A stretch of DNA of 61,772 nt, the filler included, from Bipalium vagum (Eukaryota), in the NCBI GenBank assembly GCA_037834085.1. It is 3 parts of 3 records of this genome, joined end to end, with 100 filler letters (N's around TTAATTAATTAA, not from the genome) between each part and the next. Parts side by side here need not be neighbours in the genome. Positions count along the whole stretch, not along the records: positions 43,487 to 61,772 come from JBBMKC010033868.1; 2 more parts are not named here. One strand, 5' to 3'. Shown piece after piece: positions 1 through 61,772 of the stretch (the stretch's first letter is position 1; each line of letters starts with the position of its first letter). The position numbers and the translations under genes are program-made. A model generated the notes under the pieces. It was not told the DNA's origin. It made no database searches and was given only the letters and a program-made list of their open reading frames with translations.

Positions 1-3000
1 ATTATAATTTATGGCAAATTATAATTTCCTTATGAAATTTACAATCAAACATAAAATGGAGATTTGTATAATCTAAAAAAACTTTTTTAAAACAATAAAT
101 CCTTATGAAAATGATCTATTTTTATTATATTTAAAAATTCAAGTACCTGCCTAATACTTTTGAGGGGTAGTGTATATGACTTCAACAATAATACCTATTT
201 TGGATTTTGATTATTGAATATTAGTTTGATAAATTTATATGCAAAGATTTAAATATGGCACCACCATATCTATTATTCACCGAACTTTTCAATCCATCCT
301 CGTAAATTGGCAAATTCATATGAAAACCTAATAAAACCAATTTTTTTGATATTTCTTCAGCTATTTATTTGTATTATTAAAGTGTAGCAGATTTTTAATA
401 TTACAATGGTTTCAAGAGATATTCATTACAGAATCGAAAATCACACGATGATAATATAATTGACTTTTATTTTTCGAGCTTTTGTCAGAAATAAATTATG
501 CCTTTTTATTTCTTTACTGTGCTTTATTCGATAAGCCCAAATGGCATTTATTGTTCAAAAATATTTTTCTATTGGAATTGTGATTAAAAATGTATTGTAT
601 TCAGTCATTTTAACCAAGAAGCCACTGTGACAAATGAACAATAAGAATTAGTGTTCGTGAACTAGGAGGAAGCTTAGAGAGAAAGTATACAAAAAGAATT
701 AAATATGATTTTTTTTTCAGAAAAATGAGACTGTCTAATTTTTTTTGTAAATTTCACATCTGTTGTCTTATTGAATGTTTAGCATAATCCGATGATAATA
801 AAGAAAATCTTTTTAAAGGAACCTATCTGATGGAATCTATTACAGAAAGAGGAGTCTAATAGAAATTCAAGATTATAATAGACTACTGCAAGGTTATGGG
901 ATTTCGAAATGGAAAATATAATATTTTTCTGTTAAAAGAATATTTGCTACTAACTAACTTTTCAGTAATTATTCAGTACAGCAAATGTAAAAATTAAAAG
1001 AAAGAGAGAGTTGAACAGAATAAAAAGTTGATATCTTGATTTTTTAAAATAATTTTTATCTTTGGCTTATAAAGAAAATTAAATGACCTTGTATTATTTG
1101 TACCTGTTTTGTTTCTTGGTCCATATATAAAAAAAATTATATCTAAAGATTAAAAATTATTTTGCGGTTATTTTTTGAAAAAGAGCTTAATTATGTACCT
1201 AATGAAGTTTAATTAATTTTTTTAAAGGTTTACTTTATTTTAAAACAAAATATAAAAGTTATCTTAATATTGAATAAATATCAACTGTATTTTAGAATTT
1301 TAATATTTATTAAATAAACAAAAGGACATGAGTTTATTAAATTTGAAACTGTTGACAAAAAGTTGTTTTACAATTTTATTAATTAAATTTTACATTTTTG
1401 TTTAAATTAAATAAATGCAAAAAGTAACTGGTATATTTTGAAATAATAAAAATATCAATTTATTAATTTAAATATAAATAATATAATTATTAATAAAAAT
1501 ATTGATTTTATTTNNNNNNNNNNNNNNNNNNNNNNNNNNNNNNNNNNNNNNNNNNNNNNNNNNNNNNNNNNNNNNNNNNNNNNNNNNNNNNNNNNNNNNN
1601 NNNNNNNNNNNNNNNNNNNNNNNNNNNNNNNNNNNNNNNNNNNNNNNNNNNNNNNNNNNNNNNNNAAATTTATATAGCATAAAAATCGCATTGCTCTGAT
1701 TTAAGAAACTATCTTTAACCCAAAACATTTGAGCTAGTTCAAAAAACTGAAAAACGATAAGGTTTATAAAAATCTTAAAAAATTAGGCGAAGAATTAGTG
1801 AAATTTAGATAATGTTTTAGTTTATGCTATGTTTGGTACAGAAACGCTTAGATCGAACTATAATAAAATAGTTAATTTATTATTATTTTTAATAAAACAA
1901 TGGAATGGGAGAAAAATCCTTTTTGCAAATGTATTTATTGCTTTAATCCTACAATTATTAATTGGATTCCAATAACGCGAGATTTCTTATTACTGTTATT
2001 TAAATTTTAAAAATTGTTAAATCTCATTTGTGAAATCTAAAAACATAATTAAACTGAAATCCATTCATATTTATACTGACTTTATATTATATTAACCCAA
2101 CATTACATGCCTGATTTATAATTTAATTTTTAAAATGAATAAAATAGACATATTCTACTGAAATTATTTATTCTTTAAGGTGTTCCATTAAGGTCGAAGA
2201 ATTTTGTTCTTCTAATAAAAAGACTTGATATGAATAAATTTTTTATTTCAAACTAAAGTACACAGATTATCATTAATTATGTAACTCAACATCACTCATA
2301 TATCCTCCTTGTTTTGCAGACGTTCATTCGTTTGCGATCAGTACAAGCATAATGTTCTACTTATATTGAGAAAATGCAAAAAAATTATTACCATTTGTGT
2401 GGGAAATGTTCTCAGTGTAAGGACGGTGTAGAAAAGGTTCAGTCTAAAGGAAAAACTCAACTTTTCTTAATTGTATTTAAAATGTTTTTGGTTATATAAT
2501 GGTACTAGACAACAAGTCTGTCTATTAATTAAAACACTCTTTAGTTTACATGGCACAATCGCTGATACTAAAGGAAACTTGAAAGATAAATTTAAAGGGA
2601 TAATGTATTCGAAACGAGTAATACAAGGTTGGTGTTTGAAAAATAATAAATCCAAAATATTAGAGAATAACTTACCTCTAATTTCTGAGAAAATAATTTT
2701 TCCTTCGTAAATTAATTATTAAATAATAATAGTAATAATGATAATTTTCCAATAACTTTCTGGAAAATATTTTTGTATTTAGCTGAAATTCCTCAGATTT
2801 GTTCCTATCTTAACATGTACGTATGTTTTATCATGATAATAAATTAAATTTTTTAATAATGTTTATTAATAATGAATACAATTTAAACATTTTATGATTA
2901 TTTTATCTTTTAGTGAAAAAGTAACTATTTTAAAGTCTGCATATTTTCAGAGATTCTCTGATAATTTTATTTTATTTATAGAATTATCTTACCTCAACAC

Positions 3001-3837
3001 TGACATAATCATTTTAATAAAAAAAATATAAAAACAAAATATAAATAATTATATTTTAAAGCTGTACATTTTCAAAATTATTATTTTTGGATGAACATCT
3101 CCCGTGTTTTATTTTTGATTATAATTTCTGTTCTTATTAATATGTTAATATAAAGTATGTCTAATAAAAGAGAATAGGTCCATGTTTAATTAAAATTACT
3201 ATTTTATTTATTTTTAATCATCAGATAATTGAATTCTCTTTATTCTGGTTCATTAAAATACCGCTGAAACAATTTTTAATTATAAATCTACTTTTGTGAT
3301 AAAAAATATTCGTGGTGGATTAATTCTTTAAATAAATTTTCTGATTAATCAAGATGGCCTTAACCATGTGTCTTCAACATGGGATAACGTTTCCAGCGTG
3401 GTTTTATTAAAAATCTAACATAAACAGCAATGACTGTGTTGCCATAAAAGGTTAAGCCTTTAGAAAAAGATAAATAAATTTTGTCTTTTTTATAATTCTT
3501 TGATTTTTATGTCATAATTTCATAGTCTTAGCAACCGATTTTTGACCAATTCCACAAGTGTTGTTCAATTTTTTCCCTAACAATTTCAGGTTGGATTTCG
3601 TTGTATTTTTTTTCTTTTACTGTTTTCAGCACATGAAATTAGCCGGTAAACAGTTGAATTGGGTATGTCTTCATCAATGAAATGCCTAGCAATGAAGTTT
3701 TCCGTAAATGTATGTTATTATTGTAAAAATCTACAATATCAAATTAAGTGATTTCTGAAAATGTAAATAATTTAATAATACTGATGTGCTTATCTTACTT
3801 CTATATATCATTTTATTGATCTTGATTTGCTTAGTTA

Positions 3838-4741
3838 CTAGGTAGTTCGAAAAGTCCCTGGCCTAACAAAGAAAAACAACTTTTTAAGACATGAACAAGT
3901 TTTATATTTCAACGTAGTCTCCTTTTAGGAGGATACATCGGTTCCATCGACCAAAATTTTTGATATCCTCTGAAAAATAAGATTTCTCAAACCCTTCAAA
4001 ATATGCTATAGTTTCAGCTATGATTTCACCATTTGTGTAAAATCTTTTAACAAAGAATCATCTTTTGAAGTTTGGGAATAAGAAAAAGTCACTAGGTGCT
4101 ATGTCCGGAGAATACGATGGATGTGAAAGCAAATCGTAGCGCAATTAGTGTATTTTGGTCGTTGAAATTACACTTCGACGAGGTGGTGCACAATCATGAT
4201 GTAAGAAAGCCTTTTTTAGTAATGTGATCTTTTTTCTAAAATTATATTACTTAATTGATCCAATAATGCTGCATAATATTGTTCCGTTATCGTTTTCCCC
4301 TTTCCGGAAATCTATGAATAGTATTATTTTGGTGTCCCGAAAAACCTTTCAGCCGACTGCTGTGATTTTGGTCGATGTGGAGCACTTTGACCGGGTCCTA
4401 CCCATTGCTTTGACTGTGGTGATGATTCAAGTGTGTAGTTATGTATCCACGTTTCATCAACGGTTATATAACGACGAAAACAATCATTTGGATTTCCATT
4501 AAAAACAGTTAAACACAGCTTTGAATTATTAACTTGTTGCTTTAGATAGATTGTTAAAGTGTGCAGCACCCATTTTGCGACAAGCTTTTTCAATTTAAAT
4601 TCAAAATCAAACCTGGGTATGTAATTTTAATGTTAGTGGATAATTTAAAAAATTGACAGATTGCATAAAATTTTTGAATTTCATAGTTTCAAAGAATGCA
4701 CTTTTCATTAATTTTGGCCAGGGACTTTTCGAATGACCTAG
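3838..4741 (-). mobile_element. Internally deleted mariner element
   Basis: TIRs CTAGGTAGTTCGAAAAGTCCCTGGCC / GGCCAGGGACTTTTCGAATGACCTAG flanked by TA; WVLHTL, TVDETWIH and HPSYSPDIAPSDFFLFP remnants. Confidence 0.92.
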
Positions 4742-5329
4742 TAAAATAAGTCATTTAAACAATTTTTATACTACATTTAAGTTATTTAAGTTTTAAAGTA
4801 ATAACATTTCTTATCTATAGCGTGTTATACGTATTAATATCTGATTTGAAAATAAGTAAAGTTACTTCCAGAAAATTAACTTTTGATTCCTGGAATATAT
4901 TCCAAGGTTGAAAAATAAATTAAATTTAAATAAATTCTCAATTTATGACTGAGGTTGGAAATAAATTATTCCCACACTTGGTGTGGCCTAAAGGAATTTA
5001 TTTTTCTCAACATTCATTTTTTTGATTTATTCATTTTTGAATGAGATAGTACTAACAATTCAATTATGATTTGACAAGAAATTTTATATAACGAATTTCG
5101 GTAAATTTAATAATAATTATTAATAAATAATTAATATAATAATAAATAATAATAATTAATAAATATAATAATTCAATATAATAATTATCTTTTTAATAAG
5201 TAGTATAAAAATATGAAGAAAAGGTAAATTTTTGCAATCCACATTCAATTGAAGTTCCGCACAAAACTGTAATATTTGAACCAGAATTAAGCAGATATAT
5301 GGTGAAGAAAATTTGACGAATGAAGAAAA

Positions 5330-5800
5330 ATATTTGCAAAATGTTATTAATAACAGGTTATTAACAAGTGATGAAAAAGTGCTTGTAAAAATGATAGATA
5401 ATAGACCCTTGGAAATTGGCAAAGATTCTATAACTTGCCAGCCTAAAGGCTTATATCGAAAAATATAGTTTTTTCAGTTTCCTGGGATTAAAAAAGAACA
5501 GCTTATTATGAGCTTTTGTATAATAATTAAAACATTAACAATATTGAGTATGGCAGTTAAAAAGGCAGACAGAAGGTTTCAATGGTTTAAAATCATCCGT
5601 GTTAGGTAATCGAAAAAGAGCCTTGATAACGACAGGTCTTTCTTTCACTCATACAAGGGTCAAGTAAACTACCATCACATTTTTATCTCTTATCATGGAC
5701 AAACAAATGTTTTCAGCACTATCAAGTGGAGAACTGTCCTTTACTTAATCACATCTCCAGAATTTTTTAAGTCTAAAAAAATCTTCAAACTTATAAATAA
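5330..5800 (+). mobile_element. Degenerate mariner transposase fragment
   Basis: RLLTSDEKVL...QPKGLYRK remnant; borders approximate. Confidence 0.5.
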
Positions 5801-6436
5801 CTGATAATAATTATTTTAGAGTTTGGAAATTGAGTATTTGTAAACATTCAATTGTAGTTGTCTCATCAATATTCATAAAACTGCGCCTTTCTATTCTGAT
5901 TCATTTGTGTTGGGTAATTAGACCTTAGGTAGGGCTACCTCATTATATTTCTATTAATCAACAAAACTAAGTGAAATTTAATAGTCTTAAGTTAAATCCA
6001 TTTTTTGATATATCAAAAAGGATAATAAGATTGATTTCAGTAAAGTATCGTTAAATCATTTTCGCAGAACATAGTAAAGAATAATTATTTTTCAAAAGTT
6101 CTTTTTGAATATTTCATATCAATATTAAAAGATTCGTTAATAAATAATAAAACAAGAATGAAATTTTTGGAAATGTTTCTTTATTTAAGAAAAACTGATG
6201 GAAACAATATTTTAAAATTTATTTTATATTCAGAAAATAAAAAATACACAATTTCTTCTACTTTTAACGAATATTTAAAAAAATATTTTTATTATCTTAA
6301 CTATGCTGGCTGTTAATACTTTATTTTCTTTATTTTTTATTCTTTTATTTTTAAATGTTTTCAATTTATAAACGGAAAACGCAAAAATAAGGTGATATTA
6401 TAAAAATGTAGTCTTCATACATCACTAGAATTAATA

Positions 6437-6520
6437 CAGTGGAAGTCGGTTAATACGATTATGTCGATATTACGATATAATTAATCGAACCCTTTTTAAT
6501 ATGTATAATTTTGATATATA
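6437..6520 (+). mobile_element. Solo terminus of the pogo/Tigger-like family at 20322-21123
   Basis: TA-CAGTGGAAGTCGGTTAATACG... aligns with the reverse complement of roughly 21040-21123. Confidence 0.75.
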
Positions 6521-7259
6521 CATGTTATTTATATTTTGAAACAAACATAAAAATTTTTAGAAACAAATATTTCTAATATAAATCGTTTTTGGAGTTTAAC
6601 CAAAAAAATTAAAATAAATGAATATATTCGTTTAATAATACTTGATGTCTACGATAACAAAATAAAGCAAAGGAAATGTAGAGAAATATTCATTCAGTAC
6701 AAGGGAAATAATGAATAGCATAAGTCAGTAATAGAAAATGTTTCATAAATTTTGATGAATTAACTAAAACCTAACAGACGAACATTGTACTGGAAGACTT
6801 GTGCAGAGTGATAAGCTGTGGTGAAGGAAAATCCACCGTGGAGGAGTGAAAAGCTAAGATTTTTCGATAATCAATGAAAAATATTTCCATTAATCTAATT
6901 ATTACATTTTATTTTGGTTAATAAATAATATTTGTCAATTATCAAAAAACTAAAACTGGTTACAATTGAATTTTGACAATCATTTGTGCTAATGAATTTT
7001 TAATTAGTTTTCGAATTTTAATTTTTATTTTAATCTCAAAAAAATAAAATTTATAAAATATAAAAAATAAATGTCAATCTTAAAAAGTCAACCAAAAAAT
7101 AATTTATATTAATTAAATTTTATGTTAAAAAGTTTCCGTCGATTTTAGCAATATGAAAAACGTAAGAATACTAAGACAATTTCAGAACTTTATTATTAAA
7201 CTTCTTATCTTCACCCTCTTGTTAGGCAGTGTCTTGCCATTCTTTGGTAAAACTAGAAT

Positions 7260-7440
7260 TCCGTCACTATAGAACTTCTTCAATTTTTCGTTGAAAAACT
7301 GAACTCAAAGGAGTTTTCGATGTACTCCTTTGAGTTCAATTTTACACCATCAAGGAAGTTCTGCAATGAACGAAACAAATGATAGCCTGACAGTGCAATA
7401 TCAGGACTATATGGGGGATGTAACAAAACCTCCCAATATT
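7260..7440 (-). mobile_element. Mariner transposase 3' fragment
   Basis: WEVLLHPPYSPDIALS motif. Confidence 0.8.
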
Positions 7441-8369
7441 TATTAATTATTAACGGGAAAGTAATTTGGTTAATGAAATTTATTCAAATATTTTGAATAA
7501 GTTCAAATAGTGACACTTATTCTTCAGATTTTCATTAATTCAATTTTAAAATTTAAATATAAACTTTTTTGATTTAATTTTTTAATTTCAAAATTAAAAT
7601 TTATCAACTATAAGATATTAAAAGGATCAATTAAGTAAACATGACTTGACAGTGCCAACTAAAGGGAACATAAAGGAAGAAAAAACAAGAAAAGATAAGT
7701 AAAAGAAACTAGAAGCATGAGAATAAAAAGAAGATGAAACAAACTTTTGATTTGACAAATGACTTAAACCAATCCATTCTTATGGTGCATATTCATATTC
7801 GATATGTTATTCAGTTTTTTCCTTGATTATATTGTATGATTAGAAGTTTAATGTGGTCTATGTAGAATTATACGAAAAAAATCCAAAATTAAATAATAAA
7901 GAATTAAATTTAATTAAAAAGAGTACTTTGTAATTAAGTTAATAAAAGGCAAATAATTAAGTTCCCAAAAATAGATCTACAAAATATTAAAAAAGAGAAA
8001 TAATAAAATTAATAAGTTATGTTACTTTTAAAATAATTGAGCTGAGACAAATAAAATATAAATATTAATTTAGTAACCTGTGTTATTAATTTAAAATTCA
8101 AACTATGATAGTAAAAATCATAGATAAGCCAGCAATAATTAAAAAATTCACAAAAACCATATAAATGGAAATAAAGAAAATTAATAGTACTGAAAGCCAG
8201 ATTAAAAAAGAAATTCGAACCGACATTTACAGCAACGTATAAAAATGTAGTGTCATCATTTTCAATCGGAAAATTACAGGCGACAAATATACCACCGAGT
8301 TTTGTTTTTGGGATCATTGTCCATTTGTAGTCTTCACCTTCAGTCAAACATTTTTCCAGTATTTGAATT

Positions 8370-8780
8370 AGGTATTCCTGAAGAATTTGTACAAAATATG
8401 CTCCATACATAATTCTTTTAAATCCATGCACACCAACAAAACCCTCAATGCTGAAACCTCCTTATAGCATATTTTTCTGTCTATTTTTTGGATTTCTTTA
8501 GAATTCAACGCTTGGATTCTTCGACCATCTTTGAAAAAATTGAAAGGACTTTTCATCAGTAAAAATAGTTCGACTCCAATCGTCATCTTGGTACTGAATT
8601 GCTAATTGAACATGGCTATCTTTATGTTTTTGCGTTTGCAATGGAGTACTGTAAGGGTAATGACATCTAAACATCGATTGTCAATCAGTTTTTGTACAAG
8701 TTCTTTTGATGAAACCTCATTCGTCTGATCCATTGGAGAGATGGTATTGTGACGATGAAGAATAATTTATTGATTTCGAT
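8370..8780 (-). mobile_element. Tc1-like transposase fragment
   Basis: DDWSRTIFTDEKSFQFF...GGFSIEG...YFVQILQEYL with internal stops. Confidence 0.7.
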
Positions 8781-8809
8781 AACTTGATCTAATTTTTAAA
8801 ATCATCTAT

Positions 8810-9400
8810 GATAAGTAAACCCATTGTTTATCCTTCAGCATTGAAAGCTTTTTGGTTCCCTAAGTTATCGTTGCTACATTAAACTGAAGAAACAGGTAGT
8901 CATTTTCTTTGCAGCACTACGGGGCTGAACAACTTTTGTTGCTTTAAATTCATATTTAAATATTCGGATAGTTGTTGCTTACTTTCAGGGTCGTAATCCA
9001 CATGTCATTATTAATGATGATATTGTAAATTAAATTTTAAGCACCTCTGTTAAATTTCTGGACTTTTGTTGGTACCATTTAACACAACATTCATTTTCAG
9101 AAGAAATCAAATTGTGTAGGATTCAGTGATTGTAAAGCTTCCTCAGCTTCAGAGAGCCGCACAAAATGACCGAGAGCTTTCTTGTCCTTACCAATGGATT
9201 CCTCAATTTCACAATGTGTCTCATGTCTATCTCTTTCAATCATTTCAATTTAAAATCATTGCTGATATGGACGACCTCACGAAATTCTTTTTGCAGACCG
9301 GCTATCCACGTTGGAATTCTGTGAACCATTTTAAATGCAGATCTTCTATGGTACTTCATTCCGAAAGGCTAAATGAAGTCGTTTTAACCACATAAAATCA
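8810..9400 (-). mobile_element. Degenerate mariner 5'/central fragment
   Basis: YDPESKQQ motif; borders approximate. Confidence 0.6.
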
Positions 9401-9923
9401 ACAAACAACAGTTGTCTTCATATTTAATTTATAATTCCTATTTCAAATGTAAGAAGAAAATTATTATAAAAAATGGTAAAAACCAAGAACACGTCTTTTC
9501 CCACGATTTTGGTATTTTTTGCGTATGTATATTATTTCAGAGACACTTTAGTAGGAAAATTGTATCCTTACTTACAAATGATGAGAACGGAAGATCAGAG
9601 AACTCAATGATTGTTATGATCGGGATTTAAACGTAACCCGAGATGGAATTTTTTATTAAAAATAATTAATAAAAGATAAAGATAATAAAAAAATTCTCTT
9701 CATTATTTTATTTGTTTTTCTTAAAGAAAAAAGAGGAAAAATAACTTTTTATCAAAAATGATAGAAGTTTGGTAAACTGGAGAGCTGGAATTAGTTCTGA
9801 CTGCTTTTAATAATTTATATTTTGTCTAGTTTGCCCACGCAAAATTAAAATGTCAATTAAATATATCAATAATTGAAGTAAAATGTGCCATGTTTAACAA
9901 ATTAATCCCATAATTCAACTTAC

Positions 9924-10046
9924 CAATTTGTTCTTTATGGATAATTTTCGTTTTACAGACGTATTTGGTCTTTTAATTTCTTGCTCTGTTGATTTTGGAT
10001 AATGATTGGACCGAACCATAAATTGACTGACATTTTTATCAATTGC
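9924..10046 (-). CDS. SRPK: Probable SRPK spacer exon
   Basis: TTGCAG acceptor, GTAAGT donor, 123 nt open in phase 0: AIDKNVSQFMVRSNHYPKSTEQEIKRPNTSVKRKLSIKNKL. Confidence 0.65.
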
Positions 10047-10054
10047 CTGCAATT

Positions 10055-10056
<2 letters not shown>

Positions 10057-10096
<40 letters not shown>
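10057..10096. repeat. (AAT)n microsatellite
   Basis: Direct observation. Confidence 0.95.
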
Positions 10097-10097
<1 letters not shown>

Positions 10098-10999
10098 GCA
10101 ATATCAATAAAATATAAAAATATAAAAGTATAAGAAATAAAATTAAAATAATAATGAAAATTAAAAAAAATTGATTAAATCTAATTATAATATGATATTT
10201 TTAATTATATATCATTTTAAGAAACCTTTCTTTTTATTTTTTCATAAATTTTGAATAAAAATTATACTTTTGAAAAGAATAATTTTTTTGTCGATATCAA
10301 AAGTCCCTAAGAAAGCATAAAAAGTTAATTATATATAACATAAAGTTCTGAAATTAAGTAATAAATTCTAACCGATAAATGAAAGGAAAAAGTGAAAATT
10401 GATAATTCTCTTGACAATTCTCCAATTTTGTGTTCTACAACAAACCGTGTCATCATTCATTAAGTTAGTGGATGCACGGGTGCGAAAATATTAACAGTGA
10501 TATATTTTATGTTTCAAATATCTCAGTAACATCCCGAAATATTGTATCGACTGAACCGTCAGTAATCAGAAGTCTCAAATAGTGGACAGAGAATAATTCA
10601 AGTGCCAGGGAAAGTTTCAATTAAAATTTTATTCTTCTTAACATGTAACTAAAGGTTGCCTAAAGAATATTTTGAACTTAAAATGACTATGGTTTTAGGA
10701 TAAAAGTTTTGCAATGGTTTCTATTTAAAAACGACCAAAATAAATATATTATGTGCACCGAAAAGAAAAAATTTAAGTATTTGTTTGATATTTAATCGAT
10801 TATTTGTTTAAATAATTTCTTTGCTAGATAAGTTTTTAAAAATCAAAATATGGTTGCACATAGTACACTTATTTAATAGACACTGTCTACTGTATGAATT
10901 TGACCAATGATCTGGGACAACAGTTGCTCACCAAAAGATAAAAGTAATTTATAGATAATTTAATTGAGTGAAATTCAATGCAAGTTATGGTTTAATCAA

Positions 11000-11270
11000 T
11001 TCAGAAATGGTGATAAAAGTCTGACACACTTCTCGAAAATTGGATAATAAAGCTGTTTGATAAATTGGTCCAATAGATTCCCAGGCGAACAGCCGCAGAA
11101 ATGATTGTTAAGTCATACAAAGCTGGAATATGGATTTCACAAAATTTATAAAATGAACAGAAGTCTCTGAGGATTATGATTTCACATGCAAATCTAATAA
11201 GGCGTACCAAAGAACAATTTTGAAAGAAAATTGTTACTTCCGATAAAAAGTTGATTCTACTAGTATATTT
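11000..11270 (+). mobile_element. Mariner transposase fragment
   Basis: AGIWISQNL and IVTSDKK resemble WVPHxL and IVTGDEKW. Confidence 0.55.
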
Positions 11271-13004
11271 TATCTAAAGAGAAATTATTTTATCGCTGTG
11301 AATACCCTTAGTGCCAGATTTATGAGGAGATAGTCATTTCTAATGATGGAAAATACTTTTCTTGATTTTAATATTTCTATTTATCATAATAAAATTTAAA
11401 AGTTTTAAATTAATGCACTCTGTTGATAATAATCTTTGTGAAGATATTTCTTGAAATCTAAGTTGAATATCGTCAATATAAACAGATCAGTCTAATGTAC
11501 TTTAACCAAATATTAATTTAATTCCCAAATTCAACCTAAAAATAACAATGAAATCTTAATTATTTATTGCTTTAGGTTTTAATCGTTTCGTATATGTGAC
11601 GAGTTAGTGTTTTGCTTGTTAGTGTTCCCATATGTTTCTTTCTTAGTTTGTATTTCATGAACAACGCCCATCTCTTTTCAATTCTTGTTGAATCGAATTC
11701 CATTATCTAAATGATAATTGATCCACTGAAAGTGTATTTTTATGACAAATTAATAATTATTATGACATTATTTTTATTATTGCCGTTTTATATCTTACTA
11801 TATTGGGTATAATGATCTTTTATTCCATTTTTTCGATTTACTATATAAAAAGTCGTGATATGTCTGTTCCAGAATTGTTAATATAAGAATAGATTTAAGA
11901 CCATATTTACATCTTAATATTCTCTAAACAATTTCTCTCATGAACTGACGTTATTATTTATTATATAGCAATCACTATTGAATGTATTAAAATTTCAGAA
12001 AGAACACATACAATTTGGAAAATAAAATTTTGTCTAATAATATTTTCAATTAAATATCTGTAATCTGTTTCTTTGAGAATTTTCATCTTTGAAAATTGTA
12101 CTTTTTATTTTAATACAGGGTTTAACATGCCATTTTAATAATTAATTTTGGTTTTCGAACATGTCATTTTGTTGTTATCACATTCAATTTTGTTATTGTA
12201 AGATTAAATGGTATGTTTTATTTACAATGTAAAATTCTTTACTACAATTCAATCCCATTTCTTTTTCCTTCAAAGCACTGAATGCTTTCCCAATTAACTG
12301 AGCTGAGGCGTCTTCAAGTTGTTTCATTATAGTTATATTTTTAAAACAAAGTATTTCTAAAAATAAATAAAATAGGATTAATTATTTTGAATAAGAGGAT
12401 TAAATATTTCGGAAAACTCTGAACTACCTTTCTGGTTTTGATCATTAATTTTTGAATCGCATTAAATAACGTAATGTTGTTTTGGTAAAAACTTATTAAA
12501 TTTATAAAATTATATCTTAGCAAAAAATCATCCTCATTTTAATAATCCCATTATATCAATTGTCTTAAAACTTTTTAGAGATGTCAGAAAAGATTATTGA
12601 AGATGACTTGTAAAATAGAAATTAGAAAATAATTTATGAATTTCCATTTTTCCTTTCCATTCAGATTTAAAATAGTTTTTGTTTTATTTAGCAAGGAGAT
12701 TAACCAATTCACATAGGGCTCAATTTCATCAGGATGAGAACTACTACAAAATGATGGGAAACATCTTACTTAACAAAATTATAAATATTAACATCGGGAT
12801 TGTAATGAGGATTATTATTTGATGAGATACTAAAATATATATTTATCAAGCGCTGTAGGTTCCAAAGGTACATTAGGCATGATAATATATGCTAAAATTT
12901 AAATTAGTTTTAAATACAATAATTTGGCAATTTATACTTTTCATTGGACCATAAATTTGGAAAATAATAAAAATTAATAAAAATCTAATGGATAATGAAC
13001 TCAC

Positions 13005-13152
13005 GGATTGCAATTGCAAGTAGGAGGAAACTGTTGAATGGTTGAAATCTTGGGGTACAGGGGTTCTCCACTTCTGTGATTCATCATCATTTGTTAAACA
13101 TGATCTCAGTCCTGACAATTTAAAGCTGTTGCTGTTTCGCCGAAGGAAATTT
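13005..13152 (-). CDS. SRPK: Probable SRPK spacer exon
   Basis: TTTAG acceptor and GTGAGT donor; open frame NFLRRNSNSFKLSGLRSCLTNDDESQKWRTPVPQDFNHSTVSSYLQLQS; needs an unidentified upstream exon to fix phase. Confidence 0.55.
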
Positions 13153-14499
13153 CTAAATTAAATATAACAGCATTAGGATCAATCGTATGTTTACTAACAG
13201 GGTAAGCAAAACAACTTATCATATATATTCATAATTAAATAATTTTGGAAAATATTAAAAAAATTATTGATTAAAAACACTGATAAGTAATACAAATAAT
13301 AATTCTTATGAATAATAATTTATTGAATATCTTAGGAAATATGATAAAATATCTGCATTCACTTATTCTGCATATTAATGGAGTGAACTATTAAATATTT
13401 TCAAGGAACACTGTTTTTTTTAGTTTAACTATATAACTAAATATTTAAGTAAATCAAAATTAATCAGTTATATTATTTTGATAAAAATTCAAAATTTCAA
13501 AATAAAATAAAATAATTATTATTATTAATATAATAAAATTATTATTAACGTAACAATAAAATTACTGTTAATATATTAATAATTTAATTAATTAATGAAT
13601 AGTTTTAAATATTTAAAAATAAATATTAAATATTATATTATTTTATAATTATATTTATTATACTATTTAATATTATAATTTCTTAATTCAAAACTTAATT
13701 ATAAAATGTCTTATCCAAAGATTAATTTAAGAATCCAGAATTTTTTTATTAATCTAATCAAATACGTATTAAAAATAGTTAAAATTTTTAAACTGGAAAA
13801 TATTTGAATTAATTTGTCAGAAGTTCAATTTAAACAATAAACATTAAACAGAGTCATTGATGCATTTACCCATAAGTCAATAGAGCTTTGTGAAAAATTT
13901 TGTAGAATATGTCGTTGTAAAGCTGAACATTTTAAAAATAAATAAGCGATGTGTAGATGTCCTTGTTTTTTATAAGATATGTTACATTGAGGGATTCTTT
14001 TTCTATTCACTCATAAAGTTGTAAATCTAGTTAATTGACACTCCTGTTAAATCTATAATGCGAGAAATATCTCTTGTTTTAGAAAAATTTGTCAAAAATG
14101 ACCAAATTTTCTTTGTAGTACAATAATGCACTTAACCATACTTCACTCAGTCAACTTTTGACTTGAAATAAAGTGTATATTGGATCATTGCCATATTTTT
14201 CTGATTTGGATCACAATGAATTCTCTTAATTTTCTAATGAAAATGACATTAAAATGATCCAATCAGATTCACGTCGTACACTATGCGAATTCATTCAGTA
14301 AATGTTCTCGACAAAGCAATTAAACCATTTTTTATTATAATAACTGAATTGAAATAGAAAAAAGATATTTTGTTTTTTGATTTTGAAATTTTGTTTTAAT
14401 TATGTTTCGTTGTTGATTTCTAAAATTTTTTTGTTTTTCTGTGGATAGGCAGGGATTTTGAATGAAATAGTTGTAGTTAAACATACGTGAACAAAAATA

Positions 14500-15329
14500 T
14501 TAGATGTATCAGTATGATTCCGGCTTTTTTAATAAACAAGAAATTTTTAAAAAGTTTTATGTTTAAAAACATTTAATCAAAATATTTTCCATTTACAGAT
14601 ATAACATTGGACCATCTTTTACGCAACAAATGGATTCCACTAAAAAATTCTGGTTCTTTTTAAGAAATTCAGCTATCAACCCATTTTTGAAGCTCTTCAT
14701 CGGAACTGAACAGCTTCCCAGAAAGCGCGAATTGCATCGAGAGGAACAAATGGAAATCCGAAGATACAATATCTGGCAGGTGATGTAAGACTTCCCAGTT
14801 TGCACCTTCTAAGTAATTATTTACGATAGAATGAACATGCAGTCTGGAATTATTGTGTAGCAAAATTATCTTATCTGTCCGCTCATTCTGTTCTGTTCTC
14901 TTTCGGAGTTTGCTTCAAATGAATTAATTTCGATCAATAACGTTCACAAAACATTGTTTTTGATGATTTCAACAGTTCATAATAAATCACACCTTTTTGA
15001 TCCCACCAGATACACAGAATTATTTTGGACTCATGGGTATTCTGTTTGGGCGTTAATGTACTTGGTTTGCCAGGCTTCTTTCAAAATGCTTTGTGTTTTT
15101 GGTTGTCATATCGAATCCATGTCTCGTCTTCTGTCACAATCATATGCAAAAAATTGTTCTTTGTTGTCTCTGAAAATGGATATCACAAATTGTAAGTCAT
15201 CTCTCAATATCTCTTTCCCGCAATCTATGTAAGAACCATTTCCTTAATTTTTAATCAGTCCCATATTTCTCAGACGTTGGGAAATGCATCCTTATTTTTG
15301 TAAAGCCAGAATCATACCAATTCATCTAA
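14500..15329 (-). mobile_element. Internally deleted mariner element
   Basis: TIRs TTAGATGTATCAGTATGATTCCGGCTTT / AAAGCCAGAATCATACCAATTCATCTAA flanked by TA; HNNSRLH...WEVLHH..PDIVSSDFHLF. Confidence 0.9.
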
Positions 15330-17271
15330 TACATAACATAATTAAATATATTGAAAATGAAAATCCTATCATGTTACCCCAGATTCCTAGCTTTGATTTT
15401 CACGCGTAATTAATATAATAAATCCATTTTATAAACCAATAATTTTACTTGAAAACTGGATGATTTTTAAAAAGACATAAAATTCAATTAGTAATAAAAA
15501 TCGTGTTATTTGATGAATGTCTTGAATAAATCATATTTTTTTGGAATTCAACATTATTCATTATAAAAATGTAAAATAGAAATATAATTTTTTAAAGTTA
15601 TTTATTTAATTTACAATATCGATTTTGTTTTTATCATACAGGTCTTATTTTAAACAATAAGCTTTTTTCTGTCTCTTATTTTATCATTTACACATTCTAT
15701 AGTATTTTATTCTTTTATTTATTAATTTTATATTATAATTTTTATTATTGTGGAATATATACAAATAATAATACAAATAAATACAAATATGTGACGATTC
15801 TTAAACGAACATAAACTTTAATTATGAAATGTCTTCAGGTTTATAAAATGAAAAAAATCCTCTGACTAATTTCAAATTATCTCACGGTAGCATTAGTGCA
15901 TAAACTTACTACAGTGAGGTTACTGGAAGATTATTATTTAAAAATCTCTCAACCATAATCTTTAGCATTGGCAATCAGAAGAGGTCATTTGGCAACACAA
16001 TAAAGCTAAAGCAAATGCCTAATTGTGAGTAAAAAGAAGTAACTTAAATGGGAAAATCTTTTCTATTTTATGCAACCTTTAGTTTCCTTGAATATCATAA
16101 AAAGACTCGATTACATTTTCAATGGTAAATCTATATGGTTTTTAAAATCAGGAATAGAAAATCTTGCTTGTAAAGGGAGGTTTCTAAAAGTGATGGAGAC
16201 TATTTTAATAAATAAAAATGTTTGGTTATTTTAAACAGTTAATAAAAAATGACCTAATATATGATCACCTTCCCAGTTTATAAATGAGAACTAAACTTAT
16301 TCTAAAAAAAAAGACTAATAAATATTTCTGACTTGAACTTGAACTTGATAATAATTATTATAATTGATAATAATTATATTATCAAATAGAACGAATCTTT
16401 TAATTTTGGAAAAGAATTATTTTGTAAATGAAGTGATTAATTCTCATCAAATAATATTCATTGAAAAAATGTAATTCCAAATGAATAGATATAAGTTTAC
16501 CTTAAGTGACATTACTTATTTTCATCTGACATTATAGATGGAATAAATAAATAAATAAAATTGAATTTTTGATATACACTTTCACGGGCATTTGATAATT
16601 TTAATACGGTCAACTTTACTCCAACAGGAATCAGTTCATTGGTTCGCAGCCTGTGGAAGCAGAGTTAATGATTTTATTTATTTATTTATTATTTGTTTAA
16701 TTATTGCATAAATTTTCTTTAGAAACATTTAAAAATAAAAATAATTGAATCAATAATTTATATCCAGTCAATAACACTGAGATATTTTATTATGTACTTA
16801 TTACATACACCCTTGAATAAAATTTAACAGGTTAATTAAATTCGTTCATATTTTATAAGGTTTTAATTATTATTTAGTTTAGAACAAAAAATTCTGAATC
16901 TATTGGTTAACCATTTTTTTGTAGTAATTTTTGTTTAACTAATCTGGAAAAAAAGACTAAAATTGGATCATTCACAATTTTTTAATAAAAAATCTTTTAT
17001 TTAAAAGTTTGAAATGATTTTAATGGAAAAGAGCAATATATCAATGCTGGGAAATTAGCATATCTGGAAATAAATTATTAAAATGATTTCCTTAAAATGT
17101 CTTCTGTTATTTTATCAAATCTCGATATTACGATTTTTCATTTACTAAATAAAGAATGAAAAATTTTTTAAAATTAACATTATGATTATGTTATGTTAAT
17201 TTCTGGAAAATTTTCAATGAAAAACATAAAGAATTTTGCCTTTATTATTCATGTTGGTCTTTATTTATATA

Positions 17272-17749
17272 CAGTGGAGTTCAATAAAACAGTAGTGCAG
17301 GTATTTAAATTTCAAAATTATTATGATTAAGTTATAATTTTTAGGGATTAAATTGTTCTTTTGAGTTTAGAGAAGTTGCTAAGCAATCCAAAAACAAAAA
17401 GTACCTTAATTCAGCACAATAATCTGAAGACAAATTGAAAAACGAATTACATACAGCTCATTCGCGTGTTCAATAAAATAGTAGTATAAAAATTACTCTG
17501 CTTATGTTACTTATCCAAAAAAGGAAATTACTATTATTTTATTGAAGACGTTGAAATCTCTCTATTTCATTTCAAAAGACATTTTTATAGGGATATTATA
17601 GGTTTAAAATGATTAACTCCTGGTTTTGTCATTAATCAAATACTGGGAAACATATTTACGAAAATTATTGTTACTAAAGTTTTTACCATAGAAACAAATT
17701 TCATGTTTTAACTTTTATAATAACAATAATATTTTATTGAACAGTGCTG
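17272..17749. mobile_element. Non-autonomous pogo-like element/MITE
   Basis: TA-CAG...CTG-TA ends with imperfect TIRs around GTTCAATAAAA and internal copies of that motif near 17468 and 17535. Confidence 0.55.
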
Positions 17750-18091
17750 TATGTTAAATTGATAAGCAAAGATCAATAAGCAACAAATGTTCTTTTAGGA
17801 TACTTTATTGAAAATCCTAATTTTTATGATCATAAAAATTCACAAAGATCCTAGTATTCTTATCATATCAATTTTTTTAAAAAATTATTACTAAAGATCT
17901 TAGTTCAGCATTTACTAAATTCAAATATTACTATTTTTTTCATTACAACGGGGAGTTAATTTAAAGAAATTTTAGTTTTTAAAATATTAAAATTTATGTA
18001 ATTATTATTTAATATCGTGACTCCGAGACAATTATATAATTATATTTTTATAAAAACTATTTCTATAAAATTAAAAAATAATAATGCATTA

Positions 18092-18953
18092 CTAGGGTTT
18101 TCAAAAAGTCTTCCCTTTTTCGTCAATGGGTTTTAAAATAATGTAATCGGGAAAAAAATTGTTTATGTACACAAATATGAACCATCAGAATTAGCAATTA
18201 ATTGCTAACGTTTTGATAACGAAAAACTAACGTCTCGCAAGAAATGTAAGTTCTTTTTTAATTCAAAGAACGCATTTATTGCATCAATAACATGAGGGGG
18301 TGAATTATTAAATTATTATCATACAAGACCAACTTCTCGTCTACCGTGATTATTCGGTCAAGTATACATTCGTTTTGGTGACGCACGAACAAATAAGAAC
18401 AAATGTCTATCTGAAGGTTTTTTGAGACTTGCTTAAATTTTCAGGCACAATTTTGTCAAATCTTCTGCTGAATCCCGAATGTTTTAAATAATTCCAAATG
18501 ATTGATAAAGAACAGCTGAGGTCTAAAGATAGTATTTCGAATGTCGACCTTGGATTGAAATGAATTGCCTTTATTATTATGGCATAATCAATATCAACTT
18601 ATTCTCGACCAGACCGTGTTTCGTCTTCGTTCTGCCATTTTGAAATATTTAGAACCATTTCTTCGTACATCCGTAAGAACATGACCATTCACAAAAGACC
18701 ACTTTTATCCTACTATTAATTTCTGTAAACTCATAAAACATACAAGTACGAACTTCGATTTTGATTATGGAGATCAAAACATAATTTTATTATTAATTAT
18801 TAAAAATTATTAATTAAGTAATGTTTCATTAAAAAAAATAAATTGCGCGCCATAAAATAAAATAATCAAACAAATATTAAGATAATTTGTTGGGATGCTA
18901 TATCGTTATAAATTTAATAGTGAAAAAAAGTAAAGACTTTTTGAAAACCCTAA
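18092..18953 (-). mobile_element. Degenerate mariner element
   Basis: TIRs CTAGGGTTTTCAAAAAGTCTT / AAGACTTTTTGAAAACCCTAA flanked by TA; EDETRSGR linker remnant. Confidence 0.85.
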
Positions 18954-19566
18954 TATACCTAAAGGAAATCGTATTTATCTTAATACATATGGTTTTCTTT
19001 TGTTTATTTTATTATTAGGCATAAATTTGAATAAATATTTATAATATAAAAATAAAGGATTACCCTCCAACAATTGAATAAATTACACTAGTTTATTAAA
19101 ATTTGTTATAATTAATCAATTTAATTAATTCCAGACTAACTAAGAAGGAATTAAGATTGTAACTGAAAACAATTTTCTTTCCGGGGAAGTTAAGATTTGT
19201 AGTTAAAAATTGAATAAATGAAAAAATTAAAAAGGCATATCTTGACGACTGAATATTTAAAATTTATTTCGACACTATGATATTAAATCTTATTTAACAT
19301 ATATTCAGCAAGAAGATAGCGTTACATGAATTAACATGATACTTTATACTTGTGTTTTATTTCACTATAAGTCCACTTAAAATTATGTACCAATAATCAA
19401 CTGTCAAAGCGTTCCAAAGGAAAGGAACATTTAAAATGTACATTTTTCTTTTTAGCAAGTATAAAGAAAGTATATATGAATTCAAATCAAATCTTTTTAC
19501 CATATAATCTTTGGATTAGTATGTGTATTTCAAAGATTAATTTGATCCAAAGAAAGTGTATAGATA

Positions 19567-19602
<36 letters not shown>

Positions 19603-19669
19603 TATTATTATTATTATTATGATTATTATGACTATTATTATGATTATTATCATGATTATGATTATTATG

Positions 19670-19737
<68 letters not shown>

Positions 19738-19740
19738 ATT
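19567..19740. repeat. Compound (AAT)n/(ATT)n microsatellite
   Basis: Direct observation. Confidence 0.95.
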
Positions 19741-20321
19741 AGGTGTGAGTAATTTGAACTAAATATTAAAAGATAAATTATCTAAACTGATTTTATTATT
19801 ATTCACAAAACCTTTCCATTAATCCTTAATTTATTATAAAAGAATGTTTTATTTTTATATTATTTTAAAATATTTAATTTCATCAAAAAATGAAAACAGT
19901 TATAAAACATAAACTATTTTACAATATTTTTAAAAGAACTCAAGACACATTTTTTAAAATCACTAAATAAAAAAAAATAAATAAAAATAAATAAAATCAC
20001 TAAAATGTTGTCCTTAAATAACATATTTTTCGTTTTATTTATTGCAAATATTCAAATCAGACACCTTTAACTTAAGGAGGTGGCCAGGGTGGGTGACTGA
20101 ATAAAGGTGGATATATTGGCCTCAATGTCACTTGTTTGCTTAAATGTTGTTATTATTCAAAACGTTTATCATGTTTCTCGTTTATAATATAAAACTTATT
20201 TTATTAATTTTTTTCCAAAAATAGAAAATTCTAATTTTGTGCGTTTTTTCATTTAATGCAAAAATAGATATCATGATTTAAAATGTGCAAATAATTAAAT
20301 TTTAATAATTAAATCATACTA

Positions 20322-21123
20322 CAGTGGACTTCGATTAATACGATGTTGTCGGGATATCCAAAAATCATTGTGATAAGCGATATATCGTATGAACAGAAGT
20401 GTCATTATTTCATTTACATGACATGTTTTATGCAATAGGATAAATAAGAAATTAATAAAAGAATCGATTTTCAAAAAATTATTAATTAAAAGTCCGCAAT
20501 ATCTAGTTTGAATTGAAAAAGTCAGTTATTGATAGTTGTTTAGAGCAGCGTTTTTTATTTAAGACTCCATCTTCAATTATATAAGTGATACATCTGGTTT
20601 ATAACTCAAATTTACTTGAACACTAAATTGCTTGGTTTTTCAAGTAGTAACGGGTCAGATATCATGCAATTTTGATCAGACCGCTCTCTAAACCACGTAA
20701 GCAAAGCATTATCCAGTTCAACAGCATTACAATTTCGACGTCGCATCACTGTATCTTTCTCATTGCAACAAAGCTTATTTCACAAATCTTGATGTCATTG
20801 CATTTGATGGTTGCAACAGTAGATTGAGGCAATTTATATTTTTTGACTATTTCCGATTGTTTCATAGTTTTTAAATAATTTAAAATGCTGATTTTAGTTT
20901 TTAAACATAAATATTTTCTTTTAGCATTCATTTTTTATATTTTTAGTATTTATTTTTTAGAACTTTTGGATTTCTGTGGAAATTTAAACAAATAAAATGT
21001 AAAATATTATATTATGCGATATCGTATTAAACGATGCTTTACATATCAAAACTATATATATTAAAAATGGTCCGATTAATTATATCGTGATATCCACATA
21101 GTAGTATTAACCGTGTTCCACTG
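20322..21123 (-). mobile_element. pogo/Tigger-like element, deleted; retains CENP-B-type HTH region
   Basis: TA-CAGTGG...CCACTG-TA ends; MNAKRKYLCLKTKISIL...KYKLPQSTVATI and ELDNALLTWF. Confidence 0.88.
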
Positions 21124-21606
21124 TACACAATTTCTGGCTTATTTTAAACAAAAGATCAATAATCACAAAAGTTTTAATGGCCACAAGTATAGAATATTTT
21201 ACAAGGAGTACTTAACAATGCTCTTTTAACTCTTTGGTACCCTTTCTTGATTGTTATTTTATAAAGATATTTTTCTCTACAAATATAAAGTGAAAAATAT
21301 TGGCTTATTGCTAAATTATTGCAATGGAAACCAAAACAATAAATGCCAATTTTTATCATGACCCCTTTGATTTATGGAATACTAATGGAAAATTAATGTA
21401 TCTTCATCAGTTATTCGTATAAATCTCTCCATGGAATAAATTAAATAAAAATATCATCTAATATTTTTTATATAAATTAATTATTACTATTATTATTTTG
21501 TTAATAAATAGCTTTACTAGTTAATTATCATGATTACAAAATCAATTAATTCCTGGTTGAATTGTTATTTTTCATTTATACATAATGTTCACCAATTAAA
21601 TTTCTA

Positions 21607-21677
<71 letters not shown>
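21607..21677. repeat. (ATT)n microsatellite at contig end
   Basis: Direct observation. Confidence 0.95.
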
Positions 21678-21777
21678 NNNNNNNNNNNNNNNNNNNNNNN
21701 NNNNNNNNNNNNNNNNNNNNNTTAATTAATTAANNNNNNNNNNNNNNNNNNNNNNNNNNNNNNNNNNNNNNNNNNNN
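21678..21777. other. Artificial scaffold linker N44-TTAATTAATTAA-N44
   Basis: Identical 100-nt construct also at 43387-43486; the 12-mer has stops in all six frames. Confidence 0.9.
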
Positions 21778-21894
21778 AAAATAAACAAAGCATAAATTAT
21801 TTAAACATGGATTATTTTATTGATGTATACATATATTTGTATTAATATACATAACTACAGACTTTTTCTTTACACCATTCTATGTAAACTTATT

Positions 21895-22085
21895 TGGCGC
21901 ACCACGTACATAGAAGGAAATATTTCAGAGCATTGGGAAAAGAATTTAGAAAAGTTGAAGGACAAATTTAAAATAAAGAGAGGCATATTATATTTTAGTT
22001 AAGATCAGGAGACATTTTTCGTAGTACTCAGTAAGGACAGAGAAAATAATGATGTAGTACCACGATGGAGCATTAGGAAGATTCG
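21895..22085 (+). mobile_element. Gypsy LTR retrotransposon relic: PBS-like site plus pol fragment
   Basis: TGGCGCACCACGT (2 mismatches to a tRNA-Lys(CUU)-type PBS) then KFKIKRGILYF...YHDGALG, resembling the start of the integrase zinc-binding region. Confidence 0.55.
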
Positions 22086-22222
22086 CTGCCATTTCATACT
22101 TAATCCGTCATTTCTTTTTATTGGCTTTCGGGTTTTGTTTAAATACACAAATTTAGAATTGTTTACGAAGAGCGATTTTTTAAAATGCTCATTAGAATGA
22201 AAAAAGAGAAACAAGAGTGATC

Positions 22223-23130
22223 TTATGTGTAGAAGAAGGGCGAAGTAATATTTTCTTTGTTGACAGAGGAAAAAAAACTTGGGTCGATATTAAAAAAATT
22301 AATAATAATAATATTTTTTTCTTTTCTATTCCAAAGGACCGCTAGAGACCACCAATATGAATACCTTATTATGTTATTTTTCCTATTTACATTTTTACAT
22401 ATTATTATTATTAACTGTATCACCACTGGGAGAGCAATCGCGCCAAATATACCTCCCATGCAAACCGTCTTGCTGCCGCAAATTGCTCGAAAGTCCTTAA
22501 ATCTTGGGATTGCAAATGAGACTCCTCTGAAACAATTAAGCCTCTCTAAGAATCAGAGACATGCTATCTAACACATATCACTTCTCCCCGGAGACTGTAC
22601 TTCCCATGACCAGGAATAATATATAATATTATCTTATCTATATCTATTAGGTATATCTATTATCTTATCATTATTATCCAACTTGTTATCATTATTCTCT
22701 GTATACTCTGAATCCTCAATCTCATTACAATCTCGTCTTCGGGCACAGTTCCTTTCTCAATATCTGCCATGATTGTTGTACTTTCAACCTTCCATCGTAT
22801 GTGTTTATATGTGTTCTCGGGATATATTATATCCCTTATATCCCTTTTTTGTGGTTTGAGTTTGGTGTTTTTCCTGTTCTTCATTGGCAGGTATCGGATG
22901 CAATAAGGGGCGGTGATCAGTATGCTCTCAATGGTGCACAGTTTGAATTGTTCCGACCCTTAACGTGCATTGAATTTTATATTTTGTGTCATTTGGGACT
23001 CCAGGATCCGTCACATTGCAATATGACATTTACTCATTGTAAATAATTGTCTCTACTGCTGTTTTTGGTACAGGTGTATGTGTATATGATAAATACAAAT
23101 TATTTTATTACTGAAAACATACCAATCATA
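22223..23130 (-). pseudogene. Decayed Cys-rich ORF with a C-terminal hydrophobic segment
   Basis: Fragments YTC...LQCDGSWSP, DMCxIACLxFLERLNCFRGVSF and GGIFGAIALPVVIQLIIIIC, interrupted by stops and frameshifts. Confidence 0.45.
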
Positions 23131-23160
23131 TTATCGGAAAAATATTTTAAGTATGTCATT

Positions 23161-24430
23161 TGTGGATAATAATAATAATAATAATAATAAATCGACAGTC
23201 TTAGAACTTTACAAAACATTATATATATATATATAATTTTTGTTTAATTATATTAATCAAACGTCTTTTGGTGCGTTATATCTACTATTATGATAATTTC
23301 TCGATGTTAGTTACATTTATATCGTTTGATAAAATATCAAGACTCATTTCCAAATTATTTGTTTTAATATAACAATTATTCAAACAAATTAATTTAAATA
23401 GTAAATATTTAAACTAATTAAATTATTTAAAACATTTTAATCCTCACATCCCCCGTTTTTAAAGAATTTCTTGATCTTTTCAATGTTTCTGACTATTTTC
23501 TTCCCGTTCGTATCTGTCATTTCGTAACATCTGTCATAGATTTTCTTCTTAATTTCGTATAGCCCCTCGTATCTATCTTGATCTTTGGTTCTAACTTCTT
23601 TTCTAATCATGACTGCGTCTCCAACTGTAAAGTTCCTTCTGGTTTCTTGATTTCCCAACTCCCGTGATTCTTGTCTGATTTTCTCAATGGCCTCCTCTCT
23701 AGCTATTTGATTCCTACTGAACCATCTTTCTCTATTTATTCTCCGGCCCAAAACTAGCTCCGCCGCACTCATACGTGTTGTCTTCTGTACAGATGCGTTT
23801 AGAGTACACTCGATTTCTGGTAAATTTTCTGCCCAATTGGTTTTATTTCTATCTTCTCTTCTTCCTGTTTTTCTTCTGACTTTCCATGAAATATAATAGG
23901 AGATAAACTACTGATATTATAATACGAGATAAGAGGGGATTTACTGCTTTTTTTAGTACACAGCTCCGAATAGCTCCTCATCTGTCGGAGCTCTTCCTTT
24001 TGGGTGCATCTCGTAGTCATCAGAAATTTCACCATCATTATCATTAGTTAAGTGTCTTTCACTTTCTTGGTCTCTATTATCTTCAGCTATTGTATTGAGA
24101 TACCTGTTATCTCGAGAATAATTGAACTTTACGTTCCTATCTACCCGTGGTGTCCTCATGTCGTCTCGTCTTCTTTCCATATTTGTGTAGCAAACACTCT
24201 CCAAGTGTCCCTGTAGACCGCATTGATTACACTTCACAGTAGGACATTGTCTTCGAACGTGTCCTTCCACTCCACATGCGAAACAAGTCGGTTTCTTTCT
24301 CATTACAATTTCTACTTGTGTCCGATCTTGTGACATGTCCAGCATTCCCTTTTATTTGCAAAATCATTTCGGTTGACCATTAGTCGTACTTGTGGCTTTC
24401 CCATACATGTTTCCTCTCTTGGTCGAATAT
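23161..24430 (-). mobile_element. Internally deleted Gypsy LTR retrotransposon (gag end, integrase end, PPT, probable 3' LTR)
   Basis: Three CCHC knuckles (CWTCHKIGH frameshifted, CFACGVEGHVRRQC, CNQCGLQGHLESVC); TTRMSAAELVLGR and YEGLY (GPY/F-like) integrase tail; AAAAACGGGGGA PPT then TG...CA segment 23448-23161. Confidence 0.88.
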
Positions 24431-24969
24431 CACTAGTTAATTGATTCCAAACAATGTTTCAATTATTCAAATAAGCATTCCCACATTCAACACAACATTG
24501 ACTTATTATTAGATTTATTTCTTAAATGGCATTATAATAAACCAGTCAATCTATTTAAAAATATATTTAATTATAGATTTTAAGATCGATCGATAATTAA
24601 AATAAAAAAATTAATTTTTTGAAACAATTCAATCTATAAATTTTCTCGATCATTGATATGGAAAATTTACTACACTAATAAAAAATAATATAAAATACAT
24701 GCGACACTCTCCAAAGCTTGATCAAAATCGAAATTTTATATGGAATTAATAAAAATCTAAGGCAAGAAATGATACAAGAAAATATGTGGTAAGAAAAATC
24801 CATAAAAACTGAAAACCCAAAAGATATTGCTTAGTTACAAATCACATTAAGCAATTCAAAATTAAAATTGTAAGTGTTTGGGTAAAATGTATTCCCATTG
24901 ATACAATATTTATTTAGTGGAAAGTTTTATTATTATTTATTTTTTTATAAAGTATAACAAAATAATTAC

Positions 24970-25064
24970 ATCATCTTCCGACTCTCCGGTAACAGATTCT
25001 TTTTTGTTGTCTGCTAATTGCAAATTTAAAGTATCACAATCATTGGTGGTTTGAATATCTTCAA
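24970..25064 (-). CDS. SRPK: Probable SRPK spacer exon 7
   Basis: TTTTCAG acceptor, open frame IEDIQTTNDCDTLNLQLADNKKESVTGESEDD in phase with exon 6, GTAATT donor. Confidence 0.7.
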
Positions 25065-25240
25065 CTGAAAATAATCGTTATTTTTTTACAGTTCAAATAA
25101 GCTAACATCGAGAGCTTTGATAAAACAAAATGACTAAAAAATAATCATTTTAGAAAAAAATATTCAAAATTATAGATATTTATAAATAAATTTGAAATTT
25201 AAATATTTTTTTAAGCCTCTCGCATTTTCTGAGAATAAAA

Positions 25241-25525
25241 TCAATAATTAACAGATATGGTCATCGATAGGGGACATTCTTGTTTCAATCTCCTGATCAC
25301 TTTTATTGGATCGGTGAAAATGTGGTAGCACTGATATGTATGGAAGATGTCTGAGTACATATTCTGGATCAGTACTATTGAAACCAACGACAGACCACAT
25401 TTCTCTAAAGTCACCCAGAGGATTTCATGTGGAACATTCCCAAAAGCGACTGCTTTATCCGTCCAACACACGTTTATTTCTGAGTGGATTCCTAACTCCA
25501 TCACAGCTGTGGTGTACCCATTGTG
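25241..25525 (-). mobile_element. Non-LTR reverse transcriptase fragment
   Basis: VCWTDKAVAFGNVPHEIL...LKQECPLS; similar at protein level to the element at 49.8-51.9 kb. Confidence 0.85.
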
Positions 25526-25529
25526 CTTT

Positions 25530-25860
25530 TAAACGAAAATATTTCTGATTATCGTTCAGTTCATGAGGAATCCATTTGTCGAGTTTATTTAATCTTTCAA
25601 ATGATCCTCAAATAACCTGAAACTGATCTAACACTTACTCCAAGATTAGTGTCAATCTCTCGAACTGCTGAATGTGGATTTTGTTCGACTAAATCGTTTT
25701 TTGACGACGCTAGTTGGCCTACCACATTCTTTATTAAACAAATTTATTTATTACACCATCATTTATCTATGCGTACTCCACAAACATTATTTCCACAAGG
25801 TCCTCAGATATTCCTGGTTGCTTTTATAACCGTATGACCAAATTTAAATGCATACAAAAT
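25530..25860 (-). mobile_element. Mariner 5' fragment
   Basis: LVEQNPHSAVREI...LDKWIPHELN. Confidence 0.8.
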
Positions 25861-27117
25861 AGATATAAAATAGCAGTTATTCATCTTAATCTGTAATAAT
25901 TATAAAATTATTATATAAATATCAAAATATTTTATAATAAACATTACTTTCGATTCTTTTAAATAATCGATAAAACATTCAAATTAATGACTTCTTTGAT
26001 GATTAAAATTAGCTTAGAACAAATCATAAAAACAACTTTTCCTAATGACCAACCTAATAGGTAATATTTTCAAATATCGATTATTAAAAAATAATATTAA
26101 TAAATAATTTAATCAATATTTTCAGATTGAAGAATATAACGAAAATAGATTAATATTGATTTGCAAATAAATTATTAAACGATTTACACAATTGATATTT
26201 AATATAACAAACATTGAATGAAAATTATTTTGGTTAGACATAAACCGGATTAAGTTTATAAATGGAATTGAAATATTTCTTCTCCATGAATTCCATTAGA
26301 TAAATTCCGGATAAGAACTTCAGTAATTTAAATGAAAAATTATTTTAAAGATATCTCAAAGATAAAATGACAAGGATAACCAATACGTGATTGGTAGAGA
26401 TTATATCCATTAGGTCTGCTAGGTCCTTTTCCTAATTTTTAAATTTATTTATGATTTCCCTCTTCATTTTATAATACAGTTTTTGTCAATATTATAATAT
26501 TTCCAGAATTATTTTTATTTTAATTAAATTAGGCCACTATCCATATAAATTAATTGATTGTTACTAAAATTTTCTTATCAAAATTAAAAAATGATTTTTA
26601 AAAAAATTTAAAAAGACGTGACATTTTTATATATACGTATTGAAACTATCATTTTAAGAAAATTTTCTAAAACATAAAAGATATATTCATTTCAAATTTT
26701 AGTTTTCTAATCTGGTTTAGTTGATACTTTAAAGTAGTTCAAATATTTTCACTTTCAAAATCATTCAATTTTTTATTTCTCTGCTATATCAAACTAAAAT
26801 GTCAAAGTATATTATTCACCAAATTGATACATTTAATTGTATTAAATCTAAATTTTTACATTAATTAAAATTGTGTACAATAAATAAAAATATTGGACTA
26901 GAATTAGATTTAGTCTTATTAAATTAATTAATAATAAATTTTAAATGTAAATATATAATTTCAAGAGGAATATATAACATATAATATATACAATTTTACA
27001 AAAACTATTTACAGCTACATTTAGTGTAAAAATGTAAAATTTAAAAATAATAATGATTAAATGAACTATTAAATCAATATAAATATCACATTAGAAAATC
27101 AATAAAATAATCAATAC

Positions 27118-27474
27118 TTGTATTTTCATTGATTTTATCGACCTGATTACTGACTTCATCTTCCGATTTTGAATCAATTTTTTTATTGTTAGCATTCATA
27201 TCCGTTGTATTGATTTTATTTGAAGATTTTTTTCTCTGTCTGTCCAATTCATTGGAAACATCATTGTTACAAATGGAAATTCTACAGTAGTTACAAATCT
27301 GACCCTTGTTTTGTAAATTTGATTTTTCCAATTCCCTTAATTCTATTTCTTCGATTTCAATCAATTCCTGTTCCAGGATTTTCTGTTGCTTTTTTTGCTT
27401 TTTTTTTAAACGCTTCTTTTTGTTTTTACTCATTTTTAAAAGAGCTTCTGATATCTTCTTTGGTGCTGTGCTGA
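27118..27474 (-). CDS. SRPK: SRPK exon 6 (start of spacer insert)
   Basis: VSTAP...KMSKNKKKRLKKKQKKQQ, the conserved start of the SRPK spacer; phase 1 acceptor; 3' donor less certain. Confidence 0.88.
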
Positions 27475-27526
27475 CTATTTTCATACAAATATGATGAAAT
27501 ATTTTTTCTCGTTCATTAAAATGTCA

Positions 27527-27691
<165 letters not shown>

Positions 27692-27729
27692 CTATTAACA
27701 TTTTGTCAATCATAAAATTTAATAAGTTA

Positions 27730-27879
<150 letters not shown>

Positions 27880-27933
27880 TTATTAACTTGACATTCATAT
27901 TTTAGTTATTAAAACTAAAATGATAAAGGATAC

Positions 27934-28021
27934 GAATTCCATTTTCCCCGGTAACTTTAAAATCATCAATAAGTTGTACTATTCTGTTTCGAAATTTGTG
28001 ACAAGGATCTGCTTCCCTCAC
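27934..28021 (-). CDS. SRPK: SRPK exon 3
   Basis: VREADPCHKFRNRIVQLIDDFKVTGENGI; AG/GT borders; phase consistent after a ~9.2 kb intron. Confidence 0.93.
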
Positions 28022-28277
28022 CTAGCATAAATCAATTTAAGATGATCAATATTTTACTAATTGATTTAAAATTCAATGTGTTAATATTATTATTAAGATA
28101 ATTCACGCAAAATAAGAGATGAGGAACTTTAAATAATTCTTTATTTTAAAAATTTTTTATGTTTAAATAGATTAATATATACGTGTATAATTTAAATAAG
28201 TTTTAACTTTAGACTGAGAAAAAGCAATTAGTCATGAAGAACTTGGTTTTTAAGCATTTTATTTTTAATAAAGTACA

Positions 28278-28980
28278 GTGATGGGGCTGCTGAAAAAAAT
28301 TAAAGAAATTGCTTCCCGACAGTTATATTTCAAAGAAAACTATCGTAAAATATTTCACAAAACAATTTTAAATACGTATAAGCAACGTGTAACAGAACAA
28401 ACAACACAGAATAAAAATGTTCGAATCGAAGAAGTCAAACATATTTTGACAGAAACAAATGTCCGACAGTTAGGAGCTTATGTTATGTCTCAAAGACTTT
28501 CAATTCTGCAATTAACCGTTTGCCGAATTTTAAAGGCCAACTTACGGCTTACGAAAAAAGTAGGTCATTTACCAACAGCAACAACATCGAATTCTAGCGT
28601 ATCCTGCCAAATTTAAAGAATACAAGAATCATAAACATTTACTCCATCGAATTTTAGATGAGACTGAGTCATGTTGTACATGCAGCAATCAAAAGATCAA
28701 CTTTGTGTCTGGCTTTCAACTAATGAACCTGGAGAATCGAAATTTTTCTGATAAACGAATGTTATTTATAGCAATTAATTACTAAGGTGGAGCTTGCTAT
28801 CATCTTTGTGAAAAGAAAACAATTGACTCTGAGCTCTATAAATCGAAAAATGGTTTTTAAAAATCAGTTAAAACTCCTATTTTTCTTCATGACATAAGGA
28901 ACCCGCATAAATCAAATATTGTTCTGTAATTTTGCACAAACAAAGAAATTACGGAATGGTATCATTGGCAGAGTGTTATT
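28278..28980 (+). mobile_element. Degenerate Tc1/mariner transposase
   Basis: HTH-like TVCRILKANL, ILDETE and IFLHD..NPHKS remnants. Confidence 0.55.
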
Positions 28981-29001
28981 GATTTGTAAGGACCCCATAT
29001 A

Positions 29002-30313
29002 TTAAGTATCCCGGAAAGTCTTTTTGGTTAATTACTATAACATAAAGTCACAAAATTTTGTACTTAGATAAATTTTAATATATTAAATATTGAACATTTT
29101 TTTTCAACAATGACTATCCATCTCTCAATTAATTTCATTATTCCAGTTTTAAAATTTTTTTTATTTTTTCCAGCAAAGAAATCGTTCAGGTACAGAGTAC
29201 TTTATGTTATACTAGAAAAGCTTGTCACAAATATTGTAACGTTGGGTTAAATGAATTTCATCCAGTTTATGTTATACCCAAATAACAAAATTTTTTGAAT
29301 ATCTCGGATTTCTTAAATGATCATCAATAGTTGTTTTTGACAAATCCAACTTCTTTGCGATCTCACGAAAGGTAATATAAGGGGTACAAATAAATAATGC
29401 GGATTTATTTAAAATAGATTTAGTGAGATATCGAAATATAATTGTGAATTGAAATATAAATCAATTGGTTTGAATAATATCTAATTAATAGGGTAATCAT
29501 TTAAAATTTCATAATATATCAATAATTTCAAAATTTTTAGATATAAATGTCAACATTTACGCCAATAATGAACAAAACTGTCACAGAAAGCTACAAGATA
29601 ATATGTGATGTTTATCGAAAACATGTAGTATTTCAGGACACATGCGAGAATTGGTTTCACCTCTGCAAAAGTAATATTTTCTGTTTAAAGGATAAAGAAC
29701 GCCCAAACCGTCTTTCTAAATTTGACAACCACCATTTACAAATTTTATTGATGAAAATTCCTGTCAATCTCAAAATGAATTTGCGATAAGATTAGATGTT
29801 ACCCAGTAAGTAATAAGTGCGCGCTTACAAAACCAAAAAGTAGTCAGAGACATGCTCTAACAACGGCCCGAAAGAAAGTCTTTCTTCCATCGGTTATTGA
29901 CAGGAGATGGAAATTGGATTTATTGTTGAAAATCTCAAACGTACGAAACCATGGGTTAACCCAGGTCAGCCATCAAAACAAACTGCAAGACCAGACCGCT
30001 TCGGAAAATTTTTTTAAAAAACCAAATCTGGAATGTGAGTTCTATTATTCCATCTTTACCATAGACTCTAGATAGTTTCCGATGTGTCTGTAGTTGTTTT
30101 GCAAATATCAATATGTCTAAAATGTTCACTTTGATTTTGCATTTTTAAAAATGAGCCTTATAAAATGCATGCTTATAAACAAATTGAAATTTATTAAGAT
30201 ATTAGTATATACTATAATATTAAATACATTAACTGTTTATTACATTCATACATAAAAAAATTATTAACATCTTCCATAAAGCAAAAACCGAAAAGACTTT
30301 CCTGAAAACAGAA
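29002..30313 (-). mobile_element. Mariner element interrupted by a second mariner
   Basis: Degenerate TIRs around GGAAAGTCTTTT; MQNQSEHFRHI start near 30140, REIAKKLDLSKTTIDDHL, FKTGIMKLIERW. Confidence 0.75.
29378..30005 (+). mobile_element. Mariner 5' half inserted in the element above
   Basis: Left TIR containing GTACAAATAAATAATGCGGAT; ORF 29547-29789 HTH region; LHRLLTGDGNWI and WVNPGQPSKQTARPDRFGK. Confidence 0.85.
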
Positions 30314-32329
30314 TGCAACGTTATTTAAAATTGTTAGATTTTGAATTTGTACCTTTTTTTTAATAAAATGAAAATCATCTCACTTTGCATGAATCAACCT
30401 AATATTTCAAGATAAAAAATCTAATGAAATAAAATCGAAATCTGATAAAAATTATATATGTTTATATCGTTTATAATAAAAATAAAATTATTTATTAATA
30501 ATATTAAAATATGACAATTTAATTCTAATTTTTTTTATAAAATTAAATTCGTTCATTTAATAGTAACAAAACATTTATTTCAATCAGAGTACACTCAATT
30601 GTCCTATACTGAAATCCCAATAAATTATCAGGAAAAGAAGATTTCAATATAAAATAATCGATCAAAATGTTGAATTGAACGATAATTAGTAAGGAGAATA
30701 TCATTAATCAATATGAATCGAAACTAAAGATTATTAGGTGATATAATAAATATCTGAGTACGATACGATAAAATACTATAATACCTTCATAAAATTTTTT
30801 TCCAAAATATCTTTTATTATTGAAATTTATTTTTTGGTGTTATCTATTTTATTATTATCTGTATTATTATTATTAATGTTATTATATATTTAAAAATTTT
30901 AATTAAAAAATTGTAAGAATAAAAAGTTTATAATTAAAAACCAACGAACTTTACTACCAATAATATAATTTATATATAATGATAGACAAGTCTCACCACG
31001 TTGCCACGTTTTAACGTTCAAGTGCACTGTTACATTTTAGATATTATTGTAAAAAAAAGCATCAATAAAATCGTGTTTTATAATTTGTATAATAATTTCT
31101 GAAATAAATCATTATGAATAATTGATGACAATTAATATGATCGTCTAATTATAATATTTTTCGTACTGTTTGGTTTGAAGAACAATTTATATGAACTTAT
31201 TTCAATCTAAGACTAGTGTGAAAAAGTGAGAATAAGAATTGAAAAATCTTTTCATTAAGTTGAGTATCTGTAATTTTCTAAAATTCTCTAATATTTCTAT
31301 ATAAAGTTAAAGACGAAAATAAGTCTATATAATTTATAAATGTCTCAACTATTGGATTACTAATTTTAAAAAATTCCAGATTTATAACAAGGCTTGCATA
31401 ATATAAATTTGACAAATCACAAATATTTTTTATCCCTAGAAATATTGGTTATAAAGTAGTATGGTTTTTTGAAAGTTTTTCGTGTAAGAAAATTTTTTTC
31501 TAATGATCTTAAAGATTGCGATTTACACAGCTATGTCAGCTAACATCTCAAATTTTAACATATGTGTAGAAAATACCTTAATATCAAACCAATATGAACT
31601 GATTTTACGTGAAATTATCTTGTGTTCAAAATATTATAGTATCCTATTGACCCTTTCATTAATGATTTAAACAAAAAAATTGAAAATTACTAAAAATAGA
31701 TTTACTCTATCGAATTTTCAGAAAATTAGTTTCTAGCTAAAAGGATGTTTTAATAAAACAGCATTTAAGGTTTATGAAACACATGCAAATCAAAGTACGA
31801 AGATTATCATTTGATTTTTCGTAACAAAATAACTCATGTTATATTCATTCCCCATAGTTTGCACTTGGTTTCTGAGCATATATGATGATTATTTGTAGAT
31901 ATTGATTGATCTATAAATCTCTAACTCTAAAAAATAAAGAACTTTAAGAATAGACTATTTTAAAACTATTGAACCAGATTTCCCATTCTCACCACGATTA
32001 GCTACTACTCGATGAGGAACTTGGTTGTCTGCTGTACAATATTATGCAAAAAATTTTGATGAGTATCTTATCTTGTATTTTTGATGACCTAAAAGCTTCA
32101 TCTATCACAATTACAAAAGATGTATTATTCAAATTATGTAATGATTGCTGATATGATTACAAATTTAGAAACAAAAGGATTAAGTCTTAACAAGCAAATT
32201 TATTTACTTAATTTCATACAAAAAAGAAAAAAGATTGTTATTAACATCCACAATAAATCTGTCTGTTTGTGATAAAAATCAAGGAATAAATAATATGAAA
32301 GAAATTAATAGTTACTTATCTGGAGATTC

Positions 32330-32573
32330 ATTTACATTGACTTGCTTAGCAGCACTTCAGATCGTACGAATATGTCAGAAATTGGTTCTCTGGATGATTT
32401 GCCTTGAAACCAGAAAAGTTCTTTTGGGATGACATCCATAAATTTACTGAAAAATGGAAGAAATGTGTGGATAACAATGACCATTATTTTGAATAAATTA
32501 TTTTTATTTCAGTTTTGAGAATACCATGCTTCGGTTATTTAAAAAAATCCGCATTATTTATTTGCATTCATAA
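32330..32573 (+). mobile_element. Mariner 3' fragment with right TIR
   Basis: ATCCGCATTATTTATTTG matches the reverse complement of the TIR at 29378; C-terminal transposase remnant. Confidence 0.7.
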
Positions 32574-32694
32574 TACAAGCCATTTAGTTCTTACAAAATA
32601 TGATAATCAATGAAATATGAGCATTTAGATATACTCCATTAACAATGATTGATGTTGAAAGAAGTTTTGGACAATGCTTTTTTACCTATTGCAA

Positions 32695-33300
32695 TATTGT
32701 AGGTCAAATTATACACATTGGGTGATGAAGTCCTTTTTCACACATGGGACAAAAATAGGTTATTTAACTAATAGAAAATTAAAAAATATATTTTGATAAA
32801 AATCCTATCCTGTTAAGTGGTTCAAATAAAATACTTCAGATTGAAGAAACGATGTTAAATTACAAGGCTACAACTCATCGACCAAGGCGCCCATCTAAAC
32901 AATGGTGGGCCTGAATAATAGCAGATTGCAGCTACAAGCCCGAGAAATTTGAACAAAAAATGAACTTAAACAAACGTTAATAATGAATCGTTTTGTCATA
33001 AATATCAGTTTGTTGATTATGACCGAAATGTTCACACTCAGAACGTCAAAAGCAGCAAAACAAGATCAAAGAAAGACTGAAAGCTGTGCATGGAGTATAT
33101 AATCACCTCAGAGTTGATTTTCTTCAACAATACCATAATAGCTTTGAAGAAACGATGAATTTGTTAATAAAAATAAAATATTTGGTTTTCAATTTTATCT
33201 TTCTTGTTATTATTGACATTGATTTTTTCTTGTAGGTCAAAAAAATAATATAGGTAATTTTGTAGGTCAGAAAAAGTACATGGGCATTTCTGTAGGTCAT
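32695..33300 (+). mobile_element. Merlin (IS1595/ISXO2-like) transposon relic
   Basis: LSGSNKILQIEETMLNYK..THR...QWWA and FVD...VHTQNV...IKERLKAVHGV; repeated TGTAGGTCA units near both ends. Confidence 0.8.
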
Positions 33301-33595
33301 AAAAAATTGTTACATTTAGGTAAAAAAAACACTTTCGAAAGTTTATCGATATTTAAAATTTTTTTTGATGCACTTGGGAAAATTTTCTTTTTGAGAATCT
33401 TAATGATGTTTTCGAAATTCATTGTAATAAACAATTTCATTGATCTCAATAAAATTTATTGGTTGTTTATTTTATTTATTGGTTTTTATGTCTTTTAAAA
33501 ATACATATTTTGTAAATTTTTCAGTATATCTTGAAAAGGTTTTAGCATTCTATGTGAATGTAATGATTTTTAAAATTCATATTCACTCTTTGACA

Positions 33596-34672
33596 AAATT
33601 ATTTGCCTACTGTGTACTAGAATGAATATTACGTTTTACTTTTCCTTAATCATGCTTCATAATAAATATACATTTAACTCTAAATACTTTAGTTATTCAA
33701 ACATACAAAAATAAAATAACAGTTAATACTTGGTGTCCGCATCTAGCTTCATTCACTGCATTAACCCGTCATGGCATAGTATCCACTAAACTATCCAGAT
33801 AAGCCTGTGGAATTTAAAGCCATTCTTCAATAATAAATTGCCTTAATTGTTTCAAGTTAAAAGAAAGTGTGTCCCGGGAGTTAATTTTTTGACCTATTGT
33901 TGTCATATTTTAAACATTTTAAAATGGTTCTAGAATATGACTCGCTATTCACATTCCCATGTAAGATTTGTAATTCGCTGCGGCTTCCTTTCCAAAATGC
34001 ATCCCAAACATGGATCGAACCTCCTCCACATTGAACAGCTTGCACAACTAGACCTTTCTTAAATCTTTCTCCTTTCTCTCTCCACACTCTAGTTCGACCA
34101 TCATTATTAAACAGCCGAAAAAAGTATTCATCAGACCACACAATAAAATTCCATTGATTTCTGCCTAGATGTCAGAGACTTTACTCAAAAACCACTGTTT
34201 TCGAGCTTCAACATTTACTTTCGTCAATAAAGGTTTCTTAGCAGCTCTGTATCTTTTTATCCGGACATCACATAAACGCCGATACACAGTTCGGTACGTT
34301 ACTTTTTCACCCAAAAATTTTAATAGGCATCTGCAGAAGCAAAACGATGTTTTCTTGCAAGTCTTACTAGTAATCTATTGGCTCTGAATGACATTTTTCT
34401 TGGTCTGCCGACACCCAATTTATGATTGATCGTTTCTCTAATCTGAGATTGATAAATACAATATCCCACTGTTCTCCTTGGTACATTCAAAAATTCGGAA
34501 ATCCATTTGAGAGATTTACGTGAGATTTAACAGTTCGAGACATACCTATATATTTCCATTTGACTGATAAATCGAATTTCATAAATATAATGTTGTATAT
34601 TTATTATGAAGCATGATTAAGGCAAAGTAAAACCCAATATTCATTCCAATACGCAGTGGTCAAATAATTTCA
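33596..34672 (-). mobile_element. Tc1-like element with long imperfect inverted repeats
   Basis: WSDEYFFRLFNNDGRTRVWR...GGGSIHVWDAF; ~75-bp inverted repeats including CCTTAATCATGCTTCATAATAAATATACA. Confidence 0.88.
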
Positions 34673-34691
34673 AATATATATTGATCATATT

Positions 34692-34696
<5 letters not shown>

Positions 34697-34728
<32 letters not shown>
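34697..34728. repeat. (AT)n microsatellite
   Basis: Direct observation. Confidence 0.95.
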
Positions 34729-34731
<3 letters not shown>

Positions 34732-35799
34732 ATTTTAATAAAATTGTACCAAAACGACTGTAAAAGTGGTGTGAACTTAAACACAAAATCATTAATATAA
34801 ACGACATTTGAACTCGAAAACATATATGAAGCTGTGTGATAATTAATATGTAAAAGTATTGGGAAATCAGTTTTCCACTTGTTTAAAGGTTACTATTAAA
34901 ATATCTTTATTGTATAACTAAATTTACTTATAAATTAATAGTGGTTGTTTTGTAAATCAGACTTGTAGAATTTGGATTAAGTTCATAATCGAAAAGTATC
35001 CGTTTCTATTTAATTGGAAAACTTAACAAGATATAGTGACGTTAATATTAAGTGACTAATAAAATCGTAACGTTCTAAAAATAATATTTGATTAGAAAAT
35101 AAATAATGTCCGCTGCTTTTACAATTTTTCAACTATTTTCTAAAAAAAATCCTATTATAAACAGTAAAATAAAATTAGAAGCAGTTTAATTTACTTTCCA
35201 CAACAAAAACATGATGCATTAATCATAATTATATGTATTTTTTCAAAATGACTAGAAAAACAAATGAAAAATCAATAAAATATAATGATAAACAGAGTAC
35301 AGAGAAAATAAAAGATAAAAATCAAATTTATGTCATAGAGATATATTGATATGTAATAAAATAATACATGGGATAAAATAAAAAGACAATCGTTACATCT
35401 TTTTAATCTAAAATCTATTATTAAGTATTAAATTTCTTTTATTATACTATTACTAAAAAATTGTCTTTTAACATTAATACTTATAAAAATATAACTAATA
35501 AAGATCGTTTCGAACTTGTCTAAATAAAATTTGGCTCAAACTATTTTAACTTTAATTTTAATACTTCAATAAAAGAGTTATTAATTTTGTTGTATATTTT
35601 TAAAATTACTATAAGATTGTATCAAAAGTTTCCTTGATTTTGAAAGTTTAATAATCTTTTATCAAAATAAATATTTTCAATAAAAATTCTTTAAAAATTG
35701 ATAACATTGATTTTTTGTTAATTAACAAGTACCAAAAAATCAATTTTAGAAAAATGTAATGATTATTATTCTGTGGAATTATGAAATTTAATCAATAGA

Positions 35800-36210
35800 A
35801 AGCGATTACTTTGTCAGCATGACAATACGTCTGCTCACCAGAAACGTTTGACGCAGGAAGAATTTACTACACTTCATGGGATTGAACTCTTATCTCATCC
35901 TCTTTATAATCTAGACCTGGCAACCCCAGATTTTGCACTTTTTAGATCGATGGACGTTTTGAGAGAATAGGTTTGTTAATTTTTTAAGAAGTAGAGAAAT
36001 TTTGTAGGACGTTTTTTGCTTCAAAGTCTAAACAATGGTACAGTGAAAAAATTATAAATAACTTTCCGAAATAAGGCAAAATGTTGTACATAATAACAGT
36101 TCTTATTTTTATAAATTATAAATCATGTATTTTTGTTATTTTTTCAAATAATTGTAATATAGTTTTTTGTGTGAATTTTGAATTCACGGAAATTTGTGAT
36201 ACAGCCTTAT
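35800..36210 (+). mobile_element. Mariner 3' fragment
   Basis: QHDNTSAH...LLSHPLYNLDLATPDFALFRSM. Confidence 0.8.
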
Positions 36211-36988
36211 AAAAAGATAACTTTGTTTTAATATCTGATGAAAAGTTAAACAATCTGTTGAAAATTATATTTTCTTTAAAATTAATATATTATATAAATA
36301 AAATTACAGTAAACAGGAGAAAGGGTAAAAATAAATTATTAGAAATGGAAAAAGGAAAGATATTTTTAATGGAATTTTTATACAGAAAATATGATTCAAA
36401 ATGAAAGTGGCTCAAAGTTCAAACTTTTTCTGGTCGACGTTATTTGAAAAAAATATTTCTTTAACTACATATTGTTAATCAATCAAAATTAAAGAAAATG
36501 AGAATTTAATTTAAAATTAAAATTAAAAATAAATTTATGACTCTTAATAATAAAAGTATAGATGTATACTTTTATAATTGGAAGATAATTGTCTTGTCTC
36601 GTTTAACAGTCTCTGTATTGATCGGATCTTTAAAATTGAGAAAGTTTATCGAAAATAATAAATTATTTTACAAGGTGATTTTTACATATTTCGATATATG
36701 TATTTATTGTATTACTATTATTATTATTTAACTTATTTTAGATAAAACAAATAATTAATTTGTACAGATGATATTATTTTTTCATTAAATATCATTGTTA
36801 TGTTATACGGGATCGATTGAGAAAAAAGGATTAATTTTTAATACATGTCAAAATACATAAAAATATTCAGGATTATTAATTTTTTAGTGATTTAGGATAA
36901 ATAGTTTTAATTAATAAGTAATTAAAAATAACGATCAATAAAAATAATTATTTACCAAATATTCGTTAAAAATGTTCTTTAATATATA

Positions 36989-37097
36989 CAGTGAAACCTG
37001 TCAATATTTGGCACCACTGAGATCGAACCCATGAAAACAAAAACAATATTTAATTTTTAACAAAATTTAGAGGTGCATAAATTAGCAGGTTTCATTG
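36989..37097. mobile_element. 109-bp Tigger-like MITE in SRPK intron 2
   Basis: TA-CAGTGAAACCTG ... CAGGTTTCATTG-TA. Confidence 0.75.
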
Positions 37098-37102
37098 TAT
37101 TA

Positions 37103-37327
<225 letters not shown>

Positions 37328-37343
37328 TCACTTAAAGAGATTA

Positions 37344-37709
<366 letters not shown>

Positions 37710-40369
37710 TTAGGAGACAAAAATACTTTCATCTAATTTAGTTACATAGTTACATAAATTACATAGCCAATAAGAAAATTTTAGAATCCTCAGACAATGA
37801 AATTAAATCCTCAGAAATCAATACACGGCACTTGTTCAGTTTTGATTTATTTTTAGTTTTTAGATTTATTTTATTTACGAAATATTTCTTAAAATCTATA
37901 GTCAAGAGAAAATAGATTTGATCAAAGCAGTCTTTGAAAATTGATAAATTCACTTATATATTGATAGAATGGAATGTTAAAATATGAAAATAGAATAAAT
38001 TAAAAATGAAAACTAAATTATTTAAAATTTCCCATAATCCCTTTTTTCACAAGATTATGAATCATGAAAAATGACATCAAGGAGATGACTGTTAATGCAA
38101 ATTTATCATTATTGTTCAAATTCATAAGTCAAAGTTAAACGTAATATTATTTTTTCAAGAGTCTGCAATAGTTTTAAAATTGATATACTTTATTTATTAT
38201 TTAATCAAATCAATTATATTAATATATCTTATTAAGATTTTTATTTCATTACAGTTTATGCAACCTGGAAACTTTTATTGTATCTAACTTTGTCAATAAA
38301 GCGGTTTATAGTTGTTCCTATGTAATTGTTAAGAAATAAAAAACCAAACAACTTATTTTTCTAACTTAGTAACTTGTCCCGTGTTATTTCTACCTCCGTT
38401 AACGTTAATTCGATTAAGTTAAGATTCTTAAGTAACGCTTCCCTAACGTTAGACAAGGTATTACTGTATTTACCTTAGAATTTGCAGTTATAATTAACAC
38501 ATTTTTTTTTAATTTTAAAAATTAGTTTTAGTAATATTCTTACGAGAAAAAGAATAATTAAAAAGTAGAGACAAGAAATCAATAGAATCATACACCAATT
38601 ACTTCTTTATCAATAAGGTAAATATTTATTTATAAATATTTATCAATGAGTCAAATGAAAAAGTTTTTCACAATTTTCATGATTCAAATTGACTTTTTTA
38701 AATAATAAAAATGCATAAAAATATGAAATAAAAAATATATATAACAACATAATCTAGTTTTCCAACTTGGAATCTATATATATGACAAGAGTAGACACGT
38801 TAATATAATCAATCTGGTGAGCACATTTTACAATTAAATTATTCATAATAAGCCGTCGAAAATATTCATCTTTATAATACCTTATTCCTGTGCTTTAAAA
38901 TGCTATTATTTTTATCATTATTATTATTATAGAATTAAAAATAACAAAAACAGTAGTAAAAAAATAAATATAATAATCATTCAGAAGATTATCAAAGTTC
39001 GGCTTGTAATTTTTTGTCTTCGTTTTATACCCTTCCTTGATATGAAACTAAATCTCTACCGATTTAAAACCTGTTATTTGACTTTCAGAATAATTTCGGA
39101 AAAATCCATTATCGATTAATTTTAATTCAATCATTTCTCAAATTTCAATAGTCCATTTTAATCTTTTTTCTCCTTTATAAAAAATATCTTCAAAGCACAT
39201 TCAAAATATCATAAATGATTAATACTATATTAATAAATTAAGATTTATTTTAATTTAATTTCAATTCTGTTAATGTTTGGAAAAAAAATCTGTAATCTTT
39301 CATATAACTATAATGATTTAAAGATGTTTAAGCTATATCTATAGCACATGTTTTCCTAATTACCTAGTTCATTTTTGAACAATTTGGCTAAATCATAATT
39401 CTGTAACCTAAAAAAGGTCTATAAAAGCGATTCACATAAAGCGTGCCAAAATTAGATCTCCGTAATATTACAAAGCAAATTACTCACTTTGAAATTAACA
39501 TTCAACATGTCACACCTTTTCATTTGTTCATTAAGGTATTGTAATGTATATTAAAAACGTGTTAATATTTTTCGTAATAAACTTATTTCTATATGAAAGA
39601 TTGACAACATATATTATTCTTATAATTTTATTTCGATCAGATATCAAAGTATCTAAAATAAAGTGAGAAGAGTTTTCAACGTTCGAAATCATTGAAATAA
39701 TAAAAAAATAATTTTAATCACTAACAGATTTTTTTTGCAGTTTGAAATATTTTGGCTTTTGGTATTTTGATTCTCCTGAACAGTAATTGCTGAAGAAATC
39801 ATGATTAATAATTGCTATATTGAAATCTCAATTTTTACTTTTCCTATTCAGTTTACTCATAACCAGCGTATATCAACAAAACAAATAAATTTATTAATTT
39901 AAAATGAATTCATTGTTTAATACATTGAAACAAACTGTGCTAATATTGAAATTTTTTAAGATAATGTTTTGGAAACTTCATTGGTTGTTTTTTCATATTA
40001 ATTTATAAAAGGTTGAGGTATTTAGATATAAATAATGTTTCTTGAATTTAGAATACCTTCAAAATATTAAAATTCACATGTTTCTAATTATGTATAATAG
40101 TTAATATTTAATTAAACCCACCAATTAAAAAATATAAGGTGGATTTGATATTTACTAATATTATACAAGTATTTTATATTATTTGGTATAAAATAAATAA
40201 TTTAATATAAATAATTTAAACTTATAATCAAATTTTGAAATCATCACTGAAAATATTATATGGAATATTATTTCTAATACATTTTGAGAACCTATAATGT
40301 TTATAATCTTCCTTAATAAATGTGTAATGATATGATCCAGATTGCTGATGGTATTGAGAAATCAAATTA

Positions 40370-41315
40370 TAAGGGTTGAGTTCAATAATCTCTTCTTCAG
40401 AGCTTATGTTCGTTCTAGTATCGGGTATTCATTGCAATGGATCCCTTCTTTTGATAGGTCTTTTATAAACAGCTCTATTTGTTTATAAATATTAATTTTT
40501 TTATATATGATCTTAGAATATGAAGGGTAATGACTCAGAAAAACGAGTGCTTCCTAAATTATGAATGTGCAGGTCAAATTTTTTGTGAATTAAAAGGTAC
40601 TGCTGATCTGCAGACAATTTAACGGCAGTGCAAAATGATTGGCAAAAAGGATTCTACTGATCTGTTATAGTCATCTGGTCAACCATGTAATTTACATTCA
40701 AGAGAATCCATTAAGAAACTATCTACTGAACTCAAGATCTCCAATATACCTATCCATGACCTAGAATGTCGAGCACACAAAATGCGTATTAAACCGTTGT
40801 TTACTAATACTCAAAAAGCCAAAAAATGAAATTAGCAATTTAGGTGCGAAATAATTTTCAAAAGGAAGCAACGATGCTAATTTTGTTTTCAGTTGAGGAG
40901 ATGTTTGATATCGATGTCGTTTATGATGATTAAAATGATAGAATCTGGGAAATGAACCGTGCCCAAGCTGATAAAGCAGTGCTTTCGTAGGAAAACATCT
41001 GATCTTAACCCACTAGACTATTTTATTTGGAATAACTGTTCAGCACATACATTTGGATAAACTTCAATCAAAAAAGATAATAATTACTGCATTAAAGTAA
41101 GTTATGAAAACAATAAGACGAGAAATTGTACAAGAGAGTTGCAAAAAATTAGACAAATAGGTTATATCATCTTATGAGAAATAAGGGAGGTTATTTTTTA
41201 TATAGATTTTATTTTATTATATAGAATAGAAAGCTGATTCTTTCAACAAAAATTAAAAATTAGCTTTTTTATTAGATGTATAAAACTTATTATTAATCAT
41301 TGAACCTCGGACATT
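40370..41315 (+). mobile_element. Degenerate maT/DD37D-like Tc1-mariner element
   Basis: LFSVEEMFDID...NDRIW and SDLNPLDYFIWN remnants; weak TIRs. Confidence 0.7.
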
Positions 41316-41857
41316 TAACAATTTTATTATAGTTTATAGTAAAAGTAAAAATTTACATAATACATAAATTTTATAATATAAATAATTATTTAACTAATAA
41401 AGATAATCGTTGAAGAGTTGTGGTGCAGCCCCAAAATATCACTATTTAGATGACAGATCTCAAATAGTAGCACCGGTAAAAGAGCGTGAAAATTGCTGGT
41501 AAAGCTATTGCACCAGAGGAATTTATTGTTCGGAAATAGATTCAGATGAACTTAATAACCAGGGATATTTTCAGAAGAATCCATTATTCAGAGATATCAT
41601 CAGAAGAAATATAGGCAAGTACTTTGTTTTCCTTTGTTACTATGCATCAACAGAATATATCTGCTGAGGCTTAAGATTATTATGGCGTGAGGAACCAATC
41701 GTTGTTTTCCTATAATTCTCCCATTTAATTATTATCATTAATACTTTTAATGATTGTCTTTTAACTTTAACTGATTTATTTTATTTTATGCTAATTGTGC
41801 TATTTGGGTTTTCATTAATAAATTTAATATACATTTATGACAATTTTTTGTGGATTG

Positions 41858-43386
41858 TGTTGAGTATCGTTACGAATTAGAATTGATTTCATTCTTCTTT
41901 GAATTTCATTAACACTATTATAATTCTGCTGACATTAATTTAAAAATTGATTTGATTAGACACGAATAAATACTCATTGTACTTATTAATAAAATAAAAC
42001 TGTATTTTTAAGTGATTATTACACCAACTATAACTAATGGCTTATAACCGTGCTCGATTGTCGAAAAAAGCCTTAAAAACTACTTATTTAACATATTATT
42101 GGTGAACAGCCGACGTAATTTGAATAATCAATTGGTAACTGTAAAACTTGAGTTAGCGTTTGACTGTGATTATTATTTTCGTGTTAAAGAGTGTGTGGTG
42201 AGTAAATTTTGTGATTTGTATTAAAGATGTTGAAGATTTTTAAAGTCTGGCATGGTATAAAAGTTTGATATTTTGTAAAGTTAATTTGGGTTGAGGAAAA
42301 ATTCGATTTCAAATAAAAGAAGAGTATCAGTACGAAATTCGAGTACAGAAGATTTTGTGTGTTCAGAAGAAATACAGAGAGATTATTTAGAAGTGGTTTT
42401 GGAATAAAAGATTTTAACAGAAAATAAATTGGAATTCTGTAAAGGGGAAGGGAATCATTGAAGTGGAAGTTGAAGAAGTGGAAGTGGTGGAATCCGAAAT
42501 AGTAAAATTATCAGAAGAACATTCAGTAGAGAGTCAACCAATTTTACAGACTAGCAGGGTACTTAGGCAAATGTTTTATCAAGTGAAGCTGCTGATAGAC
42601 AAAGGAAAGAATTTATGGATAAACTAATAAAGAAAATGTGTTTTATTTGCAATTCTAAAGCTCAATATGTTACCATATTGTCCCCAAACAGATCGGCTTT
42701 TGAAAGTTTTTAATATCAATTTACTCAAAATGTTACTCGAAATGCAGCCCACGTTACATCAGGAAATAGTCTTTTTTATTTATGTATCTCAGAAACAAAA
42801 ACATGCCGTTTGATTTAAACTACTTGAAGTCAACGTCACTGTGAGATATATTGAAAATTAGTCGGGGATGTAGCTCAGCGGTCAGAGCAGTGCATGCGCA
42901 TGTGAAGAATTCCGGTATCTCCGATTAATTTTCAACTAAAAATCGCAATAAAAGATTTCGTAAATGGATAAAATAGCATGGTTTAAATCAACGTATATAG
43001 GACCCTCAGATCAACAATCCAATCACTACAGCGTTGTAGACTTTATGATATTTTGTTATAACATGAACTACACAATCGGAATAGAGTATTATGATAAAGA
43101 ATCACCAAAATATATCTATGAATATGGATATACACTGCTGGAAGTATAACGAAACAGCGAAAAATATATAGGGTCGAAAAGCATACTATGATAAATGCAA
43201 TGTAAAAGGAAGAAGATATAAAGTTGATGAATGAAAATCCAATGATAACCAGAAAGCCACAATTTGGAGAAGAGGGAGAATGAGATAATTGTAAGAAATG
43301 CAGTGAATGTAAGTCACAGAGATAATACTACAGGAACTCAGACAAATGAAGAGAACATATGGAAGCAAATTTTTACGCAACTAATA
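41858..43386 (+). mobile_element. Gypsy-like LTR retrotransposon relic (probable 5' LTR, PBS, gag remnant, downstream extras)
   Basis: TGTTGA...TTAACA segment 41858-42093, TGGTGAACAGCCGACG PBS-like site at 42100, frameshifted knuckle CFICNSKAHMLPYC near 42638-42680; runs into a gap, 3' extent uncertain. Confidence 0.65.
42864..42923 (+). pseudogene. tRNA-Ala-derived sequence (probable CGC anticodon), T-arm largely deleted
   Basis: GGGGATGTAGCTCAGCGGTCAGAGC...CCGGTATCTCC; acceptor stem with G3:U70 Ala identity pair, A box present, GGTTCGA B box absent. Confidence 0.8.
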
Positions 43387-43486
43387 NNNNNNNNNNNNNN
43401 NNNNNNNNNNNNNNNNNNNNNNNNNNNNNNTTAATTAATTAANNNNNNNNNNNNNNNNNNNNNNNNNNNNNNNNNNNNNNNNNNNN
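43387..43486. other. Artificial scaffold linker N44-TTAATTAATTAA-N44
   Basis: Same construct as 21678-21777. Confidence 0.9.
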
Positions 43487-43567
<81 letters not shown>

Positions 43568-43570
43568 TAT
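43487..43570. repeat. (ATT)n microsatellite at contig start
   Basis: Direct observation. Confidence 0.95.
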
Positions 43571-46500
43571 TAATATTTAAACAATCTTTTTTTATTATTC
43601 AGTTAACAATTATCCTTTTGAAACCGAAATATTTATTATCATAAATATTTTTCTTTAGTAATATTAAAATTTGACTTCAAATTATTTATTATAAATTTTT
43701 CATTTCTTCTCTGAAAAAAATTTTATATATTTATAATATATTTTTCATATACTTTTTAATTTATGTATTTTTTCCAAAATGAGTTATAATATAACTAATT
43801 TTTTCTACATGTCTGCATAGTTATGTCATCGAAGACCGGATAATTAAAAATTAGAGAAGTTGTTATTAATTCGTATTAATTTATTGGTCAACGGTTTAGT
43901 TGTAGAATAGTAAACTAATTAAATAAATCAAATGTGTCTTTGATTAACTTATTTCATTTTTATTTTATTTTAAATTCTATTTTTTAATATATATAGAAAA
44001 GGTTCATAAAATTTTTAATGAAATTTTTTTCCAAAAAATTAATTTTTTTAATTTAATATTAATTTAAAATGTTTAGATTCATGTTTTAATTTTTTCTATA
44101 TGATACTCATGTAAAATATTTTATCTGAAATTTAATAATATTTTTCATTGTGTTTTTTAAAGCTGTGTTAATTTTTGTTTGATTTTTCATTTATAGTAAT
44201 GATATTTTAAAATTATGAAATAATTATATCTACAGATGTAAATATAACATCACATTGTCTTAACATAATAACAAAGAACTTTGATTTTATAAAAACTATT
44301 CATTATTTTTATTTATATTATCTGTTATATGTCATCTAACACAAATATATGAGCCTATTTTATATAAAATAATAAAATTGATTTTCTTAATATTATAAAA
44401 AAAGACCTGTGTTTTAAACAAAACTGAAATTATAAAGATGAGAGATTTTCTTTTATCTTTGTTTTAGTGGTTGAAATTATTTGTAATACGAGAAGGATAA
44501 TTATACATCGAAATTTGAAGGAGAAAATAAATCGCTTTTTAATTTATTACTGACAAAAGTAAATATTTACCAAGATTTTTGAGATGTTAAATTGAAGCTG
44601 TGAAAATAAATCATTAAAACTGGATAATGTCTACGGATATTTATACTTATTCTTTTAATTGGAGTATGACATTAAGGAAAAAGAGGATAATTTAAAATAC
44701 TATTAAACAATATAATGAAATAACATAAATAATTATAATATCATATAACATATATGAAATAGAGAGTACATAAGTATAAAATTTCCCAGGAAAATTTAAG
44801 TATCAAACGCAAGATTATTAAAGTTTTGAATAATTGAAGACATTGATTACTTTTCCAATCATAAATAACTTTCATGTGCGCATTTATAATTAAAATGCAA
44901 AGAAAGTTTTCAATTTTTATGGTTGCTGATAAAAAATAGTGCACAATATCAACACTTTATTAAAGAGACGCTTTGAAACCTTTGCATGTATTTTGTTATT
45001 CTTTAAAATTAATTTCAGATTTTACATTATCTGCTTGATTCAGTCTTTTCAGTCTTGATTCTTCCGACTCTGCCTCCATGCTTCTGTGTTTTCTCTCATG
45101 GTACTTTGATCTTCTCAGATTATTGTTTTCTTTGCGTTCATAAAGTTGTTTCAGTGCTGATACGAACTTCCTTCTCAATTCGCATTATTGATATTCTTTC
45201 TGTTCTCAGCTATCACACACTTTGTCAATATATCACGCCTGTTCATGGAGATTTAGTTGGTTCAGATGTTGGTTTGATTTAAGTTTCGTACTGTAGTTTT
45301 TGGTAGTTTTCTGCATGAGCATTCTGCCAAATCTTTACCACTCTCGGTTTATTTATCACATATAATAAAGACCCCAAAACGCAGTCAAAACACCCAGTCA
45401 GTAATACGACAGAAAATTCTGGATAAGAAATAATTGGAGTACTCAATTAAAATACTTATGCTTAACAACTTCATAAGAATACAAAGACGTTTATTGAAAG
45501 TTCAAAGTATAAGTAAAGGTTAATAATTTTTGCAATGCAGTACAATAGATGTTATACTAGCCTTGCTTATTATATATATGCATGGTTTTGAAGACCAAAT
45601 ATTTTATAAAGACTCGAACATTTTTCTTACTCGGAACAAAGGAAGCCACTAAAAATAACTTATTATCTGCAAAATAAAAAAATCACTATATAAAATGGAT
45701 ATTAATAATAATAAAACACGGATGAATTTTGTAATATTTATCACTTAAATTGAATATTAAAAAACCGAGGTTACATTCTGACTTTGTAAATTCTATTATT
45801 GTAAATTCTATTAAATTCTATTACTAAAACTTACATACAATTTACAATATTTAATAAGAAGAGTCAACTTCACGGTTTATCTTGAACCCTTTGATAAACC
45901 GATTTGAAAATGTAGAACACATTCCATCGAGTGTTTTTCAACTTCTTGAATGTCCAATTTGTTTATGAAAACAATTTAAGAAAGACTCACTTTTGATCTG
46001 TCTAACAAAAATCACTGATAAGAGAAGATAGCATTTTTTGTTTATTTAAAGGTAAGAGAGATCTTTAATGATTTTCCTTTCCGAAAAAAAACAATACTAT
46101 GAAAAGAAAAGCAACTGACAAAACGAATTATGTCGATGAAATACCTACAATTGATCGGATAAAGAAATAACATTACTCTTTTATCACTAAGGTTTTCTAA
46201 CTACCGAGCTCTCGAATCTTAACAAACTTAAATGTAACCTCTGATGGGTACATCACCTGGATTCCATCTAATACAACCACAACAACATTGACCACTGCCG
46301 TTTCGGATGCTTTATCAAAGATACCAAAGAAAGGATAACAAGATTCACCTTGTTTAATGACAACATCTTTCAGTTAACAACAACATCTAATTTTCTAAAG
46401 GAATTGCGTTATTATCATAGCTTGTATTATCAATATATCACTCCCCTTAAATTTTATTTATCAAAATAGGGCTGATCTGGCACGGGATTTCTGGGTTAAA

Positions 46501-47524
46501 TTAAATTTCTCCCGATTTCTTATTTTAGCAGTAAAACACTTTTATAATTAATTTCCATTCTTCCGAAGGAGAAGTAACAACCTGAAGTCGGATTTCTGAA
46601 ATGGCTCGTGTTTATGATGAAGATTTTAACATATTTTTCGCTGTAAATTTTTTAGCTTTGTACCAACTTTTTATTACATGGACTTAATTAACGGAAATTC
46701 ACAGAGGCATTTCATTTTCAAGAAATTTCGAGAAAATATATTAAAAAATATTTTTAACATTAGAAAGAAATTTTTAAAATAAAATGAATGAATCCATTAA
46801 ATTAAACAGGAATATAATTTTTATTCTTTTTATATGATTAATTTTTTTATGAAAAACGATCTTTGACTATTAATAAATTTATAACCGGTCTTAAAATTTA
46901 TACAGAGAATAATGTTATAAGGTGTACAAGTTAATTTTCGCGTTTTTATTAAGTTTTATGTTATTTCGATAAATCAATATTTTTGTTTAATTAACTTTGT
47001 CTTATTATTTTCGCCATATTATCAGCTTTCCATACACACACAATAATTTTCATATAACTGTATGTAACATTTTAGTTTTAATAATCACCTTTTTTAAACA
47101 TCTTTTGATTTATAAATAAAAAAATAATTTTTAATTAATTTATAATTAATTAATTATTATGATTTTAAAAATATTTTTATTTAAATTTTAATATTTTAAA
47201 AATTCCGTGTGATAAATTGAATATTTTATAGTTAATAAAAATAATGATAGTGCAATTTTTAAATTATTTAATTAAAAAATATTAAAAAACATTTATTTTT
47301 TTATTCCAACTTTTTACGAACCCTGTGTGATATATTCAAAGATAGAATTTTAAATAAAATCAATAGGAAATAAAAAAGTTAATCAAAGAAGCCTTTGATT
47401 TATTTAATTAGTTTAGTATTCTGAAACTAGACAGTTAACCAATAAATTAATAATAATTAATAAAAAAATAAATACAAATTAATAAAAACTTCTCTTATTT
47501 TTAATTATCCGGTTTTCGATGACC

Positions 47525-47559
47525 TATAAATACGCAGACATTGTTAGAAATAATTAGTT
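47525..47559 (+). promoter_or_regulatory. TATA box plus initiator-like element for the peptide precursor gene
   Basis: TATAAATA at 47525-47532 in a CCTATAAATACG context and TTAGTT about 30 nt downstream. Confidence 0.55.
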
Positions 47560-47649
47560 ATATTTTATCATATTTTTTGGAAATTTATATGAATATAAAT
47601 TTCTAAAATGTTTTCAGAAAAGAAAAGAAAAAGTTAAATAAACCATTCT

Positions 47650-48184
47650 ATGGTAAACATCATATTTTTTCTTTTTAACAAACATTCTTTAGGGAAAATG
47701 AAAATAATAGAAAAAAAGAGCAAATATGGAAATTGCTTTATTAAAATATTTAATTATTCAGAATAAATTTATTTATAATAATAATAAGATCAAAGTTAAG
47801 TATATATTTTTTAAAATAAATAATTAAAATAAAATTTTTGTAATCAAAAATAATATACAAACCTCAGTATTTTTTTAAAATTATTATTTACTTTATGCTA
47901 AATATCGTACTTTATATTTCAATCATATATATTTTTAATAACTTTAGAAAATATTCGCGATATTGTTAGGAATGGTTATGTTAATTACGTCGGAAGAAAT
48001 GGAAAAGAGACCGGTCAGTATGCCTTTCTCATGGAAGAGTTATTATCAATACTACAAAAGACCTGTTTCAATGCCATTTCCTTGGTGGAAATATAATGTC
48101 AACTTTATGGACAAACGGCCTGTCAGCATCCCCTTTAGTTATTGGAAATATCATGGTTACACCCGACCAAATTGGGAAGCCTAA
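47650..48184 (+). CDS. Putative secreted peptide precursor (prohormone-like), join(47650..47652,47948..48184), 79 aa
   Basis: ATG|GTAAAC donor, TTTAG acceptor; MKIFAILLGMVMLITS signal-peptide-like segment, EEME spacer, three KR-PVS(M/I)PF repeats with synonymous codon divergence; TATA upstream, AATAAA at the stop. Confidence 0.85.
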
Positions 48185-49299
48185 ATAAACTTTATAAGAA
48201 ATGAAATTCTTTCATGAATTTGCTTTGATAATAAATTGGAAAATTGTTAAAATAATTTATTTTGAAGACNNNNNNNNNNNNNNNNNNNNNNNNNNNNNNN
48301 NNNNNNNNNNNNNNNNNNNNNNNNNNNNNNNNNNNNNNNNNNNNNNNNNNNNNNNNNNNNNNNNNNNNNNNNNNNNNNNNNNNNNNNNNNNNNNNNNNNN
48401 NNNNNNNTTTTTTAAAATATGTTTTACAAGATGTATGATATTTTAATATTTTTAAAATTAAAGAATTCTTTTTCAAATATATTAAAAATTTAATTTTAAA
48501 TATGAAACATTTCGAATTGAGATGTTATAAAGAGAGTAAATAAAATATTTAAGTCTTGTGTCATATTTTAAATAAAAAAATTAATATTAAAATCAAATCT
48601 ATAAGAAGAAAAAAAATTAATTGATTAATAAAAAATTACCGATTTTCACAGATTGTATTAAAAATATATAGAAAAAACTAAAAAGCTAAATACATAATAA
48701 TTATAAGAAACCATCATTGGGTATTTAAATTTTAATTTATAATCCACACAAAAAGTATAAAAATTATATATTATATTAAGTATATTATTTCAAATAAGTA
48801 GCAGCCTTTGGACATATTCGAGGATTTTCATATTTCATTTGGTATTAATAAATAATAATTTATCTTTGTAGTTTTTCCATGGGTGATATCAAGAATATTT
48901 TATAATAAAATGAAAATAAAAAATAATAGATATTTTTATAATAATATTAGAGCTTTTTTAGAATTTTTTAAAGTTTCATTAAAAATCGATCTCAACTTAC
49001 CAAAAAACCAAATAAAATCTTTGGTAGATTACACCAATTCTCAACTCAATATAAGATTTTATTACCTCTCATGATATTTTTAATTTTTTATTTTCAAATC
49101 AATTTTGTTTCTCATAACATGAACTTTGTTTTACATGTGAATGTGATTAACAAAATAAATCAACTTCGTCTTTAAGATTATTTAAAAACGAAAATGTGTT
49201 TATAAATTCTGCTAGAAATTATATTTATACTTTTATCCTGAAAAACAGCTTTACTGGAATAAAAATTAACAGAAAAATGTCAACAATGTCAACAACATA

Positions 49300-52200
49300 C
49301 ATGAGTGGCTGAAAAGTTCTGCAAATTTTTAAGACAATGATTTTGTTAAGATAGCTTTTTGTGGAGCCTTCCTCAATTAACATTTATTTTTTAGTGATCC
49401 GATAAAAACACTTAAACGTTTTGTTGTTTGTTGTGATTTTTATATTGTGAAATTAAAACTGTCAAAGAAATTTAATAGTCTTTTATTTTAATATCATTCT
49501 AGTATTTTATTATTATTATTATTATTAATATTATTATTATTATTAATTATTATAGTAATATGAAAAAACAAGGAAGATATAAAAAGTATGAAATTATTAA
49601 AAATCGATATTATGAACTGCTATTTATAGAAAATAATAAAATAAAATAATAAGGATTTCTAAAAATAGAAAATTAATAAAATAAATTTTATATTTAGGAA
49701 ATAAGTTTATAAAAATAAAAATCAGATAAAAAATATGTATTTAAACGAGAAGTATTGAACGAAAAATCAGAAGAAAAACGAAACACAAAGATCAAATATA
49801 GCACCGGGGAGTTTAAATTTTTGAGGTGACGTCACAAGGCTTGACTAGATACTAATACCAGTAAATTAGTCTGGATATAAAGAGTGATCTCCATCGCCCC
49901 CTCGAGTGATCGACAACGCCTCGAACCCGGCTCCCCCGGAAATTCTGGAAGTTGATGTGGACGGTCTTGAATCGGATTTACTTTCTCCGAACCGGACAAT
50001 TGATCTTGGTGTCATTAACTTCTTTGGTGGCACAGATCAAGAAATGCCGGTCATTGTCGTTGCCCTCTCTGTCGACCTGCTAAAGTATGCTCACTGCACA
50101 AAAACATACGCAATAAGATATGGAAAAAGTATTAATCACAACAAGTACCTTAAGCAGGTCCATAACATTAAGTTGAGCGACTCGCAAATTTACAAGTGCA
50201 TCTGCGAGCTGATCCTCAATCGCGAGGCTTTCTTCCCTCATGTTGCCTCCTATCTGAAGATGCCAGCTCCATCCTCCACTTTGACTCTTGATCATATACC
50301 TGTCAGCATAGAAGACAAAACGTCCAGCTAACTCGGGAGGAATGCAATCGAAGTCTACCTGCGGGTCAACATACAAGACCCTTCTGTTGTATTTATTAGG
50401 CCTTGGCATGCGATTGCCCTCATGCAGAGGAATCCAAACATTGACTCGGACCATATTTTGGGATTTGCTTGGCGAGTGGCTATCCAGCTCTTTCTATCCC
50501 GTTTCTCTGAGAAAGCGCCAAAATCGACAGTCTTTGTACACAGAGAGAAGATGAAAAATTCGACCTTCCACCTCAGACAGCTTCCTCGAGCTCCTGCTGA
50601 ATAGCAATCCAACCTCGCCACCAATTGACACACGCCTGCACCTGGCCCTGAAATCTCGAACGTTCACTGGTCTCCGAAAATCGGTCGATGCTACTCAAAA
50701 ATTCTTCTTCGGCTCCCGAGGTGAAGATGGAATGACGAGTTCAGATTGGTCGCACTTTTCAATCATGTGTTGAAACATGGGCGGATTCTCAGAGGATGGC
50801 GATCCTTGAAGACCACATTGATCCTGAAGCCAGGCAAAATCAGGTTTTTGCACCTCGTCAGCTCCTGGAGACCCATTACAATCTTAGCCTCGTCCTATCG
50901 TATCCTGGCTCTTCTTCTAAATAATCGCCTATTAGAGTGGATCGTTTCGGTTGTCCTCTTCCACCGTAACCAAAAGGCAATCCATTCACAAAACGGTTGC
51001 GGCGAACTTAATGAGATCATTGTTGGACTCAAGAAATACTGCCGCACTATCCAGAAAGAATTTCGCGTGTGCTTCTTGCATGTGGCGGGGGCATTTCCTA
51101 GCCTGCCACACGAGCTCATCTGACTCACTCTTCGTAAGTCTGGAATGCGGACATGGACGGTAACCTTTTAAAGAACATCTATAACAACAACTCCACCTTC
51201 TATGTATGCCACCATCTCATCACGTCATCCATTGCCATACATAGAGAGGTTAAACAGGGCTGTCAGCTGTCCATGTCCCTATTTTGTTTGGCAATCAATT
51301 TCCTGCTGAACCACTTTAGTAACTATCCTGGTTGCCTTCAGGTCTTCAATGATACGTTTGATTGCCTTGCGTATATCAATTATATTGCGGTTTTTTCTCC
51401 TTCTCATGAGAAATTGCAAACCATGATTGATGCGCTCAGCTGCTTGACCCATATCTATCTTTCCCTCAACTTAAATGGGGATATCTATGTCAGGGTGCAC
51501 CTCCGGCTCCTCTCCTGTCCATGGGGAACCAATCCCACCGATTGATCCCACTCATGTCTACTCATATCTTGGGGTCACATATGGTACCAACCTACGTACC
51601 AAGACCGATGAGATTCTGGAGAGGAATCTCTCGAACTTCTCACATATTATCCTATCTAATCTTCATCTGGCTCAGATGATCCATATCTACATGACCTTCC
51701 TGCATTCGCGTCTCCAATTTCAATTTGCGAATCGGGTAGTAGATCATCTTACTCTGACGTCAAAACAATCCCGCCAATCCCTTTACCGAGAACAACAGAA
51801 GGGTCGAGAAATAAATAAATTTTTATTGTTATTCCTTCTTCTTTTTTACTGTTCATAGTTTACAGATTTGCTAGTTGGTAAACTACCAAGGGCTTTAGCG
51901 GACTAAACTAAGTTTGCACCTAAATATATCTGATCTTTGACAGTTTTTAATTAAATAATAATTGTAAAAGATTTTTATTGTAAGAAATTTACAAATAAAT
52001 ATTTTAAATCTAAGTGTTCTTTCAATTAATATTTTCTTCATTTCAGTTGTGATAGTAAAGTGTAATTGTTGTGCTTTAAGCGTTTATCCATAAATAATTG
52101 TTATTTGGTTGAGTTAAATAAAAGTCCCTACATCGATTTTCTTAATCCAATTAAACTCATATATATAATTTTAAGAACTTAACATTTTAATGTAATAATA

Positions 52201-53090
52201 ATAGAATAATTGATTTCCCCATAAAATTTTTATACGAAATTTACTATTTGTTTGTTTGTTTAATTATAGTTAAATAAATGATAATGATTCAAAGTAACAG
52301 AAGCATAATAATTGAATTGTACAACTTGGAATGAAGACAGGTGATATCATTAAAAGAGGTGGTATAAAGAAACAAGCGGTATATGATGAGAATACAATCG
52401 ATTCAAAGAGACTGGTGGAATATTGGACCATCCTCGTACTGGTCGCTCTTCTTCCGCAACAACAACACAGTCCAAAATATTGTTAAAAGCAAGCTTGGGA
52501 TGCGCAGTTACAAGATAAGTCGTGTTCACTTCCTCAATGATGAAATGAAACTGAAGTGACTGCAAAAATATCGAACAATGAAACGCCTGATTGCAAGTGG
52601 GAAGTTAGTGAAAGTTATCTTTCACTCTTCAACAGGACTGGGCAACGGTTTATCCTACGAAAATCTACAATTTGTAGTTATGAAAACTTGTTTCCCAGCA
52701 TTTGGGGAAATGAATTTTGATCCCCATATTCATCAGATCTTAATCCGATGGATTTTTCCGTTCTGTTTATCTTGGCGAAAAATATCAATATTCAAATGCA
52801 ATAACATAGATTCTCTCAAAAGGCCCTGATCTCTGTGTTGGATTATATAACAGTGGAACGATGTGCGGCCATAGTTTTGAATTTTCCGAAGCGCCTTAAT
52901 TTATGTATTGAAACCGGTTGAGGCAATTTTGAACATTTATTGTAGCTTTTCGTTTATAATTATTATTATACTTTTAATAAATGACTGTTACTGTTCAGAC
53001 TTGTTGATTAGCTGGTTTATATAATATTTATATAATAGTTATCAAGTTTCAAAGTACTTTAAAAAGTTCGGAAACTTTTCAGCCACTCTG
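49300..53090 (+). mobile_element. Tc1/mariner (maT/rosa-like) element enclosing a non-LTR retrotransposon
   Basis: TIRs GAGTGGCTGAAAAGTT / AACTTTTCAGCCACTC flanked by TA; YNRFKETGGILDHPRTGR and PPYSSDLNPMDFSV remnants at 52.3-52.9 kb. Confidence 0.75.
49800..51860 (+). mobile_element. Decayed single-ORF non-LTR retrotransposon (R2/NeSL/R5-like), 3' truncated
   Basis: GC-rich block; N-terminal zinc-finger-like remnant; WRPITILASSYRI, NQKA...NGC, AFPSLPH, VKQGCQLS, YINY (decayed YADD), YSYLGV; several frameshifts and stops. Confidence 0.88.
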
Positions 53091-54165
53091 TACACACTAT
53101 CATAACAAAACTGAAAAAGAAAGTTTTTCAAAATAGCTATAATTTTAAAACAAATATATATCAAATAAAACAAAAACTCAGATAAATTAAAAATGGGAAA
53201 AAAATTCTTAAAACTTAAAATGAAGAAAGAAGGAAAAGCATTTGGCTTAATATATCGGTAAAATCTTGTAAACTTTTAATAATAAATCTTATCGAAGAAA
53301 AATTAATTATTTGGAAAATGTTTGTCAGTTTTGTGACATGAGTAATGAAAATTGGGATAAAAAAGATAAGGAGTCCAATTTAACTTAATTATTGGGTTGA
53401 ATATTTTCCCATGTCTTTCTATTGAATTAAAACAACAATATTTCAGAATACGTTTTGTTGTAGTCTTGGCATAAATTTCTGATGAGACCCCCATATAAAT
53501 TTTCACAAGAATCTCTAAAATAAAGGCCAATTATTTTCCCATCACTCTAGCAAAACTGAAAATGACTTCAGATTTTTGTCCGCTTTATAAGAAAACTCTT
53601 CTTTCACTTCATAAGGCGTCCGAGCAATGCTAATTATTTCTTTCAATAACCAAAGGATTTTTAATTATTTGTAAAGGATAATAATATCCAGACATCCCGT
53701 AGAAGACATTTATTATATGAAGAAGTTCAGGTCTTAGAAGTGAAGTATAAAAATTATTTAGTTGTTTTAATTAACGGTGAAGATATAAAATAAAGTTATT
53801 GAAATATTTTCGTTTTTTGAAAAATTAAAATGAAAGCGTTAAATTTGTTAATTAAATATTATATTAGATATACAAATGAGTTCAAATTTTTTCTTTAATA
53901 ATTATCAAAGTTTGCTACCATTTTGAACTCTTTTATTCAATACTCCAAAGTTGTTTTTGGAAGGGCATAATTTTCTCTGTTGATAGAAAAGATATTAAAT
54001 AACCTTTAAGACCTTCTTCTAGGAAACCAAATAATTTCAACTTTTAGTTAAAAGATATAAGTGAAGAGTTTTAAGTGGCTAAAAATTCTAAAACTGCATA
54101 AATCATCCTTCAAGTCAATAATGTATTTATAATTTATTGCAAATTACAAAATAAAACAGATAGAA

Positions 54166-55010
54166 TCATGTTTTTTGACCGAAATTTAATATATAAAATC
54201 TTGTATTAAAAGATGTTTTTGTCGATAAGAATACAGGTTTCGTCGGACCCTGGTATGTCAGTCCAACCCATACCATCACTTTCAAAGGATATTTTCTTTT
54301 TGAAAAAAGTTCACCTTTTAAATTTGCATATTTTCTAGACACAGCATAAACGACGTTGTTGTGTGGATTAAACTGACTATCTGCATCAAAAGATTTTTCA
54401 TCACTAAAAATAATTTTGTTCACTGCCTGTTTGCTAAATCTATGTCTTAACAAACATGAGCACGTCTTTCGTCTATTGATTTGGGACTCAGATAGATGGG
54501 GAACTTTTATTTTCCTGTAGCACTTATATCCCAAGTCATTATGTATAATATTTCCAATAGGTTCCTCTTGAACATTTGAAATCTAAAGCTAATTTTCTAA
54601 CTGATTTCTTTTTTTTTGTTTTTTGTAAGGTTTCTGTTAATTTTTTGATAAATGTTTTCGTTCTTAAGATTCTTGGACGTCCAGGGGAATTTCGAGCAAG
54701 TAATGATTTTTCCTCTTTTATTAGTTTAGTCCATCTATAAATAGTGGACTTTGGTACCGTTTTTGCTACAGCTTCATAAATTTCTTCAGATGTTTTCCCA
54801 TTTTCATAATGGGTTTAAACAAATTTCTTACACAGCTCTCATACGTCATTATCTAAAAGAAAATATTGCTAAAAATAACGTATGCTTATTTTGCAAAATA
54901 TTAAAAATCTTGGCATAAATTAAATCAATTAATAATTCAAATTTAAATTTTTTTAGTTTAAAAATAATGTATTTAAACAATTTGTTATTCTTTATTGGCC
55001 ACGCGTTATT
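54166..55010 (-). mobile_element. maT/DD37D-like transposase 5' part
   Basis: IIFSDEKSFD...NPHNNVVYA...KVMVWVGLTYQG. Confidence 0.85.
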
Positions 55011-57249
55011 TATTTATCTATTTTTATAAAATCATAAGAACAATAAAGGGTCAATAACCTTCAAGGAAGGAGTCAAGGGATTGTATCATGACTCACTCTC
55101 TCATCTACACGGCAATATTTCTGAGGTCAAAAAGTGATAAAGCAGTGGGATTTTTTGTACATATGGTTATTTTCGAAATAATTACGGACTGGTGTGCTAA
55201 GGGAGTTGCGAATTTTCGATTCTAGACTCAGATAAACCTTTTATGTGTGTGAATGATGATTATGTGTTGTATTCTGTGCTGCCCAAGATTGATGAAAAAG
55301 AGAGAAATAAAATAAGTGAAGATCAAAAAGAAATATGAAAAAAATGGTGCAAAGTGTTGCTTTTTCTAATGGACACGTTTATTTAGAGGTACCTTGAATT
55401 TCTTTGAATTTGAAAACATAATCAGTAATAATTATAGTAATAACAGACTGTTTTTCCTTAAAACATAATTGCATAGGATGGAATACCCATCACCATGCTG
55501 CTTATTGATTTAATTTTCATTTCTTTAATATTAACATCAAAAATTTGAGATCGGTCAAAAAGAGACTTGATGTCAGATACCGATCAAAAAAGAGACTTGA
55601 TAGTCATTTCTTTAAAAAACATGATTCAACAAATATTAACAAAAAATAATTTAATAAAATTTATCTTATTAAAACATTCAATTTTGTTACAGAAATATTA
55701 TTATTATTTTTAATTATTAAATTTTTATTTCTTCTAGAAATTTATATAATAATAATATTTTAAATTGTATAAAAATTTTCAATATTTTCATAAGTAAGAA
55801 GCATTCTAAGTTATTGACAATTCGATTTTCTAAACATAATGATTTACTTAAAATAAATAATAAATATAAAGGATTTTCTTGTCAAAGTAAAGATTACTGA
55901 ATCTCAACAGGAAGATGAATATATTTGAAAACTATTCAAATCTTATCGAAAAATATATTAAAGAAGAATAATAAATTTATAATTATTGAATTTCTACCAC
56001 ATATGTTGTTGACATACCATATTTATATAAACATAATAATAAATTAAAATATTATTAATTTTAAATAATTGTATTTTCGCTAATTCATCATAGATTATAT
56101 TTTTTTACCAATGTGCAAAACCGTAAATAAATCATGAACATTAAATTACTTCACAGGAACATGTAAATAATTTAATTAAAGCTTCTAAAGAGAAATGCTT
56201 TCCTACGTCAAATGCGAGACGCCTTACATCATTCTTTTTACACTTTTACATCAAAAATAGAGTTTCTTTGTTATGGATCTAAGTCTTTTATTTATTTTCT
56301 TTGTACATGGTCATTTAAACAAATGAACATTAGAATTAATCTGTTTTTTTCTTTTCCCAAAATAGACCCTTTAGATGGTAAAGAGAACCAATGTGTAAAG
56401 GAAAAGTTTAGGATAATTTTTCATTAAATTCTGTTTTTAATTAAAATATAAATTTCAGTTTCATGATCAAACCAATAATCTCTAATTATTTTTTTTATTT
56501 ATCATTTATTTTTCCAGGTAATTTAAACAAAAACGTTTCATTGAGAGAAATGTATTTTTTTCGAAAATTTATTGCTGTTCTCATCTTAACTATTAATTAA
56601 AAAAATTTTAGAATTAATTTCGCTTATTTTTACATGAAGTGTGTTTTTTATTAACAATATAATTACTATTGAAGTAATTAATAATTAATTTTAAAGCTTA
56701 AAATTTACAAATTAATTTTTTAATTAATCTAATTTTTAGATAAAACCAATTTAATGCTTTATTATACAATTTTTTAAAAATATTAAAAATATAAGAAATC
56801 TATTGTTCCAAATGAAAATAGTTAGAGGGTGTATCAAGAGTCACTATCTATTACAACAAATAATTGAAATCTTTCAAAACTTTAAATTAACAGAAAATAA
56901 AGTCTTTTAAAAATATTATTATTATAAAAATTATTATTCAATTATTATTCAATGTTTTTGTTTTATTTTACTAATTTATTTTTTCTGGTCACAATCTATT
57001 ACTCAAAATAATTGATATTAATAAAAAAATTTAAATTTATAGAAAATAACGTCTGTTATTTATTTTTTTCGTTTTTGGATATATTAAATTGTTCGGAAAT
57101 AAATTAGCGTTTTATATAAGTCAACTTTCGATGATTTTATTGTATATAAAATACGTATGAATGACATCATATGATATTCCAAATTGATGCTTAGATGATA
57201 AGGATTCATATTCTATATTAATTTGTTTTACTGCTTTAAATCTAAATGA

Positions 57250-57725
57250 TAGTTAATAAAAATGAATACGGAGAACTAGTATTCGTAGCCATGCGGAAAA
57301 TAAAAGGAATGACATACGAAAAAATTATATATAAATTTGAAAGAAAAATTCAAATAAAGACTATCAGATAAATCTGTTCGTCAGTTGTTGATGAAATTTC
57401 CGAAGACTGGTTCTGTTCATAATATTAGTAAAAGTGTTAGTAAAGAAAGTCTGGAGAAAGAAACGAATTGGTTAGAGAAACCTTTGAGCAGAAACCACAA
57501 ATGTCGATTCGTAAAGTTGGCTGTAAACTTGTTACAAATTTCACATATGTTCATCTACAGAGTCCTAAAAACTGTTCTGAAGAAAAAATTCTATCATCTT
57601 CAAGTTTTTCACAGCCTACACGAAAAGATTATCCCCGCAGAGCAAATTGAAAATTCCAATTTAATGAACAACATTTTGATGAATCAACCTTTCACACTTG
57701 CGGAAAAGTTAATGGTCATTTTAAA
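57250..57725 (+). mobile_element. rosa/DD41D-like transposase fragment
   Basis: KFPKTGSV, VRETFEQKPQMSIRK, YHLQVFHSL, DESTFHTCGKVN across frameshifts. Confidence 0.75.
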
Positions 57726-57829
57726 ACAAGATTTGATCAGTAAATCTTTCAAATAAGATATATAGATTGTGTGAAAAGTTATGAAAGAAAAATTTATTTT
57801 TTATTGAAATTGATTTTATTATCGGAGAT

Positions 57830-59000
57830 AATCTCCTAACAATTCAACACACTTAGTACAGTTCTTTTCCAATAAATCTATACCGTATCTAAAGTGAAAT
57901 TTCGGAAGGCCTGCGAAATAATGGTATATCGGTGCCATAACTTCTCAATTATTTTAGGATTCTAAAATTATAGATGTTACCGTAAGCTAAATCTTGAGAA
58001 AAGGTAGTTTCTCTATCAAATAATTATCTAATTCTTTGATTTCTGCCACTGATAAAACACACTGTCCTTATTAAAAAATTTTTTCTGTAAACCAGGCTTG
58101 TACATTAGTATGAATTATTAGCCTTGCTTTTCCAAGTAGTTTATTAGCAGAACATCTTTGACATACAAAAAACTGTTGTCATTATAAGGTATGATTCGAA
58201 CAATTAGTTAGCTTGAACTTTTTTAAATAAGGACCTCAGACCTAAATTAACAATTATTAAATGTTTTTGATTTAAAATTTTTAAAATTATAAATAAATAT
58301 TTTAAATATATATTAGTAAATTTTAAAAAGGTAAATAATTTAATTTTAAGTCCAAGTTTGAAAAGTTTGTTTGTTAACTGGATTTATGAAATATATTATT
58401 ATTGCTTTGATTTTGAATTCTTATTTACTAATGAATACAAAAGATTATAACAGTCATCACCATTTTATCGTTTGGGCTCTCTTCATCTGCTTTAGAAATG
58501 ACATTTAGTTTCAATTCACTGTAGACGTTCTCGTTTTAATTTAATATCATAGTGATAAATCTAAATTTCCTTTAAAGTTATGAAAAAAACAAAACTCGTT
58601 TTATTTGTATTATAAAAATCCAAAGTTTATTTATAAATTTGTTTTCTAAAAATATTTTGTTTAATTGATAAATAATGCCTCATTATTCTAAGGGAAAAAT
58701 TTCTTCATTTGTAAAGCTATTGAAATATAACGATACTGCTCTTCTGAAATGACCAAGGTTTCATAAATTTCAAGTCTCTTTACAGTGGAATCTTTAGGTA
58801 CAAAGTGTAAACTGTATGCATCGTCTGCAAACTTGTTCGACCACGTTTAAACTACAAAGCCCATTAAGGTACAGATTCTTTTATAATATTAACCATCTTA
58901 CTGTGAATTTCTGAAGCAGTTAATCATTAGGAAAAAACTTTGATCACTGCTAAAAATTACATTTTTTACACTAATAACTAAGTGATTGATTCAAACAATA
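57830..59000 (-). mobile_element. Fragmented mariner
   Basis: EIHSKMVN...FKRGRTSL near 58.85 kb and YFAGLPKFHFRYGIDLLEKNCTKCVELLGDY near 57.85 kb. Confidence 0.65.
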
Positions 59001-61708
59001 TTTTAAACGTGTTACTGGTTCTGCTAAAGTTAAGAATGTTCACTAATAGGTATTCTGAGATGACACTGTTTTCCACTTATGTATGTCTAATTTATCCATG
59101 ACATTAGAATTTGCATACAATTTTAGCTTGCAGTACTGTAGGCATTGGGGTTTTAATTTTTTAATGTTAAATTTTAAGAAACCTAAAAAGATAATTTAAT
59201 ATGAAAATGATAATGATTATTAATATTTAACCGGGTTAAGAATATCGATAGTGAACTTTTTAGGAACTTAACATAAAATATCTGCAAATTCAGAAGTATT
59301 TAGTGCGCGTATGTTCGAACAATCCGAGTGACAATAAAAATGTTGATTACTAAAAGTGAACTTTTCAAATTTATTAACAGATTCTGATTTCAAAACCTTT
59401 TAAGCTTTTAAATCGATAAAAGAAAAACTTTTAAAACGATAAACTTTCAATCGATATACTGAGATAACATGTTGATTTTTATAAAATATATTTTTTATAT
59501 AAATCTCACAACTTTATTTTTTTAATACAATTTTACTTTTAAGTTAAAACCAGAGATAAGGAGTTAATAGAAAAGTCAGATCACCCTTCGGTATCTTACT
59601 CTCAAGGGCCCTCAGATATAAATTCGGTTCTCCGTCCTACTTGACGTGAAGAACACAAAAAAAGAAAATACTGGGAAATAAGAAAAAGGATAACAATTAT
59701 TTGATCCTAAGGTATTGCAGTAGCTGTCCAATCCTTAGTATTTACTTAATTTAATTAATAACTTATAATTCATAATCGAATTATAGTTTTTAATTTTTAT
59801 TATTATGTTTTACTTAAGTATCGGTTCACCTGCGAACAGTTTGAAGCCAAAAAATATTTTATATTTATTTATTTAATAATAAAAGTTTGTTTAGACTTGT
59901 AATCAAATCTAATAAACTTGTCAAATTAAAATAATTTACTATTTATTGACGATTTCTCTTTGAAGCTGGTCACCGAGACGAATGATTATGTTTCGTAGAT
60001 TTTTCACGTGGACTTCCGAATTTACTATGAATATTTTTCCGAATAGGGTTGAGGATTGTCCCAAATATGACTCTGAATAGTGTTTGCTTTTCTCTGGTGT
60101 TCTTCGGGTTTTCTTCCTGATCTCTTGAATGCTTCAGACGGTATCCGTATTTATTTTTTGTCCTTCTTGTGACTAATTTGTGTGTGTGTGTTCATACTGA
60201 AATACTTCAGTATTTATATTATTTTATTTTTCAATATTTTTAATTATAGTAACTTAATGTTACTATTTTTAGATTTTACCTTAAAACTTTTTACTATAAA
60301 TTTATTTATAGTAACATTGATTAAAAATTTTTTATAAATTACTCATCAAAATGATTAATTTTTTAATTAATTATAATAATAATTTTTTATTTTATATATA
60401 TTATTATATTATTTTGTTTTATATTTTATATTCTTTTTTATATTTTATATTAAACAGATGAGAAAGAGAATTATTAAAATCAAATTCCGGGTTTTAACTT
60501 TTACAAATAAATAAAATTACAAAAATTATATATTGTTTTTTATACATCAAATGAATCACTAAATAATCACTAAAATGTTTAAAATCAATAATGTTATTGT
60601 TTTGAGGGTTTTGATTGCTTTGGCTGGATTGACATTTTTGAAGGGTTTGGTTGAATTGGTTTGTCAGAAGGTGAGAGTCTCCACATTAATATATACACAC
60701 ATTATACACACATTAATATATATAATATTTATATTACTTTTAGATCTTCTTGTTCTGCAACTTTTCTATTATCATGGAGTTTCTAAGCCATTAAAAAATG
60801 ATATTTTTTAGTACCTTATTTAATTCTTTTTATTTTCTTTTAAATTTAGACTATCTTTTTTCATATTATTCTCAGTATTAGTTGTTTAATCGTATCATTG
60901 ATGATCTTTTCCATTTTCATAACTGGATATGCATTCTTTGTTAATCTTCGCTTAATACTCAGTATACCATCTATATATTTGTAGTCTTTATTAAATCATT
61001 TTTATATTTTTCTTCAAGGAAACTATTATTTGAAGCATATTCTCCTGTATTCGTCTTTTGTCTAATATATTATCGATCCAATTCAGTTTTAAGCCATTTA
61101 TATAGCAAAATGTAAAATTTTTATTTTAATAAAATCAATTTAAATCTATTTGAAACTCTGTTAAAATACGTGTTATTTTTCTGAATAATACAATTAATGT
61201 ATAAAATTTAAATTTATTTTATAATTTGATATTTCTTATTGAAAACATAATGCCAAAATGTATTATAAATACTCACATCAGGCACTCCTTGTTGTATAAA
61301 TATGATCAAGACACCATAGCTCACAAAAGATTCTGAAAAAAATCTTTTAAATTAATATAAATATAAAATAACTTGTAATCAAACCCTTCGATAAAATAAT
61401 AAAATACTTTAAAATAGATAAGTTGCCTGGACTTTTGTATGATGAACATTCTTAATTCATCGTTTAAATCTTCTTATCGCTTTAGTTTTTTCATTTTTGC
61501 TTCTTAAATATTGACTTTATATTTTCATTATATTAAAATCTAAAATTATCCATTTTCTATTACTATTTTATTTATGCTTTTTCGGTTATGTGGTCATATA
61601 CACTGCACATGATCCTTTTCTCCATCAGCATGTTAAGCCAATAATAGTTCAACTGGTATCTCATGATTTAGAATGGTACTGTTTTTCTACATATCAATAA
61701 TAATATTG

Positions 61709-61710
<2 letters not shown>

Positions 61711-61772
<62 letters not shown>
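61711..61772. repeat. (AAT)n microsatellite
   Basis: Direct observation. Confidence 0.95.

Follow-up and report, generated by a model that had tools for sequence, protein, structure and literature searches.

A likely spp-20-type neuropeptide precursor gene from a planarian, encoding three PVS(M/I)PF peptides

The window analyzed here is the whole stretch of 61,772 nucleotides, filler included, and the piece of it that holds the locus covers positions 43,487 to 61,772. This piece carries a real, intact prohormone gene, which is probably unannotated in its genome. On the plus strand, the sequence at 47948-48184 reads KIFAILLGMVMLITS-EEME-KR-PVSMPFSWKSYYQYY-KR-PVSMPFPWWKYNVNFMD-KR-PVSIPFSYWKYHGYTRPNWEA-stop; the open frame at 47948-48181 (exon 2 of the gene model described below) encodes 78 residues and ends at a TAA stop codon (48182-48184). 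Three KR-PVS(M/I)PF units are present in the product, KR-PVSMPF twice and KR-PVSIPF once. The frame opens with the predicted body of a signal peptide, KIFAILLGMVMLITS (47948-47992), which is followed by the acidic spacer EEME and the first KR cleavage site (47993-48010). Behind this site come peptide 1, PVSMPFSWKSYYQYY (48011-48055; 15 amino acids, predicted [M+H]+ 1945.88), the second KR site (48056-48061), peptide 2, PVSMPFPWWKYNVNFMD (48062-48112; 17 amino acids, predicted [M+H]+ 2157.99), the third KR site (48113-48118), and peptide 3, PVSIPFSYWKYHGYTRPNWEA (48119-48181; 21 amino acids, predicted [M+H]+ 2598.26), all on the plus strand. With a predicted signal peptide and three KR sites between three paracopies, the product has the generic form of a multicopy prohormone-convertase precursor. 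Neither the KR sites nor the stop codon is preceded by Gly in the exon 2 product, and the peptides contain many aromatic residues (Y, 15%; W, 9%; F, 8%). A six-frame scan of the whole piece found no second copy of the peptide gene. The original prediction had described a signal-like start, EEME, and three KR-PVS(M/I)PF units in 78 residues, framed by AATAAA, and the sequence is as it described: one AATAAA (48184-48189) overlaps the plus-strand stop codon, so that the two occupy 48182-48189, and a second AATAAA polyadenylation signal lies at 48230-48235. A run of 138 N's at 48270-48407 starts 86 bases 3' of the stop codon and could hide the end of the 3' untranslated region (UTR).

An in-frame TAG at 47945-47947, whose last two bases are the acceptor AG, keeps the frame from extending farther upstream unspliced. 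We listed every upstream ATG from which a phase-0 GT can be reached with no intervening stop. The nearest of them, ATG/GTAAAC at 47650, is the only one that yields a canonical signal-peptide layout. This ATG (47650-47652) runs straight into the donor GTAAAC, and the AG acceptor at 47946-47947 (TTTAG/AAA) follows a T-rich tract. In the proposed model, the start codon forms the last three bases of exon 1 and contributes Met only, and it is separated from exon 2 by a 295-nt phase-0 intron (47653-47947, plus strand). The spliced N terminus has an n-region of MK, a 12-residue h-region, IFAILLGMVMLI (mean Kyte-Doolittle value, 3.09), and a short polar c-region, TS; the residue at position -3 of the proposed cleavage site is Ile, which is not the most typical one. 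From the acceptor to the first internal ATG there are eight codons, which spell the hydrophobic KIFAILLG, and the h-region is present in the spliced model only. Read unspliced, the frame has no usable start before the ATG at 47972, and only MVMLITS would then precede the acidic spacer, too short a stretch for a signal peptide. The Met-only first exon (ATG at 47650, 295-nt intron) is the best gene model, a prediction that we hold to be probably correct.

Upstream of the start codon, the original prediction had seen a lone ATG and one TATA box. The ATG with its GT donor and the TATAAA at 47525-47530 (plus strand; a candidate TATA box with a putative function, 120 nt 5' of the start codon) are indeed there, but the ATG is not alone and a second TATAAA was missed. 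This second TATAAA lies at 47594-47599 on the plus strand, 51 nt 5' of the ATG, and two further ATGs, at 47589 and 47608, open upstream open reading frames of 5 and 9 codons, respectively, between the 47525 TATAAA and the start codon. Transcription starting some 30 nt 3' of the 47594 TATAAA would begin past both of these ATGs. There is also an acceptor-like site, TTTTCAG/A (47611-47617), in the presumed 5' leader downstream of the 47594 TATAAA. One might speculate that it could be the acceptor for a leader exon or for a spliced leader. The upstream open reading frames, the acceptor-like site, and the 47594 TATAAA could point to a start site farther downstream, to an intron in the leader, or to spliced-leader trans-splicing.

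Elsewhere, the piece resembles transposon debris. Fragments of a reverse transcriptase (RVT_1) occur in several frames below the Pfam cutoff, at 50725-51120 and 51138-51542, and reverse-transcriptase fragments span about 49.9 to 51.9 kb. A block of 40 to 51% GC inside DNA of about 20% GC occupies 49835-51860. That interval looks like a decayed non-LTR retrotransposon with a composition strikingly unlike that of its host. On the minus strand, an HTH_23/HTH_32 transposase N terminus (54544-54814) and, in another frame, a DDE transposase-like open reading frame without a Pfam match (54169-54582) together look like a Tc1/mariner-like transposase remnant (54169-54814), for which no clear terminal inverted repeats were found. 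A similar HTH-like open reading frame, also without a Pfam match, lies on the plus strand at 57358-57753. Simple AAT and TAT microsatellites are typical of very AT-rich DNA. Here, they occupy 61696-61772 and 49503-49553, with about 26 and 17 copies, respectively.

Exon 2 stands out from its immediate surroundings in composition, with a GC content of 37.5% compared to 15.9% in 47000-47947 and 26% in the whole piece; the noncoding parts of the piece have 16 to 20% GC. No other stop-free stretch in the AT-rich zone from 46 to 49.5 kb is as long as its frame. The three repeat units are only 62 to 71% identical at the DNA level. In the 8-codon KRPVS(M/I)PF cores, 8 of the 24 nucleotides differ in every pairwise comparison, and the codon differences comprise 16 synonymous ones versus 2 nonsynonymous ones, both of the latter being the Met/Ile change in copy 3. 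The Ser of the core, for instance, is encoded in three ways (AGT, TCA, and AGC). In a simulation that placed eight random substitutions on the core and scored amino acid retention over 200,000 trials, the observed conservation was reproduced in 0 of 200,000 trials for one pair of copies and at a frequency of 8e-5 for each of the other pairs. The peptide cores are under purifying selection. This synonymous-only pattern of change in the cores is direct evidence of translation of the frame and of selection on the peptide sequence, and a chance open reading frame was rejected.

The same evidence bears on the reading that the gene is an unspliced, single-exon one or a fortuitous frame, with either a start at ATG 47972 (MVMLITSEEMEKR...) and no signal peptide or no expression of the region at all. 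A 761-base stretch of the locus is contained in only one public sequencing run, from 2024, which is not on record as RNA, and no RNA run among the public runs searched contains the locus, as a silent region would have it. AT-rich DNA readily yields frames rich in Ile, Phe, Leu, and Lys, so the hydrophobicity of KIFAILLG could be due to chance, and all three plus-strand frames are fairly open across the GC-richer patch. However, change confined to synonymous positions in three cores is unexpected for noncoding DNA, and MVMLITS is too short to serve as an h-region, whereas the spliced model gives the canonical n/h/c layout. The product also matches a secreted peptide family verified by mass spectrometry (MS) (PMC4825013), and we give the unspliced or fortuitous reading hardly any weight in comparison with an intact, spliced prohormone gene.

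Searches of general databases placed this prohormone in no family. Pfam-A returned 0 families at an E value of ≤10 for exon 2, and a word-indexed search of 5.8 billion proteins gave 54 word-sharing candidates for exon 2, none of them with an E value of ≤0.1 or ≤10. An exhaustive HMMER search of 1.84 billion representatives yielded two matches only, both of which we read as spurious low-complexity or repeat matches: one (P0001) is a translated satellite-like repeat, and the other (P0002) is a GRKIAYPFGW-repeat protein. Protein patterns found no relative in metagenome contigs. A degenerate DNA pattern for KRPVSMPF hit at least 120 loci in those contigs, and among the matches listed none had a second PVS-x-PF motif, for which reason they are read as chance matches. 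Rfam, run on either side of 47805-47840, detected nothing on the piece. The strings PVSMPF, PFSW, PFKW, PFPW, and MPF are absent from the main text and supplements of Collins et al. 2010 (PMC2953531), and this type of locus is therefore not among the original 51 planarian prohormones. Literature string searches for variant cores gave nothing relevant.

A full-text literature search with the core hexapeptide led to Ong et al. 2016 (J Biol Chem 291:8109; PMC4825013), who named the spp-20 family. In Schmidtea mediterranea, they sequenced PVSMPFKWADYYKFQ (m/z 1907.3) by tandem MS (MS/MS) in unmodified form and reported it as an MS imaging marker of the cephalic ganglia (PMC4825013). The peptide maps to dd_Smed_v4_1178_0_1, which is spp-20; according to the main text and the legend to Fig. 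6, spp-20 has a signal peptide and several encoded peptides, its mRNA occurs in the brain and as peripheral puncta throughout the body, and other planarians possess homologues (PMC4825013). Table S2 of the same paper lists dd_Smed_v4_1178_0_1 as having “No signal peptide,” contrary to the main text (PMC4825013). The assembly of this transcript may lack its first codon or codons, which would agree with the model proposed here, in which the start codon sits on a tiny exon of its own. Moreover, spp-20 ranks in the top six prohormone genes for the effect of RNA interference (RNAi) on brain regeneration, and after sublethal irradiation its knockdown lowers both the number and the size of stem-cell colonies (bioRxiv 10.64898/2026.10.10.758126).

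Peptide 1 and PVSMPFKWADYYKFQ are both 15 residues long, and 9 of these 15 are identical (PVSMPF, W8, Y11, and Y12), with a BLOSUM62 score of 60. Over the nine residues after the hexamer, the similarity exceeds that of all but 0.8% of shuffles (tail P of about 0.008). The calculated [M+H]+ of unmodified PVSMPFKWADYYKFQ is 1906.92, which fits the published 1907.3 and supports both cleavage between KR and Pro and the lack of amidation in the spp-20 family. On the strength of this one published 15-residue peptide and the shared architecture, the locus appears to belong to the spp-20 family. The original prediction had inferred a secreted, nonamidated multipeptide prohormone with KR-Pro cleavage, and this view is strengthened, since the S. 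mediterranea homologue starts at the same Pro, is unmodified, and is expressed in the brain (PMC4825013). Its claim of an unrecognized family does not survive, given that spp-20 has already been named and a PVSMPF peptide is known from MS/MS (PMC4825013). By that prediction's own standard, under which a match to a named prohormone counts against novelty, the locus is not novel in kind.

PVSMPFKWADYYKFQ itself is absent from the frame at 47948-48184, and the locus is therefore not the described S. mediterranea spp-20 gene itself. For S. mediterranea, public DNA and RNA runs are very numerous, and its spp-20 transcript is well expressed. Because only the single run from 2024 holds the locus, we take it that the locus comes from a different planarian, in which the gene is the spp-20 orthologue. 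The very AT-rich DNA, with its reverse-transcriptase and Tc1/mariner-like debris, is compatible with a planarian source but is not diagnostic of one. We are quite confident of a spp-20-type neuropeptide precursor, most likely the orthologue in a planarian distinct from the S. mediterranea strains that are commonly sequenced. An alternative is that the locus is a paralogue (“spp-20-like”) in S. mediterranea or a close relative, perhaps silent or expressed at a low level. The lack of the published MS peptide from the encoded product and the lack of the locus from public RNA runs would both fit a paralogue, and a peptide with an IPFSWW core from dd_Smed_v4_9673_0_1 hints at a wider family (PMC4825013). 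Yet S. mediterranea is richly sequenced, and only one run, from 2024, holds the 761-base stretch; in addition, the locus has an intact frame with cores under purifying selection. We consider the paralogue unlikely and proceed with the orthologue.

By the model favored here, exon 1 would supply the 5' UTR and the start Met and exon 2 everything else. The signal peptide, M-KIFAILLGMVMLITS, would route the product via the endoplasmic reticulum into the secretory pathway, where a PC2-type convertase would cut after the three Lys-Arg pairs and a carboxypeptidase would trim the basic residues. The MS data on the S. mediterranea homologue support this KR processing step. The released products would be three nonamidated, Trp/Tyr-rich peptides of 15, 17, and 21 residues with the common N-terminal core PVS(M/I)PF-x-(W/Y). 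If it behaves like S. mediterranea spp-20, the gene would be expressed in the brain and in peripheral neurons, and the peptides would act as intercellular signals via a receptor. A secreted peptide could also have a nonneuronal role, as an antimicrobial, mucus, or adhesive component or as a pheromone, rather than being a neuropeptide; the absence of amidation, the unusually high aromatic content, and conservation at the N terminus rather than at the C terminus would suit such a role. What makes it very improbable is that in S. mediterranea the brain and peripheral puncta are enriched in spp-20 mRNA, that the peptide is an imaging marker of the cephalic ganglia (PMC4825013), and that the spp-20 RNAi phenotype groups with those of other neuropeptide genes (bioRxiv 10.64898/2026.10.10.758126). 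These points argue for a neuropeptide precursor. The conserved part of its peptides is the N terminus, and the C termini vary, which suggests N-terminal recognition. Conservation of the N terminus rather than the C terminus is less common among neuropeptide families. From the sequences, we tentatively propose that spp-20 peptides, with free, variable, and nonamidated C termini, may be defined by a strict PVS(M/I)PF-x-(W/Y) core that might form an N-terminal pharmacophore, possibly for a lineage-specific receptor linking neurons to stem-cell behavior. If this is true, the three natural variants found here constitute a structure-activity series for finding that receptor.

What is new is a further precursor of the spp-20 family, together with its three peptide variants and a proposed gene structure, and not a new kind of signaling molecule. 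spp-20 is among the few planarian-specific neuropeptide genes with MS evidence, brain expression, and RNAi results that tie them to the regeneration of the brain and to the expansion of stem-cell colonies, and only one spp-20 peptide is printed in the literature searched. The locus reveals which residues are constant, namely, KR-PVS(M/I)PF and then Trp or Tyr two positions on, and these residues can aid the design of synthetic peptides for receptor deorphanization. The gene structure aids annotation in other flatworm genomes. With a Met-only first exon, as proposed, finders based on open reading frames would miss the signal peptide. The locus also helps to explain the absence of the spp-20 family from protein databases.

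Mature peptides with Pro as their first residue, immediately behind a dibasic site, as in those proposed here, are known from CCAP and from the molluscan pedal peptide/orcokinin type. CCAP, a PFCNAFTGC-amide nonapeptide with two Cys residues, was ruled out as the identity of these peptides, as the exon 2 product is without any Cys, and so was the pedal peptide family, as the peptides lack the P-x-D-S...G-F core. Like generic PC2-processed multicopy neuropeptide precursors, such as the 51 planarian prohormones, the product combines a predicted signal peptide, an acidic spacer, and dibasic-flanked paracopies; unlike them, it has no C-terminal Gly amidation signal, and the N terminus rather than the C terminus is conserved (PMC2953531). 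A looser resemblance is to AKIPFSWWHNL, a peptide listed in Table S2 for S. mediterranea from dd_Smed_v4_9673_0_1, a precursor listed with a signal peptide (PMC4825013). Its IPFSWW core resembles the IPFSYW and MPFPWW found here, although it comes from a different transcript and lacks the PVS prefix; it is a possible distant member of the spp-20 family and a lead only. The closest likeness is to S. mediterranea spp-20. Both are small precursors with a signal peptide and processing to several peptides, each predicted in the present case, and the family is planarian restricted. In a comparison made on the one published peptide, 6 of 15 residues differ, but the two peptides share PVSMPF directly after the cleavage site, W8, YY at positions 11 and 12, a length of 15 residues, and a nonamidated C terminus, the published one being unmodified.
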